A DNA stretch of 64,000 nt from Marispirochaeta sp. (GTDB lineage Bacteria > Spirochaetota > Spirochaetia > JC444 > Marispirochaetaceae). The position numbers and the translations under genes are program-made. The stretch lies in contig CAXXFF010000003.1 of assembly GCA_963676835.2 (NCBI GenBank), positions 32,001 to 96,000 of the forward strand, given 5' to 3'. Numbering within the stretch: position 1 is the first letter of the stretch; each line of letters opens with the position of its first letter. The notes beneath the pieces were generated by a model. That model saw nothing but the letters and a program-made list of their open reading frames with translations, did not search any database and was not told the DNA's origin. Below are positions 1 to 64,000 of this stretch, in pieces.

Positions 1-139
1 GCTGTCTCGATAAAAAGCAGGCATATATAGAGTTGCAAAAACATCTTAATCTTCTTTTAATCCTACAGATAAAGCTTCATATAACCCTTCAGAAAACTCT
101 TGACAAAGCTCTTCACAAAAAAGGTGAAGGGTTCAGGGC

Positions 140-168
140 AAAAAAAAGCATCCTTATAGAAGGATGCT
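140..168 (-). terminator. Rho-independent terminator of the 64-aa gene
   Basis: Stem AGCATCCTT-atag-AAGGATGCT (147-168) with an A-run at 140-147, which is a U-tract on the minus strand, just after the stop at 184. Confidence 0.8.
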
Positions 169-183
169 CCGGATAGAAAATTA

Positions 184-378
184 TTACAGTGCTGCTATCG
201 CATCCTGCAGTTTGTCGTGGGCAAGCGCTGCTTTACACTGCTTGCAGACCTTATATTTCTTTTCTTTCAGTTCTACTTCGTAACCTACCTTAATGGCGGT
301 ACGTTTACAGAGGGGACAGTTTCCGCGTCCGCTTTTAACTTTATCGCGGATACCGCTTCCCCGGTTGGCCTTTGACAT
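184..378 (-). CDS. Small basic zinc-ribbon protein (CxxC...CxxC), function unknown
   Basis: 64 aa, Lys/Arg-rich, CPLC and CKQC motifs, AAGGAG RBS, own promoter and terminator. Confidence 0.8.
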   Translation of the reverse strand: MSKANRGSGIRDKVKSGRGNCPLCKRTAIKVGYEVELKEKKYKVCKQCKAALAHDKLQDAIAAL

Positions 379-431
379 ATGTGCTCCTTACCTATATCCC
401 CGCAGGGTCGAATACTGATTGTCAGAGCGTA

Positions 432-460
432 AGTATATTTATCTTAAAGAAAAAAGTCAA
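432..460 (-). promoter_or_regulatory. Sigma70-type promoter for the 64-aa gene
   Basis: Minus strand TTGACT-17 bp-TATACT. Confidence 0.7.
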
Positions 461-497
461 CAAATGTATGGATTCAGTATTCGGCACTACCCTGCTT

Positions 498-1193
498 CTA
501 TTTTATAAAAACCCTTCTAATCCACTCATTGTGAGATTTCAGACTGCTTCTTACACCCTCAACATCCCGTTTCTCAAGAGAATCCAGTATGATTTTGTGA
601 AACTCCAGAGTTTCTCTGGAAAACATCTCAGATTCGAGATAACTGCTGGGTATCTTCTGGATAATCTGGGTAACAAGATCCTGAATATGGTAAATCACGG
701 AATTATGACTTGCTTTGTAAAGGACTTGATGAAACCGCTGGTCCCATTCAAGGTCAGCATGCCCGTTGATAATTGACTGTTCAAGATTCTCAAGGGCAAG
801 TTTTGCCTCATCTATCTCTTGTTTACTGATTCTTTCTACTATTAACGGTGCAATAGCGTCTTCAAATACAGCCCTCGCTTCGATAATCTCATTTAAAGAC
901 TGGTCTTCCAGTGAAAGAAGCAGCTCCACCGGTCCGCGGATAAGATTCCCTGTATGTTTGGTTACGAAATACCCGGAGCCTCTTCTTACTTCGAGTAAAC
1001 CGATGGCCTCAATGGATCTCAATGTTTCACGAATAGAGCTTCTCCCTACATTCAGCTGGTCAGCAAGAGCCTTTTCAGTAGGCAGCTTATCGCCGTCATT
1101 CAGCTGTGTCCAAATATACCTGGTAAGTTTGCGCGTAAGGGTGGTCTTTAATGGTTCTGTCTTTATAGGCTCAAGGCCTGATGTCATACTCAT
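498..1193 (-). CDS. GntR/FadR-family transcriptional regulator
   Basis: wHTH motif GDKLPTEKALADQLNVGRSSIRE followed by an FCD domain (WDQRFHQ...SHN...FHKII). Confidence 0.92.
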   Translation of the reverse strand: MSMTSGLEPIKTEPLKTTLTRKLTRYIWTQLNDGDKLPTEKALADQLNVGRSSIRETLRSIEAIGLLEVRRGSGYFVTKHTGNLIRGPVELLLSLEDQSLNEIIEARAVFEDAIAPLIVERISKQEIDEAKLALENLEQSIINGHADLEWDQRFHQVLYKASHNSVIYHIQDLVTQIIQKIPSSYLESEMFSRETLEFHKIILDSLEKRDVEGVRSSLKSHNEWIRRVFIK

Positions 1194-1281
1194 ACTATGG
1201 TTTAACCTTACCTAAATAATCCAGTTTTTTCAATATTACCTATCCTTTACATAGTTTATATCTGAGATATATGCTTGGTGC

Positions 1282-1321
1282 TTGACACTGGTGTTTGATA
1301 ATATTAGTCTGACAACAGACT
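1282..1321 (+). promoter_or_regulatory. Promoter of the SDR operon with overlapping palindromic operator
   Basis: TTGACA (1282-1287)-17 bp-TAGTCT (1305-1310); palindrome AGTCTG-acaa-CAGACT at 1306-1321. Confidence 0.7.
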
Positions 1322-1348
1322 TAAATCAAGGGGAAAACAGACATCTTT

Positions 1349-2086
1349 ATGGCACGAACGGTAATTGTGACAGGCGCTTCTAAAGGTATCGGCTTTGAGA
1401 CTGCTAAAGTATTTGCGGCACAAGGTGATACGGTTGTTATTTTTGATATAGACCAGGAAAACGGAGAAAAAGCTGCTGCTGCTGAAACAGCTCAGGGGCA
1501 TAAAGTATTTTTCCAGCAGGTGAACATTGTCAAATCAGAGGAAGTTAAAAAGGCCGTTTCGGCAGTGGTTAATGCTCATGGGCCGGTTGAAGTCCTGGTT
1601 AACTGTGCTGGAATACTCGATCTTCATTCCTTTGAAGAAACAACCGAGGAAGTTTGGGACCGTGTTATGGGGATAAACCTCAAAGGTGCCTTCCTTGTTT
1701 CCCAGGCAGTTCTGCCTTATATGTCAGAAAAAAAGAAAGGCAGTATAATTAACATAGCATCCTCTGCAGGACGTACTGGCGGTGTTAAAACAGGCGTAAC
1801 CTATTCTGTCTCCAAAGCCGGTGTAATCGGGTTAACCAGGACTCTGGCCAGAATGGCGGCACCTGACAAGATTACAGTAAACTGTATCGCTCCTGGTACT
1901 ACCAACACAGACATGGCAAAATTATTTACCGATGCAGATATTGAAGCAATAATCAATCAGGTCCCTTTACGCGGTCTTGTTGAGCCCTCCGATATTGGTC
2001 AGGCAGTATATTTTTTCGCATCAGAGCCTGCAAGAATGATCACTGGTATCGTAATGGATATCAATGGCGGAATCTATATGGGTTAA
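1349..2086 (+). CDS. SDR-family NAD(P)-dependent oxidoreductase
   Basis: TGASKGIG, NCAG and YSVSK catalytic motif. Confidence 0.92.
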   Translation: MARTVIVTGASKGIGFETAKVFAAQGDTVVIFDIDQENGEKAAAAETAQGHKVFFQQVNIVKSEEVKKAVSAVVNAHGPVEVLVNCAGILDLHSFEETTEEVWDRVMGINLKGAFLVSQAVLPYMSEKKKGSIINIASSAGRTGGVKTGVTYSVSKAGVIGLTRTLARMAAPDKITVNCIAPGTTNTDMAKLFTDADIEAIINQVPLRGLVEPSDIGQAVYFFASEPARMITGIVMDINGGIYMG

Positions 2087-2130
2087 TCCCCATTTATGTA
2101 TAGAGAATAAACAACAAGAAGGAGATTCTT

Positions 2131-3174
2131 ATGGCAATTAATGAATACCTTAAATGGATGGCAGAAAACACCTCTACCCAGTGGTGTAATGACTCAGCCC
2201 GGCTGATCGATCTTAATGCAGCTCTCGACTCGGGCGCCTGCGGATGTACAACCAACCCGCCCCTTTCCTATGATACGCTCAAAAACACACCCGAAGATTT
2301 TAAAGCTGAAGTATCAAAAATTGATTCTTCCCTTAAATGTAACGACCGCAATGTTGAACTTGTAGGTGCTGTAGTAAAAACCATCAGTAAGGTACTGAAG
2401 GACCGTGGCCCCTGGAGCAATGCCCACCTTGGAAACGTCCGAACCCAGGTACAGCCCAGCCTCGGCCAGGATGGCGAGGGTATGCTGGAACAGGGTAAAA
2501 AAATGGCAGCCTGGGGCGACAACGTTATGATCAAGATTCCCTGTACAACTGCTGGAATCTGGACCCTCGAAGAGCTTGCAGCACTCGGCATTCCTACAAA
2601 CCCCACAGTTTGTGTAAGCGTATCCCAGTACATTGCTGTTGGCGAAGCATATGAGAACGGTGCTGCCAGAGCAAAAAAAGCAGGACTTACTCCCGGCCCC
2701 TCAACTGCTGCGCTGGTTATGGGTCGTCTTCAAGATTATCTTACAAAAATCAACATGGTCCGCAATGCCGGCCTGACTGATGAAGACCTGGAGCTTGCTG
2801 CACTTGCAGTAGTAAAACGCTGCGCTGAAGAAAATAAAAAACGGGGATTTTCCCAGAAGATCATGCCTGCAGCTTTCAGGAGTGCCCGTCAGATTGCACA
2901 ACTCGCCGGAGCAGATGCCGTCATGACTATCCATCCCAAATGGCAGCAGGCTGTCGCAAACGCTTTTGCCAAGGGTGAGGTTGAAAAAAAGGAGCTTATT
3001 GATGTGCCTGTCGATCAGGCGGTAATTGATAAGGTTTCTAAAGCACTTCCTGAGTTTGTGCTTGCCTATGAGCCAGGTGCTCTGCCTGTTGAAGAGTTTG
3101 ACTTCTTCGGCGCAACCGTAATGACCCTTACCGGTTTTGATGCAACCGGTTGGCAGCCTCTTCTTTCACTGTAA
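2131..3174 (+). CDS. Transaldolase-family protein
   Basis: NDS, GCTTNPP and MIKIP (Schiff-base Lys) motifs. Confidence 0.88.
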   Translation: MAINEYLKWMAENTSTQWCNDSARLIDLNAALDSGACGCTTNPPLSYDTLKNTPEDFKAEVSKIDSSLKCNDRNVELVGAVVKTISKVLKDRGPWSNAHLGNVRTQVQPSLGQDGEGMLEQGKKMAAWGDNVMIKIPCTTAGIWTLEELAALGIPTNPTVCVSVSQYIAVGEAYENGAARAKKAGLTPGPSTAALVMGRLQDYLTKINMVRNAGLTDEDLELAALAVVKRCAEENKKRGFSQKIMPAAFRSARQIAQLAGADAVMTIHPKWQQAVANAFAKGEVEKKELIDVPVDQAVIDKVSKALPEFVLAYEPGALPVEEFDFFGATVMTLTGFDATGWQPLLSL

Positions 3175-3183
3175 TACTGCAGC

Positions 3184-4005
3184 ATGAGCGGCAATATTCT
3201 CAGTGTGGCCATCGCCGAGGAGCACCTCGGCGAAAAGGCGCCAGTTCTGTTTCAGACCGGCGTTCTTGACGGCATGAAGCAGGCTAAAGATCTTGGTTAT
3301 AACGGTGTGGAGCTGCATATCCGTAATCCCGGGGATCTTGATGCAGATGCTATAGAAACCCTTTCCAAGGAAACAGGTGTTGCGGTTACCGCAGTCGGAA
3401 CCGGCCTTGAGTACGGTTTAAATAAGCTCTGCTTTACTTCCCCCGAAAAATCTGTTCGGGACAATACGGTTGTGAGGTTTAAAGAACATATCGACCTTGC
3501 AGCACGCTTCAATGCCAATGTTTTCGTTGGACTCTGCAGAGGTACTGCACCGTCCATGGCTGAAGTTCCGGCATATCTGGATCTTTTTGCAGAAACCCTG
3601 CTTCCGGTACAAGAATATGCGGATTCAAAGGGAGTAATTCTAACCATTGAGCCTATTACCTATTACATGACCAACCTGTTAAATACAGTTGAGGAAACTC
3701 TTGAATTCATGAACCGTCCCGGATTTGAAAAGATGGAGCTTCTTCTGGACAGTCATCATATGTGGCTGGAAGATAAGGATATGTACGGAGAAGCGGTTCA
3801 GGTGTGCAAAGGCAAAATCGGCCATTTTCACATCTCCGACAGTAACAGAAGGTATCCTGGCGCGGGTAATGTGGATTTTGACCGGCTGGCGGAGAGCCTT
3901 AAATCTGTTGGTTATACCGGCCCTGTCTCCCTTGAGGTTTTACCTTATCCTTCGGGAAAAGAAGCCGCAGCCAAGGCCATAGACTGGATGAAAAAACACT
4001 GGTAG
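3184..4005 (+). CDS. Sugar phosphate isomerase/epimerase (TIM barrel, IolO-like)
   Basis: GVEL, IEP, LLDSHH, HFHISDSNRRYPG and SLE metal-binding motifs. Confidence 0.85.
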   Translation: MSGNILSVAIAEEHLGEKAPVLFQTGVLDGMKQAKDLGYNGVELHIRNPGDLDADAIETLSKETGVAVTAVGTGLEYGLNKLCFTSPEKSVRDNTVVRFKEHIDLAARFNANVFVGLCRGTAPSMAEVPAYLDLFAETLLPVQEYADSKGVILTIEPITYYMTNLLNTVEETLEFMNRPGFEKMELLLDSHHMWLEDKDMYGEAVQVCKGKIGHFHISDSNRRYPGAGNVDFDRLAESLKSVGYTGPVSLEVLPYPSGKEAAAKAIDWMKKHW

Positions 4006-4026
4006 GCAAGTAATACCTCAATTTAT

Positions 4027-4066
4027 AAAGCCCGGCAGTACCTGAGGTACTATCCGGGCTTTTTTT
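4027..4066 (+). terminator. Rho-independent terminator between convergent operons
   Basis: AAAGCCCGG...CCGGGCTTT stem with an inner AGTACC/GGTACT stem, followed by a T-run. Confidence 0.8.
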
Positions 4067-4131
4067 ATAATATTACTTTAGTTGAACTTTTACCTGGCAC
4101 CCTGGAAGTTCCAGGTTTGCCTTTAAATACA

Positions 4132-5934
4132 TCATTCCCTGTATAGAATATCTTTATAGTTTTCAGGCAGATCCTTAAGGATATCTTTTGAGGCTGCATA
4201 AAACCCGCTAAGATTACTGGATGTAACTATAATATCACCTGCATTCCTCAATTGTGTAGATTCAGAAGGACTGCCGGGAATATAACAGGTTATGATACCA
4301 GCTTGATTTTTATTCTCATCCCACAGGCTTATACGGACAGTTTTTTCGGGCATATCCACCGGATCTTCAGAAAGACGGTAAAGAAACTCGGCCTTTTCAA
4401 ATCCGAAAACCATTCCCCAGATCAAAGGAGTATTTGCGGCGACTCTTTCAGGATCTGTAACAACCCACTCTTTAGCAAACTTTTCAAGACGGATATCCTC
4501 TGCCATACTGCGTTTGATCTCTATCGCACCAAGGGCCATCGGGTTTATATGAAGAAGCTTTTTATCGATAAAATCATCTGCCTCGAGGGGAATATTTTCA
4601 AGAATTTCAGCATCAAGAAAAACAGGTTCTTCAAGAAAGCTTGATAAAACGGCAACTTTGCTGTTCTTATATGGCTGTATTTTTATGCTGTGCTCTGTCC
4701 CGTTTTTTTCCAGCAATTTGAATGAGATATCATCGGGACTTTCTGAATATACAAATGAGCCGTCATTGACATATGCATCATCCGGTAGGCGGTAGCGAAC
4801 AAGTACGCTGAAAATACGGAATACCAGTGCCGGCTCCGCACGCTCTTCCACGGGCTGCACAATCTTCCATTCGTTTTCCCCGGTTTTTTGTATCTCGGTA
4901 AGGGTACCGGATTTTTCGATAATGACCTGACTGATGTCTCCCGGTGTAAATCTTAAAAGTCCCCGATGCAGAAGGTCATGCGTGTCTACTACCAGTGTCT
5001 CAGGGCGGAAATTACTCAGCTGAACACCTTCCGGGTCATTGTCAGTTTCTGCAGCTATAGTCCGGGTTCCTGCAGGATAAGGGAAGCTTACCGTATCGCT
5101 GCCTTCAGGGCCGGAAAGCTGATATGTTACCAGACTGCTTCCGGGGAATAGAAACGGATCATTCGGCCTGACACCATAAGCGGTAATTTCAGCCGCACCT
5201 ATGCTCTTCAGCATTTCACTTATTTTACCGTCATCAGCAGGGGCATTGCCGTCGGAAACAAAATCCCACCAGTCACCATCTTTCTTCAGTTCTACTTCAG
5301 GATATCCATCCCTGCTTATTATAAGGCTGGTAACGGAATCCGGGTCCTGGTAAATAAGCTTATGCCCCCTGTAGCCATTTACCTCTTCGGTCATTATATC
5401 TTTAATCTGCTTTTGTGCTTTGTAAAGTATTCCCGGTTTCCCGGTCAGTGCGGCATAAACATAGCCTACATCCAGAGGGAGGATTCGTCCCAGATGCACT
5501 TCATCAAGAACAACTCCATCTTCAGACCCAATTTTTATAACCACAGAAGAGGCGGAATCAAGACCGTATTGTGACAAATCTGATTCAGACTCCGAATCAG
5601 ATGAGACCGGGATACCGACAACCTTTGAAACCATTTCCAGCAGGCTGTTTACTTTTTCCTGATCAGCAGCAGCATGCAGAGGTCTGGTCATTTTCCACAA
5701 GGTGTTGCCCTGTTCCTCAACAGCAAGAGAGAAAGCAAGATTATCTCCAGATGGTCGTACTATCTCAATCCACCGGATATCTTCTACTGATGTTGAAAGT
5801 AAATGAGGACGGACCTCTTTTTCTTCTTTACTGCCTTTATCGGCGGTTAAAAAAAGAACCCCTGCCAGCAGTACCAGAACTGCAAGAAGGATAGGCAGTA
5901 GTAGATTCTTCTTTTTTTTCCTTACCTGCGCCAT
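4132..5934 (-). CDS. DUF4340-like repeat protein, accessory to the ABC system
   Basis: N-terminal TM anchor; repeated W-x(3-4)-P...AD/AE/AN units; LSQYGL motif; lies after gldG-like gene. Confidence 0.75.
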   Translation of the reverse strand: MAQVRKKKKNLLLPILLAVLVLLAGVLFLTADKGSKEEKEVRPHLLSTSVEDIRWIEIVRPSGDNLAFSLAVEEQGNTLWKMTRPLHAAADQEKVNSLLEMVSKVVGIPVSSDSESESDLSQYGLDSASSVVIKIGSEDGVVLDEVHLGRILPLDVGYVYAALTGKPGILYKAQKQIKDIMTEEVNGYRGHKLIYQDPDSVTSLIISRDGYPEVELKKDGDWWDFVSDGNAPADDGKISEMLKSIGAAEITAYGVRPNDPFLFPGSSLVTYQLSGPEGSDTVSFPYPAGTRTIAAETDNDPEGVQLSNFRPETLVVDTHDLLHRGLLRFTPGDISQVIIEKSGTLTEIQKTGENEWKIVQPVEERAEPALVFRIFSVLVRYRLPDDAYVNDGSFVYSESPDDISFKLLEKNGTEHSIKIQPYKNSKVAVLSSFLEEPVFLDAEILENIPLEADDFIDKKLLHINPMALGAIEIKRSMAEDIRLEKFAKEWVVTDPERVAANTPLIWGMVFGFEKAEFLYRLSEDPVDMPEKTVRISLWDENKNQAGIITCYIPGSPSESTQLRNAGDIIVTSSNLSGFYAASKDILKDLPENYKDILYRE

Positions 5935-7268
5935 CGGTTAATCACCATAACCGCCAGACCGGCCAAAGCAGATAACAGCGGCAGAAGTACGATGGAAAGC
6001 CAGAAAACAAGGGTACTTTCATTACTTGTCAGTATCACCGGTGTATGGTTCGGATCCCTGGAGCGGATCCCGATAAGACTCTGCTCGCTGGTAAGCCATG
6101 CAACGGAGTTCATGGCAAGATCCTTATTCCCGGCTACTTCGAAGTAGTCATTTCCGGTAAAATCCGCATCACCGTACACTACAATGCGGCTGTCCCCTGA
6201 GGAATCACCATTGTCAACGGTTAGAGCCACCCCGGTATTTACCGGTCCCTGAAGATCAACTCCGGGGGTGTAGCCTATTTCACCGCTGCTCAATCCTTCA
6301 AGATCCCTTTCCGCCCATGTTCCCTGGCTGGTACGTCCGATAAACCATGCTTCGACACCTGAAGGCAGATTATCAGCAATTTCTACTGACCGGCACACCG
6401 GATAAAGTGTAATCATCCCCAGCCCGCGCGAAATAACATGGGTACCGTAATCGTTAACAATTGGAAGCAGAACGTCTCCACCCATCATCTGGCTCTGTTC
6501 ATCGATAATGGTGTCAAGTTCCATGGTTAATCCCAAATCTTCAAGATATGCATCCAGACCGCTTCTGCGCATGGGTTCTATAAGCAGCATAAGACTGCCG
6601 CCCTTTTTAAGATAATCCTCAACGGCCTTGACTTCAGGGTCCGTAAGCGGGGTTTTCTGTCCGGCGATTACCAGTGCTTCAGCATCGGCAGGAACACCAT
6701 TTTCCCGAACAAGCAGAAGTTCTTTTACATCGTAACGTTCTGAACTAAGAGCATCGGCCAGCTGACTGTACTCCCCGCTGATCGATTTCTCACCATGTCC
6801 GGTAATGAAATAGACTACCGGGCTATGGTCATCGATGAGTCTGTTTATACCGTTGGTTACTGCTTCTTCTTCACCGCTGACAACTTTCCGGGTTTTCCCC
6901 TTGTATTCAAGAACAATCGTTCCATTGCTGCTGACACCGAATTTTTCGACCATGTTCGGATTATTTGCAGGATCGATAATTTCATAGGAAAAATGTGAAT
7001 ACTTGCTTCTGTATTCATCCAAAAGATCTTTTGTAGCCTGCCGGTCATAATCATTGGCGGTTAAAAAAGCGGTGGCTGTAAGATCGCTTCCATCGAGACT
7101 GCTGAGAACATTAACTGTCTTTTCAGACAGACTGAAAAGCCTCTTGTCTGTAAGGTCAGCCCGCATGGTAAATCGATGTGATACAAGCTGAATAAGAACC
7201 AGGACGGCAATAAAGACCAGAGGAGTTGCCAATGCTGTAAAATTTATCGGTTTTCTTTTATCTGCCAT
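5922..7268 (-). CDS. GldG-family ABC auxiliary protein
   Basis: ADLT...FSLS, YFITGHGE, GDADF...GNKDL motifs; terminal TM helices. Confidence 0.85.
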   Translation of the reverse strand: MADKRKPINFTALATPLVFIAVLVLIQLVSHRFTMRADLTDKRLFSLSEKTVNVLSSLDGSDLTATAFLTANDYDRQATKDLLDEYRSKYSHFSYEIIDPANNPNMVEKFGVSSNGTIVLEYKGKTRKVVSGEEEAVTNGINRLIDDHSPVVYFITGHGEKSISGEYSQLADALSSERYDVKELLLVRENGVPADAEALVIAGQKTPLTDPEVKAVEDYLKKGGSLMLLIEPMRRSGLDAYLEDLGLTMELDTIIDEQSQMMGGDVLLPIVNDYGTHVISRGLGMITLYPVCRSVEIADNLPSGVEAWFIGRTSQGTWAERDLEGLSSGEIGYTPGVDLQGPVNTGVALTVDNGDSSGDSRIVVYGDADFTGNDYFEVAGNKDLAMNSVAWLTSEQSLIGIRSRDPNHTPVILTSNESTLVFWLSIVLLPLLSALAGLAVMVINRWRR

Positions 7269-7272
7269 ACTG

Positions 7273-8040
7273 CTAACTCTTCCATGTCCTTCGCTGTAAA
7301 TTAAAAAGGGTAAACATAAAAAACACTACCGTCAGATTCAGGTAATAGACAAAGTCATTGCTGTTTAGCACACCACGGTTGAAATCGGTAAAATGGTTGT
7401 ACACCGACATCTCGGAGAGTACTTTACCGATTACCCCTGGAAGCAGCTGAGCAGTCCATTCAAGCGCCCACAGCAGCAGGAGCACACCAAATCCAAGTAC
7501 GGCAGCTATCAGCTGATTCTCTGTCAGGGAGGAGAAAAAGGTGCCCACAGAAACAAAGGCAAGTCCGATTAAGGCAAGACCGATATAACTGGTAATAAGT
7601 GGTGCAGTTTCAACCTGCCCGAAGCTTGCAGCCATAATGGGGAACAGCATTGTTAAGACAAGAGAGATTACCAGGATAATAAATGCTGAAAGAATTTTCG
7701 CAAAAACAACGTCTGCATATCGCAGGGGGTAGCTTATGAGAAGTTCCAGGGTGCCGCTCTTTTTTTCCTCTGCAAAAAGACGCATGGTAATAAGCGGAAC
7801 AAAAATCAGCATTACAAATACATAGTTTGAATGCACCGGACGGAACACCGCTTCAGTAATATTCAAAACCATTGAACCGCCGTCATAATCACTCTGCATA
7901 CTGAGAACAGAAAAATAGAGGAAATTCTTATAGAAAAAATATCCGCAGATAAGGGTGAACATGGCAATAAACACGTAAACCATTGCGGAGGAAAGATAGG
8001 AACCCAGCTCTCTTCTGGTTACCGACCAAATACCTTTCAT
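7273..8040 (-). CDS. ABC-2 permease (GldF-like)
   Basis: PLITMRLFAEEKKSGTLELL and SSLTENQ motifs; multiple TM helices. Confidence 0.88.
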   Translation of the reverse strand: MKGIWSVTRRELGSYLSSAMVYVFIAMFTLICGYFFYKNFLYFSVLSMQSDYDGGSMVLNITEAVFRPVHSNYVFVMLIFVPLITMRLFAEEKKSGTLELLISYPLRYADVVFAKILSAFIILVISLVLTMLFPIMAASFGQVETAPLITSYIGLALIGLAFVSVGTFFSSLTENQLIAAVLGFGVLLLLWALEWTAQLLPGVIGKVLSEMSVYNHFTDFNRGVLNSNDFVYYLNLTVVFFMFTLFNLQRRTWKS

Positions 8041-8990
8041 GCTGTTTCTCCTTCCTTCTTTTCACGGGTAACCAGATTGAGAAACACATCTTCAAGCCCG
8101 GCTGTAACAACTGAGAGCTCGAGGAGATCCCATCCCTTTTCGACAACAAAGCGGTTAATACTCTGCCTGGGATCCAGTTTGGAGTCGGCAGTTATTCGTA
8201 TTTTAAGTATACCGTCTTCCTGATCCTCAAGATTAACTGTATTAACCCCGTTTACCGCTTCTATACCTTTGAGTGCACTCTCTTTTTCACCGTTAATTGT
8301 GTAGATAAACTCAGAGTGGCTTTTTGCGGCTTTTGCAAGATTTTCGGGTGTATCTTGGGCGATTATTTTCCCCTTTGAAATAATGACAACCCTGTCACAA
8401 ATCATGCTGACTTCAGGAAGGATGTGGCTAGAGAGGATTATGGTACGCTCCCCTCTTAAACCCTGGATAAGATTACGGAACTCAAAAGTCTGGGTAGGAT
8501 CCAGGCCGACGGTTGGTTCATCTAATATAATAACCGGAGGATCACCCACCAGAGCCTGTGCCAGGCCTAGGCGCTGCCTGTAACCTTTTGAAAGCTTCCT
8601 TGCTGTTCTTCGTCGCATTTCCTGAAGGCTGGTTGCCTCCATGGCCTTTTCAATCTGTTCTTTTTTGCTGTTTCGCCCAACACCTTTGGCGTTGGCGACA
8701 AACCCGAGATACTGTTCTACAGTCATATCCAGGTATACCGGAGCACTTTCCGGCAGATATCCGATTCTTCTTTTTACTTCAAGTGGATCTTCCGTTATGG
8801 AATATCCATCCAGTTTAATATCCCCGGAACTTGGGGAAAATAAACCGGTCATCATACGCATGGTAGTGGTTTTACCGGCCCCGTTGGGGCCGAGAAATCC
8901 AATTGTCTCACCGCGCTCTACAGAAAAGCTTGCATTATCTACGGCCCGGAAAGGGCCGTAGTTTTTAGTAAGAGATTCAACTGAAATCAT
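8037..8990 (-). CDS. ABC transporter ATP-binding protein (GldA-like)
   Basis: GPNGAGKTT, LSKGYRQR, ILDEPT. Confidence 0.92.
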   Translation of the reverse strand: MISVESLTKNYGPFRAVDNASFSVERGETIGFLGPNGAGKTTTMRMMTGLFSPSSGDIKLDGYSITEDPLEVKRRIGYLPESAPVYLDMTVEQYLGFVANAKGVGRNSKKEQIEKAMEATSLQEMRRRTARKLSKGYRQRLGLAQALVGDPPVIILDEPTVGLDPTQTFEFRNLIQGLRGERTIILSSHILPEVSMICDRVVIISKGKIIAQDTPENLAKAAKSHSEFIYTINGEKESALKGIEAVNGVNTVNLEDQEDGILKIRITADSKLDPRQSINRFVVEKGWDLLELSVVTAGLEDVFLNLVTREKKEGETA

Positions 8991-9022
8991 AATGATAGAT
9001 TAATAACCGTCCTGTGATGTGT

Positions 9023-10309
9023 CTATAGGTAACCGAAGAACTTCGGAGCGAAAAGAACGAGATCCGGAGCAAATGAAATCAGGCCGATTACTGCAAGATG
9101 AACGAGAAAAAACGGAAAAACCGCTTTGGCTACCCGTTCCATACTTATCTTGGCGATATCAGCACTTATAAAAAGACACAGTCCAACCGGCGGCGTAATC
9201 AGGCCGAGTGCAAGGTTTGTTATCATAAGCATGCCGAACTGAATATCATGCATACCCGCCTGATGGGCCAGAGGTGCCAGTGCCGGAGCAAGCATGATTA
9301 TTGCAGCTCCCGGGTCCATTACTGTACCTACCAGTAGTAGCAGCAGGTCGATAAGCAGAATAATGATTACAGGGCTGTCCGTAACCGCAAGTATTCCGTT
9401 TTTGATGATCAATGGCACCTGGTAGGTGCTGAGTACCCAGCTGAACAGCCGCGCCGTTGCCAGAAGCAGAAATACAGTGCCTGTGCTGTAGGCTGCATTG
9501 AGGATAATCTTGGGCAGATCTTTGAATTTAACCGTTTTGAGCACAAAAAGGCTTACAAAAAAAGCGTATCCCACAGCTACCGCAGCGGCTTCGGTGGGAG
9601 TAAATATACCGAAAAGAATACCTCCCAATATAATCAACGGCATTACCAGGGCAACGAGAGCCTGGCCGATGATAGACATGCGTTCCTTTCTGGTAAGCTT
9701 CATAACTTTTTTGGGGAAGTTATGTTTTTTGGCCAGATAGATAACAATCGCCATATCTGAGAGCCCGAACAGCACACCGAGGGGAATACCGGCGGCAAAA
9801 AGAGCACCAATGGATTGACCCATGGTGGCGCCATATATTACTGCCAGAATACTTGGCGGGATAATCGGTCCCTGCAGGGAAGACGATGCCGTTACGGCAG
9901 CACTGAAATCAGGGGTATATCCGTCTTTTTCCATGGCCGGGATCAGCATGGAGCCCAGAGCAGAGACGTCCGCCGCGGCAGATCCGGTGATCCCTCCGAA
10001 AAACATACTGGCGATGATATTTGCATGGGCCAGGGCACCGCGCATTCGTCCCACCAGCATGTCCGCAAACTTTACCAGCCGTTCCGTGATCTTGCCGCTG
10101 TTCATAAGATCACCGGCAAGAATAAAGAACGGGATACACATAAGGGGAAAGGAGTCCAGACCGGTAAAAATTCTTTGTGCAACCACCTCAAGAGGTACAG
10201 TTCCAAGAAAGATAATGCCCACCAGACCCATCAGACCCAGTGAAACTCCAACCGGTACACCAATAAACAAAGTTCCTACAAATGTCAGTATTGCTAAAAA
10301 GAGTCCCAT
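9023..10309 (-). CDS. dctM: TRAP transporter large permease
   Basis: IPFFILAG, FFGGITGSAAAD, IIPPS, FTPTEAA, TPPVG. Confidence 0.93.
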   Translation of the reverse strand: MGLFLAILTFVGTLFIGVPVGVSLGLMGLVGIIFLGTVPLEVVAQRIFTGLDSFPLMCIPFFILAGDLMNSGKITERLVKFADMLVGRMRGALAHANIIASMFFGGITGSAAADVSALGSMLIPAMEKDGYTPDFSAAVTASSSLQGPIIPPSILAVIYGATMGQSIGALFAAGIPLGVLFGLSDMAIVIYLAKKHNFPKKVMKLTRKERMSIIGQALVALVMPLIILGGILFGIFTPTEAAAVAVGYAFFVSLFVLKTVKFKDLPKIILNAAYSTGTVFLLLATARLFSWVLSTYQVPLIIKNGILAVTDSPVIIILLIDLLLLLVGTVMDPGAAIIMLAPALAPLAHQAGMHDIQFGMLMITNLALGLITPPVGLCLFISADIAKISMERVAKAVFPFFLVHLAVIGLISFAPDLVLFAPKFFGYL

Positions 10310-10336
10310 CAGGTGGTTCCCTCCGATTTTTTAAGT

Positions 10337-10852
10337 TTACACACCATGTTGACCCGCCGATTCTTCGGGATTAACCAGTTTTTTCAACAGCAGGATAATG
10401 GTTTCGAATGAAAGAAACAGACCGCCCACAGGAATGGAGAGATAGGGAATCCACATGGGCCAATTCATACTTGGTGAGTGCTGATTTACCACAAAGAACG
10501 TCATCTTGACTCCGGTAATCAGCATTACCAAAAAGAAAATCAGCATGGCTACATCGGCCATAAAAAAGGCGATCCGGGAAAACCTTCCCCACAACCTTTC
10601 TACAAGTGAAGAAAGGCCGATATGCCTTTTCTGGCGCAGAGCCATACTCATTGCCAGCAGTGCCGACCAGACCATAATATATCGTGACATTTCTTCCGAC
10701 CATGAAGGAGCGGAGTTCAGTACATAACGCATGAATACCGCGTATAAAACAATAAGAGTAAGAACCGCATACAGTGCCACCAGCAGTGGTCTCATAACCA
10801 CCTGATATTTTTCACTAATCCAGTCCAGACCCGCAACAAGTGACTTAATCAT
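10337..10852 (-). CDS. dctQ: TRAP transporter small permease
   Basis: RYVLNSAPSWSEEMSRY motif, four TM helices, located between dctP and dctM. Confidence 0.9.
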   Translation of the reverse strand: MIKSLVAGLDWISEKYQVVMRPLLVALYAVLTLIVLYAVFMRYVLNSAPSWSEEMSRYIMVWSALLAMSMALRQKRHIGLSSLVERLWGRFSRIAFFMADVAMLIFFLVMLITGVKMTFFVVNQHSPSMNWPMWIPYLSIPVGGLFLSFETIILLLKKLVNPEESAGQHGV

Positions 10853-10913
10853 ACAAACCTACTCGCATTTCAGGGAATTTCCGTGCACAACAGAAAGTAC
10901 ACAGATGATAGAA

Positions 10914-10936
10914 TGCCCCCGGAAGTTCCGGGGGCA
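10914..10936. terminator. GC-rich intergenic hairpin after dctP (attenuator or mRNA stabiliser)
   Basis: TGCCCCCGGA-agt-TCCGGGGGCA. Confidence 0.55.
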
Positions 10937-10971
10937 GAATTGTGAAGTAATAAGTCTTCAGGACCGCCTGA

Positions 10972-12060
10972 CTACTGGATAACAAATCCGCGGCCGGCTT
11001 CTGTACCCTTGGGGGCTACCAATCCTTTCTTTGCGTCTTCGATAGATTTAAGGAAATCATCAACCCATTTGCCGTCTATTTCGCCTTTTATCCAGTCGAT
11101 AACCGGTTTCTGGCTGGCTTCCTGGAACTGTGCAAGTTCAGCAGCGGTGGGAGTGTAAATCTCCATACCTTCTTTAATCAGCTGACCTACTGCGGTTACA
11201 CCGGAAGCATAGGTTTCAAGGGCTTTGTGAACAGTACCGGCAATATCAGCACCTTCGTACACAATCTGCTGCAGGTCTGCAGGAAGACTGTTGTAGAATT
11301 TATTGTTGATAAAGGTAAAATCGATACTGTAGATATGTCCGTCCAGGGTGTAATACTTCTGAACTTCGTAGAACTTCATAGCATTAACCAGACTTGGGGG
11401 GTTTTCCTGTCCGTCTACAACCTTCTGCTGCAGTGCGCTGTAAAGCTCACCCCAGGCAATAGGTACAGCGTTTCCGCCGAGAGCATTAACCATAGCCATA
11501 TGACCCCGGTGCTCCATGGTCCGGATCTTGAGTCCCTGAAGATCTGCAGGGGTCTTTATGGGACGAACGTTATTGGAGAAGTTACGGAAACCGTTCTGGT
11601 TTACGTCGAGACAGCGGATACCGGTATCCTTAACCATTTTACCGAGAAGATTCTTCATGTAGGGGCTGTCTGCAACGGCCCATGCCTCGGTGTAGGTCCG
11701 GAAGGAATACGGTACGGAAAGAGCCATGATTTCAGGGAAGAAGATACCTACAGTACCTTCACTGACGTTACACATCTGGATACTGCCAAGCTGAACGCCT
11801 TCCATCTGCTCACGTTCGGAACCCAGCTCATTTGCAGGATAAATCTCAACTTTGATTCTTCCTCCGGAACGGGCTTCCACGTAGTTCTTGAACATAACTG
11901 CATCAGCATGGGCAGAAGCGGTGGTAACATCGGGGGGATCGCCGGTGGCGAACTTGATCGTGTACTGAGCACCTGCACCTGCTGCTGATTCTCCCTGGCC
12001 TGCAGCAAAAAGTGCAGCAGTCATGAGTACAGCAAGTAAAACAACCAACAGTTTTCTCAT
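10972..12060 (-). CDS. dctP: TRAP substrate-binding protein
   Basis: Signal peptide MRKLLVV with AAGGAGG RBS (start refined from the ORF track); GFRN, GLKIR and ELYSALQQKVVDGQENP motifs. Confidence 0.92.
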   Translation of the reverse strand: MRKLLVVLLAVLMTAALFAAGQGESAAGAGAQYTIKFATGDPPDVTTASAHADAVMFKNYVEARSGGRIKVEIYPANELGSEREQMEGVQLGSIQMCNVSEGTVGIFFPEIMALSVPYSFRTYTEAWAVADSPYMKNLLGKMVKDTGIRCLDVNQNGFRNFSNNVRPIKTPADLQGLKIRTMEHRGHMAMVNALGGNAVPIAWGELYSALQQKVVDGQENPPSLVNAMKFYEVQKYYTLDGHIYSIDFTFINNKFYNSLPADLQQIVYEGADIAGTVHKALETYASGVTAVGQLIKEGMEIYTPTAAELAQFQEASQKPVIDWIKGEIDGKWVDDFLKSIEDAKKGLVAPKGTEAGRGFVIQ

Positions 12061-12142
12061 AAGTTCCTCCTTATTTTTTACAAGTAAAAACGTTGTTGTT
12101 TTACGGTACCATGGGTCTGACATCACGTCAAATTAAAGTTTA

Positions 12143-12154
12143 TTTGTATACAAA
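12143..12154. promoter_or_regulatory. Palindromic GntR-type operator candidate upstream of the TRAP operon
   Basis: Perfect palindrome TTTGTATACAAA. Confidence 0.5.
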
Positions 12155-12241
12155 ATTAAATATTTACCGGGATTCCAAAGATATTCCAGTCAATCTTGAA
12201 TTTAAGATTGAGAAAAAAGAGATCAGTTGACTGCGCAGTTT

Positions 12242-12931
12242 TTATGCACCTTTCAGGAGGTAACGCACCAGTTCAACAGAATGTCTGCTGGCGCTTTTTA
12301 AGAAATCCTGAAAATTTGAAGGTGCTGACCCATCGGCTTTATCGGAAATAAAGCGCAGGACGAGAACGGGCGTGTTGTAAACAGCGGCAGTCAATGCAAC
12401 ACTTGCACCTTCCATCTCTACCGCCATTCCCTGAAGTTCATCAAAACGGCTCTTTTTTACCGGATCATCCTTATCGGTTACAAATACATCTCCCGTGAGG
12501 ATTCGGCCGAAGTGCACGGTATACTCAGGATGGGAAAATTTTTTCATGGAAGCCAGCAGTTCAGGAGCACCTGAAATTTCACGGTAGTCAGAATAGGGAA
12601 TCTGGCCGACGGGAAAGCCAAGGGCGGTTACATCAAAATCATATTGGATACATTCTGTACCGACCACAAGATCTCCTATTTCAAGATCTCCGCTTAATCC
12701 TCCTGCAATTCCGGTAAAGAGAATAAAATCAGGATTAAATGTATTAATCATTTCAGCGGCGCTTAAGGCGGAAAGTACCTTACCCACCCCTGTTTTAGCC
12801 ACTACAACCTCATGCCCGTCCAGGGTTCCACGGAAAAAGAGCGAGGCAGAACCTGTGATCTTTTCAGAATTATCTAAAGCATGAATCAACGCCTCAACTT
12901 CTTCTTTCATAGCCCCTAATATTCCGACCAT
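12242..12931 (-). CDS. mtnN: 5'-methylthioadenosine/S-adenosylhomocysteine nucleosidase
   Basis: GAMKEE, GVGKV, TGIAG, AVEMEG, RFISDKAD. Confidence 0.92.
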   Translation of the reverse strand: MVGILGAMKEEVEALIHALDNSEKITGSASLFFRGTLDGHEVVVAKTGVGKVLSALSAAEMINTFNPDFILFTGIAGGLSGDLEIGDLVVGTECIQYDFDVTALGFPVGQIPYSDYREISGAPELLASMKKFSHPEYTVHFGRILTGDVFVTDKDDPVKKSRFDELQGMAVEMEGASVALTAAVYNTPVLVLRFISDKADGSAPSNFQDFLKSASRHSVELVRYLLKGA

Positions 12932-13014
12932 TTTATCTCCCCGATTTTATATCTATCTGCGCAGTTTACCCCGGATTCTTATGAGTCAAGAAGAATGGAT
13001 ATCCGATTCTCACA

Positions 13015-13043
13015 TTGAAACAGTACTCTTACTCCGGTATACT
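13015..13043 (+). promoter_or_regulatory. Sigma70-type promoter for dapL
   Basis: TTGAAA-17 bp-TATACT, about 30 bp upstream of the ATG. Confidence 0.6.
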
Positions 13044-13074
13044 ATGATCCAATTCTTCAGAACAGGACAAATGC

Positions 13075-14289
13075 ATGATAACCGTAAACGAGAACTATAG
13101 CAAACTGCAGGCTTCCTATCTTTTTGTAACCATTGCAAGAAAAGTCAAAGAGTATCAGGATGCCAATCCCCAGGCAGATTTAATCAAGCTTGGTATAGGT
13201 GACGTAACAAAACCCCTGCCCGAGGCTTGTATACAGGCATTTCAGAACGGCGTCAGCGAGATGGCGGATGAAAATACATTCCGCGGATACGGTCCGGAAC
13301 AGGGCTACGATTTCCTCCGTGCTGCCATAGCGGAGAACGATTTCAGTGGCACAGGAATAAACGCAGATGATATTTTTATTTCCGACGGTGCCAAATGCGA
13401 TACAGGCAACTTTCAGGAACTCTTCAGCCTTGATGCAAAGGTAGGAGTTCCCGATCCGGTCTATCCCGTTTATGTAGATACCAATGTCATGGCCGGCCGT
13501 ACGGGAGAATGGAAAGACGGACGTTACGAAGGTCTTTACTATCTGGAAGGGACTTCAGCCAACGGATTTATTCCCGCTCCTCCGGATGCGCCCCTTGACC
13601 TTGTGTATCTCTGCTTCCCCAACAACCCTACCGGTCAGGTAGCAACCCACTCCCAGTTGGAAGAGTGGGTAAAATATGCCAAAGAAAACAAAGCACTTAT
13701 TCTTTTTGATGCTGCTTATGAGACTTTTATTAGGGACAGCTCCCTGCCCAAATCAATTTATGAGATTCCAGGGGCACGTGAAGTAGCGGTGGAATTCAGA
13801 AGCTTCTCAAAAACCGCCGGTTTTACCGGTACTCGCTGCGCCTATACGGTAGTTCCCAAAGAGTGCCGGGGCTTTACCAGTGCCGGAGCGTCAGTTGATC
13901 TCCAGCCTCTCTGGAACAGACGTCACTCCACGAAGTTTAATGGTGTCTCCTACCCTGTTCAGCGCGCCGCGGAAGCGGTCTACTCTCCGGAAGGTAAAGC
14001 ACAGGTTAAAGGTCTTGTGGACTACTATCTGGGAAATGCTGCTGTTATCAAGGAAAAAATGGAGAATCTTGGTTTTGCCTGTGTCGGCGGAGATAACTCT
14101 CCCTATATCTGGGTGGACGGAAAAAAGGATTCCTGGGATTTCTTCGACCAGCTGTTAGCTGCCGGTGTTGTAGTAACTCCCGGTTCCGGTTTCGGACAGT
14201 GTGGAGAAGGCTTTATCAGAATAAGCGCCTTTAATGACCGGGATAAGGTAATCCAGGCCATGGGCAGAATAGAGAAATCCCTCAGTTGA
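13075..14289 (+). CDS. dapL: LL-diaminopimelate aminotransferase
   Basis: [42 protein letters not shown]. Confidence 0.95.
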
Positions 14290-14326
14290 AACCCGGGATT
14301 AACTGTAAAAGGAACATAAAGTAACG

Positions 14327-16189
14327 ATGAAAGGCTCCTTTTTATCCGGGTTTTCAGCTCATGATTTTTATAACAGCATCCGCGGGGTTATCTCCCGCGG
14401 CTTTAATCCGGAAAAATTGGGGCTGATACTTTCAGCTTCCGGCTGGCGGGGTGTTTTTTCCTCTGACGAAGAGAACCGGAATGCACTGCCCCTGCCGGAA
14501 ATGGGGGCTGCAGCTCTCGCCATGGCCGGGGCTGCAGCTGAGTTTTTCATTGGTGAATGCAGGACAATAAATAATTCGGACTTGCAGATACTGCTCGGCT
14601 GTGATGCCCGCCCAACCGGCTCTGCCATTGTGGATATTTTTACCCGGGTATTTCTTCTCAGCGGCCTTAATCCCTCGGTGACCGGAATCTCTGCAGCTCC
14701 GGAAATTATGGCCGCCGCACGCAATACAGCCAAGTATGCCGGGTTCTGTTACATCAGTGCCAGTCATAATCCGGTTGGTCACAACGGGGTCAAACTTGGC
14801 CGAACCGACGGCGGCGTTCTTCCCGGAGAAGATGCAGCACCGCTTATAGAAAAGGTCAGAAAGAATCTTCAAAATCCGGCACTGCTGACAGAACTCTGCA
14901 ATCAGTGTATGGAATTGAAAGATAATACCCTCTCAAACATCTATTCATCCATGGATGTGAAGAAATCGGAAATACTCAATGATTACAGCAGATTTACCAC
15001 TGAAGTTGTATTCGGAAATTATGCGGATCAAAGAACAAAACTCATCTCCAACCTGAAGGAATTACCCCTGGGAGTTGTGGGAGAACTGAACGGCAGCGCC
15101 AGAGGTGTCTCCATAGACGGAGATTTTTTTGCCCAGACCGGGTTGAAATACCGGCTTATAAACGACACTCCCGGTAAAGATATTGTTCACCCCATACTGC
15201 CGGAAGGAGATAACCTTAATGATTGCTGCAGATATCTTGAAAAGGTATACAGCGGAGATCCGGATTTTCAGTTAGGCTATGTTCCCGATAACGACGGTGA
15301 CCGCGGTAATCTTGTGTACATTGATCCTGAAACCGGAAAAGCCCACGCCCTTGGAGCACAGGAAGTTTTCGCACTCTCCGTATTATCTGAGCTCTCCTGC
15401 GAGAGACTTTTTTCGCGTAATGCTTCTGATCTTGCAGTCGCTGTAAACGGTCCTACATCAATCAGGATAGACAGAATTGCGGAACTGTTTGATGCTCAGG
15501 TTTACCGTGCCGAAGTCGGTGAAGCCAATGTGGTTAATCTTGCACGGAAAATCCGCAACAGCGGCAGTAATGTAAGAATCCTCGGTGAAGGATCAAACGG
15601 CGGCACCATAACCTATCCTGCCGCTGTACGAGACCCGCTGAATACCATTTTAGCCTTTGTTAAACTGCTTCGCCTTAAAACAACCGATGGTATTACCCCG
15701 GCAGAAGAGTGGCTTAATCGAGCTGGTAAACCGCTGAAAGATGGAGAAAAACTCTCTATCCGGCGAATTCTCGACAGTCTGCCGGTATTTCAGACTACCC
15801 CTACCGGTGAGTCCCGGGCAAAATATCCGGTAAAAACTGCTGATCACAACCTGTTAAAAAGCAGATATGAGACGGTTTTTACCGAAAACTGGATAGACAG
15901 ACCTGCATTAATAAATGATCTGGGAATAACTGATTACAGGTTCATCAATTATGAAGGAATCGAAACCATCCTTGGCCCCGGAGGGCGTAAGGGCACCGGC
16001 CGGGGTGGATTTAAAGTGGAACTCACGGACAAAGACGGCAAAGCCTGCGGTTTTCTGTGGATGCGCGGATCCGGTACAGAACCTGTTTTCCGGGTTATGG
16101 CGGACATTGCAAGCCCTGAAGCCGGAATGGAAGAAACTCTGCTTAACTGGCACAGAGAAGTACTTAAAGAAGCGGATAACGCGGGTTAA
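14327..16189 (+). CDS. Alpha-D-phosphohexomutase superfamily protein
   Basis: SASHNP phospho-Ser loop, DNDGDR metal loop, GEGSNGG, RGSGTEP. Confidence 0.85.
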   Translation: MKGSFLSGFSAHDFYNSIRGVISRGFNPEKLGLILSASGWRGVFSSDEENRNALPLPEMGAAALAMAGAAAEFFIGECRTINNSDLQILLGCDARPTGSAIVDIFTRVFLLSGLNPSVTGISAAPEIMAAARNTAKYAGFCYISASHNPVGHNGVKLGRTDGGVLPGEDAAPLIEKVRKNLQNPALLTELCNQCMELKDNTLSNIYSSMDVKKSEILNDYSRFTTEVVFGNYADQRTKLISNLKELPLGVVGELNGSARGVSIDGDFFAQTGLKYRLINDTPGKDIVHPILPEGDNLNDCCRYLEKVYSGDPDFQLGYVPDNDGDRGNLVYIDPETGKAHALGAQEVFALSVLSELSCERLFSRNASDLAVAVNGPTSIRIDRIAELFDAQVYRAEVGEANVVNLARKIRNSGSNVRILGEGSNGGTITYPAAVRDPLNTILAFVKLLRLKTTDGITPAEEWLNRAGKPLKDGEKLSIRRILDSLPVFQTTPTGESRAKYPVKTADHNLLKSRYETVFTENWIDRPALINDLGITDYRFINYEGIETILGPGGRKGTGRGGFKVELTDKDGKACGFLWMRGSGTEPVFRVMADIASPEAGMEETLLNWHREVLKEADNAG

Positions 16190-17184
16190 ACAATACCGAT
16201 TGCCCTGCGCAGACGCCGGATAGTCCCTGCTGCAATTTCCCGGGCCTGTTCCGCTCCACGGGAAAGAATCGCATCTATGACGGATGTATCCGCCATCAGC
16301 TGATCATATTTTTCCCGGTACGGCCCTATTTCACGGTCCATGCATTCAAACAGTTCCTGTTTCGCTTCGCCCCAACCCATTCCGCCGGCCCTGTATCGCG
16401 CTGCCAGTTCCTGCTGCTCATCTTCGGTTGCAAAGAGCCGGTACAGATTGAAAACATTGCAGCTTTCAGGTTCCTTAGGTTCTTCCACCCCCTGAGAATT
16501 GGTAACGATCTTCATTATAGTTTTACGCAGCTTTTTTGCCGGTGTAAAAAGAGGTATGGTATTGCCATAGCTTTTACTCATTTTACGCCCGTCCATTCCG
16601 GGAATGATCTGGGTAGTCTCGTTTATAATCGGTTCGGGGATAACCAGCAAATCTTCTTTATAATTACTGTTAATGGCCTGGGCAATGTCTGCAGTCATTT
16701 CTATATGCTGCTTCTGATCCTTTCCCACGGGAACAACATTACTGTCAAACAGCAGGATGTCTGCAGCCATCAGGACTGGATAAGTATAGAGCCCCATATT
16801 TATTCCTTTATCCGGATCCTTTCCTGCACGTTTATTATCTTCAGAAACTGCTTTATATGCATGGGCCCGGTTCATCAGGCCCTTGCTGGTAAAAGCCATT
16901 AAAATAGTCGAGAGCTCAAAGGTTTCGGGAACAGATGACTGCTTGTACACAAGAGATTTCTCGGGATCAAGCCCGCAAGCAAGCCAGGTTGCAGCTACCT
17001 GATAGGTCTGCTCTTTCAATTTGGCCGGATCCCTCTCACTGTTCAGGGCATGGTAATCGGCAATAAAATAGCGTGTCTCGTACTCTTTAACCAGCTGAAG
17101 TGCCGGTTTTATAGCGCCGAAATAGTTTCCAATGTGAGGGGTGCCGGTTGGCTTTATGCCGGTAAGTGAAATCTTTGTGTCCAT
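16186..17184 (-). CDS. trpS: Tryptophan--tRNA ligase
   Basis: HIGN, YPVLMAADIL, GKDQKQH, KMSKS. Confidence 0.97.
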   Translation of the reverse strand: MDTKISLTGIKPTGTPHIGNYFGAIKPALQLVKEYETRYFIADYHALNSERDPAKLKEQTYQVAATWLACGLDPEKSLVYKQSSVPETFELSTILMAFTSKGLMNRAHAYKAVSEDNKRAGKDPDKGINMGLYTYPVLMAADILLFDSNVVPVGKDQKQHIEMTADIAQAINSNYKEDLLVIPEPIINETTQIIPGMDGRKMSKSYGNTIPLFTPAKKLRKTIMKIVTNSQGVEEPKEPESCNVFNLYRLFATEDEQQELAARYRAGGMGWGEAKQELFECMDREIGPYREKYDQLMADTSVIDAILSRGAEQAREIAAGTIRRLRRAIGIV

Positions 17185-17261
17185 GATTTTTGGAGACTCC
17201 CTGATGCATTAAATGAATGATCAACACTATACCCGGAAGGGGAATGCAACCTCAAGTGCCT

Positions 17262-18404
17262 CTATTTTTCCAGGATTTCATTTCTCGCTGAGGTACTGCT
17301 CTCCATCTTTGCCATACCGACAGTTTGTACGGAAGTACTGCGGATCAGCTTACGCAATGCCCTGCGACTTTCCCGAATCTCCTTGCCGGATCCCATAAGG
17401 ATAGCTACAGCCTTAAGACTGGGGACATTTTCACAGACAATCTTGATCATGGCCATGATCGGTACGGCAAGAAACATTCCAACCACACCCCAGAGCCATC
17501 CCCAGACAAGAAGAGCAACAAGAATGAGAAAAGGACTGAGGTTAAGTCTGCGCCCCTGAAGAAAGGGGTCCAGGATGTTCCCGAGGGTAACCTGAATTGC
17601 TATCACGGAACCGGCGACAAGAAAAATCGGTTTCGGTTCAGGATAAAACTGGAGAAAAGACATGAGTATAATTATAAAAACTATAAATGCCGATCCGAGA
17701 TTAGGAATAAAATTCAGAAAGAATGCGAAGGAGGCCCAGAGAATGGGAAAGTCGAGTCCTATAATCATAAGGCTTACATAAATGAGGATTCCCGTTGCGA
17801 GACTGATTACGAACTTAACAGACAGGTATCGTCCTATCTGATCATTGATATGCCTCATGACCAGATATATTCTATCGGACATGCTTATATGAAAAGCCTG
17901 GCGGATTTTACTCTGAAACCGGTCTTTCTCCATAAGCATAAACACAAGAAACAGGGTGATTATTAGAAGATTGCTTATGACTCCCATAATTGAGTTTGAT
18001 ACGGAAAGAAGCGAACTCTGCAGAGCCCTGCTCCAGTCAAAATCCCTGATTACCCCCGGGTTGAGTGAAAACCTCTCAAACAGGGTTTTGGACACTTCCA
18101 TAATTAATGTAGCCATTCTGGCCTGATACTTGGGCAGCTGAACAATGAATGACTTGATGGAAGTATACATAAAGAGACCCAGAAGGTAGAAAATCCCGGA
18201 AAATATCAGAATAACTATAATAATAGATAGAATCCGCGGGATTTTTACCCGCTCCAGGAGATCGACGAAAGGAGAAAAAACGAAAAAGAGCAGAATTGCA
18301 ATGGCCAGGGGCATCAGAGCCACCTGTGCAATTTTAAGCACCGCTAAAATGAGAATAATGGAAATGATCCCGGTAAAAAGGGTGGTCAGCTTTTCCGTTG
18401 GCAT
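17262..18404 (-). CDS. AI-2E family transporter
   Basis: Multiple TM helices, LNFIPNLG, WGWLWGVVGMFLAVP. Confidence 0.88.
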   Translation of the reverse strand: MPTEKLTTLFTGIISIILILAVLKIAQVALMPLAIAILLFFVFSPFVDLLERVKIPRILSIIIVILIFSGIFYLLGLFMYTSIKSFIVQLPKYQARMATLIMEVSKTLFERFSLNPGVIRDFDWSRALQSSLLSVSNSIMGVISNLLIITLFLVFMLMEKDRFQSKIRQAFHISMSDRIYLVMRHINDQIGRYLSVKFVISLATGILIYVSLMIIGLDFPILWASFAFFLNFIPNLGSAFIVFIIILMSFLQFYPEPKPIFLVAGSVIAIQVTLGNILDPFLQGRRLNLSPFLILVALLVWGWLWGVVGMFLAVPIMAMIKIVCENVPSLKAVAILMGSGKEIRESRRALRKLIRSTSVQTVGMAKMESSTSARNEILEK

Positions 18405-18546
18405 GCTGAATAAAGTATAGCAAATAGCATCAACATAAGCGAGTACTTGTTTTCACTCCTATGCAGCCCTTGGATCCCTTTTTAACAGTTGTTTTACCGT
18501 CAGGAAAAATGTATGTTTTTCAGGATATTTTTCACGAGGTTAGTAA

Positions 18547-19038
18547 ATGGCAAAAATAATTGATACAGCTGCTTTTATTGCGGATAACGCTGCAGTTACC
18601 GGAAATGTAAGCCTGGGAAAAGATTCATCCGTTTGGTATGGAGCCTCAGTACGAGGAGATCTGGCTCCGATTACCATCGGAGAAGCAACGAACATTCAGG
18701 ATAATGCTTCTGTTCATGTAGATACTGATACTCCCACCGTTGTTGGCAAGGGCGTTACCGTAGGACACAACGCAGTCCTCCATGGCTGCACCGTGGGAGA
18801 TAACTGCCTTATAGGCATGGGTGCAATAGTATTGAACCGCTCGGTAATAGGCGAAGGTTCGATTATTGGCGCCGGCGCTCTGGTTACGGAAGACAAGGTG
18901 ATCCCCCCGGGTTCTCTTGCTGTTGGCTCCCCGGCTAAGGTTATCCGGCAGATTGATGAAGCCAGTCTTGAAAAAGTCAAAAAAAACGCCGGACATTACG
19001 TTGAGTATGCCCGGCGCCATAAAAATGGAGAGTATTAA
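18547..19038 (+). CDS. Gamma carbonic anhydrase family protein
   Basis: VRGD, NIQDN, VH, TVGHNAVLHG; hexapeptide repeats. Confidence 0.9.
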   Translation: MAKIIDTAAFIADNAAVTGNVSLGKDSSVWYGASVRGDLAPITIGEATNIQDNASVHVDTDTPTVVGKGVTVGHNAVLHGCTVGDNCLIGMGAIVLNRSVIGEGSIIGAGALVTEDKVIPPGSLAVGSPAKVIRQIDEASLEKVKKNAGHYVEYARRHKNGEY

Positions 19039-19040
19039 CC

Positions 19041-22000
19041 CTATTTTTTTGTCTCAATCCAGCGCTGCATGCCCCGTCTGACCGCATCGATCAGATAGGG
19101 GCGCATTTTTGCCGGGTTGATAATATTATCTATTGAACCCACCTCCCGGGCCCGTCCGACGCTGTGAATTGAATCAAATTCTGCCCCCAGGGCAGTCTGG
19201 TATTCGTTATAAACAGTCTGATACAGCATTTCAAACTCTTTGTAGGTACAGTCACCGTTCTTGAGTTTCCTGCGTTCTTCCACTATACGCGTATCCTCTT
19301 CGGTCTGTTTTTTAACCGTTTTGGGGAACACAACCGCAGCGGCAGGAGCACCGCCGATAACTGATGCGAAAGAACCTTCCAGTGCAGCTACTTCCAGAGA
19401 CGGATTAAGCTTCTTGGAAAAAACAACATAGGCGCCGCCATGATAGCGTGCGGTTACCAGGAACACAAGCGGGCCTTTGAAGTTAACCACAGCGCGGCCT
19501 ATTTCTGCACCGTATTCAAGCTGCAGACGTCGAAGAGATTCCGGAGAGCCGTCAAAGCCGGATAAATTTGCAATAATAACAGCCGGGAGTCTTCCCGAGA
19601 AGGAATTAATACCTCTGGCAACCTTTTTTGAAGACTGCGGATACAGGGTTCCACCGCTCCAGGTATCCGGTCCATCCGGCGGAACCGCTCCGATCCGGGA
19701 AAAGCTTCGGCTTTCGATACCGATCATACCGACAGCCTGTCCTCCAAGCCGGGTTTCCCATACGAGAGCAGTGTCACCGTCTTCGAGGTTTCTCCAACGC
19801 TCAAGTATTTCACCATCCTGATCCACCAGTGCACGCATAACCTGACGCATATCAAAGGGCTTTTTCCTGTCCGGATTATTGTCAAGGCTGAAAATATCAC
19901 CGATGGTCGTAAACCCCTGCCCCAGAGAATCAGTATATGCAGTGGATGTCACATCACGGCCTTCGGAGTCTGTACTCTCCATTATCCGGGGGAAGTCCTC
20001 TCCGGGAATAACATAACTTACCCGGTAATGCTGAAAAAGAACCGCATATGCTTCGGCTATATTGGCAACCCGGATTTGTGCCTGGCCGTTGGGAAGCATG
20101 ATTTTTTCTGCTCCGCCGATATCCACATTTGTTTCTCCGGATACACTACCGGAGAAATCCAATGCACGCTTTCCGGTAAGCAGCATGGAGGCATCATCGG
20201 TCATCAGCAGAAGCCCCCTGGTATGCATAAGCATAGTTGACTCTGCATCCCAGTAAGACTGGGCACCGACATTTATCGACTGGACAATAATGTTAATTTC
20301 CCCGCCGCCCTGGGTAAATTCTATAATCCTTTTCAGGGTAGCCGCTGTCCAGTCCAGGTTTTCGGTGCCGGAATCCATGGTGATCTTGGCCCCGGAGGAG
20401 ACGGGAATCCATTCCACGGGAATCTTTTCTGTTTCCGCCATATCTATCGCGGCGTTAATTCTGCGGCATTCTCCCTCGGCAAGGCTTCCCAGATCGCTGG
20501 TGGGGTCACTGAGAATCAGCATACGCCGGTATGCGATGCCTGTTTCAGGATCGGTATTTTCTATACGCCCGATAACAACATTGCTGCTGTTATTGCCGGG
20601 ATCCCTGCCTTTAACCGAGAACATTCGGGTTGCACCATTGCTCTCAACTTCAATATCAAACTCTTCAAACTCTCCCCGGGGAACACCCTGCTGAAGGGGG
20701 AAGCCGGCATGAGTCAGCATTTTAATCAGTTCATACGGGTAGATCTGGTTTCGCTGACGGGCCCGTACAACCTTTGAACCATAGGCATCAAGGGTTGTGA
20801 GAGGCACACCGGAAGGCTTTCGGCTGCGCAGGGTAAACTGATCCTGGGTTAAATTATGAAAAATCAGTTCGTGTTCCCGGATTGTCTCTTCTCTCCAGCG
20901 TTTCCGCCGTGTATAAACCACCATTTTTTCAAGGCCCAGACCGGCAGTTCGTGGCACAAGATTAAGTCCGAAATCCCGCAGCTGCATGAGCTTAAGCCCG
21001 AGGAGTGACCGGTTATAGATAATAATCCGGTTCCATTGCAGCCGGAAACGGTATCCCTGCTGCACTGCTCTCATGGCGGATACAGCTTCCATAAAAACCT
21101 GTTCGAAGCGGACCATGCGGGTAAGGTCGCTCATGGAGGAAAGTTCAGGATCTGTTTCCGATGTAGACGCCAGGGCAAACAGGCGCATATCTTTTGCATT
21201 TTCCCGGGCGGTTCCTTCCAGCACGGTAACATTCTCAGTTCTGGAAACAAGTTTCAGATGAAAGCCTTTAAGCCGCGCCACCCGCAGTTCGCGATATTCC
21301 AGAGGGCTGAAAGAAAACGCCTCTTCCCATTCTTTCCAATCCCCATCTTCATTGTGGTAGGTTGTGTAACTGGGGTAATCACTCTCCCCATATACACCGA
21401 TGGAAAGAAAGCGGCAGCTGAAAGGCGCAATAATCTTAATAACCTTACCGGCGTCTGCATCAAAAGGAAGCAGCAGAATAAACTCGCAGGTTTCGCTGCT
21501 GTATTTCCCTGCAGCAGTTTTAAGCAGACTTTCAACATCTGCTTTTTGATCAGCAATAATTATTACCGCATTGTCTTTATCCGGGAATTCCGCAGCGGCA
21601 CCGGCACTGTCTCCATCAAGATTCAGAATTTCTATTGATGAAACATCCCGGTCACGGTTCAGGTACTTTGTTACTATCTGAGCAAGAATATCCTTGTTTA
21701 TGCTGGATTTTTCTGCCCGGAGAAGATCAACCAAAACCGCAGGGGGAAGCTCAAGTATGGCATCGATCTTATTGTCCAGATCGTCAATACATCCGCTGCA
21801 GCTCTCTTTAATAAGGGTCCCCACTGAGGTGCGCTGTTTGTCCCGCTGCTGAGAGAGGTGAGCTTTATCCAGCAGAATATAGCGTGCATGCAGTGCAGCA
21901 TCTGCCAGATTCGGATGATTAACAATACTGATACGTACAATTTCATTAACCAGCAGGGGGAAGTTTTCATTAAGGACAGAATCATCCCCCGCTTCCTCAA

Positions 22001-24542
22001 GAAAAAGCAGAAGTTCCCGTGCGGCTGCAGCCTTCCCCTTAACTGCGTTATGGGATCGGTAAATATGAAACAGCAGCTGGTCGATATCGTCGTTTATCCC
22101 AGCTTTGCGATAGTTTTCAATAACCCTTTCCATGGCCTGAATAAACGGAGCAGGAAGACCTTTTTCCCTGTCGGTTTTTCTCAAAGCATAATGGGTAAGC
22201 AGCTCGGTAAAGCTGTGAGGACGACCGCCTCCGGTTCCGTCATCTATCTCACTGCTGCTGAAGAGTCCTTCCACGGCACAGAACTTCTCAAGAGCCCTTG
22301 AAGTGAGGTCCGTCAGGCGCTGTTTGAAATCTTCGCTGTCATTTTTTAATGATCTCAGGCGATTGATAATCTGAACCGGCGCGTCACCGGTATCAAAACC
22401 AAGAAACAGCGCGCGAATCTCGTAGCCGATTCTCTGCCAGAGCTCTTCATCCGAAGGAGCTTTCTGGTCAAATGTAACCCGGGTTTCAACAACCTCATCA
22501 ACAGCCTCTTCTTTCCCGTCTTCCTCTTCTTCCAGACGAATAAGAGACTGCCCCGCCGCGACCTGGGAACCAGGTCCTGCAAGTATGTCTGCCACAACTC
22601 CGTCACCGGGAGCTTCAATGAGCATCTCCATCTTCATGGCTTCAAGAACAAGCAGAACATCGCCTTTTTTTACACTGTCTCCGGGCTTTACCGGAATGGA
22701 CAAAATAATTGCAGGGGAAGGAGATTTAACAAAACCACGGGATTCCTGCTCAAGGAGAAAAGGTACGCCGTTTATTTCGCACTGAAGAGCGTCTCCACGA
22801 TGAACCAGCAGAAAGCGGTAGCGCTTGTTATTGTATTCAAGCACACCCTCTTCCTCTAAGGAACAGCGGTAATGACAGACGATAAACTGATCGTCCACCC
22901 CTATATGGTACCGTTCACCACCGACATGATACACCTCGAGCTGATATGAGGTTCCCCCCAGAGTCAGAGAGACCTCCTGAGGGCTGTTCCTGGGCATAGT
23001 CCGGGGCTTTCCTACACTGGAAAGATCGTACAGAAAGTTAACCCTGCTTTCATCAAGCTGCTTCAATGCAACTGTTACAGCACCGGCAATAAGCGCCGCC
23101 CGGAAATCCTCTTCTGGCGGGCGGGTAATCCCCCGCTGCAGAAGCTCAGCCACAAATCCGGTGGAAACACCGCCGGCTATAATCTCTTCCTGATCCAGAA
23201 GCTGCCTGAGAAAGGAACGGTTTGTTGTTCCGTTTTCTATACGGATGGTGCATTCATCAAGTGCCCGCTTAAGCCGAGCCATGGCTTCCTGCCGGTTTCG
23301 GCCCCGGGCAATAATCTTGGCGACCATGGAATCAAACTCGGGAGGGATTTCCGCACCGGTTTCGATTCCCGAATCAACTCTGATTCCCGGTCCTGCAGGT
23401 GATCTGAACAGATCAACTCCACCGGGTGCAGGGGAGAATTCCCTGCCTGGATCCTCGGCATTGAGTCGTACTTCCATAACATGTCCACGGGGAAATGCAT
23501 CTGAAAGATCGACTTCCAGTCCCGCGGCAACTTCTATCTGACCTGTAACCAGGTCGATCCCGTACAGTTCTTCAGTAATCGGATGTTCAACCTGAAGCCT
23601 GGTATTAACTTCCATAAAGAAGTAGCGGTCGGAATCGAGATCATACAGATATTCAACCGTACCGGCGCCTACATAATCTGCGGCATTGATAAGCCTGGCG
23701 GCAGCCTCCTGCATGGCCAGAATTTTCTCTTCCGGTAATCCGGGAGGTGGAGTTTCTTCTATTATCTTCTGATTTCGCCGCTGAACAGAGCAGTCCCGGA
23801 CACCAAAGGTGTTTACATGTCCATGACTGTCTGCAAGTACCTGTACCTCAAGGTGTCTACCTCGTTGTACCAGATGTTCAATGAAGACTGTTCTGGTACC
23901 GGTTATTCGCAGGGTTTCATCCACAGCTGAATTATACTGGGCCTTCAGTTCTTCCGGTGTAAGGACAAAACGGATGCCCCTGCCACCGCCGGCATTTGAA
24001 GCTTTTACGATAACCGGGTAACCGATTGCATTGGATACCTTCTCCGCATCCTCTATGGTCTCAACAGGTCCCTTACTCCAGGGGAGAATGGGAACATCCG
24101 CTGATTCAGCAAGGTCTTTTGCTGCGATTTTGTCACCCAGCAAAGCCATTGCCTTACTGGAAGGTCCCAGAAAGACCAGCCCCTTTGCTTCAGTTTTTTC
24201 TGCAAAAACCGAGTCTTCCGAGACAAATCCCCATCCCACCCATAAAGCATCACATCCGCCTTTTTCGAGGGCCGATATAATAAGTTCATGATCGAGATAA
24301 GGCGTAGATGCAGTTCCGGGAAATGCCTGAAGATCTTCAAAACATACACGGTCATCCGCATTTTTGACAAACGGTGACTGTTCTTCTTTTGCATTATAAA
24401 TAGCCACAGCTTCAATACTGGTGCCGTAGCGGGAGTTATACTCCCTTACTCCTCTGATAAAGCGTAAAGCAGCTTCACCGCGGTTTACTATTCCTATTCT
24501 GGAATCTGATTTCAAAACTGGAAGTGCAGTTTGGGGTGCCAA
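19041..24542 (-). CDS. Single-chain multidomain acetyl/acyl-CoA carboxylase (BC, BCCP, central region, CT)
   Basis: NRGE, GGGRGIR, RDCSVQRRNQK and EVNTRLQVEHP (BC); EAMKM biotinylation site; C-terminal carboxyltransferase; TTG start with GAGGAGG RBS. Confidence 0.92.
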   Translation of the reverse strand: MAPQTALPVLKSDSRIGIVNRGEAALRFIRGVREYNSRYGTSIEAVAIYNAKEEQSPFVKNADDRVCFEDLQAFPGTASTPYLDHELIISALEKGGCDALWVGWGFVSEDSVFAEKTEAKGLVFLGPSSKAMALLGDKIAAKDLAESADVPILPWSKGPVETIEDAEKVSNAIGYPVIVKASNAGGGRGIRFVLTPEELKAQYNSAVDETLRITGTRTVFIEHLVQRGRHLEVQVLADSHGHVNTFGVRDCSVQRRNQKIIEETPPPGLPEEKILAMQEAAARLINAADYVGAGTVEYLYDLDSDRYFFMEVNTRLQVEHPITEELYGIDLVTGQIEVAAGLEVDLSDAFPRGHVMEVRLNAEDPGREFSPAPGGVDLFRSPAGPGIRVDSGIETGAEIPPEFDSMVAKIIARGRNRQEAMARLKRALDECTIRIENGTTNRSFLRQLLDQEEIIAGGVSTGFVAELLQRGITRPPEEDFRAALIAGAVTVALKQLDESRVNFLYDLSSVGKPRTMPRNSPQEVSLTLGGTSYQLEVYHVGGERYHIGVDDQFIVCHYRCSLEEEGVLEYNNKRYRFLLVHRGDALQCEINGVPFLLEQESRGFVKSPSPAIILSIPVKPGDSVKKGDVLLVLEAMKMEMLIEAPGDGVVADILAGPGSQVAAGQSLIRLEEEEDGKEEAVDEVVETRVTFDQKAPSDEELWQRIGYEIRALFLGFDTGDAPVQIINRLRSLKNDSEDFKQRLTDLTSRALEKFCAVEGLFSSSEIDDGTGGGRPHSFTELLTHYALRKTDREKGLPAPFIQAMERVIENYRKAGINDDIDQLLFHIYRSHNAVKGKAAAARELLLFLEEAGDDSVLNENFPLLVNEIVRISIVNHPNLADAALHARYILLDKAHLSQQRDKQRTSVGTLIKESCSGCIDDLDNKIDAILELPPAVLVDLLRAEKSSINKDILAQIVTKYLNRDRDVSSIEILNLDGDSAGAAAEFPDKDNAVIIIADQKADVESLLKTAAGKYSSETCEFILLLPFDADAGKVIKIIAPFSCRFLSIGVYGESDYPSYTTYHNEDGDWKEWEEAFSFSPLEYRELRVARLKGFHLKLVSRTENVTVLEGTARENAKDMRLFALASTSETDPELSSMSDLTRMVRFEQVFMEAVSAMRAVQQGYRFRLQWNRIIIYNRSLLGLKLMQLRDFGLNLVPRTAGLGLEKMVVYTRRKRWREETIREHELIFHNLTQDQFTLRSRKPSGVPLTTLDAYGSKVVRARQRNQIYPYELIKMLTHAGFPLQQGVPRGEFEEFDIEVESNGATRMFSVKGRDPGNNSSNVVIGRIENTDPETGIAYRRMLILSDPTSDLGSLAEGECRRINAAIDMAETEKIPVEWIPVSSGAKITMDSGTENLDWTAATLKRIIEFTQGGGEINIIVQSINVGAQSYWDAESTMLMHTRGLLLMTDDASMLLTGKRALDFSGSVSGETNVDIGGAEKIMLPNGQAQIRVANIAEAYAVLFQHYRVSYVIPGEDFPRIMESTDSEGRDVTSTAYTDSLGQGFTTIGDIFSLDNNPDRKKPFDMRQVMRALVDQDGEILERWRNLEDGDTALVWETRLGGQAVGMIGIESRSFSRIGAVPPDGPDTWSGGTLYPQSSKKVARGINSFSGRLPAVIIANLSGFDGSPESLRRLQLEYGAEIGRAVVNFKGPLVFLVTARYHGGAYVVFSKKLNPSLEVAALEGSFASVIGGAPAAAVVFPKTVKKQTEEDTRIVEERRKLKNGDCTYKEFEMLYQTVYNEYQTALGAEFDSIHSVGRAREVGSIDNIINPAKMRPYLIDAVRRGMQRWIETKK

Positions 24543-24814
24543 AGGGTCGCCTCCTCATGCAGCGTTGTGTCGGCCACTGGCCGCATCGAGTGAAAAAAAG
24601 ATCACACGAGTATACCTATTCTACACGGCATGGTGAAGGCCCAGCAATAGCCAATTTATGCTTAAAAGAGTACGAATATTTAACCATTTTAGAGTTTATG
24701 GACATAAGGTGTCTGTATTGCCAGACACTCGGCTTGACTTAATCCTTCATTCTTGAGTACACAGACATAATCCTTTTAACCTGTATGGTTTAAGGATGGT
24801 TTTTGGGAGGATGG

Positions 24815-25798
24815 ATGAACGCTACTATCAGATCAGTCGGGGCTTACCTGCCTGCAGAGAGGGTAACCAACGACGATTTGGCCGCACGTATAGATACATC
24901 TGATGAATGGATACGCAGTCATACAGGTATCGGCGCCCGCCACATAGCAGGAAATGACGAAACAACATCAGAAATGGCAGTAAAAGCGGCCCTGAATGCA
25001 TTGGAAAATGGTGGCGTTTCACCTGATGAGATCGATATGGTCATAGTTGCAACAAGCACACCCGATTACACCGGCTTTCCTTCTACAGCGAGTATTGTCC
25101 AGGACCGGATCGGGGCGACATCCTGCGGAGCATTTGATCTGGGAGCCGCCTGCACCGGATTTGTTTATGCCATGGAGGCCGGCCGAGGGCTTATTGCAGG
25201 CGGCAGTTTCCGTAATGTTCTTGTTATAGGGGCTGAGAAAATGTCCGCCATGCTCAACTGGGAAGACCGCAGCACCTGTGTTCTATTCGGAGACGGCGCG
25301 GGGGCAGTTCTCCTTACTCCCGCCGACGATAATGCCGGGGTTCTCTCCTCCCGCCTGCTTTCCGACGGCAGCGGAGACGATGCACTTATTATACGTGCCG
25401 GAGGCGTCAAGATGCCCCTTAGAGGATGCAGTGAGGTTTCCAAAGAAGATATGTATATAGCCATGGACGGACGCAGGGTTTACAACTTTGCTGTCCAGGC
25501 TAATACGGAGCTTTTCAAAACCCTGCTTGCCGACGCAGACATTGAAATTGACCAGGTTAAATATATTGTTCCCCACCAGGCGAATGTTAAAATCATCAAG
25601 GCTGCGGCAAAACGGGCACGGATTCCTCTGGAAAAGTTCTATATAAACATAGAGGAGTATGCCAATACTTCCGCTGCTTCCATACCAATTGCCCTTAACG
25701 ATCTCTGGAGCAGAAAAGAGCTGAATAAGGGAGATATCATAATGATTGTCGGCTTCGGAGCCGGTTTGACCTATGGTGGTCAGCTTATTCGTTTGTAA
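24815..25798 (+). CDS. fabH: Beta-ketoacyl-ACP synthase III
   Basis: DTSDEWI, AACTGF, LFGDGAGA, PHQAN, NTSAAS; start refined using the GGAGG RBS. Confidence 0.95.
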   Translation: MNATIRSVGAYLPAERVTNDDLAARIDTSDEWIRSHTGIGARHIAGNDETTSEMAVKAALNALENGGVSPDEIDMVIVATSTPDYTGFPSTASIVQDRIGATSCGAFDLGAACTGFVYAMEAGRGLIAGGSFRNVLVIGAEKMSAMLNWEDRSTCVLFGDGAGAVLLTPADDNAGVLSSRLLSDGSGDDALIIRAGGVKMPLRGCSEVSKEDMYIAMDGRRVYNFAVQANTELFKTLLADADIEIDQVKYIVPHQANVKIIKAAAKRARIPLEKFYINIEEYANTSAASIPIALNDLWSRKELNKGDIIMIVGFGAGLTYGGQLIRL

Positions 25799-25867
25799 AT
25801 GTTTATATGTGTCCCCGGTTCAGTCGGTTCTTGACCGATAAAAACAGGGCATGATAAGGTCGCAGGA

Positions 25868-26818
25868 ATGGCAAATAACAACAGTAAAATCTGCTTTCTC
25901 TTTCCCGGACAGGGAGCCCAGTACAAGGGAATGGGAAAGGATATGTATGACAAAAGCCCGGCAGTACAGGAGCTTTTTACAAAAGCAAGTGACCTGACCG
26001 GTATTGATGTTCCCAATCTGCTCTTTGAGGCGGATGAAGAAGAACTGAAAAAAACAGAAAACACTCAGGTGGCAATAACGGCGGTAAATCTTGCAGCCTG
26101 GAAACTTCTGCAGGAAGCGGGTATTTCTCCGGCACTGGCCGCAGGATTCAGTCTGGGCGAGTTCAGTGCACTTGTAGCTGCGGGAGTAATATCTGAAGAA
26201 ACAGTATTTCCCATGGTAAAAGAGCGCGGTCTTATTATGGCAAAGGTTGCAGACAAGCTGTCAGCAGGGGGTAACGGCCCCGGAATGGCTGCGGTTATGG
26301 GTCTTGAGCCCGAAAAAGTGCAGGAACTCTGTGAAGCATCAGGGCTTGAACTCTATGCCGCCAACTTCAACAGCTCCGTACAGACAGTTGTTGCAGGTAC
26401 CTTTGATGCCTTAACCAGGGGTAAAGAATATTTCAGTGAAAACGGCGCAAAACGCTGGATCCCCTTAAAAGTATCCGGTCCTTTTCACTCCCCCCTTCTG
26501 AAAGAGGCACGGGAGGAGTTCAGTTCCATTGTTGATGCAGCCGATTTTGCTGATCCGCTTATCTCCCTTATCTCTAATGTTTCCGGCAAAGCTGTCAAAA
26601 ACGGTGAAGAGGCCAAAAAGCTCTGTATTGAGCAGGTTACCTCGCCGGTCCGCTGGACCACCGAAGAAGAAACAGTTCTTTCCCTGGGAGCTTCCGCCTG
26701 TATTGAAGCGGGCCCCGGAAAAGTTTTAACCGGACTTTGGAAAAAAACAGACTATACTATACCCTGTTATCCGGCTGGAACCATTGAAGAAATAAACGCT
26801 GCAGCAGCAGAACTGTAG
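25868..26818 (+). CDS. fabD: Malonyl-CoA:ACP transacylase
   Basis: FPGQGAQ, GFSLGE, SGPFHS, SPVRW. Confidence 0.95.
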   Translation: MANNNSKICFLFPGQGAQYKGMGKDMYDKSPAVQELFTKASDLTGIDVPNLLFEADEEELKKTENTQVAITAVNLAAWKLLQEAGISPALAAGFSLGEFSALVAAGVISEETVFPMVKERGLIMAKVADKLSAGGNGPGMAAVMGLEPEKVQELCEASGLELYAANFNSSVQTVVAGTFDALTRGKEYFSENGAKRWIPLKVSGPFHSPLLKEAREEFSSIVDAADFADPLISLISNVSGKAVKNGEEAKKLCIEQVTSPVRWTTEEETVLSLGASACIEAGPGKVLTGLWKKTDYTIPCYPAGTIEEINAAAAEL

Positions 26819-26912
26819 ACTTTTTCCTGCGGGACATATTGCCCGCACAACATATTTCCCGACGGCATACGCCGTCTCTATTTTATAAGGATAATTATTA
26901 CTGGAGGAAACT

Positions 26913-27653
26913 ATGCTTCTTGAAGGAAAAAAAGCCCTTGTAACCGGCGGTGCACAGGGTATCGGAAAAGAAATTGTCATGAAATTACTGTCTGAAGGCG
27001 CTTCAGTTCACTACTGTGACCTGAACGAAGGACCTTTCAAGGCAGAGATGGATGCTGCCTGCAAGGGTGACGCGGTTGCCGTTTTTCATAAGGCAAACAT
27101 CACCGATGAGGCTGAAGTCAAAGAGCTGATCAAAGAGATCACCGCTGACGGCAAGCTGGATATTCTTGTTAATAACGCGGGTATAACCCGGGACGGAATG
27201 GTTTTCCGCATGAGCCTCGACCAGTGGGAATCCGTACTGAAGGTAAACCTTACCGGAGCCTTCCTGGTTGCCAGGGAAGCATCAGCCTTTATGGCAATGA
27301 AACAGAAATCAGGAGCTATCATCAATATGGCTTCCGTTGTAGGCCAGATGGGTAATGCCGGACAGACAAACTACTCTGCATCCAAAGCAGGACTGATCGG
27401 CTTTACAAAATCCCTGGCAAAAGAGGTATCCAAACGTAATGTTCGGGTAAATGCCATTGCCCCGGGATTCATCGAAACAGCCATGACCGACAAACTTACG
27501 GATGAAGTAAAAGCTGATTATGCCCGTGCCATACCTCTTGGACGCATGGGATCTCCTGAAGATATCGCCAACGCCGTACTCTATCTTGCCAGTGATCTTT
27601 CCAACTACATCACCGGCCAGGTAATCCGCGTAGACGGCGGACTGATAATGTAA
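26913..27653 (+). CDS. fabG: 3-oxoacyl-ACP reductase
   Basis: NNAGITRD, GNAGQTNYSASK, APGFIET; fab operon context. Confidence 0.95.
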   Translation: MLLEGKKALVTGGAQGIGKEIVMKLLSEGASVHYCDLNEGPFKAEMDAACKGDAVAVFHKANITDEAEVKELIKEITADGKLDILVNNAGITRDGMVFRMSLDQWESVLKVNLTGAFLVAREASAFMAMKQKSGAIINMASVVGQMGNAGQTNYSASKAGLIGFTKSLAKEVSKRNVRVNAIAPGFIETAMTDKLTDEVKADYARAIPLGRMGSPEDIANAVLYLASDLSNYITGQVIRVDGGLIM

Positions 27654-27671
27654 CTTCCGGGAGGATTTCTG

Positions 27672-28919
27672 ATGGAACGAAGACGAGTCGTAATTACCGG
27701 ACTTGGTACGGTTAACTCTCTGGGGCTTGATATTACAAGTACCTGGGAAGCCGTAAAAGCCGGTAAAAGCGGAATAGGCCCCATTACCCTTTTTGATACA
27801 ACAGATTTCACCTGCCGTGTGGCGGGTGAAGTAAAAAACTTTGACCCTTCTGTCTGGATGGAGAAGAAAGAAGCAAGAAAACTGGCCAGATTCACCCAGT
27901 TTGCCATGGCCGGATCAGCCCAGGCCCTGGATGATTCAGGACTGCTTTCATCTGCATACGATTCCGACAGAGTGGGTGTAATCCTGGGTAACGGAATCGG
28001 CGGCTATGAGGTAACCGAGGAAGGTATCCGGCAGCTTGCAGAAAAAGGTCCACGGGCGGTGGCTCCCATGTCTATCCCCAAGCTGATTATCAACGAAGGG
28101 CCCGCAAATGTTTCGATAAAATTCGGTTTTCACGGACCCTGCTACGCCTTGGTTACGGCCTGTACTTCAGGTACCGACGCCATGGGTGCTGCCCTGAATG
28201 CAATCCGCAGCGGACAGATAGATGTTGCCGTAACAGGTGGTATGGAAGCTGCGATTACCCCCTTCGGCATTGCAGGTTTCCAGAAACTGACAGCCCTTTC
28301 CACCAACTTTAATGATACCCCGGAAAAAGCCAGCCGTCCTTTTGATAAGGACCGGGACGGTTTTGTAATGGGCGAAGGTGCCGGAATTCTGGTTATAGAA
28401 GAGCTGAGTCACGCCCTTAAAAGAGGGGCAAAAATCTACGCTGAACTTGCAGGCTACGGAATGAGCTGTGATGCATATCACCTTACCAGCCCGGATTCTA
28501 CCGGTACCGGCCCCTCCAAGGCCATGAAGTGGGCAATGCAGGATGCTGGTGTAGAACCGGAACAGGTTGATTATCTGAATGCACACGGTACTTCTACCCC
28601 CACCAACGACCCCCTTGAGACTATGGCGGTTAAAAAGGCCTTTGGTGATCATGCATCTAAACTGCCCATCTCATCAACCAAGTCAATGACTGCCCATATG
28701 ATAGGCGGCGCTGGCGGTATGGAAGCTATTCTTTCCATTCTTGCCATGAAAGACGGATATATTCCCCCCACTATCAACCTCGATGAACCCGACGAAGCAT
28801 GTGATCTCGATTATGTGCCGAACCAGGGCCGCAAGGCTGATCTTAAAGTCGTCATGTCCGACAACCTCGGTTTCGGTGGTCATAACGGCGTAGTAATTTT
28901 CAAGAAATTTGAGGAGTAG
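27672..28919 (+). CDS. fabF: Beta-ketoacyl-ACP synthase II
   Basis: TACTSG, SRPFDKDRDGFVMGEG, NAHGTST, GFGGHN. Confidence 0.95.
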   Translation: MERRRVVITGLGTVNSLGLDITSTWEAVKAGKSGIGPITLFDTTDFTCRVAGEVKNFDPSVWMEKKEARKLARFTQFAMAGSAQALDDSGLLSSAYDSDRVGVILGNGIGGYEVTEEGIRQLAEKGPRAVAPMSIPKLIINEGPANVSIKFGFHGPCYALVTACTSGTDAMGAALNAIRSGQIDVAVTGGMEAAITPFGIAGFQKLTALSTNFNDTPEKASRPFDKDRDGFVMGEGAGILVIEELSHALKRGAKIYAELAGYGMSCDAYHLTSPDSTGTGPSKAMKWAMQDAGVEPEQVDYLNAHGTSTPTNDPLETMAVKKAFGDHASKLPISSTKSMTAHMIGGAGGMEAILSILAMKDGYIPPTINLDEPDEACDLDYVPNQGRKADLKVVMSDNLGFGGHNGVVIFKKFEE

Positions 28920-28923
28920 TAAA

Positions 28924-29346
28924 ATGAGAGATATCAAGGAACTTTTACCCCACCGGAAACCTTTTCTTTTTGTGGATGAACTTCTTGAAGTAAGTGAAGA
29001 GAAAATTGTCGGTACCCGCAAATATGTCAAGGAAGAGTTCTTTTTCCCCGGACATTTCCCTGAGTATCCTGTTGTCCCCGGAGTAATCCTGGTGGAAACC
29101 ATGGCTCAGTGCGGCGGTGCCGGAGTTCGCGAGCTGGGAACATTGAGTGATGATGCCCTGTTTTTTCTTGCAGCTGTAGAAAAAGCGAAGTTCCGCCGTC
29201 AGGTACGTCCCGATGAAACCATTCGTATGGAAATTACCAACAACCGGCTCTCACCGAGAATGATTAAACAGAGCGGTAAATGCTATGTCGGCGAAGAACT
29301 CGCCTGTGAAGCATCCTGGACCTGTATGGTAGGCTCCAAGTCATGA
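28924..29346 (+). CDS. fabZ: 3-hydroxyacyl-ACP dehydratase
   Basis: LPHRKPFLFVD, GHFPEYPVVPGVILVETMAQ. Confidence 0.93.
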   Translation: MRDIKELLPHRKPFLFVDELLEVSEEKIVGTRKYVKEEFFFPGHFPEYPVVPGVILVETMAQCGGAGVRELGTLSDDALFFLAAVEKAKFRRQVRPDETIRMEITNNRLSPRMIKQSGKCYVGEELACEASWTCMVGSKS

Positions 29347-30512
29347 TTATTACTCCCAAGATTCGAAACAATATCTGCATGAATGCACACCCTGCAGGGT
29401 GTGAGCAGGAGACACTCAATCAGATTGAGTATGTCAAAAAACAGGGGACCTTTGATGGCCCGAAAACTGCTCTGGTGGTTGGTTCATCAACCGGTTTTGG
29501 TCTGGCATCGAGAATTTCTCTGGCTTTTGGTGCAGGTGCTGATACAATCGGTGTTTTTTTTGAAAAGGAAGCCACCGAAAAACGCCCGGGTACCCCGGGT
29601 TACTATAACAACCGTGCCTTTGAAAAGGCAGCTAAAGCCGCAGGCCGCAAAGCTGACAGTATCAACGGCGATGCCTTCAGTAATGAAGTGCGGAGCCAGG
29701 CAATTGACCTGATCAAGGAAAAATACGGCAGCATCGATCTGGTCGTCTACAGCCTTGCATCACCTGTCCGTACAGATCCCGATACCGGAGAGATGTACCG
29801 GTCCGTGTTGAAACCTCTGAAGGGTACCTACACGGCAAAATCTGTTGATGCAATGTCCGGCGAAATCGGTGAAGCATCGATTGAACCTGGCGATCAGGCA
29901 GATACTGAAGCAACCGTTAAGGTTATGGGCGGCGAAGACTGGAGAATCTGGCTCAAAGCTCTCAAAGATGCGGGTGTTCTGTCCAAAGGTGTTAAAACCG
30001 TAGCCTATTCGTACATAGGACCGGAAATAACCTACGCGGTTTACCGGGAAGGCACTATCGGTAAAGCCAAGGAGCACCTTGAAAAAACTGCTTTTGAAAT
30101 AACAGAAGATCTTAAGGATATGGACGGATCGGCCTTCGTATCTGTTAATAAAGCCCTGGTTACCCGTTCTTCTGCAGTTATTCCTGTTGTTCCCCTGTAT
30201 ATCGGGCTGCTGTACAAGGTTATGAAAGATAAGGGCATCCACGAAGGTTGTATTGAGCAGATGTACCGCCTTTTCAGCAGTCGCCTGTACTTAAAAGGGA
30301 ACGTACCTGTTGATGATCAGGGACGTATCCGTGTGGATGACTGGGAAATGCGGGAAGATGTTCAGGCTGAAGTACAGGCCCTCTGGCCACAGGTTACTTC
30401 AGAGAACCTCAACGAACTGGCTGACCTTAAAGGATATCAGACAGAGTTCCTTAACCTTCACGGTTTCGCCGTACCCGGTATCGATTACGATGCGGATGTA
30501 ACTGAATTCTGA
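29343..30512 (+). CDS. fabV: Enoyl-ACP reductase FabV / trans-2-enoyl-CoA reductase
   Basis: AHPAGC, GSSTGFG, YSLASP, VMGGEDW, YIGP, HEGCIEQ. Confidence 0.93.
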   Translation: MIITPKIRNNICMNAHPAGCEQETLNQIEYVKKQGTFDGPKTALVVGSSTGFGLASRISLAFGAGADTIGVFFEKEATEKRPGTPGYYNNRAFEKAAKAAGRKADSINGDAFSNEVRSQAIDLIKEKYGSIDLVVYSLASPVRTDPDTGEMYRSVLKPLKGTYTAKSVDAMSGEIGEASIEPGDQADTEATVKVMGGEDWRIWLKALKDAGVLSKGVKTVAYSYIGPEITYAVYREGTIGKAKEHLEKTAFEITEDLKDMDGSAFVSVNKALVTRSSAVIPVVPLYIGLLYKVMKDKGIHEGCIEQMYRLFSSRLYLKGNVPVDDQGRIRVDDWEMREDVQAEVQALWPQVTSENLNELADLKGYQTEFLNLHGFAVPGIDYDADVTEF

Positions 30513-30529
30513 CAAATACAGCTAAGATT

Positions 30530-30569
30530 AAAAAAGGACGTCCCGTTTAATGCGGGCGTCCTTTTTTTT
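30530..30569. terminator. Bidirectional Rho-independent terminator
   Basis: AAAAAAGGACGTCCCG...CGGGCGTCCTTTTTTTT between convergent fabV and yhhQ-like genes. Confidence 0.82.
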
Positions 30570-30623
30570 ACATGGCTCTGATCAGATCAGAATTATCAGA
30601 CGGCTTAATATAGAAAAATCTGT

Positions 30624-31325
30624 TTAAAGATACTTTTCCCGTATCTTCTTTGACCAGTATATGAATGGTGTATCTGCAAGGGCTACCAGCCATTTAAGTA
30701 CGTAGGTTGTAACAAAAATATCAATCAGTACGGAAAACTCAAAAACACCGTAAAAGGAAACGGCTACAAAAACCAGGGAGTCGATCAGCTGACTGACCAT
30801 GGTGCTGAGATTATTACGAATCCATATATGTTTGTCTTCTGGAAATCTGCTCTTCCAGAAACTGTAGGACCACACATCGTGACGCTGGGAAAGAATATAG
30901 GCAATAAGACTGCCGGCTGCGATTCTCGGCATAATACTGAAAATGGTTGTCAGGGATTCCTGGGCGAAATCGGAGGAATCCGGCGTAAAAAGCAGGGCTA
31001 TATTCATAAAAAGAGTCATCACAATAATCGCGAAAAAACCAACCCAGACTGCTTTTCCGGCTTCCTCTTTACTGTGATTTTCTGAAAGGATGTCGGTAAC
31101 AAGAAACGAGGTCGCATAAACAATATTTCCGAGGGTCGCTGTGAAACCAAAAATCGGAACGTTTTTCAGCACCTGTATATTGGCAATTATTACCGAGATG
31201 GGAATCCAGACAAAAAGGCCGGTTTTACCCATTATACGGTAAAGGGATATTATAATAAAAAAATTCAGTAACAGCATAACAAGCCACAGGACTTCATTAT
31301 GCATGGGAAACGTCAAAACAGGCAT
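30624..31325 (-). CDS. Queuosine precursor transporter (YhhQ/VUT family)
   Basis: ANIQVLK, TLGN, TDILSE, WIRNNLSTMVSQLIDS, DTPF; start refined using the GGAGG RBS. Confidence 0.88.
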   Translation of the reverse strand: MPVLTFPMHNEVLWLVMLLLNFFIIISLYRIMGKTGLFVWIPISVIIANIQVLKNVPIFGFTATLGNIVYATSFLVTDILSENHSKEEAGKAVWVGFFAIIVMTLFMNIALLFTPDSSDFAQESLTTIFSIMPRIAAGSLIAYILSQRHDVWSYSFWKSRFPEDKHIWIRNNLSTMVSQLIDSLVFVAVSFYGVFEFSVLIDIFVTTYVLKWLVALADTPFIYWSKKIREKYL

Positions 31326-31391
31326 ATAACCTCCAGGAATTGGCATACGCTACAAAATTGTACGCATTTTTTCAAGGAGAACTTCTGTATT

Positions 31392-32186
31392 TCAAGACAG
31401 GTTTTCGAGACGGGTTATCTGCATTCGAACATCTTCCAGCCTGGCATTTAACCGTTTCAATGTCCGCTCTATTCTTTTTTCTTCCTGCCGCAAACGTTTC
31501 TCTATTTTATCATCATCAAGATCAACTGCCGCACTCTGTGCGGAATATTCATGGTACACAGTGTCCGGACTCTTCCCCTGCTCCAGCGCAGCTGCTGCTT
31601 CCTGCCGTTTATCCGGGTCTTTAATTCGCAAAAGCCCTTTCATATTTTCGTAACCGAACTGAGCCGGAATATCTTCCTTATAGGTTTGAATCAGGTTGCG
31701 GGCAACACTATGCTGCATTCCGAGTTCCCGATCGGCGAAATCTTCGAAAGAATAGTGTCTGTCGTGACAAATCTGGTATGCTTGCATCAGCAGTTTTCCA
31801 AACTCAAGCACCCGCTGGCCTTCCTCCTGAAGAAACTCTGTCCGGATTCGTACCGCAAGAATTTTCAACTCTGAATCGTCTCTTAAAGGGTTCTTGTAGA
31901 GGTTTTCGTTTTCCGCCTTTTCCAGCAGCCTGTGAAAGGTGGCCCAGAAATCTCTACTGTGACTGCGCCGGGTGTTTCCGCAAAGATGATGGGCGTATTC
32001 ATGTATGGCAGTATAAATAAGCTCATCATCCCGTTCCATGTTTTTGTTATGGATAATAATTTCAGCCGTCTCAGGATAATAGAGCCCGTCAACTTTATTG
32101 CTTTTTTTTCCGGAAAAAATGAGCGAGAAATCCTCCTCCGGCTCTTCAATACGCAGAAGGATCTCTTTCAACTGGTCCTGATTCAT
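31392..32186 (-). CDS. Hypothetical protein with an SprT-like HExxH domain and a helical/coiled-coil C-terminus
   Basis: AIHEYAHH...HSRDFW motif. Confidence 0.7.
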   Translation of the reverse strand: MNQDQLKEILLRIEEPEEDFSLIFSGKKSNKVDGLYYPETAEIIIHNKNMERDDELIYTAIHEYAHHLCGNTRRSHSRDFWATFHRLLEKAENENLYKNPLRDDSELKILAVRIRTEFLQEEGQRVLEFGKLLMQAYQICHDRHYSFEDFADRELGMQHSVARNLIQTYKEDIPAQFGYENMKGLLRIKDPDKRQEAAAALEQGKSPDTVYHEYSAQSAAVDLDDDKIEKRLRQEEKRIERTLKRLNARLEDVRMQITRLENLS

Positions 32187-32193
32187 AGATCTT

Positions 32194-33525
32194 TCAATAA
32201 CCGGCGCGAACAGGCAGAGCTTCTATTAAACCAGCGAGATATTTTTTTTCATTTTTAATTTTTTCAAAAAGCTTCTTTATGGTTCTTTCATGAGACTGAG
32301 CCAGAGTCAGGCCGCCGTCTTTCATAGCACTGCTTTCCCAGGAATAGATAACTTCGCCATTTTTTTCGAGTTGCAGAGTCACACGAGCCTGCGATATTTC
32401 CAGACTGTTCTCCTTGAACTTGGGGAAGTCTTCAACGATAAGCTTCAGCTTTACACTATACTCTGTTGCCGATGAAGGTCCTACCAGAGAGAACGGCAGA
32501 TCTGAGGAGGCAAACAAGGAGGAAGCCATTTCTGTTATGCCCGGTACACCATAATCCCTGTCCTGTTCGACTAGAAGCTTGAGCGGCAGGGGATTTACCT
32601 CAAAGGGTATTTCCTTATCGGGGCTGATGAATTTTATAAAATAATCATCTCCACCAATTTCCAGAGCGCTCATGTCTACTGAGGCTGAAACTGTCCCCCT
32701 GCCAATGGGTAAAGTGGACAGCTCTACGGAAGCGACATAGGTGCCTTTTTCGTCTGTTGTGCCGCTGGCAATCAGTCTGCCGGCCTCTGAAATTCCAACT
32801 GGAAGTCCAGACGCAGCACTATCGCCGGAAATTTTTATTGTGACATCAACTTTATCTCCCGCAGAACCTTTAACAATCCCTGGAGTAACAGAAACAGTAA
32901 GACTGCTGACAATTTCCTGTATCCGGCTTTCAATCAGGTCGATGAGAACACCTTCTGATCCTTCAATGTTTCCCTTCAGGCTTGCAAAATAGGGAGATTC
33001 AGCGAGAAGAACATGGGATTTATGCAGCAAAGCGAGTGTTTCACCTGTCGCTTTCGCTTGTGAAGAAAAAGCAGGAGCCGCAAGATCTTCGACCCTTTCT
33101 GCCAACTCTTTTTTCTGACGCAGTAGATTGGCTTTATCGTAACGCAGATAGATCCAGTAACCCGCAGAAGGAGAACTGTAACTGTCTACAACCTCTGCCC
33201 CCTCAAGCTTCTGATACACTTTTTCTTCAATGCGTCTTTTCAGTGATTTAAATTCCTCACCATCAGCTGTTTCTCCGCTTTCCAGCTCAACTTCCGAAAC
33301 TATCGATGTCGAGATGGAAGCTGCCAGGTTTGCAAGTGCTTCCTCCCGAGCCTCATCCTGAGCCGATGCAAGGATAGCACTGTTTGATGATCCTATCCCG
33401 ATATAATAACGGTTATCCTGTGGATAACGTTCCACCCAGGAAGGCAGGGAGGGTGCAGTAGCACAAGACAAAATCAGCAGGGTAAAAGCCGCTATAAGGA
33501 TCGGCACTTTAATTTCAGTTCTCAT
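32194..33525 (-). CDS. LPP20-like lipoprotein with additional C-terminal domains
   Basis: Lipobox LILSC, PSWV...YYIGIG, AREEALANLA. Confidence 0.75.
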   Translation of the reverse strand: MRTEIKVPILIAAFTLLILSCATAPSLPSWVERYPQDNRYYIGIGSSNSAILASAQDEAREEALANLAASISTSIVSEVELESGETADGEEFKSLKRRIEEKVYQKLEGAEVVDSYSSPSAGYWIYLRYDKANLLRQKKELAERVEDLAAPAFSSQAKATGETLALLHKSHVLLAESPYFASLKGNIEGSEGVLIDLIESRIQEIVSSLTVSVTPGIVKGSAGDKVDVTIKISGDSAASGLPVGISEAGRLIASGTTDEKGTYVASVELSTLPIGRGTVSASVDMSALEIGGDDYFIKFISPDKEIPFEVNPLPLKLLVEQDRDYGVPGITEMASSLFASSDLPFSLVGPSSATEYSVKLKLIVEDFPKFKENSLEISQARVTLQLEKNGEVIYSWESSAMKDGGLTLAQSHERTIKKLFEKIKNEKKYLAGLIEALPVRAGY

Positions 33526-33560
33526 ATTTTCCCCATTTATTGTAGTAGAAGAGCGCAGCC

Positions 33561-34469
33561 TCAAGGCTGCGGCAGCAGCGCAAGGGAATAAAAGTATTCT
33601 CCCGAAGGATCTCTCCAGCGCGCGGCAATCTGTATTCCCCGAATAAGTGCAGTGGAATACTGGTAATTCTCTTCAGTATAGTCATTTTCGTCGCTTGATC
33701 TGTTTACATCATATTCAACATCAATAGTGGTCGCAAGCTGCCTGAGTATTTCGGCAACAGCAAGTTCATCGGCTGCAGCAACAGAATCTGCAAAGCGGAT
33801 CTTGGGACGGCTTATTCCAAGGCCGACATAATATCCAGGCAATTCGGGTATGTTACTTACCCAGGCGGGTTCTCTTTCTCCTCTGGAGAAATTCAGAGCA
33901 CCTCCGGGAAAAGACGAGGCATTTTTAAGTGAAGGAAACCGCACAAGAGCGTAGCTGCCGGTGTCATTCTGATGGAGCGTTCTGACTTCCGCTTCGCTGA
34001 TAAGCGCAGGGACTATGTTCTGGTTATAATAAAGACGTATGTCTTCAGCATAACCGGTATCATCTCCGAGGGTCATTTGAAACGAGGAGACAACTGCAGC
34101 AATACCTGCAAACTGGGCTGCCTGCTGTGCAGCATTATCTATACATTCCTCAAGTTCATTTGCCCGGCTCATCCGCGGATACGAAGTCCCCAGGAAAAGC
34201 ATTGTTCCATCTGCAGCTTCCGGCAGCCATACCCAATGGGGCAATTCCCCGGGAAGCCACATGGGTGAAGGCTGTATAACCTTTACAGCCTCGCTCTCTT
34301 CAGGAAGGTTTAGTTTATCTGTTATGGGAGTACGTAAATCACGCCAGGTTTCGTATTCTCTTTTTCCGGTATCTTCTTCGGCCGCCTCAACGGAGCCGGT
34401 AGCAATTGTCATGCATGAAGTGATCAATGAAAGCAAAGCCGCTGCTGCAATAACTAGTGGTGTTCTCAT
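33561..34469 (-). CDS. Lipoprotein with two LPP20-like modules
   Basis: Lipobox LITSC; LPHWV...FLGTS and PAWV...YYVGLG repeats. Confidence 0.7.
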   Translation of the reverse strand: MRTPLVIAAAALLSLITSCMTIATGSVEAAEEDTGKREYETWRDLRTPITDKLNLPEESEAVKVIQPSPMWLPGELPHWVWLPEAADGTMLFLGTSYPRMSRANELEECIDNAAQQAAQFAGIAAVVSSFQMTLGDDTGYAEDIRLYYNQNIVPALISEAEVRTLHQNDTGSYALVRFPSLKNASSFPGGALNFSRGEREPAWVSNIPELPGYYVGLGISRPKIRFADSVAAADELAVAEILRQLATTIDVEYDVNRSSDENDYTEENYQYSTALIRGIQIAARWRDPSGEYFYSLALLPQP

Positions 34470-34491
34470 GTAACTATCCTATCATAAAAAC

Positions 34492-34526
34492 AAAAAAAAG
34501 ACGGTACGAAATCAACGTACCGTCTT
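34492..34526 (-). terminator. Rho-independent terminator after the 181-aa lipoprotein gene
   Basis: AAGACGGTACG-aaatcaa-CGTACCGTCTT with an A-run on the left. Confidence 0.8.
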
Positions 34527-34547
34527 AAGGTTTTATAAAAAAACCGC

Positions 34548-35093
34548 TTATTCTTTTTCAAGTTCCGCATCGAGCCATTTCATAGCTTCGTCAGCTTTGA
34601 ACTCGGCAAATGCAGCATCTTCGTTACGTACGAAAAGTTCTTTTTCAGCAGCCTCTTTAAGAGCGCTTTCTTCGTACATAACCATTACGTAAAAGGTTCC
34701 TTCCTGCTTGTCCAGGTAAGTTTCAATAACCTTTGATCCGTTCAGAGTAGCCGAAGCAACCTGCTTGGTGACGGTTTCAAGGAACTCAATTACCTGTTTG
34801 TTACCATCTACACCGGATTCCTGAGCATACTGTTTTACAGCGCTGTCAACCTTTACTTCAACCTGAGCGGCAATTTCAGCACGTGCGTTGGCAGTGGCAG
34901 CAGTACGGGCAGTAGAAAGATTAGAAGACTTGTAGCTTCCTACACCGTAGAATGCATCATCTGCAACGGGGGGTGCAAGAACCCAGTCAGGGAGGTCGTT
35001 GGTGGGGGCTGCGACCGTTTCGGGACTTGATGAACAAGACATTACCATTCCAAGAGCGGCAAGCAATGTTATCAGTATAAGAACTCTTTTCAT
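34548..35093 (-). CDS. LPP20-like lipoprotein
   Basis: Lipobox MVMSC, LPDWV...FYGVGS, ARAEIA; AAGGAG RBS. Confidence 0.8.
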   Translation of the reverse strand: MKRVLILITLLAALGMVMSCSSSPETVAAPTNDLPDWVLAPPVADDAFYGVGSYKSSNLSTARTAATANARAEIAAQVEVKVDSAVKQYAQESGVDGNKQVIEFLETVTKQVASATLNGSKVIETYLDKQEGTFYVMVMYEESALKEAAEKELFVRNEDAAFAEFKADEAMKWLDAELEKE

Positions 35094-35222
35094 TTTTTTC
35101 TCCTTCCTTATGAGAAAGTGTTTTGTTTAAACCTACAGCTTTCTCATAGGTATTTCAAGGTAATGATAAAAAATATAACACATCCAAATTGATTTTTTGT
35201 TACCCTTATTGTAATAATAGGT

Positions 35223-35453
35223 ATGGCCCGGGAAAAATCATACTTTTTTATAATAGATGGTCTTACAACTGACAAAGCAGTCTTCTTCAAACGGGGGCTT
35301 CTTGAACTCTCCATAGTAGTTGATGTCAAAATTAATATCCGTTCCGGACTCGTTGAAGTAATCTCCACCAAAAAGATCGAAGAAGCAGTCCAGACCTGTT
35401 GTGATCTTGCCGGTCTTCAGATGCGCACCCAGGTTAGCCGTAAAGAACTATAA
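35223..35453 (+). CDS. Small hypothetical protein, possibly a ferredoxin/HMA-like fold without CxxC
   Basis: 76-aa ORF filling the intergenic space; beta-alpha-beta-beta-alpha-beta hydrophobic pattern. Confidence 0.55.
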   Translation: MAREKSYFFIIDGLTTDKAVFFKRGLLELSIVVDVKINIRSGLVEVISTKKIEEAVQTCCDLAGLQMRTQVSRKEL

Positions 35454-35471
35454 ACTTTCCCTTACAACTCC

Positions 35472-35521
35472 TTGACCATTAACGCCGTTTACGTTAACCT
35501 GCCGCCTACCAATGGTTAACG
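35472..35521 (+). promoter_or_regulatory. birA promoter with BirA (bioO-type) operator
   Basis: TTGACC (35472)-17 bp-TAACCT (35495); inverted repeat CGTTAACC-N14-GGTTAACG at 35492-35521. Confidence 0.78.
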
Positions 35522-36462
35522 CTAAAACTGACATAAAACATTCAGTTCTCGCCATACTTGAAACTAATATGCGTCCCGTTTCGGGTAACGAAATAGGAGA
35601 AAGGCTTGGCATCAGCCGTGTTGCGGTCTGGAAACACATTAAAGGCCTGGTGGAAGAAGGGTACACAATAACAAGCGGACGCACCGGATATACCCTTTTA
35701 GTTAAACCGGATCACGTTACTTCCAGCGGTTTTGACCAGACCCGGGATGCAGTTGTTGTGCAGGAAACTGCAGAATCCACCATGGATATGGCAAAAAACT
35801 GCAAGAAATCCGGTATTGCCTTCTTCATCGCCGGAAACCAGCGTCAGGGACGCGGAAGAGAAGGAAAAGAGTGGGCTTCACCCGGAGGGGGCTTATACCT
35901 GACAATGGTTTTCACCCCGAAACTCCCCTCTGCCTACGCCAATTTGTATGTTATCGATGCGGGGCTGGCCATCGCAGAATATATCAACAGGCATTTTCAT
36001 ACAGAAGCATGGTTCAAATGGCCCAATGACCTGTACCTTGGAAACAGAAAACTGGGGGGACTGCTTCTTGAAGTTGAGGGGGAAACAACAAAACTGTCCA
36101 CCTGCAGACTCGGTTTTGGAATCAACATAGATCCCCTTAACAGAACGGACTACCCTTTTGCCGCAGCCGCAAGCCTTGCGGAAGAATCCTCCTCCCCTGC
36201 CGGGAAACCAACCATAAACAAGGTTTTTTCACTGCTAAAACCGGTACTTGAAAACACGGCGTTGCTCTCTGCTCCAGAATCAATTGTAACGCGATGGGAA
36301 AGCATGTCCGAAGATATTGGCACCAGTATAATTCTCGGAAAAAAAGGATACATCATTGCCGGTATGAATATGGCAGGCTCACTCATTCTCGAAGAAAGCA
36401 GTGGAGAACTCTGGGAAGCTTCTGCAGGATGGAATCTTGCCGGTCCTCTGCGGCATTTTTGA
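35512..36462 (+). CDS. birA: Bifunctional biotin--protein ligase/repressor
   Basis: N-terminal HTH SGNEIGERLGISRVAVWKHI; QRQGRGR, KWPND, KLGGLL. Confidence 0.92.
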   Translation: MVNAKTDIKHSVLAILETNMRPVSGNEIGERLGISRVAVWKHIKGLVEEGYTITSGRTGYTLLVKPDHVTSSGFDQTRDAVVVQETAESTMDMAKNCKKSGIAFFIAGNQRQGRGREGKEWASPGGGLYLTMVFTPKLPSAYANLYVIDAGLAIAEYINRHFHTEAWFKWPNDLYLGNRKLGGLLLEVEGETTKLSTCRLGFGINIDPLNRTDYPFAAAASLAEESSSPAGKPTINKVFSLLKPVLENTALLSAPESIVTRWESMSEDIGTSIILGKKGYIIAGMNMAGSLILEESSGELWEASAGWNLAGPLRHF

Positions 36463-36499
36463 AAATGAGAAAAGACAAATTTTTAAGGATTTGACATTT

Positions 36500-37060
36500 A
36501 TGGACCAGAAAACCCTGTCAGCGGCGATAAAAGCCGCCGTTTTCACAGCACTCATTATTGTAGGAACGTTTATCAAGTTTTACATACCTATGGTATCACC
36601 CCATGTGCCGGTTGTACTGGCGAATCTGTTTGTGATCATGGCGGGATTACTGCTGGGGCCTCTCTGGGGTTCAGTATCTGTGCTGCTTTACCTCCTGATC
36701 GGAATATCCGGAATACCGGTATTCAGCGCAGGGGGCGGACCCGCCGTTTTTATGGGCCCCACAGGTGGGTATCTGATCGGGTATCTGCCCGCCGCTTTTA
36801 TAGCCGGTCTCATTGCCAGACCCGCCAGGGGCCGACTGATACTGCTTCTGATTGCGGCGTTTACGGGGGTACTGGTTATTTACCTTACAGGGGTACCATG
36901 GCTGTTCTGGAAACTTGCAGAAATCAAGGGCAGCGCTCCGCCTCTGATGGAAGGGCTTATAATGGGAGCCTTTCTCTATCTACCCGGCGATGCACTTAAG
37001 ATAGCAGCCGCAGCTCTCCTGACCCGTTCTTTTTATAAACTTGGATTAAGCAGCAACTGA
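36500..37060 (+). CDS. bioY: Biotin ECF substrate-binding component
   Basis: GIPVFSAGGG, GPTGGYLIGY, PGDALK. Confidence 0.92.
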   Translation: MDQKTLSAAIKAAVFTALIIVGTFIKFYIPMVSPHVPVVLANLFVIMAGLLLGPLWGSVSVLLYLLIGISGIPVFSAGGGPAVFMGPTGGYLIGYLPAAFIAGLIARPARGRLILLLIAAFTGVLVIYLTGVPWLFWKLAEIKGSAPPLMEGLIMGAFLYLPGDALKIAAAALLTRSFYKLGLSSN

Positions 37061-37818
37061 TGAAGGAAAGATCTCCTATTTTAAGCTTTACCGACGTGCA
37101 TTACCGCTTCAATGACGGGGCTTACGGATTAAAAGGTGTTTCGTTAGGATTTTATCCCGGCGAAATTCTCTTAATTGCAGGAGCTAACGGAGCAGGTAAA
37201 ACACTGCTCATGAGACATGCCAACGGTCTGGTTCGTCCTGAGTCAGGAAAAATATTATACAAAGGATACCCACTAAAAAAAAACCTGAAAGAGGTGCGGC
37301 AGCGTATAGGAATGGTATTTCAACATCCGGAAGATCAGTTCATTGAAGATACAGTTTACGGTGAACTGCGATTCGGCCTGGACAATATTAAACTTCCTCA
37401 AAAAATAATTAAGCTACGTACGGACTCAATTCTCGAGAACTTCGGCCTTGCCCCACTTAGAGACCGGCACCCGTTGACTTTGTCCGGAGGCGAAAGACGA
37501 CGTCTTGCACTGGCGTCGGTAATAGCCATGGAACCGGAGTACCTTATACTGGACGAACCGTTTATGGAACTTGACTATCCGGGAATTAAAGACCTTTTAT
37601 CAATTCTTGTAACATTGCATAAAGGCGGTCTGGGGATGTGTATAGTCACCCATGATGTTGGCAAGATTCTTGCCCACTCGGACCGGCTCGTAATAATGAA
37701 AGAAGGCCGGGTGGTATCAGCAGGGCCTTCAGAAAGCCAGGTCCAATTCCTTGAAACTAACGGGGTTCGAAATCCATGCGGCGGTGGAGTTCCTTTCGAG
37801 AAGTCTTCATGGCTGTAA
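37060..37818 (+). CDS. ECF transporter ATPase (BioM/EcfA-like)
   Basis: GANGAGKT, VFQHPEDQ, LSGGE, LDEP. Confidence 0.9.
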   Translation: MKERSPILSFTDVHYRFNDGAYGLKGVSLGFYPGEILLIAGANGAGKTLLMRHANGLVRPESGKILYKGYPLKKNLKEVRQRIGMVFQHPEDQFIEDTVYGELRFGLDNIKLPQKIIKLRTDSILENFGLAPLRDRHPLTLSGGERRRLALASVIAMEPEYLILDEPFMELDYPGIKDLLSILVTLHKGGLGMCIVTHDVGKILAHSDRLVIMKEGRVVSAGPSESQVQFLETNGVRNPCGGGVPFEKSSWL

Positions 37819-38549
37819 ATCTTATTTACAGGAAAGATTCCGGATTTCTCTATCGTTTCGATCCCCGCTTAAAACTTCTGTTGCTGATAACCCTTTCGGT
37901 TTCAGTTTTTTCTTTTACTGTCATAGAAACCGGCATTTACTGCGGCCTTTTTTCATATTTTCTGATATTCCACGGAGGAAATATAAAAGGGGGAATACTC
38001 CTGACCTTTTCGGCCTTTCGTTTTATAGCATTTATATCTGTTATCTATCTGATTTCCGGCATAAGCAGGGCGGAAAACAGTGGATTAAACCAGACACTGA
38101 GTACAGCAAGCCCGTTTCTGCTTCGCCTGCTTATGCTGATTCTCGCAGGGTTCATTTTTACCAGAACAACGAGTGTGACAGAAATCCGCGGAGCCGCATA
38201 TTCATTTTTTTCAAAAATACCTGTGTTACCCGCAGCACTTGTCTCCCTCATGTTTTCAGTCACGATAAGCACTATTCCCCTTTTTTTTACTTCCCTGGAA
38301 AAAAGCAGGGAGGCAATGCTCTGCAGGGGTTCAATACCATGGTACAGACCTTTACGCCGGATAAAATCAATCGCCTTTCCTCTACTTACCAGAGTTATAC
38401 GAAGATCAGATATCCTGACGGACTCAATAGTTTCCCGGGGTTTTACTCTAGAACGTCAATTCATCCTTGAACGCCCGAAACGCAAAGAAACTGTTTTAAC
38501 TGGCCTTATCATTTTGCTGCTGTTTTTGCGGGGCTTCATATTCTTTTGA
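37809..38549 (+). CDS. ECF transmembrane component T (BioN/EcfT-like)
   Basis: DPRLKL, AMLCRG and SRGF motifs. Confidence 0.85.
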   Translation: MAVNLIYRKDSGFLYRFDPRLKLLLLITLSVSVFSFTVIETGIYCGLFSYFLIFHGGNIKGGILLTFSAFRFIAFISVIYLISGISRAENSGLNQTLSTASPFLLRLLMLILAGFIFTRTTSVTEIRGAAYSFFSKIPVLPAALVSLMFSVTISTIPLFFTSLEKSREAMLCRGSIPWYRPLRRIKSIAFPLLTRVIRRSDILTDSIVSRGFTLERQFILERPKRKETVLTGLIILLLFLRGFIFF

Positions 38550-38609
38550 AGGCTTCGTATGGTTCTTTTCTGATATACCTTAACGCCATTCTCGGATATA
38601 CTCTGAAAA

Positions 38610-40514
38610 ATGAAATTTTCCTTTCCTGAACATCAAAGAACACAGCTTCTCTGGCTGTTAGATGCCACCGACCCGGAAACCGCCGAACTCGGCCTTATTA
38701 ACAGATTGCTTCAACGGTATAACGGTTTCACTGTTCCCCTGCGAGATATAAGCCGGGCGGGCATTGATGTTTCAGGTAGCAGCCTGATAAAGAAGCTGTT
38801 AAAAACCGGCTTCCTGCGGATAAGTAAAACAGAGTTCGAAATTCATCCCAGATACCTCAATCCATATACTGAGTTAATCGCAGATATAAAAAATATCTAC
38901 GCGGACTTTCAGAAAGGTCAGATACCGATAACAACCCATTTCCCCTGCAGCAGTTTCAGTGTTGTTCCCGAAGGCACCCGGACAGTGAGTCTTGCTGATT
39001 TCAGTATCAATTTCCGACAGGCAGAGATCCATAAAGAGGAACTGTTTGAAATAGCTTTCCCTGGAAACCTCCCCTCTGTCCTGCTGCACAGTGATTACAT
39101 CCAGGAGTTTCCTTTTATATGCTGGCGTAAAATACGATATTATTTTGCACAATTTTCCGGGGACAACAGTGATTTCTTCGCAGAGAAAATTATGAGCTAC
39201 CGGAATCTTCTGATTGGAAAACCGCGGGATCTCCTGGAAAGCGAAATAAATCACCTGAAAAGACCCACAGATAAAGAGTACCGGGAAGAGTGCACCAGAA
39301 TAGTGCTCAACCGTATAACTGCATCCAACGACGCTGCCAGACAGGTTATTCAGGATACAGTATCAGCGGAAAACAGCTATATCCTTACCCGGTTCTCCTA
39401 CAATGAAGCCGGTGATTTCGATTTTCTTCAGTCTTTGGTACTGTTAAAACAGTATTATGAGAGCAGAGAGCAAAGATATGCACCCGGTGCAGACGACTTT
39501 CTAAAAGGATTAAAAGATAACATAAATATCTGTGTTACCACCGGTACATTAAAGAACCTTATAAGCGAACATTTTTCATCGGCTCCGACCGAACAGGTGG
39601 ACCGTATCTTTGACAGTTTTCTGGGAAAGTACGCCAGCGGCACCCCTTCCGAAAGGGAAGTTTTTGGTTTCAACGCACCGGGACAGGGTGAATTCCTTAT
39701 CCATCGGGATAATCTGCCAGCGTTTCTTGATTCCACAGGAAGCAGAGTGCTGCGTAAAATACAGGGCAACATTGATGAGCGATGGAGTTCAATGATTGAA
39801 CAGCATCGATTTGAAGATGCCATGCTTTACGATAAGTCATTCCGTAAACTTCTCCTGGAACTGACAGCTGCAGAAAATCCTCTTTTTACCGCAATGGTGA
39901 AACGTCCTGAACTATATGCCATACTGAAAAAAATTCCCATTAGAAGCAGCCTGGTTTCACGGCTGTCCACCCATACCTTCAGCGAAGCGGATAAAGTTTT
40001 TGAGCTTAATCGCAGTCGTATTTACGATGATATTTATAAAGCTTCTTATAGCGGTTATTCTCTTCTTGGAGGCTTGATTTTCCGCCTTCTCCACTGGCTT
40101 TCCCGTTCAGTTTACACAGGGCAGAATCAGGACACGAAAGAACCTGCTTCTCTTCCGGAGGATAAAAAAGCAAGCACCATATCAGAAAAGGAGATTCTGA
40201 AGCAGATTGGTGCCGCGGAGAAAGCGGAAGGCAGTTCCATACTGCAGGAACTCTGGAACCGTCTTCCTGTGGATATACTCCCCAGGGAAGAAATTGACCG
40301 CAATATCCTCACCGAGTTGATGGCCTTCTATAACCAGAAAAATGAAGTTGTTTTTTCAACCCTCGATCATATCCGCGAAAGGAATATACGGCGGGTCATG
40401 CAGAAAGCTTCACACCTTGAGGGGTATAAAAACAGTCTGGATGAATATATCCAGGCCAAGATCACGGTATTGGTTGCTACCCGGCCGGAACTTAGAAACA
40501 AAACCCGTTTTTAA
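38610..40514 (+). CDS. Hypothetical protein (634 aa, largely helical)
   Basis: Long uninterrupted ORF co-directional with neighbours; no motif recognised. Confidence 0.7.
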   Translation: MKFSFPEHQRTQLLWLLDATDPETAELGLINRLLQRYNGFTVPLRDISRAGIDVSGSSLIKKLLKTGFLRISKTEFEIHPRYLNPYTELIADIKNIYADFQKGQIPITTHFPCSSFSVVPEGTRTVSLADFSINFRQAEIHKEELFEIAFPGNLPSVLLHSDYIQEFPFICWRKIRYYFAQFSGDNSDFFAEKIMSYRNLLIGKPRDLLESEINHLKRPTDKEYREECTRIVLNRITASNDAARQVIQDTVSAENSYILTRFSYNEAGDFDFLQSLVLLKQYYESREQRYAPGADDFLKGLKDNINICVTTGTLKNLISEHFSSAPTEQVDRIFDSFLGKYASGTPSEREVFGFNAPGQGEFLIHRDNLPAFLDSTGSRVLRKIQGNIDERWSSMIEQHRFEDAMLYDKSFRKLLLELTAAENPLFTAMVKRPELYAILKKIPIRSSLVSRLSTHTFSEADKVFELNRSRIYDDIYKASYSGYSLLGGLIFRLLHWLSRSVYTGQNQDTKEPASLPEDKKASTISEKEILKQIGAAEKAEGSSILQELWNRLPVDILPREEIDRNILTELMAFYNQKNEVVFSTLDHIRERNIRRVMQKASHLEGYKNSLDEYIQAKITVLVATRPELRNKTRF

Positions 40515-40561
40515 CCGAACGACTGTATAGCCCCGGGGCTGCGTACAGTAAATTGAAAGTT

Positions 40562-43500
40562 ATGAATACAACAGAAATCAAACAGTGGTTTTCACCCCTT
40601 ATAGCTGAATGGTTCTCCCGCAAGTATCATACCCCCACTAATGCCCAGAAACTGGTGTGGCAGCAGGCAGCTTCAGATGAGCATATGCTTCTTACCTCTC
40701 CAACCGGCACGGGTAAGACTCTGGCAGCCTTTTTAACAGCCATAGACCGGCTGATCAGTGGAGTATGGCCTGCCGGTCAACTTACAGTGCTTTATATTTC
40801 ACCCCTGAAGGCCCTGAACAGGGATGTACAGTTAAACCTTTTGACGCCCTTAAAAGAAATACAAAATCTGGCATCTGAACAGAATATTACAATACCGTCA
40901 ATCAACATAGAAACAAGAAGCGGCGATACAAGTGCATACAGACGGAGAAAAATATTGTCGCATCCTCCGGAGATACTCATCACAACCCCTGAGAGCCTGA
41001 ACATGCTGATTTCCACCGTCTCAGGTTATGCACTATTTTCTCAACTTAAATGTGTCATTCTGGATGAAATTCATAACCTTGCGGGCAGCAAAAGAGGCAC
41101 CCACCTGATAACTGCGGTTGAAAGAATCGTTCCCCTCTCCGGGGAATTTCAGCGGATAGGATTATCTGCCACCATAGGTAATCCTGAAACAATGCGGGAT
41201 TTCATGGGCGGATTCATAAAGCCGGAAACTCCCAGGACTGTCAGACTTCTCAGATCAGAAGACACCCGTACAATAGAATTAAAGGTCGATACAGTTCCGG
41301 CTCAGGATTTTTCAAGTATGGAACATCTCTCTTCCGGAGAAAAGACAGATACGATCTGGAAACGTCTTGCCGGAATTATCCGCCCTCAGCTGAGCAGTGA
41401 AAAATCGACCCTCGTTTTTGTTAATTCAAGGAGACTTGCTGAAAAACTGACCTATCTGATAAATCTGGATTCAGTTGAACCTGTTGCCTATGCGCATCAT
41501 GGATCATTAAGCCGTGAAATACGGCTGCTGGCCGAAGAGCGGCTTAAAAGCGGCCGGCTCAAATGTCTTGTTGCAACAAACTCTCTGGAGCTGGGAATAG
41601 ATATTGGAGACCTTGATCACATAATTCTTGTTCAGACACCCATGTCTCTCTCTTCGGCCTTTCAGAAACTGGGGAGAGCCGGTCACGCTGTGGGAGGTAT
41701 AAGCCGGGGAACCCTATACTGCACCCACGGAAGAGACCTCCTGGCAGCGGCAGCTCTCTGCAGTGCAATCGATGGTAAAATAATTGAATCAACTATTCCC
41801 CCTGAAAATTCACTCGATGTTCTTTCCCAGATAATTGTGTCTCATCTTGTCCGAGGAGAAAATGATCTCGACAATCTATATGCAACGTTAAAAAAATCCT
41901 GGCCTTATAGAAATCTTGCAAAGGAAGAGTTCCTTAAAACAGAGGAAATGCTGCGCGGGTTCTACCAGGGAATAAAGATACAGAATCTCCCTGTTTTTAT
42001 ACTAGACACCGATCAAGGCACCTCCGCTTCTCCCGCTGCCAGGGGAGCGCTGTTCTCATCGGGAGGAACTATACCTGACCGCGGTTATTACACTCTTAAA
42101 CATGCAGGGAATGGTTCTCTCATCGGAGAACTTGATGAGGAATTTGTATGGGAACGAAAAACCGGTGATATTTTCGGATATGCCAGCAGACGCTGGCGGA
42201 TAGTCAGCATAAACAGTCAGGTTATGGAGGTTCTCCCTACCAGCAGCCCCGCCAACTCAGCTTCTTTCTTTATAGCAGAACAGTTTCTTGCGGGACCTGA
42301 AGGCTATTCCCTGACCAGGGATCTTCTTGACCGTTTTTCAGCCGACATTAACCTCAGGAAAACTCTGGAGACCAAATTCAGTTTTACTCCCGATGCAGCG
42401 GAGGGTCTTCAAGGTTTCATCGAAAAACAGTCCAGGACCGCCATGCTTCCGGGACACAATAGAATAATCAGCGAATACACACGCCTCTCGAATACCGGAA
42501 ACCTGCTGGAAATTCTTTTTATTCATACCTTTCGGGGAGGTAAAATAAACGCTCCGTTAGGGCTTATTCTGCACAAAAAAATGGAAAAGAGCGGAAATCC
42601 CGTATCTGTCAGCTGGGATAACGATTCAATTCTAATTGTTTCACCGGAAAAACTGCCGAGAGATATCTTCAGTTATGTGTCTCCCGAGGATATTACAGGT
42701 ACTCTTGTGGAAGCCCTTTCCGGCAGCGGTATTTATGGGACACGTTTCAGAGAAGCCGCAGGCCGCTCTCTAATACTGGCGAGAGATGGTTTCGGCAGAC
42801 GCACTCCCCTCTGGCTGTCCCGCTTACGGGCAAAACGGCTGTATTCAAGCCTGCACCGCTTTCCCGGTTTTCCATTGCTTATGGAAGCTGCCCATGAGTG
42901 TCTGGAACAGCAGTTCGACCTTCAGGGATTACGGAATTTTTTACAGGAAATCAAAACATCCTTACTTGATACAGTAGTAGTGGAAACCGATAGTCCATCA
43001 CCATTCTGCTCTGCCGTTTTGTGGCAACAGGTAAATGCTCAGATCTATTCGGATGACGTTCCAGAAAACTTTCCTGTAGATACTAAAGAGTGGGCAGAAC
43101 GAATCAGCTCTGGTGAGTTTCTGAAACCGGCTATTAAAGAGAGCGTAATAGATGATTTTCTTAAACGGTTGAGAAGGACAGCCCCTGAATACAGGCCTTT
43201 AAGCGCGGCTGATCTTGAATCTGTTGTACTGGAGCGACAGTACATATCTATCAGTGAGTTTAAAAAATATGCCGGTTTTCTGGAAAAGGAATATATCCTG
43301 AAACCAGATGGAAAAATCGGTTCCTTCCGAGGATGGGTCGCTTCCGGCGATCGTCTCTCCAGACTGAAACTACCCGATAATAGTGACGAGCTTTATACTA
43401 TCTTCATCGCCTGGTTTTACTATGCTGGGCCTTTTGAAAAAGAAGAGTTCAGTACAGATGATTTTTCAGTAAGCCCCTTCGAAAAAGAGACCGCTCTGAG

Positions 43501-44800
43501 AATGGTGGAAAGGGCCCTGGATGAAGGACTGATAATTGAAGACCGTTTAGGTGAAGCAGAGAACCGCAAGGAACTTATCAGCCGCGAGGCCTACGAACAG
43601 CTTCTTCGTTTTGCCCGGGGAAGAAATCGATCCGCAGAATTTAACTCTTTAAACGTGAATGAATTTGCAGAGATGTTCGCTGGATGGCAGACTACAGAAC
43701 GTAAAAGTTCAATTCTCGACATTTGCCTCCAATATGAAGGACTGGCCATTAAGAAATCAGTCTGGGACACCATTGTCTTTCCCTTACGAACAATGGATTA
43801 TAAAGCTGATAAGGTAGATGATATTCTCCATGGGAGAGAGCTGTTTTTTATCGGCGGCACCTCCGACAAGAGAACCTTCTGGCATCTGAACGACAATGAC
43901 CTGCGTACCTGTCCGCCTGAAACTGCATATGCAGGTTCGCCGGTACCGCATCGGGGTGCCTACAATTTCTGGGAAATCAGCAGCGAATTCACAGGCACCA
44001 ATGCCGAACTTGCGGCACTCCTGAAAAAATATCACACCAGAGGAGTACTATGTTCGGATACCTGGAACTATGGTGATAACTCAACAGAGTCGAAAAAAGT
44101 ACGCCCGGACAGGAAAGATTTTTCCCGTTGGCAGCAGACCCTGCCGATACAAGGCAGCTGGTTCCAGGCACCATTCGCGGAACCCGGGAACTCCCTGGAA
44201 GAACTGGAAAAAGCCAAAGAACGGGTTCGCATTTTATTTGACCGCTATCCCGTTCTGTTCAGGGAAATGCTCTACCGGGAAACCCGGCCATTCCGATGGA
44301 TGGACATTTTTCAGGCTTTGCGTTTGATGGAATTTTCAGGAGAAGTTATCAGCGGCAACTTTATTAACGCTGTTCCAGGGCTGCAATTCATCCAGCCGCA
44401 AAACAGGGAAAAACTACAGTTCTCTGACAGGCAGAGTTCACTGAGACTTCTACATGTTCAGGATCCGGCTTCTCTTTCCGGCATCCCTTTAAATGTTTTG
44501 AAAGACACTTTTCCTCCCCGAAGGGGAGATCTCTGGTATATCATGGAGGCCGGCACAATGGTGCTCTCCTATGCTCCGAATAAGGGTAACCTTCAGATTT
44601 ATTCAGAGAGTTCTGCGGAAAAAGCCTTTCACCACCTCTGCGCAAAAATGATCAGTACCCATGGCTTACCAGACAAAATACAGATACGTCAGATCAATAA
44701 TGAAAGCGCAGCTTTGTCGCCCTATTTATCTCTTCTTGAAAAAAACGGCTTTTCCAGAGGGTACAAGGAGTATACCCTCTGGAATTATAAAAGCTCTTAA
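40562..44800 (+). CDS. lhr: Lhr-family large ATP-dependent helicase
   Basis: SPTGTGKT, SPLKAL, TTPESL, DEIH, HHGSLS, LELGIDIG, GTIPDRG, GELDEEFV. Confidence 0.92.
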   Translation: MNTTEIKQWFSPLIAEWFSRKYHTPTNAQKLVWQQAASDEHMLLTSPTGTGKTLAAFLTAIDRLISGVWPAGQLTVLYISPLKALNRDVQLNLLTPLKEIQNLASEQNITIPSINIETRSGDTSAYRRRKILSHPPEILITTPESLNMLISTVSGYALFSQLKCVILDEIHNLAGSKRGTHLITAVERIVPLSGEFQRIGLSATIGNPETMRDFMGGFIKPETPRTVRLLRSEDTRTIELKVDTVPAQDFSSMEHLSSGEKTDTIWKRLAGIIRPQLSSEKSTLVFVNSRRLAEKLTYLINLDSVEPVAYAHHGSLSREIRLLAEERLKSGRLKCLVATNSLELGIDIGDLDHIILVQTPMSLSSAFQKLGRAGHAVGGISRGTLYCTHGRDLLAAAALCSAIDGKIIESTIPPENSLDVLSQIIVSHLVRGENDLDNLYATLKKSWPYRNLAKEEFLKTEEMLRGFYQGIKIQNLPVFILDTDQGTSASPAARGALFSSGGTIPDRGYYTLKHAGNGSLIGELDEEFVWERKTGDIFGYASRRWRIVSINSQVMEVLPTSSPANSASFFIAEQFLAGPEGYSLTRDLLDRFSADINLRKTLETKFSFTPDAAEGLQGFIEKQSRTAMLPGHNRIISEYTRLSNTGNLLEILFIHTFRGGKINAPLGLILHKKMEKSGNPVSVSWDNDSILIVSPEKLPRDIFSYVSPEDITGTLVEALSGSGIYGTRFREAAGRSLILARDGFGRRTPLWLSRLRAKRLYSSLHRFPGFPLLMEAAHECLEQQFDLQGLRNFLQEIKTSLLDTVVVETDSPSPFCSAVLWQQVNAQIYSDDVPENFPVDTKEWAERISSGEFLKPAIKESVIDDFLKRLRRTAPEYRPLSAADLESVVLERQYISISEFKKYAGFLEKEYILKPDGKIGSFRGWVASGDRLSRLKLPDNSDELYTIFIAWFYYAGPFEKEEFSTDDFSVSPFEKETALRMVERALDEGLIIEDRLGEAENRKELISREAYEQLLRFARGRNRSAEFNSLNVNEFAEMFAGWQTTERKSSILDICLQYEGLAIKKSVWDTIVFPLRTMDYKADKVDDILHGRELFFIGGTSDKRTFWHLNDNDLRTCPPETAYAGSPVPHRGAYNFWEISSEFTGTNAELAALLKKYHTRGVLCSDTWNYGDNSTESKKVRPDRKDFSRWQQTLPIQGSWFQAPFAEPGNSLEELEKAKERVRILFDRYPVLFREMLYRETRPFRWMDIFQALRLMEFSGEVISGNFINAVPGLQFIQPQNREKLQFSDRQSSLRLLHVQDPASLSGIPLNVLKDTFPPRRGDLWYIMEAGTMVLSYAPNKGNLQIYSESSAEKAFHHLCAKMISTHGLPDKIQIRQINNESAALSPYLSLLEKNGFSRGYKEYTLWNYKSS

Positions 44801-44814
44801 CATAGAATCGTCCT

Positions 44815-45759
44815 ATGGAAAAACTTTCCCGCCTGGATTCAGATTCAGAGCTCCGCAAAAAGATCCTTCCCTACTGTCGTCTCAAGACAGGTGAAATCTG
44901 GGAAGATAAGATAAACGGTCACAGAGTCGGTACAGGCGATGTCCGGGACCATGACGTTACCTCCAATCTGTTTGACGGCAGAAAGGCCGACCTGTTTCTC
45001 AATGACCCACCCTATAATATCAGTGTAGGCAGCAGAAATACCGATGCCCTGTCGCAATACTCTGTTGAACAATATATTGAGTTTACACGGGACTGGTTAA
45101 ATTCCACCCTTATCTATCTTAACGATCATGCCCACTTTTATTTATGGACAGGCGCAGATCAGCGTGCAGGGTTCCAGCCTCTCCCGGAACTGATGCTTCT
45201 CATGAGGGAATATCCCCAACTTACCAGCAGAAGCTTTATTACAATGCGTAATCAGCGGGGATACGGAACTCAGAATAACTGGATGAGTGTACGACAGGAA
45301 CTTCTGTATTATATAAAAGGGAACCCGGGGTTCGATGTCCGCTATACGGATATCCCCAAAATTCTCAAAGGTTATTACAAGACAGTGTCCGGTAAAAGAA
45401 CAGAAAACATGGAACGCAGTAAAAGTGACTGCATAAGGCCGGGGAACGTATGGGTAGATATACAGCAGGTATTTTACCGGATGAAGGAAAATGTCCCCGG
45501 AGCGTATGCACAAAAACCGTTAAAAGCCGCTCTTCGCATCCTGGATGCATGCAGCTTAGGCCCAGGATCGATAACAGCCGACTTTTTCAGCCATTCAGGA
45601 ACCAGCCTGATAGCTGCCGAACAGAAAGGTCTTCAGTGCTTCACCATGGACATTGATCCGGTTTTTGCCGAATTATCCATCCGCCGTCTTGAACATTTCC
45701 GGAAAACCGGAGAACCCGGCTGGCAGACAGAATCTCCTTTTCCGGAAATATTCCCCTGA
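44815..45759 (+). CDS. Beta-class N6A/N4C DNA methyltransferase, orphan
   Basis: DPPYN (motif IV) precedes QKP and DFFSHSGT (motif I). Confidence 0.85.
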   Translation: MEKLSRLDSDSELRKKILPYCRLKTGEIWEDKINGHRVGTGDVRDHDVTSNLFDGRKADLFLNDPPYNISVGSRNTDALSQYSVEQYIEFTRDWLNSTLIYLNDHAHFYLWTGADQRAGFQPLPELMLLMREYPQLTSRSFITMRNQRGYGTQNNWMSVRQELLYYIKGNPGFDVRYTDIPKILKGYYKTVSGKRTENMERSKSDCIRPGNVWVDIQQVFYRMKENVPGAYAQKPLKAALRILDACSLGPGSITADFFSHSGTSLIAAEQKGLQCFTMDIDPVFAELSIRRLEHFRKTGEPGWQTESPFPEIFP

Positions 45760-45838
45760 TACTCATCCATCCTGTAATCACCTTTACGACCGTTAACCCT
45801 AATACAGTAAAAATGTAATAAAACCTAAACAATTGCGA

Positions 45839-45917
45839 TTGCTACCCGATATATAGTGTGTTAAGATAGCTGAAAGATCAAACAAGGCACTATATATAAC
45901 GGCCCTACATATAGCGT
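45839..45917 (+). promoter_or_regulatory. nrd operon promoter with NrdR boxes
   Basis: TTGCTA (45839)-17 bp-TAAGAT (45862); boxes ACCCGATATATAGTGT (45844), GCACTATATATAACGG (45887) and GCCCTACATATAGCGT (45902) resemble ACACWATATATWGTGT. Confidence 0.78.
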
Positions 45918-45957
45918 GTATTATGCCAGGTTAAATAATTTCTTTGTTGGTAGGAAA

Positions 45958-46413
45958 ATGCGTTGTCCCCATTGTCAGGAAACAGAAGATAAGGTTATAG
46001 AGTCCAGACAGAATGCCAGCGGAACCTCAATCCGTCGACGCCGTGAGTGTACCGGTTGCGGGTACAGATTCACCTCCTATGAGAGGATAGAAGAAAAACC
46101 GCTCATGGTGATAAAACGGGACGGCCGCAGGGAACCCTTTTCCATAGAAAAAATTGAAGAAGGAATTCAGCGCTCATTGCAGAAACGTCCGGTTTCCCAA
46201 AAGCAGGTAGAAGATTTACTCCATGCAATTGAAGATGAAGCAGTACTGCTTGCCCGGAACAGCCGGGAGATCAAAGCCGAGAACATCGGCGATCTGGTGT
46301 TGCGTAAACTTTATGAACTGGATGGTGTAGCTTATGTCCGTTTTGCATCAGTATACCGCATGTTTGACAATGTAGGTGAATTTATCAACGAAATAGAAAA
46401 ACTGTCCCGATAG
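45958..46413 (+). CDS. nrdR: Transcriptional repressor NrdR
   Basis: MRCPHC...IRRRRECTGCGYRFTSYE, ATP cone, VAYVRFASVYR. Confidence 0.97.
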   Translation: MRCPHCQETEDKVIESRQNASGTSIRRRRECTGCGYRFTSYERIEEKPLMVIKRDGRREPFSIEKIEEGIQRSLQKRPVSQKQVEDLLHAIEDEAVLLARNSREIKAENIGDLVLRKLYELDGVAYVRFASVYRMFDNVGEFINEIEKLSR

Positions 46414-46467
46414 TCGGGGAAAACATAATAGAACCTGTATAGAAGGAACTGGGAGGGGAACTTTTTT

Positions 46468-48573
46468 ATGTCCGAAAACAGCTGGAAAGATTTTTTAAAA
46501 GAACATCATTCTGTCAGCCAGGAAGGGCCGGTACGACAGGTGGTCAAACGGGACGGCGAAACAGAAAGCTACGACCGCTGGCGTATTGCATCAGCTGTCA
46601 GCCGGGCTGTAAATGCAGCCCGGGACACGGATGATCAGGCGCTGGTAGAGGTTCTTACCTCCAAGGTAGAACGGCGCCTGCTTGAGTTCATGCAGTCCCG
46701 TCACCCCAATAGTGCCCCTGCGGTGGAAGAGATTCAGGATCTGGTGGAAAATGTTCTTATCGACAGCGGCGAAAGCGATATTGCCAAGAAATATATTATC
46801 TACCGCGCCCGGCATGAGGTCATGCGGGATACAAAAAAACTTATGGTTGATATCAACTCAACCATGGACGGTTACCTCAGCCAGTCAGACTGGCGGGTTA
46901 ATGAGAACGCCAATGTAAATTTTTCCCTTGGCGGACTTATCCTGCATAATTCCGGAACCATAACGGCAAACTACTGGCTTAAAAACATCTACCCCGAAGA
47001 AATTGCAGATGCCCATAGAAAAGCCGACTTTCATATTCATGATCTCTCAATGTTTTCCGGCTACTGTGCCGGCTGGTCCTTAAGACAGCTTATTCAGGAA
47101 GGTCTTGGCGGAGTACCCGATAAGATCACCTCAACTCCGGCAAAACATCTTTCCACCCTTATCCAGCAGGTGGTTAACTTCCTCGGCATTATGCAGAATG
47201 AGTGGGCAGGCGCTCAGGCACTTTCAAGCTTTGATACCTACCTTGCTCCTTTTGTAAAAGTGGACAATCTCCAGGAGGAAGAGGTAAAACAGGCTATTCA
47301 GAGTTTTGTCTTCGGCGTAAACACCCCCTCGCGCTGGGGAAGCCAGGCACCTTTTACCAACATAACCCTGGACTGGACAGTACCTCCGGACCTTGCGGAC
47401 AAAAAAGCTCTTGTCGGCGGCGAAGAGATGAAGTTCACCTACGGAGAGTGTCAGGAAGAGATGGACCTTATCAACAAGGTCTTTATTCAGCTAATGCTTG
47501 ATGGCGATGCAAACGGAAGGGGATTTCAGTATCCCATTCCAACCTATAACATCACCAGAGATTTCGGATGGGACAGCCCAAATGCGGATCTGTTGTTTAC
47601 CATGACCGCAAAGTACGGTACCCCCTATTTTCAGAACTTTATCAACTCCGACCTGGATCCCGGCGATGTACGTTCCATGTGCTGCCGGCTGCAGCTGGAT
47701 AAGCGGGAACTGCGAAAACGCGGCGGCGGGCTTTTCGGCTCAGATGAGTTTACCGGCTCTATCGGGGTTGTTACGGTCAATCTGCCAAGAATCGGTTACC
47801 TTTCCCGTGATAAGGGGGAGTTCTACCGCAGACTTTCGCGGATGATGGATCTGGCTGCGGAATCTCTCACCATTAAACGAAAGGTGATAAACCGCCTCAT
47901 GGAAGGAGGGCTCTTCCCCTACACCATGAGGTACCTGAAACACCTCAATAACCATTTCTCCACCATTGGCATCTGCGGTATGAACGAATGCCTTAAGAAC
48001 TTCATGGGTGTGGATATTACCACCATGGAAGGAAAACAGTTTGCCATTGAAATTCTTGATTTTATGAGAGACCGCCTTGCTGATTATCAGGAACGTACAG
48101 GCGATCTGTTTAACCTGGAGGCAACCCCCGCAGAGAGCACCAGCTACCGCCTGGCCAAGCATGACAAAGAACATTATCCCAATATTATTACCGGCGGTCA
48201 GGAAGAGGTCTATTATACAAACTCAACCCAGCTCCCGGTTGAATATACAGAAGATGTATTCGAAGCCCTTGACCACCAGGATGACCTGCAGACCCGCTAT
48301 ACCGGAGGAACCGTTTTCCATGGCCTCGTAGGCGAAGCAATAGAAGATACAGAATCCTGTAAAAACCTGGTGAAGGCAGTTGCCAGTAATTACCGGCTGC
48401 CCTACTTTACCATAACACCAACCTTCTCTATCTGTCCGGTACATGGATACCTGTCGGGTGAACATTTCGACTGCCCGAAATGCAGAGAGGAAGAAGAAAT
48501 ACGGCTGAAAACAGAGATCAATAACCTCAAAGCCCTGAAAAAAGAGCTGCAGTCTCAGGCTGCCCCTGTATAA
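46468..48573 (+). CDS. nrdD: Class III ribonucleotide reductase large chain lacking the glycyl-radical loop
   Basis: ATP cone (VVKRDG), ENAN, HIHDL, YCAGW, SMCCRL, EATPAES, YTGGT, CPVHG...CPKC; no RxxGY motif. Confidence 0.93.
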   Translation: MSENSWKDFLKEHHSVSQEGPVRQVVKRDGETESYDRWRIASAVSRAVNAARDTDDQALVEVLTSKVERRLLEFMQSRHPNSAPAVEEIQDLVENVLIDSGESDIAKKYIIYRARHEVMRDTKKLMVDINSTMDGYLSQSDWRVNENANVNFSLGGLILHNSGTITANYWLKNIYPEEIADAHRKADFHIHDLSMFSGYCAGWSLRQLIQEGLGGVPDKITSTPAKHLSTLIQQVVNFLGIMQNEWAGAQALSSFDTYLAPFVKVDNLQEEEVKQAIQSFVFGVNTPSRWGSQAPFTNITLDWTVPPDLADKKALVGGEEMKFTYGECQEEMDLINKVFIQLMLDGDANGRGFQYPIPTYNITRDFGWDSPNADLLFTMTAKYGTPYFQNFINSDLDPGDVRSMCCRLQLDKRELRKRGGGLFGSDEFTGSIGVVTVNLPRIGYLSRDKGEFYRRLSRMMDLAAESLTIKRKVINRLMEGGLFPYTMRYLKHLNNHFSTIGICGMNECLKNFMGVDITTMEGKQFAIEILDFMRDRLADYQERTGDLFNLEATPAESTSYRLAKHDKEHYPNIITGGQEEVYYTNSTQLPVEYTEDVFEALDHQDDLQTRYTGGTVFHGLVGEAIEDTESCKNLVKAVASNYRLPYFTITPTFSICPVHGYLSGEHFDCPKCREEEEIRLKTEINNLKALKKELQSQAAPV

Positions 48574-48603
48574 ACGAAACGGTTTAAAGAAAGGACGGAA
48601 AGA

Positions 48604-49128
48604 ATGAAGAAAACAGAAATGACCATCAGCGACGTGGAAAAGAAACTCGAAGAACTTACCATGAACCTCAAGAATGTCCGGGGAAGAACAACTGAAGTCT
48701 ACACACGGATAGTAGGTTATTACCGTTCAGTGAAAAACTGGAACCGGGGTAAACGGGAAGAATACGATTACAGAACTCCCTATAATGTTCCCGCAGATAT
48801 GCCCAAAGCAGAAATGAAGAGGTCCGCAGATGCGTTTAGTGCTGACACTGCAGCTTCACCGGAAACCTCCGGCATTGCCAGCTACCAGTATTTTTTCCGC
48901 ACAACCTGCCCTAACTGTCCGCCGGTAAAAAGTTACCTCAGCGAGCTGGGCTTCAGCGGCAATGAAATTAATGTTGATATGGAAGAAGGCTACAGCCTGG
49001 CCGGAAATCTTGCAGTCTGCGCTACTCCGACTGTTATCTTCAGGGATGTCAGGGGAGATGAAATATTCCGGGCTTCCAACCTTCAGGATTTAATCAAATC
49101 CTTTGAAAAAGAACAGGCTGCGGTTTAA
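48604..49128 (+). CDS. Stand-alone NrdD glycyl-radical domain fused to a glutaredoxin/thioredoxin-like domain
   Basis: EVYTRIVGYYRSVKNWNRGKREE (Gly38); C-terminal CPNC and TPT redoxin motifs. Confidence 0.88.
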   Translation: MKKTEMTISDVEKKLEELTMNLKNVRGRTTEVYTRIVGYYRSVKNWNRGKREEYDYRTPYNVPADMPKAEMKRSADAFSADTAASPETSGIASYQYFFRTTCPNCPPVKSYLSELGFSGNEINVDMEEGYSLAGNLAVCATPTVIFRDVRGDEIFRASNLQDLIKSFEKEQAAV

Positions 49129-49130
49129 GT

Positions 49131-49832
49131 CTGAACTGGGGCCTTATAAAAACATCTCTTTTAGATTATCCCGGCAAGGTAGCTGCAGTCCTGTTCACCC
49201 GGGGCTGCAATTACCGCTGCCCCTTCTGTCATAATCCGGAACTCGTAACAGGACCGGAACCATCAGATTTTCTCACCAGGCAAGAAGTTCTCTCATATCT
49301 GACAAAGCGTCGAAATGTCCTTGGCGGCGTCTCCATTACAGGAGGCGAACCGCTGATGCATGAGGAGACACTTTCAATGATCGAGAGCATCCATGCCCTG
49401 GGACTGCCGGTAAAGCTTGACACTAACGGCTCCTTTCCTGAAAGGCTTACTGAAAGCGGTGCCGATTATTTTGCCATGGATATTAAGACAGCCTTCTCAC
49501 GATATGCATCCGTGCTGAATGAAAATGCGGATATTGAAGCATCTGTAGATAAAGTAAAGCAGTCTATCAGACTTATCCTGAAATCCGGTACTCCTCACCA
49601 GTTTCGTACCACCATGGTTCCGGGAATTGTTGGTCCGGAAGATTTTAATGAGATTATTCCCTCGGTAAAAGGTGCATATTCCTATCTGCTTTCAGGGTTC
49701 AGACCGGGGAACACCCTGGATACAAATTTCAGTAATCTTGAACCATATGATGATGCGGTTCTAACCGGAACTGCTGCGATGCTTGAAGGAGCGGGTATAA
49801 AAGTAAAGATTGCATGGAATAAAACAGCTTAG
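49131..49832 (+). CDS. nrdG: Anaerobic RNR activating enzyme (radical SAM), probable CTG start
   Basis: The frame extends 75 codons upstream of the ORF-track ATG and contains KTSLLDYPGKVAAVLFTRGCNYRCPFCHNPEL and SITGGEPL; KLDTNGS and FRTT downstream. Confidence 0.88.
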   Translation: MNWGLIKTSLLDYPGKVAAVLFTRGCNYRCPFCHNPELVTGPEPSDFLTRQEVLSYLTKRRNVLGGVSITGGEPLMHEETLSMIESIHALGLPVKLDTNGSFPERLTESGADYFAMDIKTAFSRYASVLNENADIEASVDKVKQSIRLILKSGTPHQFRTTMVPGIVGPEDFNEIIPSVKGAYSYLLSGFRPGNTLDTNFSNLEPYDDAVLTGTAAMLEGAGIKVKIAWNKTA

Positions 49833-49833
49833 C

Positions 49834-50097
49834 CTATATACCCAGCTTATCTTTCTGTTGAGTATATCTGATCTTGCCGGGTTTCTCTCTACGCCACAGG
49901 GGAAGATCTGCACTCTGAATATAGTCTTCAAGTTTTCTTTTTTCTAGATAGCGTAAATCTACAGCAATATCACCGAAACGCCTTCTGTCCCCACACTGCT
50001 GACGAAGCAGAATGTTCTGAACCTGATGCGGACGTATCTCTTCTATGCGCACCAGATATTCACCGATCTTTTCACCATACTTAAGTGAAGAGTTCAA
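49834..50097 (-). CDS. Stand-alone MshEN-like protein
   Basis: KIGEYLV...ILLRQ and RFGDIAV tandem motifs; TTG start with AGGAGG RBS. Confidence 0.65.
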   Translation of the reverse strand: MNSSLKYGEKIGEYLVRIEEIRPHQVQNILLRQQCGDRRRFGDIAVDLRYLEKRKLEDYIQSADLPLWRREKPGKIRYTQQKDKLGI

Positions 50098-50197
50098 TCA
50101 GGTTCCCCCTCCTAAAAATCTGAGCTGTTCGTATAGCAGTAAAGACGATAGAGGCTTCCCGCTCGTGGGACTCTTAAAAGGTAATGCAGAAATACCT

Positions 50198-51343
50198 TTA
50201 CGTCAAATTTTCCCCGGGATTCGTAAACAGATGGTCAAACTGGGAGTGAAAACGACGGGGGACCATGATTTCCTGAACCGCAGACAGGGCGAAATCATCG
50301 GTCATGCCGGCAATATAATCAATCACAACACTCTTACCTGAGGCCTCTTCACTGCGATAAAGTTCCTGCATTTTGACAAGATATTCGCCAAAACGGGCAG
50401 CAAGAGTATTCCCTTCCCTTGAGTAGCCTGCATAATTATCCTTATGGGAGTCATAAAGATCGATGAGATACTCAAAAAGGGTAAACAGGATACGCCGGAA
50501 GTATCGGTGATACTCGCTGAGCAGTCGGTGCTTGTATATATTGCGGTAATTAAAATTTCTGAATTCCAGCAGAGCTTCATATACTTCGCGGGAAAATCCG
50601 ATACTTCCTGTTCGTAGAGAAGAGCGGATCATATCATTTACCAGGGTATCTATTATTTCACCATTGGATTCGCCGAGGACATCCCCTACGGCATGGGGCA
50701 AATCATCCCTGGATAACATTTTCAGATTAACAGCATCCTCAAAATCACGGCCGATGTAAGCGATTTTATCAGACATCCGCACAATACATCCTTCCCAGGT
50801 GGAGGGATACCGGTTTCTGTTTTCAATTGAGGAAAGATCCTTCAACTCGAAATCCGGGACAATTGCCTGTTCGAACTGCTCACCGCAATGATTTATTATC
50901 CCGTCACGGACGGCATAGGTCAGATTAAGACCTTTTCCTTTATTGGCAAGCTTATCTACAACCCTTAAGGAATATAGTTCATGGGCAAAAGGCTCACCTA
51001 AAAGTTCTTCAACAATTTTTTCTCCCACATGCCCGAAGGGAGTATGCCCGAGGTCATGGCCAAGACCTATAGCCCAGGCCAGATCTGCATCAAGATTAAG
51101 GGAGCGGCAGACCGTTGCTGAAACGCTTGCCACATGCAGGACATGTTCAATGCGGGTACAGATATGATCATTGTCAGGGGTAAAAAAGACCTGCGTTTTA
51201 TGCTTGAGACGCCTGAAAGGGTTTGAATGAATGATGGCGGTGGTATCACGAAAATAGGCACCCCGTATATCATTGTCCCTGGGTCGTATACGTCCGGTAA
51301 GTTCTTCTCTGGTGAGGGTACTGGAAAAAAATAGACTGCTCAT
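50198..51343 (-). CDS. dgt: dGTP triphosphohydrolase (HD family)
   Basis: FRRLKHKTQVF, TRIEH, GHDLGHTPFGHVGE, DYIAGMTDDFA. Confidence 0.9.
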   Translation of the reverse strand: MSSLFFSSTLTREELTGRIRPRDNDIRGAYFRDTTAIIHSNPFRRLKHKTQVFFTPDNDHICTRIEHVLHVASVSATVCRSLNLDADLAWAIGLGHDLGHTPFGHVGEKIVEELLGEPFAHELYSLRVVDKLANKGKGLNLTYAVRDGIINHCGEQFEQAIVPDFELKDLSSIENRNRYPSTWEGCIVRMSDKIAYIGRDFEDAVNLKMLSRDDLPHAVGDVLGESNGEIIDTLVNDMIRSSLRTGSIGFSREVYEALLEFRNFNYRNIYKHRLLSEYHRYFRRILFTLFEYLIDLYDSHKDNYAGYSREGNTLAARFGEYLVKMQELYRSEEASGKSVVIDYIAGMTDDFALSAVQEIMVPRRFHSQFDHLFTNPGENLT

Positions 51344-51464
51344 ACTTACTATAAGTCTGCCTTCCACGGATACCTGCTGTCAAGTTCAACTTGAAATTTA
51401 TATGAGAAAGTTGCATTCCAACTTTTGAATGCTTAAGATAACTGTATGCAGGAGCATCCGTAGT

Positions 51465-53564
51465 ATGGCCACAGAAAAGATTCTTATAGTTGAGGATGAA
51501 CGCATAATTGCCCTCGATTTACAGCGAAGGCTGGAAAACTACGGTTACCGCATAATCGGTATCGAATCCACCGGAAACGGTGCAATAGAGGCCGTAGAAA
51601 AGGAAGCCCCGGATATCATCCTTATGGACATAATGCTCAGTGGTGATATCGATGGCATAGCAACCGCAGAAATTGTAAAAGAACGTTACGAAATCCCGGT
51701 GATTTTTCTTACCGCCTATTCTGATGAAACCACCCTGGACAGGGCGAAACAGGTTGAACCCATAGGCTACATTCTTAAACCCTTTAAAGAGAAGGAACTT
51801 CATACCAGTATTGATATTGCTCTGTATAAATACCGGATTGACCGTAAACTCAAATGGCAGGAACGCTGGTATTCCGCCATGTTTGACTCCATCGGAGATG
51901 GTATAATAGCAACAGATACCAGCGGCAAGGTATGTTTCGTCAATCCGGAATGTGAGAATCTGCTGGGAAAAGATGAGTTTGAACTGGACCGCCTCGACCT
52001 TAACGACGCACTGGAGTTATATGACTCCCACTCGGGACGCATAAATTTTACTGATTTGGCCGACATTCCCCTGGAAGATCTGCCATTCCGGTTCCAGAAC
52101 TGCATTATGACCAACAATATTGGACGTAAAATACATGTAGAAGGGTCGTATTCTAAAATTACCAGTCCCACCGGAAAAAATGAAGGCAGTGTTACCGTAA
52201 TAAGAGACACCTCTGCTCTGAAAAATCTGAGTGAACAACTGAGCTTTCAATCAAGTCATGATATTCTTACAAGTCTTGCCAACCGTGATGCCTTCGGTCT
52301 TCATTTATACAACCTTATCCAGAATCTTTCCGAACAGCCGGGAACCCATGCCCTTCTCTATCTTGATCTTGATCAGTTCAAGGTTGTCAATGATACCCTT
52401 GGTCACAGAGCCGGGGATGAAATGCTGCTGCAGGCAACTTCCATAATCCAGAGCATGGTTAAAACAACCGATTTCTGTGCTCGCCTGGGAGGAGATGAAT
52501 TCGGAATAATCCTTATAAATGTTTCCCCCAATCAGGCGTATAACCTTGCCGAAAGACTCCTGCATCGTCTTAGAAACCATAAGATGGTCTGGGACGACAA
52601 GGTTTTTACCATCAATTCATCTATCGGGCTGGTCAGAATTGATGCCCAGTCTGAAGATGTACAGACAGTGCTGGCTGCAGCGGATGATGCATGTTTTACC
52701 GCCAAGGAAGAAGGGGGCGGTAAGATTAAAATGTATGATTCCAACTCCAATATTTTCAAAAAACGCCGCAGCGAAATGACCTTGATATCCGAACTTCATG
52801 CAGCCATGGAAGAAGACAGGCTTGAGCTTTACTACCAGCCCATTATCCCTCTTAATACGGATAAACACAAAACCATTAAAAACGAAATTCTTCTGCGGCT
52901 GACAAGCCATGATGGCGAACTTATTATGCCCGGAACCTTTATTCCGGCGGCGGAACGCTATAATGTAATGCCCGCCATAGACAAGGCGGTACTGAGAAAA
53001 GGCCTTCAATCAATCTACTCCATCCTTGAAGAAATACCCGATGAGGATGTTATGTTCTGCATAAACTTAAGCGCTGCAACACTTGCCAACGAGCATCATC
53101 TGCTGGAGGCTGCCGACCTTATTACCGGGTCGGGTATTGCCCCGCAATTTCTCTGTTTTGAGGTGACCGAAACAGCAACTATCAGCAATATGCAGCTTAC
53201 CAATGATTTCATCAGGGAAATGCGGGACAAGGGGTACTATTTTTCCCTGGATGATTTCGGATCGGGATTCAGTTCATTCAACTATCTTAAAACCCTTCCC
53301 GTGGATTATCTGAAAATAGACGGGACTTTTGTGAGGGATATGGATGTAAACCCCATAGACCGCTCCATGGTGGAGGCCATCAACAGTCTGGGGCATATTA
53401 TAGGAACTGCCACAATCGCAGAGTATGTCCGCTCAAAGGAGATACTGCTGCTGCTTCGTGATATCGGTGTAGATTACGCTCAGGGATATGAAATTGCCGC
53501 CCCTTCCCCCCTCAGTCAGTATTCCCCCGGCAGCCCCTATGTGATCGACCTCAAAACGCCTTGA
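51465..53564 (+). CDS. REC-PAS-GGDEF-EAL c-di-GMP signalling protein
   Basis: VEDE...LMDI...KPF receiver; PAS; RLGGDEF; EILLR, DDFGSG, LKID, AQG. Confidence 0.93.
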   Translation: MATEKILIVEDERIIALDLQRRLENYGYRIIGIESTGNGAIEAVEKEAPDIILMDIMLSGDIDGIATAEIVKERYEIPVIFLTAYSDETTLDRAKQVEPIGYILKPFKEKELHTSIDIALYKYRIDRKLKWQERWYSAMFDSIGDGIIATDTSGKVCFVNPECENLLGKDEFELDRLDLNDALELYDSHSGRINFTDLADIPLEDLPFRFQNCIMTNNIGRKIHVEGSYSKITSPTGKNEGSVTVIRDTSALKNLSEQLSFQSSHDILTSLANRDAFGLHLYNLIQNLSEQPGTHALLYLDLDQFKVVNDTLGHRAGDEMLLQATSIIQSMVKTTDFCARLGGDEFGIILINVSPNQAYNLAERLLHRLRNHKMVWDDKVFTINSSIGLVRIDAQSEDVQTVLAAADDACFTAKEEGGGKIKMYDSNSNIFKKRRSEMTLISELHAAMEEDRLELYYQPIIPLNTDKHKTIKNEILLRLTSHDGELIMPGTFIPAAERYNVMPAIDKAVLRKGLQSIYSILEEIPDEDVMFCINLSAATLANEHHLLEAADLITGSGIAPQFLCFEVTETATISNMQLTNDFIREMRDKGYYFSLDDFGSGFSSFNYLKTLPVDYLKIDGTFVRDMDVNPIDRSMVEAINSLGHIIGTATIAEYVRSKEILLLLRDIGVDYAQGYEIAAPSPLSQYSPGSPYVIDLKTP

Positions 53565-53598
53565 CCTGTTTGATTGAGACGGTTACTGTTCTGACACA

Positions 53599-54168
53599 AT
53601 GGAATACCGACCGTCACGGCCTGTAATACTCTCAGGTGTTAAACATTCAGGCAAATCAACAGTTGGACATATACTTGCGGAGAAGCTCAGTCTCCAGTTT
53701 CATGATTTAGATGACTGCGTTGTTGAGCTTTGCCGCGAAGACCGCGGCGGGGATGTAATTACCTGGGAACCCCGGGAGATCTACCGCCGACTGGGTAAAA
53801 CAGGATTTCAGAACCTTGAATTCCGCTGCCTCAAACATCTGTCTCAAATAAACCAGCATCCTTACGTGCTCGCCCTGGGTGGTGGAACGCCCGAATATGA
53901 TGACTCGAGAAATTTCCTAAAAACCATGGGGATTCTTGTTTACCTTCATGAGATTCCTGATGTTCTTTTTGAGAGGATTGCCGCGAGGGGTCTTCCTCCT
54001 TTTCTGGATACAGAGGATCCGAAAAAAACCTTTAATGAGCTTTTTACCCGCCGGGACAATCTGTACCGCCAAGAGGCTCATATAATTCTTGAACTGAACG
54101 GAGCATCCGCAGAAGATGCTGCGACTACTTTGATACATATGCTGCAGGAGTATGACTATGCCGGGTAA
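53599..54168 (+). CDS. aroK: Shikimate kinase
   Basis: GVKHSGKST, DLD, LGGGT; upstream of aroC. Confidence 0.85.
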   Translation: MEYRPSRPVILSGVKHSGKSTVGHILAEKLSLQFHDLDDCVVELCREDRGGDVITWEPREIYRRLGKTGFQNLEFRCLKHLSQINQHPYVLALGGGTPEYDDSRNFLKTMGILVYLHEIPDVLFERIAARGLPPFLDTEDPKKTFNELFTRRDNLYRQEAHIILELNGASAEDAATTLIHMLQEYDYAG

Positions 54169-55213
54169 CAGTTTTGGTAATTTGTTTCGTATAACAACTT
54201 TCGGAGAATCCCACGGCCCCGGTGTTGGTGTCATTATTGACGGAGTTACCCCGGGCCTTGAACTTTCTGAAGAAGATATTCAAATTGAAATGAACCGGCG
54301 AAAACCGGGACAGTCCGATATAACCACCCCAAGACAGGAGAGTGACCGGGTCCACATAATGTCCGGTCTCTTCGAAGGCAAAACCACCGGAACTCCCATG
54401 GGGGTGATTCTCTATAATCAGGATCAGAGACCCGGAGCATATGACGATATAAAAGATATGTTCCGTCCGGGCCACGCGGACATTACCTATCTGAAGAAGT
54501 ATGGTATCCGGGACCATCGTGGCAGCGGAAGGGCATCGGGCCGGGAAACCGCCGGACGGGTCGCCGGAGGAGCGGTGGCAAAAAAACTGCTTGCCCGCCG
54601 GGGTGTTACCATAACTGCATATACCCTGCGTGCCGGCGGATTCCAGTGCGAAACCTACGATCCCTCTGTTATAGAAAAAAACCCCATGCGGGCCTGCGAT
54701 CCCGTGGCAGCGGAGAAGATGGCCCGGAAAGTGCGGGAGCTCTCTGAAAAAGGAGACAGCACCGGTGGAATTATTGAATGCCGCATAAATGGTCTCCCCC
54801 CGGGGCTCGGCGAACCGGTATTTGATAAACTTGATGCAGAGCTGGCCAAGGCTATTCTCAGTCTTGGCGCGGTAAAAGGTATAGAGTTCGGCTCAGGCTT
54901 CGGCTGCGCTGATATGTCCGGCAGCGAACACAACGACTGGATGGATAAGAACGGTTTTCAGAGCAATAATGCCGGAGGAATCCTCGGTGGAATTTCAACT
55001 GGACAGGAGTTGATTTTCCGGGCGGCGGTAAAACCGACATCCAGTATTACTGCAAAACAAAGAACCCTGGATAAAGACGGTAACGAACGTGAGATTATTA
55101 CCGAAGGCAGGCATGATCCATGTATCTGTCCCCGCATTATACCGGTCATGGAAGCCATGGCGGCGATTGTTCTGGAAGATCATTTTAAACGACAGGAAGC
55201 AATGCACTTCTGA
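54158..55213 (+). CDS. aroC: Chorismate synthase
   Basis: TFGESHG, RPGHAD, GRASGRET, GGISTG, GRHDPC. Confidence 0.97.
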   Translation: MPGNSFGNLFRITTFGESHGPGVGVIIDGVTPGLELSEEDIQIEMNRRKPGQSDITTPRQESDRVHIMSGLFEGKTTGTPMGVILYNQDQRPGAYDDIKDMFRPGHADITYLKKYGIRDHRGSGRASGRETAGRVAGGAVAKKLLARRGVTITAYTLRAGGFQCETYDPSVIEKNPMRACDPVAAEKMARKVRELSEKGDSTGGIIECRINGLPPGLGEPVFDKLDAELAKAILSLGAVKGIEFGSGFGCADMSGSEHNDWMDKNGFQSNNAGGILGGISTGQELIFRAAVKPTSSITAKQRTLDKDGNEREIITEGRHDPCICPRIIPVMEAMAAIVLEDHFKRQEAMHF

Positions 55214-55266
55214 TTGTTGCCGCTTATTGTAGTCCATATTTATACACCCACAAAAAGGAGTTTTTC

Positions 55267-55776
55267 ATGCGTTATTCAATTCGGGTTAGAGGTAACCGAA
55301 GAATGATGGTTGCCTATGTTATGATTGCTGTTCTGCTTATTTTTACAGTTGTCCCCCTCATGTTTATTCCGGGAACCGCCGGAGCTCTGGTTGCTATGCT
55401 CTTTGCATTCTTAAGCTACCAGATGATCCGTATGCTGGTATTGCATTTAAAGAGCTATATCCTCACCCACGATGAAGGTATAACCCTGCGCTTTCCCAAC
55501 CGCAAAATTGAGCGTCTCACCTGGGAGGATGTTACCCACACAGGTGCGATCAAAACTCCCCATGGAAGCATCATGCGCTTTATTTATGCAGAAGAAAAAG
55601 ACCGTCTGGCAACAGTTCCGGACGAGTACTACAGCCTGGATGAACTTGATAAAGAGATGAAAGCCCACTCCGCCTGGTTCGAGCTGGAACAGAAAGAGGG
55701 AGAAAGCATTCAAAGTGTTATCCTACCATACACCAAGCATGCAGGTACGGAAATTGAGAGCGAAAAAGAGGATTAA
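55267..55776 (+). CDS. Membrane protein, two TM helices plus a soluble (possibly PH-like) domain
   Basis: AAGGAG RBS; hydrophobic N-terminal hairpin. Confidence 0.7.
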   Translation: MRYSIRVRGNRRMMVAYVMIAVLLIFTVVPLMFIPGTAGALVAMLFAFLSYQMIRMLVLHLKSYILTHDEGITLRFPNRKIERLTWEDVTHTGAIKTPHGSIMRFIYAEEKDRLATVPDEYYSLDELDKEMKAHSAWFELEQKEGESIQSVILPYTKHAGTEIESEKED

Positions 55777-55878
55777 CCTGTTTAGGTGTAACCATTCTGC
55801 GCGGCTGCATATTTTTCCTGATTATTTCTCACTTTTGCAGTATACTTTACCTGTTAGCTCTGAAATTGGAGGCTTTGT

Positions 55879-56871
55879 ATGAAAAGAATAATGCTAATTG
55901 CAGTTGCTGTCCTGCTGATATTCAGCTTCTCTGCAGCAGCTCAGACACCAGACCTTGATGATTTTATGAATACCTTTGAAACCTTCGCAGAAGATGCCGC
56001 ACCTTCAATACCGCTGCTTGCCGACATCGGCCTGCGCTGGTCCGACTCATATATTGGACACTTCCCCCATTTTGGTGTTGGAGTTTCTGCCGGGTTCGTA
56101 GTCGTTCCTGTGGATGATATTGAACAGCTCTACAATCAGCTTGGTATTACCGATATTCCCCAGGAAATTATAGATCTTGGCGGACTGCCCATAATGGCGG
56201 ATGCCGTAGAAGCCCGAATCGGCGGATTTATTCTTCCCTTCGATATCGGCATAAAAGCAGGATACATTCCTGATGCGGCAAAAGAAGCCATGAACGATGG
56301 TGTAGCAGTTGACTACAAAATGTTCGGCCTGAACATGCGGTACCGCATGGTAAAAGAAGGCCTCTTGATGCCGGAAGTATCCATCGGTGCCGGTTATACC
56401 CGCCTTGATGGAATGGTTTCAACAAGCGTAGGTACTACAGAAACTATTTCAGACCCTGACACAACAACACCACTTGACGATATCACTATCTACGCCCCTG
56501 AAGTTATGTTTGGTTGGAAAAGTAACGTTTTCGACGCCAACATACAGATCAGTAAAAACATCCTATTTATCCTTCGACCTTATGCAGGTATTGGCGCATC
56601 TTATGGCATATCAGAAGCAGGCGGTGGATATAATGCAGATATCGATTTTGGAACAGATACTGCTGCAGACTGGAAAACCAAGTACCCTGGATACTTTGAT
56701 GATCTCAGCAGCACCGGTATGACTACCTACTCTGAAGCCAACGGCTTTGCTTTCCGTGCCTATGCGGGAACCTCGGTAGAACTGCTTTTTGCAAAGCTTG
56801 ATCTTTCCGCCACCCTGAACCCGGTAACCCAGGCTATTGGAGCACAGCTCAACCTGAGAGCTCAGTTCTAA
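55879..56871 (+). CDS. Predicted outer-membrane beta-barrel protein
   Basis: Signal peptide, alternating amphipathic strands, C-terminal AQLNLRAQF ending in Phe. Confidence 0.72.
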   Translation: MKRIMLIAVAVLLIFSFSAAAQTPDLDDFMNTFETFAEDAAPSIPLLADIGLRWSDSYIGHFPHFGVGVSAGFVVVPVDDIEQLYNQLGITDIPQEIIDLGGLPIMADAVEARIGGFILPFDIGIKAGYIPDAAKEAMNDGVAVDYKMFGLNMRYRMVKEGLLMPEVSIGAGYTRLDGMVSTSVGTTETISDPDTTTPLDDITIYAPEVMFGWKSNVFDANIQISKNILFILRPYAGIGASYGISEAGGGYNADIDFGTDTAADWKTKYPGYFDDLSSTGMTTYSEANGFAFRAYAGTSVELLFAKLDLSATLNPVTQAIGAQLNLRAQF

Positions 56872-56896
56872 AACAATCAGTCCTTCTTAAATAGAG

Positions 56897-56924
56897 ACGC
56901 CCCGCTTTCGCGGGGCGTTTTTTT
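56897..56924 (+). terminator. Rho-independent terminator
   Basis: ACGCCCCGC-tttc-GCGGGGCGT followed by a T-run. Confidence 0.85.
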
Positions 56925-58320
56925 ATACCGAATATGCCAGCTTGCTTTTGGCAATCCGCTTCCGGGAAGCCCGGATTTCATCGCCGTAATCGTAGATAAT
57001 ATTACCGATCTTTTCCCTCAGGGTGCCGTATCCGAAGGCTGCTGCACAGATCTCAAAATTCTGCTCAACCGCATCATCCCGTACTCCTTTATCGGTAATA
57101 AGGGTATGCATCTGTTCCACTGCGGAATCGGGAATAATCAGCATACCCGTGTCGTCGTACTGATCAAGAATTTCCACATTTTTAAGCTTTAAAATACCGA
57201 TATCGGTTTTGTAAACCAGATAGGTGGTGGTCACCACCGGCACCTTGGCAGCAATAGCCTCCAGCAGGGCATTGCCGAAGCCTTCCCAAATGGGCAGGTA
57301 GGTTACAATATCCGCATTTGCAAGGACATCCCTGTTTGTGTACATCTTCCGGCCCTCGGCATCGGTTCCCCGTTCAGAGGCAACCCGTTCTGCAATCAGA
57401 TGCACGGGTATGCCCATTTTTTCGCCCATGGCCTGTATCTGCTGGATATAGTTTTCATCCGGCTCATCTCCCTGATACAGGGAAATTATAAAGTGGGTAC
57501 GGTTTTTATACTGAGGGTATTTCTCTACAAATCGACCGACAAGAGCCACAGAATCCTCTATACGCTTCCGCCGTACAATCCGTGTTGGCTGTATAACAAG
57601 AATATCATCTTCCCTGAAACCGAGATCGGCTCTGAAGCTTGAATTATACTCATCCTTCCATACGGGATTATCAAAGTCTTCACAGTTTGGCACCAGCTTC
57701 GGATGCACCCTCTTTATGGAGCGCAATACGTGGGCGGCATAAGAGGAAAGAACAACATGTTCCAGTCCGGGATCAGTGGGAGGCATTATACGACCGAGAA
57801 GTCCTTCTATATGGCTGTTGGAAAAGCGGCTCCTTTCCCACCAGAAATCATGATGATGAAAAATTGTGGCTACCCGTTTTTCGCTTGCAAGTTCATATAC
57901 ACCCATGCCGCCCAGGAGAGTCATGGGCATGGCATTGGTATTCTGGGCTACAATAACGTCAATATCGTTATTCTGAACATATTCAAACATGCGGTTGGCA
58001 ATCTCGTTGCCCTCAAACTGCAGTTTGTCCAGAATCATTTTCTTTCTTTTAGGGGTAATATGGGGGGGGTGTTTCTGCAGATGAGGAAAAACCTGGCTTT
58101 CATACCATTTCTGCTCTTCGCTGTCGAAACGGATACCAGGAAGGGTAAACTGCTGATCTTCCGGCAGAGAGGTAAGCACCGTACCGTATTTCCCGGCAAT
58201 GGTATGAACCTCATGACCCATTCCGTTGAGGACATCTATCCATTTATCAACTTCCAGTGAAACACCGTCAACGTCGCCGAGTTTTCCCGAAATTATGCCC
58301 ACTTTAAATGCGTCTGCCAT
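56923..58320 (-). CDS. GT4 glycosyltransferase (mannosylglucosyl-3-phosphoglycerate-synthase-like motifs)
   Basis: DGVSLE, HHHDFWWER, QPTRIVRRKRIE, EGFGNALLEA. Confidence 0.82.
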   Translation of the reverse strand: MADAFKVGIISGKLGDVDGVSLEVDKWIDVLNGMGHEVHTIAGKYGTVLTSLPEDQQFTLPGIRFDSEEQKWYESQVFPHLQKHPPHITPKRKKMILDKLQFEGNEIANRMFEYVQNNDIDVIVAQNTNAMPMTLLGGMGVYELASEKRVATIFHHHDFWWERSRFSNSHIEGLLGRIMPPTDPGLEHVVLSSYAAHVLRSIKRVHPKLVPNCEDFDNPVWKDEYNSSFRADLGFREDDILVIQPTRIVRRKRIEDSVALVGRFVEKYPQYKNRTHFIISLYQGDEPDENYIQQIQAMGEKMGIPVHLIAERVASERGTDAEGRKMYTNRDVLANADIVTYLPIWEGFGNALLEAIAAKVPVVTTTYLVYKTDIGILKLKNVEILDQYDDTGMLIIPDSAVEQMHTLITDKGVRDDAVEQNFEICAAAFGYGTLREKIGNIIYDYGDEIRASRKRIAKSKLAYSV

Positions 58321-58359
58321 AGCAACCTTCCTTTCAACCGTCAGTTAAAGTATATAGTA

Positions 58360-59526
58360 TCAGGCCTGGAACAGAGGCCCCATGCGTCCTTTCCAGCGGG
58401 GATGTTTTGATGAAATATCTTCGGTGTACAGAGGCCCGTCAAAGGGTTCCTGTTCAACTCCTTTCAAACCGGTTACACAACTGGATATCCACCGGGCAAG
58501 ACGGAGTACCACCATTTTATGCCTCAGTCTCCCCTGCATATCCCTGTTGAGAATCTGCGGGATTGTACTGGTGGTTACAATTTCATCAATAGCCGGATCG
58601 TTCAGGGTTATCCGCCCTTCTCTGCTTGAATAAAAATGGGTAACCATAAATATAATCTTATTAGGATTCCCCTGTCTCAGCAACTTGCAGCACTCAAGAA
58701 TTGTAGTACCCGTACGGACCATGTCGTCGGTGACAACCAGATCCTTTCCTTCAATATCTGCCAAAGAAATACCGCTGTCCGGATCAACCTCGATGCTTAC
58801 TTCCCGTTCACCGGTTCTCTTTTTGTTCATGGAAAGAAGTTTTACGTCATCCCGGCCGAGGCAATCATGCAGTTTCTGACAGAAAACAAGAGCGCCTTTA
58901 TCGGGTGCGCAGAGAACAAGGTTGTCTACATTTACAATATCGGAGTCGCGAATGTACTCTGCATATACAGGAAAGGGCTGCAGGTTATTGAAATACCCTG
59001 AAAAACGGTCCATAAAAATATGTTCCACCGAAACCGAATGGTTATGTACCGTTACCACTTCGTCCACACCGCTCTCCCGGAGAAGATCAGCATACAATCT
59101 TGCGGAAAAGGGCTGGCCGTCAAACTTCTTATAGTCCCATTCGTTACGGCTTATTGCAGTATCTCCATGTTCGGGCCGGGGGCCGCGGTCCTGGGCGCTG
59201 TAGAACAGATCCGGTTCAAGCAGAATCACCCTGTCGGCACCATTATCCTTGGCGGCCCTGGCAATAAGAAAGTTCCTTGTGGCCAGCTCATCTCTGGTGT
59301 AGCCGCCCATGGTTGTGCTGGTGATAATCACAGTATAATTTTCCAGCTTTCGCCCTATATTTTCCATGCTTTCTTCGTCCACAATAAACCGGGGGCAGAA
59401 TTCATCATTCAGAAAACTTTTAAGGGATACAATATCTGAATAATGCTCCCTCTGGCCAAGATGAAAACCTATATCCGCGGCAAAAGGACTGTCCGCTATA
59501 TTACCTACAATTATCAGCTTTCCCAT
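58360..59526 (-). CDS. Divergent ribose-phosphate pyrophosphokinase family protein
   Basis: YSAQDR, APDKG, KKR, DDMVRTGTT, VTH, TIP. Confidence 0.78.
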   Translation of the reverse strand: MGKLIIVGNIADSPFAADIGFHLGQREHYSDIVSLKSFLNDEFCPRFIVDEESMENIGRKLENYTVIITSTTMGGYTRDELATRNFLIARAAKDNGADRVILLEPDLFYSAQDRGPRPEHGDTAISRNEWDYKKFDGQPFSARLYADLLRESGVDEVVTVHNHSVSVEHIFMDRFSGYFNNLQPFPVYAEYIRDSDIVNVDNLVLCAPDKGALVFCQKLHDCLGRDDVKLLSMNKKRTGEREVSIEVDPDSGISLADIEGKDLVVTDDMVRTGTTILECCKLLRQGNPNKIIFMVTHFYSSREGRITLNDPAIDEIVTTSTIPQILNRDMQGRLRHKMVVLRLARWISSCVTGLKGVEQEPFDGPLYTEDISSKHPRWKGRMGPLFQA

Positions 59527-59724
59527 CTGGGTACTCCTTGGGTTGTCACACGGAATGCAGACTAAAATATGGAATAAATCAGGTCAACAGCTTCAGGCCA
59601 CCTCTAAAAACTACTCTTTTCTCCATATCCTCCTGGGCTATGGCAAAAATACCACGTTTTTAGAAGTGCCTTTATATCATAACGGGTATTGAGTTTTCGG
59701 TACAGGACTGTGTATTGTTGTGCC

Positions 59725-61404
59725 ATGTCGCAGAACAGCCAAACCCTTTCACATACTCCATTAATAGTACAAAGTGACGGTTCGCTCCTCATGGACGTGC
59801 ATGATCCCGGTTTTAACGAAGCCAGAGACCAGATAGCTCCTTTTGCCGAACTGGAAAAATCTCCCGAACATATGCATACCTATCGTGTTACCCCACTGTC
59901 ACTCTGGAATGCTGCTTCTGCAGGATTGAAAACCGGGGAAATAGAAGCTCGTCTTCAAAAGTGGTCCCGATTTCCCGTTCCGGACAATGTGCTGTTTCAG
60001 GTCCAGGATCTTTTGGGCCGTTACGGAAGCATCCGTCTTCTTCCGGCGGAAAGCGAAGATATGCTTAAACTTGAAGTACGTGATCAATCTGTACTGCGGG
60101 AAATCAGTGCCCGTAAAGAGATAGCAAAACTTCTGTTTCCCAAAGGTGATGAGATCTTTGTCCCGCTTTTAAACAGAGGAACCTTTAAAAGCGCCCTGAT
60201 AAAGATAAATTATCCCGTTGAAGATCTTGTTCCCCTCAAGGAAGGAGAACCCATAGAGATCGGTCTTAAGGCAAAAACCGGCGACGGAAGGGATTTTTCC
60301 GTCAGAGACTACCAGAAAGAGGCAGCAGAAGTCTTTCACGGCAGCGGAACCCCGGGTAACGGTTTCGGCGTTATTGTTCTGCCCTGCGGCGCAGGAAAAA
60401 CCGTGGTAGGCATAAAGACCATGGAACTGCTGAAGACCAGCACTCTTATTATCACCACCAACGTGGCAGCGGTGCACCAGTGGATCGATGAACTTCGGGA
60501 TAAAACTGATTTGCAGGAAGAGGAAATAGGCGAATATACCTCTACTGCGAAAGAGATACGGCCCGTAACGGTTACCACCTATCAGATTCTTTCCTACGGA
60601 CAAAAACAGGATCCTCCCTTTCCCCATTTCGGTATTTTCAGAGCCAGAGACTGGGGGCTGATTATCTACGACGAAGTTCATCTTCTTCCAGCTCCGGTAT
60701 TCAGGGTTACCGCAGAAATTCAGGCTATTCGCAGGCTTGGTCTCACAGCCACCCTGGTACGGGAAGACGGCAAGGAAGGCGAGGTTTTTTCTCTTATCGG
60801 GCCCAAGCGTTTTGATGTTCCCTGGAAAGAGCTTGAGGGTAAAGGCTGGATAGCAGAAGCATACTGCACTGAAGTACGGGTGGAACTTTCAAAAGATGAC
60901 AAGCTTCCCTATGCCACTGCGGATAAACGCAGGAAATACCGTATCGCATCGGAAAATCCGCGAAAAATAGAGATTGCCCGGGAACTTATTGAAAACCATC
61001 CAGAGGACGGTATCCTGATCATTGGTCAGTATCTTGATCAGCTGAAAGAACTTTCAAAAGCCTTTAAGGTTCCCATTATTACCGGACAAACTCCCAACAA
61101 AGAGCGGGAAGAACTATATGGAAAATTTCGTACCGGAGACATCCGGGTCCTTGTAGTTTCAAAGGTTGCGAACTTCGCCATAGACCTGCCGGATGCCTCA
61201 GTTGCAATACAGGTATCCGGAACCTTCGGTTCACGTCAGGAAGAAGCGCAGCGTCTCGGCCGTATCCTGCGGCCCAAAAAGCGCAGTTCATTTTTTTACA
61301 GCATAGTTTCCCGCTATACAGTGGAAGAGACCTTTGCACTGAACCGGCAGAAATTCCTTACCGAACAGGGATACCGCTACCATATCGAACTCTGGGAGAA
61401 ATAG
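59725..61404 (+). CDS. Bacterial XPB/RAD25-family helicase
   Basis: PLIVQSD, ELEKSPEHMHTY, LPCGAGKT, DEVH, SKVANFAIDLP, QRLGRILRPK. Confidence 0.93.
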   Translation: MSQNSQTLSHTPLIVQSDGSLLMDVHDPGFNEARDQIAPFAELEKSPEHMHTYRVTPLSLWNAASAGLKTGEIEARLQKWSRFPVPDNVLFQVQDLLGRYGSIRLLPAESEDMLKLEVRDQSVLREISARKEIAKLLFPKGDEIFVPLLNRGTFKSALIKINYPVEDLVPLKEGEPIEIGLKAKTGDGRDFSVRDYQKEAAEVFHGSGTPGNGFGVIVLPCGAGKTVVGIKTMELLKTSTLIITTNVAAVHQWIDELRDKTDLQEEEIGEYTSTAKEIRPVTVTTYQILSYGQKQDPPFPHFGIFRARDWGLIIYDEVHLLPAPVFRVTAEIQAIRRLGLTATLVREDGKEGEVFSLIGPKRFDVPWKELEGKGWIAEAYCTEVRVELSKDDKLPYATADKRRKYRIASENPRKIEIARELIENHPEDGILIIGQYLDQLKELSKAFKVPIITGQTPNKEREELYGKFRTGDIRVLVVSKVANFAIDLPDASVAIQVSGTFGSRQEEAQRLGRILRPKKRSSFFYSIVSRYTVEETFALNRQKFLTEQGYRYHIELWEK

Positions 61405-61465
61405 AGCCGTTTAACCGGTCCATATTCCGCTTGGCAGTTTCCACTCTTTCAGGTACTCTTTTCGG

Positions 61466-63538
61466 ATGGACCTGGTAAAAGACTGGAAAAACAGCCTGCT
61501 GAAACTGAAAGATGAACCCTTCTTTGATCTGATAAAGAACTATCTCGGACCGGTACAAACACCGTATCATAAACCGTCAATTATCAACTCCCTGGAAAAA
61601 TTACTGCTTAAAACAGAAACCCGGGAACGTCTCTTTGCACTTCTTAATGACGAAGAGCTGAAAATCTGCGGATCTGTATTACAGTCCGGCGGAATTGAAA
61701 CCAATGATCTCAGAAAACTTTTTGATCACCAGTATACCAGGCTTAAGTTTTTAAGCCTTGTTGAAAATCTGATAGAAAGGCTCATTCTTTACCGCGACAC
61801 TGCGGGACTTATTAAGCTCAACCCCTTACTTTCTGACACCATAGGCAATATTGTTATGCCGCCTCCTGTCTCCGTGATCTCAACAGAACTGAAAGCGGAA
61901 GAACCCTGGCTTAACGAAGACCTGCTTACAGCCTATCTCAGTCTGGTTAACGAAGTATCTTCACTTTATCGTCAGGACGGAAGCATCAGGAAAAGGACGC
62001 TGGATGTATTCAGAGAACGACTCGGTGAAAAACTGACAGAAGAACATATCCAGCTTCTTACCTCAACAGCAGCCGCTCTCTCACTTATTGAAAACAGAGG
62101 CGACAAATATATCCTTGATTACACCTCAATTAACGCTTTTTTTGATCAGAATCCCATGCAGCGGTATCGGGCACTGTTTACAGGAGTTGCCGCCTATGGC
62201 TGGATGGACACCAACAGTCATAGTGCATGGATCGCCGGCAGGAGAATAAGCGACTCGCTGATTTCTCTCATGGAGCAAAACAAGGCATACAGCCTGGACG
62301 AACTTGTTTCCCGTTTCAGTTTTGCCGAAAATCCCGAGGATCTGGCCTATACCCAGAAATTCAAAACAGAAAAAAGCCTGAATAACCTGATATTTTCAGG
62401 GCTCTTAACTGAGTTTCCGCAAAAGAAAATTGAAGGCAGATATGTCTCAATGGGACTTTTTTCAATTCATCTTTTCAGTTCCTTAAAAAACCTGCATGAA
62501 CTGCTTGATGTCTCAGATAATACGGATTATTCAGTTTCGGACCGCCCTCCTCTGCTTCAACCGACATTTGAGGTTATGCTGCCACCGGACTGTTCCGGCA
62601 AAAGTAAGGCTTTTGCCGCCGGTTATCTGAAAATAAATCGATATGATCGCTTAAGCCATTATGAATTTAATGAGTCTATTTTTGTTGATTCAGTTCGAAG
62701 TTCAAACAGCAGTGCCACAATCCTTGAAAATCTGAAAAGTTTTGGCGGCGACACCGTTCCGCAGAATGTTTTAGTAACGGCATCGGGCTGGCTGAATACC
62801 ATACGCCAGATTGAAATCTCTACGGGAACCGTGGTTAAAGTAGCACCCGAAATGATTCCACTGATGGAAGACCAGTTTGCCTCTGCCATCCTCGAAAGCC
62901 TTGCCCCGGGAGTCTACTTTATCAAACCGGAAAAGCTCAGTCCCTTTCTGATAAAATGGCGTAATCTCGGGTATGCGGACCCCGGGGAAATACGTAACCA
63001 TCTGAAATCCGGAGGAATCCGTAAATCTGCGAACTTTAAACAGAAAGCATCCCCCCTCAGCATCGAAACACGGAATACCCTGGATAATGAAACCAGCCCT
63101 GTTGAGCCATCTGTAAGTGAAAGATCAGATGTTTCAAAAGAAAGTGTGCAGCTTGAACTTGAAGCACGTCTGTTAAAGCTTGATCTGTCAGCAGATCAAA
63201 CAGTAGAACTTCAGGCGAAAATAGACAGGAAAATCATACTTTTTCCCGATCAGATCAGGGGAGATATCTGCAGGATAGGCAGACTGGAAGCCCGGGGAAT
63301 AGATTTTCATGCCAAGCTGAGAATCATAGAGGACGTGATGAATACTGATCAGGATCTTCTGGAGATCGATACGCCGGAAGTTGATGACTCTCCGGTACTG
63401 GTTTATCCACTTAAACTGGAAAAGAATCCCGGGAACCCCGAAATGACCGCCCTTGTATTGCCGGGCGAAAAGGAACAGACCTTCAAAATACGCCGGGCAG
63501 TAAGAATCCGGAAGCGAAAACGGTCACTTTTTTACTGA
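61466..63538 (+). CDS. XPB-associated helicase-associated-domain protein, possible C-terminal WYL-like domain
   Basis: LLQPTFEVMLP...VPQNV...W segment resembles the XPB N-terminal domain; adjacent to XPB. Confidence 0.65.
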   Translation: MDLVKDWKNSLLKLKDEPFFDLIKNYLGPVQTPYHKPSIINSLEKLLLKTETRERLFALLNDEELKICGSVLQSGGIETNDLRKLFDHQYTRLKFLSLVENLIERLILYRDTAGLIKLNPLLSDTIGNIVMPPPVSVISTELKAEEPWLNEDLLTAYLSLVNEVSSLYRQDGSIRKRTLDVFRERLGEKLTEEHIQLLTSTAAALSLIENRGDKYILDYTSINAFFDQNPMQRYRALFTGVAAYGWMDTNSHSAWIAGRRISDSLISLMEQNKAYSLDELVSRFSFAENPEDLAYTQKFKTEKSLNNLIFSGLLTEFPQKKIEGRYVSMGLFSIHLFSSLKNLHELLDVSDNTDYSVSDRPPLLQPTFEVMLPPDCSGKSKAFAAGYLKINRYDRLSHYEFNESIFVDSVRSSNSSATILENLKSFGGDTVPQNVLVTASGWLNTIRQIEISTGTVVKVAPEMIPLMEDQFASAILESLAPGVYFIKPEKLSPFLIKWRNLGYADPGEIRNHLKSGGIRKSANFKQKASPLSIETRNTLDNETSPVEPSVSERSDVSKESVQLELEARLLKLDLSADQTVELQAKIDRKIILFPDQIRGDICRIGRLEARGIDFHAKLRIIEDVMNTDQDLLEIDTPEVDDSPVLVYPLKLEKNPGNPEMTALVLPGEKEQTFKIRRAVRIRKRKRSLFY

Positions 63539-64000
63539 TCATTCAATTCATCAGCGGGGTATTTTTTTCCGGTGTATAAAAGGTACTGTTCTTTCCCCTG
63601 CTCCATAAGCATGGGCATACCGTTGATTATTTTGCAACCCGCCTTCTCGGCGGCTCTTAGAAAAAGGGTTTTATCCGGAACATACACCAAGTCGTAGGCT
63701 GTTTCATTGCCCGTCCAGCTGTAGCCTTTCAGTGGATCTTTATCTTCCATAGGATGCATTCCAAGAGCAGTGGTCTGAACAATAAGAGCGGAATATTCTT
63801 TAATTGTAATCCAGCTCTCCTGTGCGAGGGGTGCATAAGTGCAGTTAAACTCTTTTGCCAGAGATTCCGCTTTTGAGGCGGTTCGGTTAACAATAAGAAT
63901 ATCAAAACCCATACGGTGCAGCCCGTAGACAACCGCCCGGGCTGCACCGCCCGCGCCTATAACCACCGCCTTTTTTTTCGTCCGATCTTTTCCGGAAAAA
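63532..64000 (-). CDS. aroE: Shikimate dehydrogenase, C-terminal part (5' end outside the window)
   Basis: GAGGAARA, NRT, YDLVYVP, NGMPMLMEQG. Confidence 0.88.
   Translation of the reverse strand, partial: FSGKDRTKKKAVVIGAGGAARAVVYGLHRMGFDILIVNRTASKAESLAKEFNCTYAPLAQESWITIKEYSALIVQTTALGMHPMEDKDPLKGYSWTGNETAYDLVYVPDKTLFLRAAEKAGCKIINGMPMLMEQGKEQYLLYTGKKYPADELNDQ

Follow-up and report, generated by a model that had tools for sequence, protein, structure and literature searches.

SACE_4237 of Saccharopolyspora erythraea is a characterised bacterial acetyl-CoA carboxylase (ACC) with a central region; it is reported as an essential, homodimeric enzyme that carboxylates acetyl-CoA and propionyl-CoA (Livieri et al. 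2019, PMC6491548). The same study describes it as the essential malonyl-CoA source for fatty acids in a host without an ordinary essential ACC, mentions several other carboxylases in S. erythraea, and names the type "actinobacterial homodimeric multidomain ACC" (group V). LCC, as summarised there (Tran et al. 2015, cited in PMC6491548), is a hexamer with an N-terminal CT, a C-terminal BC-BCCP and no central domain, and Shewanella AccS is a single-chain bacterial biotin-dependent acyl-CoA carboxylase (Xu et al. 2024, PMC11602165). As for spirochaetes, three genomes surveyed by 2011 were reported to be without the usual bacterial ACC (PMC3199775), and the literature searched, in which subscription journals were largely not included, yielded no account of a single-chain ACC from a spirochaete.

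We studied a 64,000-nucleotide stretch of DNA from Marispirochaeta sp., taken as a whole as the window, which contains a single-chain ACC gene at 19041..24542 in the minus strand. The ORF list and the translation showed 1833 uninterrupted codons with a TTG start, a stop codon at 19041-19043 and, 7 nt upstream of the TTG, a GAGGAGG Shine-Dalgarno sequence (24550-24556); in the database this protein is recorded with 1824 aa, its start being called 9 codons shorter. In GC content the gene region (0.48-0.51) was inside or near the range of the window. Pfam order and motif positions bore out the original prediction of one 1833-aa chain with BC, BCCP (EAMKM), a long central region and CT, all encoded in the minus strand. 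The BC domain (residues 15-465; 23148..24500) was covered by Biotin_carb_N, CPSase_L_D2 and Biotin_carb_C (PF00289, PF02786, PF02785), and the NCBIfam accC-type models scored 435-461 bits on it, under their equivalog cut-offs. It presented the motifs GGGRGIR (185-191), RDCSVQRRNQK (249-259), EVNTRLQVEHP (311-321) and RLNAEDP (359-365), which would correspond to catalytic residues of E. coli AccC. The linker between BC and BCCP (residues 466-604; 22731..23147) is presumed from its position alone to be a BT-like domain; the Pfam BT domain (PF21385, ACCA_BT) was not found in the window ACC at E<=0.01 and was assigned to 2 of the 120 homologues listed (P0038 and P0045). The BCCP (biotinyl) domain (residues 605-673; 22524..22730), matched by Biotin_lipoyl (PF00364, 59.9 bits) over residues 608-670, carries the biotin-attachment motif EAMKM at residues 634-638 (22629-22643), the lysine being K637. 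It is followed by a central region of ~600 residues that holds the central domain, CD (residues ~694-1268; 20739..22463), recognised from the AF2 fold and Pfam ACC_central, with a helical N part and then alpha/beta parts in the AF2 model, and by the CT domain (residues 1290-1833; 19044..20675; PF01039, 112.6 bits over residues 1343-1821) with the family motifs SGTENLDW (1391-1398) and SGFDGSPES (1661-1669).

BLASTP aligned the window ACC end to end with a 1830-aa ORF of Saccharopolyspora hirsuta (40% identity over 1874 columns, 1157 bits), this congener standing in for SACE_4237 in the sequence comparison. According to the original prediction, the single-chain carboxylases characterised from bacteria have no large central domain; this view was outdated, as SACE_4237 has been known to possess it since 2019. 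Because of this precedent in the same family the novelty first attributed to the locus is much reduced: the window ACC adds a further branch to a bacterial family already known and is not a new kind of system.

The ACC gene is divergent from fabH across 260 bp, in agreement with the head-to-head position predicted relative to fabH-D-G-F-Z-V. This type II FAS operon, a consumer of malonyl-CoA, spans 24803..30512 in the plus strand and consists of fabH (24803-25798), fabD (25868-26818), fabG (26913-27653), fabF (27672-28919), fabZ (28909-29346) and fabV (29343-30512), each over its NCBIfam cut-off. The divergent intergenic region (24543..24802) was analysed by promoter scan and alignment. A sigma-70-like -10 sequence, TATACT, ends at 24609 in the minus strand, in a scan that is weak taken alone (9 sites vs 6.6 expected), and the ACC leader holds a palindrome, CGGCCAGTGGCCG, at 24571-24583 of the same strand. 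All 6 loci aligned from the window's own spirochaete family kept both the -10 block and the GGCC-N-GGCC palindrome, and both may have a control function. The ACC-fab arrangement was likewise kept in all five loci fetched from that family, and unrelated genes stood beside the ACC gene in the 13 loci that came from other spirochaete families; adjacency to fab, as judged from these 5 and 13 loci, is confined to the window's own family, which we count against the reading proposed below.

The assembly (4.43 Mb in 4 contigs, 97.3% complete) was searched for other ACC components. Its one PF01039 match was the window ACC gene, the sole CT, and the biotin carboxylase matches were the window ACC and otherwise just the two halves of CarB. 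No match to PF03255 (AccA), no free-standing BCCP and none of accA, accB, accC or accD was found in this 97.3%-complete assembly, i.e., the separate AccABCD subunits of a heteromeric ACC were absent from it. The lack of accABCD that had been noticed in the window therefore holds for the whole assembly, and the genome search for accA/B/C/D suggested with it left the window gene as the sole source of CT and BC; given the completeness, a missed accABCD set remains conceivable. The gene acpP was present on contig C1, and a BirA-type ligase gene at 35512-36462 of the window. Because the genome has this sole CT and BC and no accABCD was found, the window ACC, adjoining FAS II, is most likely, to judge from sequence, the housekeeping malonyl-CoA source, as had been supposed.

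Domain order, family membership, the absence of other BC or CT genes and synteny, together with the modelled fold of the CD (see below), point to a quite probable explanation: the window gene encodes a eukaryote-type single-chain ACC of the SACE_4237 family, which is the only ACC of its genome and feeds the divergent fabHDGFZV. If it works as biotin carboxylases generally do, Lys637 would be biotinylated by a BirA-type ligase, BC would carboxylate the biotin using ATP and bicarbonate, and BCCP would swing to CT, which would hand the carboxyl to acetyl-CoA to give malonyl-CoA. The CD, presumably non-catalytic, may be a scaffold that keeps BC and CT of a homodimer in register, as it does in yeast and human ACC. 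The window ACC would have replaced AccABCD, and its malonyl-CoA would enter the fabHDGFZV pathway through FabD. We infer along the same lines its substrate, its dimeric state, its essentiality and its co-regulation with the fab operon.

The alternative that survives best is a broad short-chain acyl-CoA carboxylase whose role would include, or mainly be, the conversion of propionyl-CoA to methylmalonyl-CoA, malonyl-CoA being one of several products. It draws on the characterised relative SACE_4237, which is reported to take propionyl-CoA besides acetyl-CoA (PMC6491548), a point that we count against the main reading; but the window ACC is the sole CT in a genome whose complete FAS II set needs malonyl-CoA, and it stands head-to-head with fabH throughout its own spirochaete family. 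We regard such a broad specificity as rather unlikely, and it overlaps the main explanation without excluding it. An accessory role in secondary metabolism, such as the making of polyketides or special lipids, with an ordinary ACC elsewhere feeding fatty acids, would be in line with the fused family members that carry KR or phosphopantetheinyl-transferase domains in precomputed Pfam lists. However, neither accABCD nor a second CT was found in the 97.3%-complete genome and the neighbours are housekeeping fab genes, which brings this very improbable idea close to refutation.

The proposed relationship to eukaryotic ACC was evaluated domain by domain. The CD was modelled with AF2 as residues 675-1300 (pLDDT 88.7, pTM 0.85). 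With this model, all 31 Foldseek matches at E<=1e-3 were eukaryotic ACC chains (yeast, human and Chaetomium), the best at 3.5e-19. VIA comparison gave Z 28.5 against human ACC1 847-1597 and Z 28.2 against yeast 796-1493, with Z 8.5 for the best non-ACC chain; the alignment extended over ~500 residues and covered AC1-AC5, and sequence identity to eukaryotic ACC in the structural alignments was 12-14%. The HMM search that the original prediction had called for did return the ACC central domain, just over the cut-off: Pfam ACC_central scored 24.8 bits vs 23.2, with residues 1052-1123 on profile positions 509-582 of 726. The same profile gave 989 bits over positions 1-726 on a fungal ACC and 55 bits on the S. 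hirsuta ORF. A phmmer search with the CD alone found no match at E<=10 among PDB sequences, and a CD-only profile built from 75 spirochaete rows scored 229 bits on the S. hirsuta ORF but for two fungal ACCs reached only 15-16 bits. By sequence, the link between the CD and fungal ACC is thus marginal, which we also count against the main reading, and the homology to eukaryotes therefore depends on the predicted fold, according to which the CD truly corresponds to the central domain of eukaryotic ACC. An LCC-type long-chain acyl-CoA carboxylase, likewise single-chain, bacterial and biotin-dependent, has an even slighter chance than the accessory enzyme: the window ACC has the order BC, BCCP, CD, CT and, by its modelled fold, a true CD, whereas LCC has the opposite order without CD, and LCC membership was rejected on both grounds.

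Comparison of the BC, made as a ranking of PDB matches only, placed ordinary bacterial and mitochondrial-type biotin carboxylases at the top (348-262 bits), and eukaryotic ACC chains were absent from the best 60 PDB matches; by this sequence ranking the BC has its nearer relatives among ordinary bacterial BCs and not in eukaryotic ACC, another point that we count against the main reading. The best solved relatives of the CT were eukaryotic ACC CT domains (5i6g, 3e-17; yeast 3tv5, 5.4e-17), and bacterial GCC/PCC beta subunits followed at 7e-9 and weaker. The resemblance to fungal and animal ACC that had been claimed from four motifs stood in part: all four occur in the translation, but those of the BC are not eukaryote-like, given the ranking above. 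The separate comparisons of BC and CT that had been suggested were divided in the same way, the CT lying apart from PCCB-like enzymes and the BC ranking with ordinary bacterial ones. The broader proposal of a bacterial relative of eukaryotic ACC was sustained for the CD by its predicted fold and for the CT by its nearest solved structures.

Three CT trees, built with one kind of outgroup and with three fungal sequences, whose branch was long, recovered the bacterial single-chain family as one clade (support 98-99%) adjoining fungal ACC, with the PCCB-like spirochaete CTs apart from it. The window ACC sat within the bacterial clade, with the fungi outside, and did not branch within the eukaryotic sequences. 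Its CT belonged to a spirochaete clade of 9 rows (support 92/91) located outside a 99/99 clade of Actinomycetota plus Myxococcota, Acidobacteriota and others. When the tree was rooted on PCCB-like CTs, spirochaete and Oligoflexia lineages were basal and Actinomycetota were nested deep. Forcing fungi and Actinomycetota into one clade lowered the log-likelihood by 23.3, with p-AU 0.052 in the AU test, so that such a clade was not rejected. Note that P0222, labelled Mesostigma viride, was not counted as a eukaryote: in the CT tree made with FastTree it nested among Actinomycetota (support 81-96). That a bacterium recently acquired a eukaryotic ACC gene, or that eukaryotic DNA contaminates the assembly, could be read from the eukaryote-type architecture and from a CT nearest to the eukaryotic CT among solved structures, but is the least credible alternative of all and was rejected from the CT trees and synteny, as the bacterial family forms a clade of its own without the fungi and synteny holds in 5/5 same-family loci. 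In addition, the protein has 1833 aa vs 2268-2296 aa in two named fungal ACCs, its 544-residue CT is collinear with other bacterial CTs, unlike fungal CTs, its identity to fungal ACCs is 22-23% vs 46-68% to the 119 spirochaete-type homologues listed, and its GC content lies in or near the window range.

Among named organisms, Marispirochaeta provided the closest relatives of the window ACC, with 66-68% identity in the portion comprising the central region and CT, and the gene was carried by 7 of 7 genomes of the organism's order. Among the 151 sampled genomes of the class, a CT search detected a single-chain ACC in 32. A strong AccA match, counted by hand from the rows, was present in 54 of the 151; the threshold was set at E<=1e-55 because PF03255 cross-matches PCCB-like CTs at E 1e-7 to 1e-16, and the raw PF03255 tally (108/151), which includes those cross-matches, was set aside. 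Both systems occurred in two genomes only, G171 (5% contamination) and G180 (69% complete), which we count against the main reading, and by subtraction 67 of the 151 had neither. In this sample of the class, single-chain ACC and AccA were therefore almost mutually exclusive, a pattern that functional equivalents should show, and in the genomes that carry it the single-chain enzyme appears to be their only ACC. A phylum-wide search with the central region, in a sample with few class members, matched the window's own genome only (1/151). At least 586 confirmed relatives were found in bacterial species genomes, which by their titles belong to about ten phyla.

What is new here is a distinct spirochaete clade of a known bacterial enzyme type, and the characterised "eukaryote-like" bacterial ACC now extends to Spirochaetota. 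Where the gene is present, the one-piece ACC is one candidate answer to the gap seen in 2011, an answer limited by the 54 class genomes with strong AccA and the 67 with neither system. The "actinobacterial" label is weakened by the at least 586 species genomes from about ten phyla and by a spirochaete branch near the base of the family. This breadth bears on the origin of eukaryotic ACC, for which the tree of actinobacterial origin gave the p-AU of 0.052. A wider reading, possible but on balance doubtful, is that eukaryote-type ACC with CD is an old and widespread bacterial invention rather than an actinobacterial one, that eukaryotic ACC came from outside Actinomycetota, that Spirochaetia repeatedly swapped the one-piece enzyme and AccABCD as sole malonyl-CoA source, and that the Marispirochaeta-like family wired its enzyme to FAS II via a shared divergent region with a conserved palindrome. 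As a compact, self-contained ACC of 1833 aa from a mesophilic bacterium, the window ACC could serve as a malonyl-CoA module and as a simpler model of central-domain function.

With the SACE_4237 type the window ACC shares a single chain of ~200 kDa, the order BC, BCCP, central region, CT, the relationship of its central region to that of eukaryotes, and a CT (53% identical to that of the S. hirsuta homologue) that falls beside eukaryotic ACC CTs and away from PCCB-like CTs in trees with one outgroup kind and three fungal rows. It differs in belonging to a separate spirochaete clade, in being the only CT and BC of its genome, and in its divergent pairing with a complete fabHDGFZV. Eukaryotic homomeric ACCs (yeast Acc1, human ACC1/ACC2; PDB 5csl, 5csa, 8xkz, 6g2d) have the same domain order, a CD whose fold resembles the modelled one over AC1-AC5 (Z 28, ~500 residues), and the CT that is the nearest solved relative of the window CT. 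These enzymes are typically ~2200-2500 aa long, and the two named fungal ACCs (2268-2296 aa) exceed the window ACC by ~430-460 residues. The CT of the window ACC is compact, whereas fungal CTs match in separate pieces across a longer stretch, its BC is closer to bacterial BCs, it has no Pfam BT match, and its ACC_central score is 24.8 vs 989 bits; the full ACC_central and BT by sequence, the length and the expanded CT of eukaryotic ACC are thus not found in it. Heteromeric AccA/AccB/AccC/AccD carries out the same overall reaction in the same metabolic place as proposed for the window ACC, which is one chain instead of four, has a central domain, and possesses a CT of the fused type, not of the split AccA/AccD type. 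LCC and Shewanella AccS are also single-chain bacterial biotin-dependent acyl-CoA carboxylases; the window ACC differs from them in having the eukaryotic domain order.

The acetyl-CoA carboxylase (ACC) gene at 19041-24542 on the minus strand is real and intact, and it encodes a eukaryote-type enzyme in a single chain of 1833 codons (ORF list and translation). Its start codon is TTG, with GAGGAGG 7 nt upstream; at 1824 aa, the database entry for the protein is 9 codons shorter. Pfam placed a biotin carboxylase (BC) domain at residues 15-465, a biotinyl domain (BCCP) at residues 608-670 with the biotin motif EAMKM at 634-638, a marginal ACC_central match at residues 1052-1123 and a carboxyltransferase (CT) domain at residues 1343-1821. 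The original prediction of a single-chain ACC beside fab genes was correct, and all the motifs it quoted were found in the translation.

By sequence alone the central region was nearly silent. The HMM search proposed for this domain gave a match to Pfam ACC_central barely above threshold (24.8 vs 23.2 bits), phmmer of the region against PDB sequences gave no match at E<=1​0, and a profile of the central domain only, made from the spirochaete family, scored just 15-16 bits on two fungal ACCs. Residues 675-1300, aligned with 75 full-length homologues, were folded into a model (mean pLDDT 88.7, pTM 0.85) that is helical in its N-terminal half, followed by alpha/beta units. Foldseek against the PDB returned 31 matches at E<=1e-3, all of them eukaryotic ACC chains containing the central domain, with yeast 5csk_B (3.5e-19), 5csa (BT-BCCP-AC1-AC5, 2.2e-18) and human 8xl2 among the top matches; the first unrelated match followed at 4e-3. 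VIA aligned 501 residues of the model with human ACC1 (Z 28.5, model 22-594 on chain 847-1597), and gave Z 28.2 for yeast ACC (model 22-580 on 796-1493) and Z 27.7 for the AC3-AC5 crystal structure (rmsd 3.9 Å), the best non-ACC chain reaching Z 8.5. By its predicted structure, the middle of the protein thus corresponds in full to the central domain of eukaryotic ACC.

The eukaryote-like character proposed for the motifs held for the CT part but not for the BC part. The best solved relatives of the CT part (residues 1250-1833) were eukaryotic ACC CTs, namely those of C. thermophilum (3e-17), yeast (5.4e-17) and human ACC2 (1.3e-13), and bacterial GCC and PCC beta subunits ranked lower (7e-9 and weaker). 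For the BC part, the best 60 PDB matches (348-262 bits) did not include a single eukaryotic ACC chain; every one was a biotin carboxylase of bacterial or mitochondrial type.

The CT phylogeny that had been called for was built three times: 78 rows in a quick IQ-TREE run, 95 rows with named loci in FastTree, and 47 rows in a careful IQ-TREE run under a mixture model. In all three trees the bacterial single-chain family formed one clade (98-99% support) and three fungal-type ACCs adjoined it on a long branch, with the outgroup of ten (or seven) PCCB-like CTs from spirochaete genomes outside; these trees were made from the CT only, with one kind of outgroup and three fungal-type sequences, and their branches are long. 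In the careful tree the nine spirochaete rows were one clade (92/91), and the remaining phyla, two Oligoflexia rows excepted, were another (99/99) with Actinomycetota nested inside. Constraining fungi and Actinomycetota together was 23.3 log-likelihood units worse but was not rejected by the AU test (p-AU 0.052, for three fungal-type rows and CT only). The window's ACC represents a new lineage, branching early in a family that was characterised in 2019 and is now seen to be widespread. One protein assigned in its record to the green alga Mesostigma viride (P0222, 1995 aa) has a compact CT of the bacterial type, and FastTree placed it within Actinomycetota (support 81-96). Bacterial contamination of the algal data set, or a transfer, is the probable explanation.

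The absence of accABCD genes, noted for the window, extends to the whole genome (G000; 4 contigs, 4.43 Mb, 97.3% complete). The single PF01039 match there is the ACC gene, PF03255 (AccA) had no match, the accC model matched solely this ACC and the two halves of CarB, and the BCCP model found no free-standing protein. The remaining biotin/lipoyl domains sit in lipoyl proteins, except for that of one OadA-like 5S-carboxyltransferase-BCCP protein. Since this ACC, carrying the sole BC and CT, is the one candidate found for making malonyl-CoA, and since FabD and a full type II fatty acid synthase (FAS II) need malonyl-CoA, it very probably is the only ACC of this Marispirochaeta-like spirochaete and has the housekeeping role that the original prediction gave it. 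The genome yielded just one further biotin enzyme, the OadA/PycB-like protein (G000:C2:372734-374566, minus strand, 610 codons, C-terminal biotinyl domain with motif SMKM), and has no separate biotin carboxylase to serve it. About 11 kb separate the ACC gene from that of a BirA-type biotin protein ligase whose N terminus is an HTH (35512-36462, plus strand; PF08279 and PF03099, TIGR00121 121 bits); contig C1 has a further ligase-like match.

Within the Spirochaetia, the ACC gene was present in 7/7 genomes of the window's order and in 32 of the 151 sampled genomes of the class, in frames of ~1765-1930 aa where the contig permits. A strong AccA match (E<=1e-55) was counted from the rows in 54 of the 151, neither gene was present in 67 (by subtraction), and both occurred together in only two, G171 (5% contamination) and G180 (69% complete). 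Such near-exclusion would be expected of functional equivalents, but related genomes are non-independent samples. Two CT matches in other spirochaete genomes carried one in-frame stop each, G273:C1:369428-371146 (TAG) and G238:C2:147979-149682 (TAA), which could be sequencing errors or decaying copies.

The head-to-head arrangement with fabH, fabD, fabG, fabF, fabZ and fabV was confirmed: these genes, each above its NCBIfam cut-off, start 260 bp from the ACC gene on the opposite strand. The divergent layout was kept in 5/5 fetched loci of the window's family, Marispirochaetaceae, whereas none of 13 loci from other spirochaete families had a fab gene beside the ACC gene, their immediate neighbours being unrelated; the linkage is thus a feature of the family rather than of the enzyme. 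At the fabG-fabF junction (27653-27672) there is an 18-bp gap without acpP, and the only acpP match of the genome is on a different contig (G000:C1:112935-113159). A GGCC-N-GGCC palindrome (24571-24583; minus strand CGGCCAGTGGCCG) separates the Shine-Dalgarno of the ACC gene from its predicted -10. It is kept in 6/6 aligned intergenic regions of the family, the most distant included, and its role could be that of an operator or of a hairpin in the leader. A block upstream of fabH, TTGACTTAAT, is conserved within the genus. On the other side, a gamma-class carbonic anhydrase gene (18547-19038, plus strand; NCBIfam NF050158, E 1.8e-54, 184 bits, below the 250-bit cut-off) is convergent with the ACC gene and ends 2 bp from its stop. 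The pairing occurred in 4/4 fetched same-genus loci and was absent in G151, a more distant family member; the anhydrase might be a source of bicarbonate for the BC domain. Outside the window and partly in locus L005, an unusual fusion frame of 1127 codons (G000:C2:1108201-1111584, plus strand) joins a 2-oxoacid dehydrogenase E1 (E1_dh, Transket_pyr, Transketolase_C), a lipoyl domain and a FabH-like KAS III (ACP_syn_III plus its C-terminal domain), and might link keto-acid decarboxylation with the priming of fatty acid synthesis.

We found no paper on a spirochaete single-chain ACC in the open-access literature searched; an excerpt of Lombard and Moreira 2011 (PMC3199775) reports three surveyed spirochaete genomes without the usual bacterial ACC. 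The premise that no central domain occurs in the characterised single-chain carboxylases of bacteria is outdated because of SACE_4237 of Saccharopolyspora erythraea, which excerpts of Livieri et al. 2019 (PMC6491548) describe as a homodimeric multidomain ACC of ~200 kDa, homologous to eukaryotic ACC end to end, 'including the conserved central region', that uses acetyl-CoA and propionyl-CoA, is essential and provides the malonyl-CoA for fatty acid synthesis. Two CT motifs, scanned against one genome per bacterial species, gave at least 586 confirmed relatives; the matches listed include Saccharopolyspora hirsuta, Kutzneria, Nocardia, Micromonospora and Amycolatopsis and, by record label, Myxococcota, Acidobacteriota, Oligoflexia, Dormibacterota, Rhodothermales and others. 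Some longer relatives carry further domains in the precomputed Pfam list: biotin ligase domains in P0300 (PF03099, PF02237), a 4'-phosphopantetheinyl transferase in P0289 (PF01648) and ketoreductase-type domains in P0290. The window's enzyme is unlike LCC, which, in the same excerpts (PMC6491548), has the CT first and no central domain, and its domain order differs from that of Shewanella AccS as excerpted from PMC11602165. The 1830-aa ORF of S. hirsuta, in contrast, aligns with it end to end at 40% identity and scores 55 bits on ACC_central, and by sequence the spirochaete ACC is a member of the SACE_4237 family.

Follow-up and report, generated by a model that had tools for sequence, protein, structure and literature searches.

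A class III (glycyl-radical) ribonucleotide reductase (RNR) whose catalytic barrel and glycyl-radical loop are encoded by two consecutive genes was found in a 64,000-nucleotide stretch of Marispirochaeta sp. DNA (contig CAXXFF010000003.1; this whole stretch is the window, and all coordinates refer to it). The enzyme is probably an obligately two-chain RNR (probability of about 0.75), in which the radical, and probably also the electrons, would come from the small subunit. The features of the locus are as follows.

45916 to 46413, plus strand: nrdR, transcriptional repressor of nrd genes (Pfam Zn_ribbon_NrdR, E 1e-18; ATP-cone, E 2e-23)
46468 to 48573, plus strand: nrdD body, 701 aa (PF13597 positions 1 to 533 of 562, E 7e-178)
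46537 to 46818, plus strand: ATP-cone of NrdD, aa 24 to 117 (PF03477, E 1.6e-19)
47674 to 47691, plus strand: SMCCRL finger-loop motif of NrdD, aa 403 to 408, aligned to ASCCRL of Thermotoga maritima NrdD
48433 to 48483, plus strand: putative metal site of NrdD, C656-x2-H659 ... C669-x2-C672 (CPVHG...CPKC, aa 656 to 672)
48484 to 48570, plus strand: C-terminal amphipathic helix of NrdD, aa 673 to 701, proposed docking helix
48571 to 48573, plus strand: TAA stop of nrdD
48574 to 48603, plus strand: intergenic spacer, 30 nt, with a Shine-Dalgarno-like AGGA
48604 to 49128, plus strand: small subunit gene, 174 aa (helix, Gly loop, linker, redoxin domain)
48619 to 48678, plus strand: N-terminal amphipathic helix of the small subunit, aa 6 to 25, proposed docking helix (helix 8 to 23 in the model)
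48682 to 48783, plus strand: glycyl-radical loop region, aa 27 to 60 (Gly38 at 48715 to 48717)
48784 to 48879, plus strand: variable, low-confidence linker, aa 61 to 92 (poorly conserved, of varying length; pLDDT 45 to 58)
48880 to 49125, plus strand: thioredoxin-fold domain, aa 93 to 174 (CPNC, aa 102 to 105, at 48907 to 48918; cis-Pro motif P142-T-V)
49131 to 49832, plus strand: nrdG activase (TIGR02495 NrdG2, 167.6 bits versus a cut-off of 131.15)

The nrdR gene lies directly 5' of nrdD, and nrdG adjoins the small subunit gene. NrdG contains the CxxxCxxC motif, and the start codon of its gene is uncertain, with no ATG, GTG, or TTG and a CTG at 49131. The operon neighbours encode an Lhr helicase, a DNA methylase, an HD-domain phosphohydrolase, and a GGDEF/EAL regulator. 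A scan of 45700 to 50300 for promoters and terminators was at chance level (8 promoter-like sites versus 5.6 expected and 4 terminator-like sites versus 5.1); it found no plus-strand terminator between the genes, which at that level is uninformative.

The large protein matched NCBIfam PRK08270 with 1092 bits (cut-off, 548; positions 3 to 657 of 684), PF13597 with 593 bits (cut-off, 26.2), and TIGR02487 with 489 bits (cut-off, 326), and its nearest solved structure is that of T. maritima NrdD (E 2e-37). Nine residues, C200 (within the YCAGW motif at aa 199 to 203), M404, C405, C406, E551, C656, H659, C669, and C672, are invariant in 31 of 31 NrdD bodies. The first pair of the metal site reads Cys/His, not Cys/Cys. 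Judged from its sequence, the body has the Cys/Glu pattern of the thiol-dependent NrdD2 enzymes, with a third active-site cysteine and a glutamate (C200, C405, C406, and E551, aligned with T. maritima residues). The barrel's own chain carries no RxxGY glycyl-radical loop and stops at position 533 of the 562 in PF13597. No second NrdD was found in the genome, hence none with its own Gly loop.

The end of the family profile is found in the small protein, aa 29 to 60 of which match the last positions of PF13597 (532 to 562; E 2e-6, 27.2 bits versus a cut-off of 26.2) and aa 27 to 61 positions 648 to 682 of PRK08270. Codon 38, within RIVGYY, is GGT (Gly), and the predicted structure has a beta-hairpin at aa 33 to 42. 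No other glycyl-radical family was detected in the small protein, for which Pfam gives only PF13597 and PF00462 at E ≤ 0.01, the latter in the C-terminal half (E 6e-5, 23.6 bits versus a cut-off of 22.9). This half has the thioredoxin fold, with the beta-alpha-beta-alpha-beta-beta-alpha order, a CxxC at the first helix, and a cis-Pro loop; its predicted structure exceeds a pLDDT of 90 over aa 93 to 170, and 141 PDB chains matched it at E ≤ 0.001, with thioredoxins on top. Residues G27, RIVGYYR, NWN, C102, P103, C105, and P142-T-V are invariant in all 20 small proteins compared, and CPNC occurs in 69 of 73 further loci. The first-pass annotation had described a 701-aa NrdD with an ATP cone, YCAGW, SMCCRL, and CPVHG...CPKC but without a C-terminal loop, and had placed that loop in the next 174-aa ORF with its glycine at codon 38; the ORF, motif, and profile matches bore out both statements. 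The paired amphipathic helices and the thioredoxin-fold domain with its invariant CPxC are absent from that annotation. The fused redoxin and the paired docking helices change the mechanistic picture.

In this genome nrdD and the small gene share one frame and lie only a single TAA and 10 sense codons apart, as the annotation had also noted, and one-chain relatives with the same domains exist. Both points would suit a one-chain nrdD that was recently interrupted by a nonsense mutation or was misassembled, so that the locus would be a pseudogene or an artefact, but the comparison with relatives renders this extremely improbable. Separate genes were found at all 75 evaluable loci among the best 80 of 574 confirmed loci in GTDB species genomes, with ORFs and start codons placed by motif anchoring. 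The frame offsets were 0, +1, and +2 in 22, 23, and 30 of these loci, and the gaps ranged from -26 to +346 nt (median, 75), with both ATGA-type overlaps and gaps of >100 nt being common; nrdD ended in TAA (51 loci), TGA (20), or TAG (4). The nearest relative, with a 95% identical NrdD, has the two genes in different frames. Here the small gene starts with an ATG of its own, preceded by a Shine-Dalgarno-like sequence. A Logan contig (X1; depth, 14.4) showed 0 differences over 48200 to 49400, with the TAA unchanged, and looks independent but may be the source assembly; a second contig (X2; 238 nt, spanning 48543 to 48780) had one unlocated difference. A first set of relatives, which shares genomes with the 75 loci, gave 19 split loci out of the 19 having upstream sequence (offsets 0, +1, and +2 in 8, 4, and 7). 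A fused reading of one locus (L091) was rejected, motif anchoring showing two separate genes.

It was also considered that the two ORFs are joined in translation, by stop-codon readthrough or frameshifting, so that the active enzyme is one chain. The in-frame arrangement in this genome fits such joining, and a natural one-chain protein with both helices (P0122) shows that covalent linkage is tolerated. However, no single recoding mechanism fits the three frame offsets, the ATGA-type overlaps, and the gaps of >100 nt, and at 74 of the 75 loci the small gene begins with an ATG preceded by a Shine-Dalgarno-like sequence (at the other it begins with a GTG that lacks one). Joined translation is thus very unlikely, and a trace of TAA readthrough may occur in this genome, where the small ORF by chance continues the nrdD frame. 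The 75 split loci exclude nonsense mutation, sequencing error, and readthrough, which had been raised as caveats, as a general explanation. The earlier proposal of a two-chain RNR gains support from the same loci, in which the split is conserved with variable intergenic length and frame and the small genes have ATG or GTG starts, and it is further backed by the absence of a second NrdD and by the glycine loop modelled in the barrel.

For the small subunit, 730 small proteins of 95 to 305 aa were retrieved at E ≤ 0.001. At E ≤ 1e-30 a profile search gave 155 cluster representatives, of which the best 150 are 125 to 345 aa long. The split lineage includes cultured Treponema strains. The helices at the break are conserved as well, with hydrophobic heptad residues of the NrdD tail at +8, +12, +15, and +22 after the CxxC in 86 to 99% of the 75 loci, and conserved hydrophobic residues at aa 8, 11, 15, 18, 22, and 25 of the small protein in the same set. 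Small subunits without a redoxin occur in relatives (L113, L114, and five genomes of the phylum sample), and the redoxin is therefore not required for the split design. Mini-genes with only the glycyl-radical domain occur in other spirochaete classes.

The same redoxin tail is carried by 32 one-chain proteins, in 28 of which the linker between the Zn site and the glycine has the canonical 8 residues; the other four have inserts of 13 to 50 aa. These redoxin-tailed one-chain proteins share a clade with the split forms (99% support). P0122, the one-chain protein with both helices, has a 50-aa insert and is sister to a split locus, L030 (100% support). Since one-chain relatives with the same tail exist, the split may be a derived state as judged from these sequences. 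In the NrdD-body tree (73 rows from a quick search, with four fragments of <640 aa left out), the starred branches force at least two changes, and the backbone is without resolution, so that it does not fix how many splits and fusions took place or in which direction.

Modelling of NrdD with the small protein, which the annotation had suggested, placed the Gly loop in the barrel with a score of 0.83 (best of three controls, 0.00), a result to be read with the caveat that two halves of a known one-chain enzyme can score well when the predictor reproduces NrdD structures already solved (4COI and 8P23). Of 157 solved complexes, 116 reached this mark, as did 2 of 215 mismatched pairs. The model runs agreed in at least 87% of contacts, with a partner pLDDT of at least 73. 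In the modelled interface, NrdD aa 672 to 698 contact aa 6 to 22 of the small protein, and aa 25 to 64 of the latter lie against the barrel. The helix-helix contacts fall on the conserved heptad residues, and only this part of the interface is without a counterpart in one-chain NrdD. The redoxin domain (aa 90 to 174) made no confident contact in the complex model.

We propose that the NrdD body, with its ATP-cone, barrel with finger-loop cysteines, and putative metal site, receives the Gly loop in trans from the 174-aa protein. The C-terminal helix of NrdD and the N-terminal helix of the small protein would pair as an antiparallel two-helix coiled coil that holds the chains together, and the modelled Gly hairpin would insert into the barrel as in one-chain NrdD. 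NrdG would generate the Gly38 radical. A flexible linker of approximately 30 residues would tether the CPNC thioredoxin-fold domain to the Gly loop. Because the body has the three-Cys-plus-Glu pattern of NrdD2, this domain is most likely a built-in reductant of the active-site disulfide, which may be recharged by one of the unlinked thioredoxin reductases of the genome. A thioredoxin reductase is encoded elsewhere in the genome (382 bits versus a cut-off of 343). The genome also encodes a B12-dependent class II RNR, and the two-chain enzyme therefore need not be essential here.

A two-chain enzyme could also use its redoxin for protection or regulation (redox or oxygen sensing, or reduction of cysteines before activation) and take electrons from free thioredoxin or formate. 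This would agree with the lack of a confident redoxin-body contact in the model, with the relatives that have redoxin-less small subunits, and with an operon beside which inspection of the neighbourhood found no thioredoxin-reductase-like gene. However, the CPxC and cis-Pro are invariant in the 20 small proteins, with CPNC kept at most further loci, the same tail is fused to one-chain bodies of the NrdD2 type, and the body itself carries the NrdD2 Cys/Glu pattern, as defined in a passage of PMC4493059. A protective or regulatory role is thus unlikely, and that of reductant is preferred.

The further idea in the annotation, that cleavage by O2 would cost the enzyme no more than its small subunit, is a reasonable expectation. 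A more far-reaching proposal is that the small subunit serves as an exchangeable cartridge, which NrdG would activate off the enzyme and which would then dock through the coiled coil and deliver the radical and, by way of the tethered redoxin, reducing equivalents; after cleavage by O2 at the glycine, only the 19-kDa piece would need replacement, the 80-kDa body being spared. On this view, separation of the Gly loop would have evolved repeatedly, as a general response of class III RNRs to damage by oxygen. This proposal is tentative and rather doubtful; it draws support from the phylum sample, in which a Gly-loop match was present in 73 genomes and fell within a small open frame in 58 of them, with two or three copies in some.

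Several known systems invite comparison. GrcA/YfiD is a small protein whose glycine loop works in trans within a large barrel enzyme, the activase of which also activates GrcA; GrcA is a spare part for pyruvate formate-lyase, which has its own loop. Like GrcA, the small protein described here carries a glycine loop proposed to act in trans. Unlike GrcA, it has a docking helix and a redoxin domain and matches PF13597, not the GrcA family, and it would be obligatory because the NrdD body has no loop. GrcA/YfiD, an autonomous glycyl-radical cofactor, appears in the glossary and reference list of PMC13450708.

The split class II RNR NrdJa/NrdJb of Pseudomonas aeruginosa (Crona et al. 2015, as cited in PMC9669993) likewise has its catalytic chain in two consecutive genes, with a C-terminal, turnover-related part on the second chain. 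As presented in that citation, it differs in belonging to the B12-dependent class, in its break point, and in having no radical-bearing residue on the small chain. Phage nrdD genes in two coding pieces have been reported in six cases (Dwivedi et al. 2013, PMC3653736). Most of these are interrupted by introns, inteins, or homing endonucleases, and one fragmentation is left unexplained; in the passages of that report on split genes, no case is described in which a conserved subunit carries the Gly loop together with a helix and a redoxin. An intein or intron reading of the present locus was rejected on the basis of Pfam, which detected neither intein nor endonuclease domains in the two proteins.

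In the NrdD2 subtype, which has the third active-site Cys and the Glu and is thiol dependent, the NrdD of Neisseria bacilliformis works with thioredoxin (Wei et al. 2014, via PMC4493059). The present enzyme has C200, C405/C406, and E551 in common with that subtype, plus Met404, all invariant here; the reductant is free thioredoxin in the N. bacilliformis enzyme, as relayed in that source, versus a redoxin that would be tethered to the radical subunit here. Passages in PMC9669993, PMC9531940, and PMC13450708 place the radical glycine of class III RNRs, and of glycyl-radical enzymes generally, at the C-terminus of the catalytic chain. One-chain NrdD with NrdG (T. maritima 4COI/4U3E, Prevotella copri 8P23, and phage T4 1H78) is of the same family and fold and has PF13597, the ATP-cone, the Cys finger loop, the metal site, the RxxGY loop, and an adjoining nrdG in common with the present system. 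In contrast to these enzymes, the glycine loop here is on a separate polypeptide and is followed by a thioredoxin-fold domain, and at the break, a position spanned by an 8-residue linker in one-chain forms, paired helices of approximately 25 aa are inserted.

No description of a two-chain class III RNR layout with a redoxin was found in the literature searched. For annotation, the small proteins are now called "glutaredoxin," "thioredoxin," "hypothetical," or short "anaerobic ribonucleoside-triphosphate reductase," and the NrdD bodies could pass for truncated genes. By their sequences, a whole bacterial lineage, cultured Treponema included, appears to have a separate radical subunit that also bears a redoxin. 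The access of the activase to a normally buried glycine, the exchange of a radical subunit after oxygen damage, and the electron source of the common "double-cysteine" NrdD enzymes thereby become testable.

A conserved two-chain class III ribonucleotide reductase (RNR), with the radical glycine on a small subunit that also bears a putative docking helix and a tethered redoxin domain, is supported by sequence comparison in the nrd operon of the window, which contains the following features:

45916..46413, + strand, nrdR
46468..48573, + strand, NrdD, 701 aa (Pfam NRDD, NCBIfam PRK08270)
48604..49128, + strand, small open reading frame (ORF), 174 aa, carrying the end of both NrdD models
about 49131..49832, + strand, nrdG

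In profile matches, the window NrdD covers positions 1-533 of 562 of Pfam NRDD and positions 3-657 of 684 of PRK08270, and aa 27-61 of the small protein match the last 30-odd positions of both, the part with the glycyl-radical loop. The Gly38 codon is GGT (48715-48717). All of the motifs listed in the first-pass annotation, which had described an NrdD ending before its glycine loop, were found in the window sequence, and the two ORFs do share one frame, with only a TAA stop and 10 sense codons between them. Contigs of one public sequencing run, which may be the source of the window, were identical to this stretch (0 differences). Convergent with the operon lies an HD-domain phosphohydrolase with HD_assoc (50198-51367, - strand), resembling dGTP triphosphohydrolases, a neighbor that may have a role in the dNTP pool.

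A search of 41 related genomes with the small protein gave matches in 30, most of them full-length and within open frames of 160 to 240 aa. Among 20 loci of relatives, the split was present at all 19 with upstream sequence, with frame offsets of 0, +1, and +2 at 8, 4, and 7 loci and spacings from an 8-nt overlap to 117 nt; in this set the NrdD stop always falls 20 to 35 residues past the CxxC, and a Shine-Dalgarno-like sequence precedes the ATG or GTG of every small gene. A second set took, from 574 confirmed GTDB stretches, the 80 that match the small protein best, and is therefore biased towards the split layout; it shares some genomes with the first set. Its loci come from Marispirochaeta, from Treponema (T. 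pectinovorum ATCC 33768 and Treponema sp. OMZ 840 among others), and from many metagenome-assembled Spirochaetales genomes. Five were left out because the NrdD end was missing at a contig edge. In the comparison that the first-pass annotation proposed for relatives, the split is kept while gap and frame vary: the genes were separate at 75 of the 75 evaluable loci, with offsets of 0, +1, and +2 at 22, 23, and 30 loci, intergenic gaps of -26 to +346 nt (median, 75), and nrdD stops of TAA (51), TGA (20), and TAG (4). Separate genes at all of these loci, in all three frames, rule out an accident of the window. Protein collections contain 730 small homologs of 95 to 305 aa, and the family profile matched 155 cluster representatives at E <= 1e-30, the best 150 of which are all 125 to 345 aa long. 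The proposal of a class III RNR with its radical glycine on a small protein of its own is supported, as far as sequences can tell, by the conserved split.

The anatomy of the small protein was derived from an alignment of 20 members and an AlphaFold model (mean pLDDT, 75.6):

aa 8-23, N-terminal helix (alignment and model)
within the invariant RIVGYYR...NWN.GK block, beta-hairpin with Gly38 at its tip (alignment and model)
aa 61-92, variable linker of low confidence (alignment and model)
aa 93-173, compact thioredoxin-fold domain (pLDDT above 90)

In the thioredoxin-fold domain, C102-P-x-C105 and the cis-proline motif P142-T-V are invariant across the 20 members, and Foldseek returned 141 PDB chains at E <= 0.001, with thioredoxins on top. 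Hydrophobic residues occupy aa 8, 11, 15, 18, 22, and 25 of the helix, a 3-4-3-4-3 spacing, and positions +8, +12, +15, and +22 after the CxxC of the NrdD tail in 86% to 99% of 75 loci. The heterodimer predicted from NrdD 130-701 and the small protein, with a separate alignment for each, scored 0.83, compared with 0.00 for the best of three controls, although the Gly-loop part of this result may echo solved one-chain NrdDs. Of 157 solved complexes, 116 attain such a score, as do 2 of 215 mismatched pairs; contact agreement between runs was at least 87%, and partner pLDDT was at least 73. The modeled interface involves NrdD residues 672-673, 676-677, 680-681, 683-684, 687-688, 690-691, 694-695, and 698 and small-protein helix residues 6-8, 11-12, 14-15, 18-19, and 21-22, and aa 25-64 contact barrel residues. 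Because residues 28-30 touch C669 of NrdD in the model, we infer that the two helices would run antiparallel, like the arms of a hairpin severed at the turn. For the redoxin domain, the model shows no confident contact with NrdD 130-701.

The 31 aligned NrdD bodies are 67% to 95% identical to that of the window, and the small proteins are much less conserved (35% to 75%). C200, M404, C405, C406, and E551 are invariant in these bodies. A third Cys and a Glu define the NrdD2 subtype in Aurelius et al. (2015, PMC4493059), where thioredoxin is reported as the reductant of the N. bacilliformis NrdD2 enzyme. The closest solved structure to the window NrdD is that of T. maritima. No reductase gene was found in the inspected neighborhood of the nrd operon; elsewhere the genome encodes a thioredoxin reductase above the curated cutoff and two paralogs near it. 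No second NrdD was found in the genome. It also encodes a class II B12-dependent NrdJ of 1124 aa outside the window (G000:C3:131233-133380; PRK06556, 1146 bits versus a cutoff of 859), giving it a second RNR beside NrdD and two routes to deoxyribonucleotides.

The nrdG gene has no ATG, GTG, or TTG from the upstream in-frame stop (49104-49106) to codon 76 (window 49104-49356). Since the conserved NrdG N terminus (GLIKTSLLDYPG...) begins just past the TAA of the small gene, nrdG likely starts at CTG 49131 or by coupled reinitiation. The nearest relative (locus L021) has the same arrangement, two close relatives carry TTG in place of the window's TTA, and a canonical start lies within 40 aa at 64 of the 66 loci where NrdG is recognizable.

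In full-text searches, which covered few subscription journals, no class III RNR was described whose glycine loop sits on a separate subunit. The split NrdJa/NrdJb, cited in PMC9669993, is class II, whereas the window enzyme is class III. GrcA/YfiD, listed in PMC13450708, serves pyruvate formate-lyase, whereas the window small protein would pair with NrdD. Interruptions of phage nrdD genes are ascribed in PMC3653736 mostly to introns, inteins, or endonucleases.

A search for longer relatives returned 46 proteins. Fourteen are ordinary NrdDs (555 to 719 aa) that share only the Gly loop, with an 8-residue linker from the zinc site to the loop and no redoxin tail. The other 32 (306 to 886 aa) all carry the Gly loop and a CxxC domain; most are full-length one-chain NrdDs of 728 to 886 aa, 3 are fragments of 306 to 591 aa, and the organisms, where named, belong to Spirochaetota or Margulisiibacteriota. 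Their linker has 8 residues in 28 cases and inserts of 13, 34, 34, and 50 residues in 4, the public one-chain NrdD-redoxin proteins P0122 (the longest insert), P0134, P0144, and P0125. In a tree made from 73 NrdD bodies by a quick search, with a backbone that lacks resolution, split and fused-redoxin forms are interleaved in one clade (99% support), and the starred branches require at least two changes between them. P0122 probably represents a refusion, since its 50-residue insert contains both helices and its sister in the tree is the split locus L030 (100% support). The linker and tail comparison and the tree suggest that the redoxin tail is older than the split or independent of it, that the helical insert accompanies the split, and that split and fused states interconvert.

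Across 151 evenly sampled genomes of the phylum, a Gly-loop match (E <= 1e-8) was present in 73, and layouts were counted by hand. A small gene with helix, loop, and redoxin occurred in 23 genomes, helix and loop only in 5, the loop alone in open frames of 50 to 162 aa in 30 (2 to 3 copies in 8 of these), and one chain in long frames of 710 to 849 aa in 15. The redoxin-less helix-and-loop form was found in four genomes of one genus in this sample; L113 and L114 (G035 and G039) encode such subunits, of about 70 and 96 aa. Six loop-only loci were inspected. At five (L116-L118, L120, and L121), nrdD is followed by a 54- to 66-aa gene consisting of the Gly loop alone (PVEVYSRVVGYFRP...), with nrdG next; the NrdD body is about 690 to 715 aa with a CPVH...CPYEH site, one apparently broken, and the coiled coil and redoxin are absent. 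The sixth, L119 (G180:C48:8500-16000), is a solitary 54-aa Gly-loop gene, neither nrdD nor nrdG being present within 3.5 kb; given the three Gly-loop matches in its genome, this copy may be spare or mobile. Judged from these layouts and loci, a Gly loop encoded apart from NrdD is common in the phylum and takes several forms.

Follow-up and report, generated by a model that had tools for sequence, protein, structure and literature searches.

A split class III ribonucleotide reductase in Spirochaetota with heptad-patterned helices on both sides of the break

The usual picture of a glycyl-radical enzyme is one polypeptide whose radical domain, at the C-terminus, has to swing outward to meet the activase; oxygen destroys such enzymes via cleavage of the chain at the glycine. 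In the window analyzed here (the whole stretch of 64,000 nucleotides of Marispirochaeta sp. DNA, to which all positions refer), the class III ribonucleotide reductase NrdD, an oxygen-sensitive enzyme that supplies the building blocks of DNA, is encoded by two consecutive genes, with the break located between the Zn site and the glycyl-radical loop and an additional segment present on each side of it. The question is whether this break is an accidental stop or an evolved split and, if it evolved, whether the two segments dock the chains to each other. The original prediction held that they form an inter-chain coiled coil in place of the covalent link.

Layout of the locus and domain content of the two chains

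The features of the locus are listed in Table 1. Class III NrdD family models (Pfam PF13597; NCBIfam NF006126 and TIGR02487) were tested against the encoded proteins. The large chain matches Pfam NRDD over model positions 1-533 of 562 (7.1e-178, 593 bits), NCBIfam NF006126 (1092 bits), and Pfam ATP-cone (1.6e-19), and the finger-loop motif MCCR, with a double cysteine, is read in its translation. By analogy with NrdD structures, Zn is probably bound by C656, H659, C669 and C672; the C, H, C and C of this site are invariant in 88 of the 88 aligned large-chain ends. The first codon past C672, the last Zn cysteine, lies at 48484, and the 29 residues from there to the end of the chain include the C-terminus REEEEIRLKTEINNLKALKKELQSQAAPV, followed by TAA (48571-48573). 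The large chain stops before the RxxGY glycyl-radical motif, which NrdD is expected to carry close to its own C-terminus.

The small chain, with its N-terminus at 48604, begins MKKTEMTISDVEKKLEELTMNLKNVRG, then RTTEVYTRIVGYYR, and 26 residues precede the G-x-x-TEVY..RIVGY glycyl-radical segment. These coordinates place the predicted docking segments on both sides of the split. The radical segment corresponds to Pfam NRDD model positions 532-562 (27.2 bits against a cut-off of 26.2), adjoining the part of the model matched by the large chain. The putative radical glycine G38 (48715-48717) and 14 further residues are invariant in 88 sequences, as is the RIVGY motif, here carried by a separate chain. 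The linker that follows varies among relatives in both length and sequence. The C-terminal redoxin domain contains C102-P-N-C105 and the cis-Pro motif T-P-T, matches Pfam Glutaredoxin (5.9e-5, 23.6 bits against a cut-off of 22.9), and is modelled by AlphaFold2 as a beta-alpha-beta fold over residues 93-173 (pLDDT ~95); its PDB matches to thioredoxin are weak. Small chains of 65-83 aa that lack the redoxin domain still have the head helix.

The activase gene downstream is recognized by the TIGR02495 NrdG2 model with 167.6 bits (cut-off 131.15), and its product contains CNYRCPFC, a CxxxCxxC motif; no ATG, GTG or TTG occurs upstream of this motif. The genome carries one NrdD locus and one small-chain gene. 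The best explanation of the Marispirochaeta locus is a two-subunit class III ribonucleotide reductase, consisting of a catalytic body, with ATP-cone, ten-stranded barrel and Zn site, and a radical-bearing small chain in which a floppy linker leads to the glutaredoxin-like CPNC domain.

Table 1. Features of the split NrdD locus (positions in the window)
Feature	Positions	Strand	Basis or remark
NrdR repressor gene	45916..46413	+	operon start; Pfam Zn_ribbon_NrdR 1.1e-18, ATP-cone 1.8e-23
NrdD large chain, 701 aa	46468..48573	+	ATP-cone, catalytic barrel and Zn site; without glycyl-radical loop
Zn site C656-x2-H659-x9-C669-x2-C672, CPVHGYLSGEHFDCPKC	48433..48483	+	sequence motif
Tail segment R673-V701 of NrdD large chain	48484..48570	+	family profile, AlphaFold2
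Spacer between large and small chain genes, 30 nt, after TAA	48574..48603	+	
NrdD small chain, 174 aa	48604..49128	+	
Head segment M1-G27 of small chain	48604..48684	+	family profile, AlphaFold2
Glycyl-radical segment G27-R57, GRTTEVYTRIVGYYRSVKNWNRGKREEYDYR	48682..48774	+	Pfam NRDD, conservation
Linker in small chain, ~35 residues, low confidence	48775..48879	+	pLDDT 42-64
Thioredoxin-fold, glutaredoxin-like domain of small chain	48880..49128	+	Pfam, AlphaFold2
NrdG activase gene	49131..49832	+	NCBIfam TIGR02495 NrdG2; putative start codon

Distribution of the split and of the helices

In all 25 unsplit relatives, the last Zn cysteine is separated from the radical glycine by 11 residues (T. 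maritima NrdD, by comparison, has 12), in line with the premise that the Zn site normally leads straight into the TEVY..RIVGY segment, whereas in Marispirochaeta NrdD the distance is 66 residues over two chains. None of these 25 proteins has the helices, and 11 of them are already fused to the same redoxin domain. The insert, which by the original prediction's own criterion would tell against it if equally common in unsplit NrdD, is absent from these relatives. A profile of the helix plus radical loop produced 3701 hits among 1.84 billion representative proteins; the best 150 of these are all 51-255 aa long, with the match starting within the first 1-27 residues. Among 401 genomes of the class, the best 150 rows all have the helix, in open frames of 76-469 aa, and in the next score band, all five of the five genomes sampled have an unsplit form that lacks it. 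The helices are strictly linked to the split, and the two-gene layout together with both helices recurs across Spirochaetota (Marispirochaeta, Treponema and others).

A break of this kind could also arise as an accident, an assembly error or a site of read-through, with one chain really being made, and in the window the two open frames are indeed in the same frame, with a single TAA and a spacer of 30 nt between them. Against this stands the family set, which comprises 88 distinct large/small pairs from Spirochaetota. The gap between the genes ranges from -26 to +346 nt, with 11 overlaps (gap of 0 or less); the small chain is in frame with the large one in only 30 of the 88 pairs, the chance expectation; and the small-chain ATG is preceded by a Shine-Dalgarno-like site in 82 of the 88, here AAGGA, 8 nt upstream. 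For the family, these frames, gaps and sites refute read-through of an in-frame TAA or an accidental stop, and we consider a single-chain product extremely improbable. The heptads are conserved in the 88 pairs (see below) and the helices are confined to split forms. Together with the recurring layout, these findings fully support the view of the original prediction that the split evolved and did not arise as an accidental stop, and they show it to be old and widespread. The in-frame 30-nt spacer in Marispirochaeta is a coincidence.

In the phylogenetic tree, the split and the unsplit redoxin-fused forms make up one clade with 100% support, with poorly supported basal branches. The split forms require at least three changes on this tree, of which the well-supported branches force only one, so that one fission, several fissions or a re-fusion would each fit. 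One relative (L091) has a fused-looking frame of 856 aa, which is a spurious upstream extension in a different frame; its large chain ends in its own tail helix. A split intein at the break was likewise rejected, given that no intein domain was detected by Pfam in either chain and that the segments are 29 and 26 residues of heptad helix.

Heptad pattern and probable pairing of the helices

With tail positions numbered from the last Zn cysteine and head positions numbered backwards from G27, the heptad core of the tail consists of L680, I684, L687, K691 and L694 (+8, +12, +15, +19 and +22), and that of the head of I8, V11, L15, L18, L22 and V25 (-19, -16, -12, -9, -5 and -2). Across the 88 pairs, L, I, V, M or F occupies tail positions +8, +12 and +15 in 98% each and +22 in 86%, and head positions -16 and -12 in 100%, -2 in 97%, -5 in 93%, -19 in 92% and -9 in 64%, whereas nearly all non-core positions of both helices are at most 22% hydrophobic. 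At most core positions the column entropy is 0.2-1.3 bits, compared with 2-3.3 bits elsewhere, and there is no indel in either helix. The core position +19 is conserved as Lys or Arg (95%); including this position, a/d patterns of at least two to three heptads are found in both partners across the 88 pairs. The heptad-like Leu/Ile/Val spacing noted in the original prediction is therefore conserved and gap-free, and at the level of the family the pattern is far beyond chance. When only the window sequence was scored in a crude a/d register, the head was matched or beaten by 143 of 20000 shuffles, and the tail of this one protein is not significant by itself because 4400 of 20000 shuffles were as good. 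AlphaFold2 places helices at residues 670-698 of the large chain (block pLDDT 96-97) and 8-24 of the small chain (block pLDDT ~91).

The two registers mirror each other: tail positions 8, 12, 15, 19 and 22 face head positions -5, -9, -12, -16 and -19, so that i + j = 3 and each layer would be an a-d' layer, as is characteristic of antiparallel coiled coils. Opposite charges are most over-represented for tail +11 / head -13, tail +4 / head -6 and tail +16 / head -8, which sit at the 5-residue offsets expected of g-g' and e-e' contacts. Covariation between the chains, a check proposed with the original prediction, gave a divided result. The highest MI-APC value among the 506 tail by head column pairs belongs to tail +12 / head -9, which is on a predicted layer (residue combinations I-L in 36 pairs, L-T in 28, L-V in 10 and L-I in 5). 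The expected offsets (3, -2 or 8) account for only four of the top 20 MI pairs, approximately the chance level, and tail +12 / head -9 is not significant in a tree-aware test (p >=0.5): on the tree, tail +12 changes state seven times and head -9 five times, and in five independent pairs head -9 follows tail +12 in one or two and never goes the opposite way. A complex prediction run on fragments only and with no controls (Zn ribbon plus tail, 51 aa, 88-row alignment; head, 30 aa) yielded ipSAE of 0.25 and 0.24, below the mark of 0.32, values that count neither for nor against pairing.

From these observations we infer physical pairing of the tail and head helices, as well as the assignment of layers and any benefit of the arrangement. 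The sequence patterns suggest that the helices probably pair as a short two-stranded antiparallel coiled coil that tethers the small chain to the large one. The predicted inter-chain coil thus fits the heptads, the mirrored register, the complementary charges, the helix predictions and the insertion point, and fails to gain significance from covariation once relatedness is taken into account. Against pairing also count the shortness of the predicted coil, ~2.5-3 heptads, the Lys or Arg conserved at core position +19, and the failure of the tail in the window to beat its shuffles.

Other readings of the helices have to be weighed against this pairing. Both could be under selection and yet remain unpaired, packing on the NrdD body or docking the NrdG activase or reductase, with the small chain held by the glycyl loop alone; each helix is predicted confidently by itself, the helix-helix covariation is not significant after kinship is counted, and in the pyruvate formate-lyase/YfiD system, according to PMC8683613, it is activation by the activase, and not catalysis, that depends on the N-terminal portion of the spare-part protein. 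We regard this as unlikely, considering that the helices always co-occur, and exclusively in split forms, that their lengths are matched, their registers mirrored and their charges opposite at the expected flanking offsets, and that the insertion point forces the helix bases together.

Short amphipathic hairpins frequently form four-helix bundles, and by this general tendency the helices of two heterodimers could join in such a bundle, whose role would be to promote or control a higher oligomeric state and not simply to tether the chains; quaternary changes are indeed described as controlling NrdD activity in PMC11226230 and PMC12662201. In the present data nothing points to a bundle, and the active sites of class III barrel dimers face in opposite directions, as stated in PMC9669993, so that the two hairpins would be far apart; this arrangement is quite unlikely. 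Finally, the segments might be neutral remnants of a gene-splitting event, such as a lost inserted element, with no docking role, a reading with which the few changes forced by well-supported branches of the tree, out of the three or more needed, would agree. Neutral sequence would not retain a core that is 86-100% hydrophobic and free of indels across lineages in which substitutions accumulate freely elsewhere in the helix, and Pfam detects neither an intein nor an endonuclease domain in either chain, which makes such an origin very unlikely.

Proposed mechanism and related systems

Compared with its unsplit relatives, the split enzyme has a module inserted precisely where the last Zn cysteine would meet the glycine of G-x-x-TEVY, in the order helix of ~27 residues, stop codon, ribosome-binding site, start codon, and helix of ~25 residues. 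Because the bases of the helices adjoin residues which lie next to each other in one-chain NrdD, the helices must run antiparallel, and in the proposed pairing they would form a coiled coil of ~20 residues per helix that resembles a helical hairpin with its loop replaced by two chain ends. The predicted core layers are L680/L22, I684/L18, L687/L15, K691/V11 and L694/I8. Such a zipper would substitute for the absent peptide bond and keep the two chains joined whether the glycyl loop occupies the barrel or swings out of it. As candidate benefits, the NrdG activase might reach the radical loop more easily and, following cleavage by oxygen at the glycyl site, only the 174-aa cartridge might have to be replaced. 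A more far-reaching and tentative possibility is that the spirochaete enzyme consists of a body and a snap-on cartridge of 60-200 aa, which contains the oxygen-labile radical glycine and usually its own redoxin and is clipped on by a dedicated antiparallel zipper; the cartridge might then be activated by NrdG off the enzyme and swapped after oxygen damage, sparing the 700-aa body.

The ATP-cone, barrel, Zn site and RIVGY are shared with one-chain NrdD activated by NrdG (T. maritima, 4COI/4U3E; P. copri, 8P23; phage T4, 1H78), as is the adjacency of NrdG and NrdR genes, whereas here a second polypeptide carries the radical loop and ~55 extra residues are present as two helices. The unsplit redoxin-fused NrdD of Spirochaetota (P0266-P0271, 728-833 aa; L111-L115) share the MCCR motif, the linker and the CxxC thioredoxin-fold end, but are single chains with the 11-residue spacer and no helices, and thus offer a natural comparison for the state before or after splitting. 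A double-cysteine finger loop is the criterion for the thiol-dependent NrdD2 subtype (N. bacilliformis and T. maritima; Wei et al. 2014, cited after PMC9669993). Since the MCCR loop of the Marispirochaeta large chain is of this kind, a thioredoxin-type reductant is plausible; in contrast to NrdD2, the domain presumed to act as reductant is part of the chain that bears the radical.

YfiD/GrcA of pyruvate formate-lyase is likewise a small free protein with a glycyl-radical loop that plugs into a large partner (PMC13450708 and PMC8683613). It is a back-up for an enzyme with its own radical domain and has a disordered N-terminus, whereas the N-terminus here is a conserved heptad helix. The partner in the present case has no radical domain of its own, and because the large chain lacks any radical loop, the small chain, unlike YfiD, is an obligatory subunit. 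In engineered split proteins, fragments of one fold are joined by leucine zippers at the cut (protein-fragment complementation); the Marispirochaeta case, by comparison, would be natural, ancient and antiparallel. The class II ribonucleotide reductase NrdJa/NrdJb of Pseudomonas aeruginosa is also split near the C-terminal redox/Zn region, with both pieces required, but it belongs to another class and has another break point, and its abstract describes no zipper helices (PMC4520616). A full-text search of the literature, confined to main texts, turned up neither a split NrdD nor helices at such a split.

A 2026 review (PMC13450708) names pyruvate formate-lyase as the only enzyme with known spare-part proteins and leaves the matter open for other members of the family. 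Here, a large natural family that includes cultured Treponema has the radical loop as a separate protein with an apparently purpose-built zipper. If the more far-reaching cartridge reading is correct, no glycyl-radical enzyme before this one would have had a 'replaceable radical part' that is built in and obligatory, and the system would be a natural case of coiled-coil-assisted fragment complementation. The split family and its close relatives without the zipper provide a clean system in which to test the presentation of the radical domain to the activase, the possible exchange of the radical part after oxygen damage, and the way in which a gene fission becomes stabilised in evolution. The small chains are currently annotated as 'glutaredoxin', 'hypothetical protein' or 'anaerobic ribonucleoside-triphosphate reductase', and the large chains can be mistaken for truncated genes.

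Layout of the nrd operon

The nrd operon on the plus strand of the window encodes NrdR, the NrdD large chain, the small chain and NrdG (see table). The large chain ends in CPVHGYLSGEHFDCPKC-REEEEIRLKTEINNLKALKKELQSQAAPV, followed by TAA, and the small chain begins with MKKTEMTISDVEKKLEELTMNLKNVRG-RTTEVYTRIVGYYR, its ATG lying 30 nt past this TAA, with AAGGA 8 nt 5' of the start. The boundaries in the original prediction hold exactly, 48484 being the first codon past the last Zn cysteine, C672. Below, positions in the large-chain tail (+n) are counted from this cysteine, and positions in the small-chain head (-n) are counted back from G27 of G-x-x-TEVY.

Features of the nrd operon and its flanks (window coordinates)
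Feature	Position	Strand	Evidence
DNA methylase, N6/N4 (operon flank)	44815-45759	+	Pfam PF01555, 1.9e-16
NrdR	45916-46413	+	
NrdD large chain, 701 aa	46468-48573	+	ATP-cone; Pfam NRDD model positions 1-533 of 562, 593 bits
Small chain, 174-aa ORF	48604-49128	+	Pfam NRDD 532-562 on residues 29-60; glutaredoxin domain 96-129
NrdG activase	about 49131-49832	+	TIGR02495, 167.6 bits (cut-off 131.15)
389-aa ORF, putative dNTP triphosphohydrolase (other flank)	50198-51367	-	HD-type GHDLGHTPFGH motif

The two chains share a reading frame at 48571-48603, separated by a single TAA and 10 sense codons, and a gene caller or reader could mistake this in-frame TAA for a nonsense mutation or a site of read-through. 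Within 49107-49356, no ATG, GTG or TTG was found 5' of the CxxxCxxC cluster of NrdG. In four relatives of the same genus, NrdG starts with a TTG that overlaps the small-chain stop TGA, the two reading TTGA. The window and its closest relative have TAA as the small-chain stop instead, and the corresponding TTG becomes TTA. A candidate CTG start lies at 49131, two codons downstream of this TTA.

Spread of the split and comparison with unsplit NrdD

The split has a long history and a wide distribution, and read-through does not account for it. Queried with the small chain, 30 of 41 same-class genomes gave a match; the small chain begins with a similar helix at all 19 relatives' loci, and a similar tail closes the large chain at all 18 of these where upstream DNA is present. 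Scanning a single genome from each species identified 574 relatives among 593 pattern matches. The titles of the best 80 of these relatives, including Marispirochaeta, Treponema (T. pectinovorum ATCC 33768 and Treponema sp. OMZ 840 among them) and Spirochaetales MAGs, are all Spirochaetota, bar one contig labelled Collinsella. Both chains were recovered at 93 of 100 loci (five were truncated by a contig or locus end), leaving 88 distinct large/small pairs once duplicates were dropped. Among these pairs, the intergenic distance ranges from -26 to +346 nt, the gap is divisible by three in 30, which is the chance proportion, and a Shine-Dalgarno-like site precedes the small chain in 82. Together, these features of the relatives rule out read-through for the family and make the in-frame TAA of the window genome a coincidence.

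Several individual loci deserve mention. On the contig titled uncultured Collinsella sp. (Actinomycetota; L044), the split NrdD falls inside Treponema on the tree, where its place beside that of T. pectinovorum has 99% support; this contig is probably mis-binned, recent transfer being possible as well. Locus L091 first looked fused and on inspection is split. An uncultured Treponema contig carries a complete small-chain gene, with helix, radical loop and redoxin domain (L027:2986-3531), and no NrdD was found in the 3 kb upstream of it; the gene may represent an additional copy or a dispersed one. In many Treponema loci (L039-L100), the gap is 100-346 nt, room enough for a small-chain promoter or regulatory element of its own; most other lineages have gaps of -8 to +50 nt.

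In all 18 unsplit NrdDs obtained by a search for longer proteins, 11 residues separate the last Zn cysteine from the radical glycine (CPxCGxxTEVYTRIVG), and the C-terminal linker and CxxC redoxin domain of the split form recur in six of these proteins (728-833 aa). The spacer is identical in length in two further unsplit NrdDs of the same class, and numbers 12 residues in the Thermotoga maritima enzyme (4COI). A profile of the helix and radical loop matched 269 of 401 genomes of the class. The best 150 matches all begin at profile position 2-4, in open frames of 76-469 aa; one of the longer frames, of 374 aa (G033), was examined and results from a spurious extension upstream. From the next band of scores (E 1e-15 to 1e-18), five genomes were sampled, and every one is unsplit: the frames measure 821-897 aa, the matches begin no earlier than profile position 23-27, and both the 11-residue spacer and a redoxin domain at the C-terminus are present. 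A profile of this kind, run against 1.84 billion representative proteins, yielded 3701 matches at E <=0.001 and 586 at <=1e-10; the best 150 of the 3701 are all 51-255 aa long, the match beginning at residues 1-27. Fused proteins that carry the helices may occur, rarely, among the 436 strong matches outside the best 150.

All sets combined, the helices are present in 0 of 25 unsplit relatives. Small chains devoid of the redoxin domain (65-83 aa; genomes G035 and G039) retain the head helix. Judged from these comparisons, the helices go with the split. An evolved split, as originally proposed, is thus established by recurrence across relatives, variable gaps, Shine-Dalgarno-like sites and the lack of helices in unsplit forms. 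On the tree, split and unsplit redoxin-fused forms make up one clade, a topology compatible with a single fission, several fissions or re-fusion. Small chains of only 65-106 aa, consisting of the head helix and radical loop without the redoxin domain, occur in some lineages (loci L107 and L108, from G035 and G039, respectively; proteins P0133, P0256 and others).

Conservation and possible pairing of the helices

Tail and head are predicted to be conserved heptad helices. AlphaFold2 models residues 670-698 of the large chain as a helix (pLDDT 96-97). In the small chain, it predicts helices at 8-24 (block pLDDT 91) and 43-56, a radical loop of low confidence, a disordered linker and, at 93-173, a confidently modelled thioredoxin fold. 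When tails are anchored at the last Zn cysteine and heads at the glycine of G-x-x-TEVY, the 88 pairs contain no indels within either helix. In the tail, L/I/V/M/F occupy +8, +12 and +15 (98% each), +22 (86%) and +23 (66%), with Lys/Arg at +19 (95%) and Glu at +3 (98%), +16 (86%) and +18 (77%). In the head, the same hydrophobic residues occupy -16 and -12 (100%), -2 (97%), -5 (93%), -19 (92%) and -9 (64%, otherwise mostly Thr), with Glu/Asp at -15 (91%). The remaining positions are at most 22% hydrophobic and highly variable, and the ends outside the helices vary, with 0-11 residues past tail +23 and 1-21 ahead of head -21. The heptad-like spacing first noted on both sides of the split holds across the family. 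In shuffle tests of the window sequence alone, the head was equalled in 143 of 20000 shuffles; the tail was no better than shuffles (4400 of 20000 as good).

Unsplit sequences read C-G-x-x-T-E-V-Y, and split ones C-[tail...stop], then [start...head]-G-x-x-T-E-V-Y, so that the whole module is inserted between two adjacent residues, which implies that the helix bases lie side by side and the helices run antiparallel. The hydrophobic patterns mirror each other, tail 8, 12, 15, 19 and 22 against head -5, -9, -12, -16 and -19 (i + j = 3), making each layer an a-d' layer, the kind found in antiparallel coiled coils. In the window, the core layers would be L680/L22, I684/L18, L687/L15, K691/V11 and L694/I8.

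Covariation lends weak support to the pairing. MI-APC ranks tail +12/head -9 first of the 506 tail-by-head column pairs; it lies on a predicted layer, and its pattern was spotted by eye before computing (36 pairs combine Ile with Leu, and 43 combine Leu with Thr, Val or Ile). Ranked fourth and fifth are tail +16/head -8 (mostly Glu with Lys) and tail +4/head -6; these two and the strongest charge-complementary pair, tail +11/head -13, show the 5-residue offsets that e-e' and g-g' contacts should have. The expected offsets account for only 4 of the top 20 pairs. On a tree of the remaining protein sequence, where tail +12 changes 7 times and head -9 changes 5 times, the association is not significant: in 5 independent pairs, head follows tail in 1-2 and opposes it in none (p at least 0.5). 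An inter-chain coiled coil replacing the covalent link, as first suggested, is the best-supported reading given the mirrored heptads and the implied antiparallel geometry; on balance, we lean towards an antiparallel coiled coil of tail and head.

Proposed role of the small chain

The small chain is an obligatory subunit: the large chain lacks the radical loop, and a single NrdD locus and a single small-chain gene are present in the genome. The coiled coil would stand in for the peptide bond and hold the glycyl loop tethered at the barrel mouth. The MCCR finger loop places the large chain in the double-cysteine group, which PMC9669993 links to thiol instead of formate reduction; the tethered CPNC domain is thus the likely reductant. 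The split may have been retained because it gives NrdG freer access to the loop, or because, once oxygen has cut the chain at the glycyl site, the small chain alone could be replaced, much as with YfiD and pyruvate formate-lyase. The small chain differs from a YfiD-type spare part in that its partner lacks a radical domain of its own. Nor is the system a split intein. All model-based tests place the enzyme in class III RNR, except that the radical motif lies off the catalytic chain. Full-text searches of the literature turned up no account of a split NrdD or of these helices. Elsewhere on the contig that holds the window (G000:C3:131233-133380), a class I/II-type RNR large subunit is encoded (Pfam PF02867, 356.6 bits, 1132-aa open frame), so the split NrdD is not the sole reductase of this genome.
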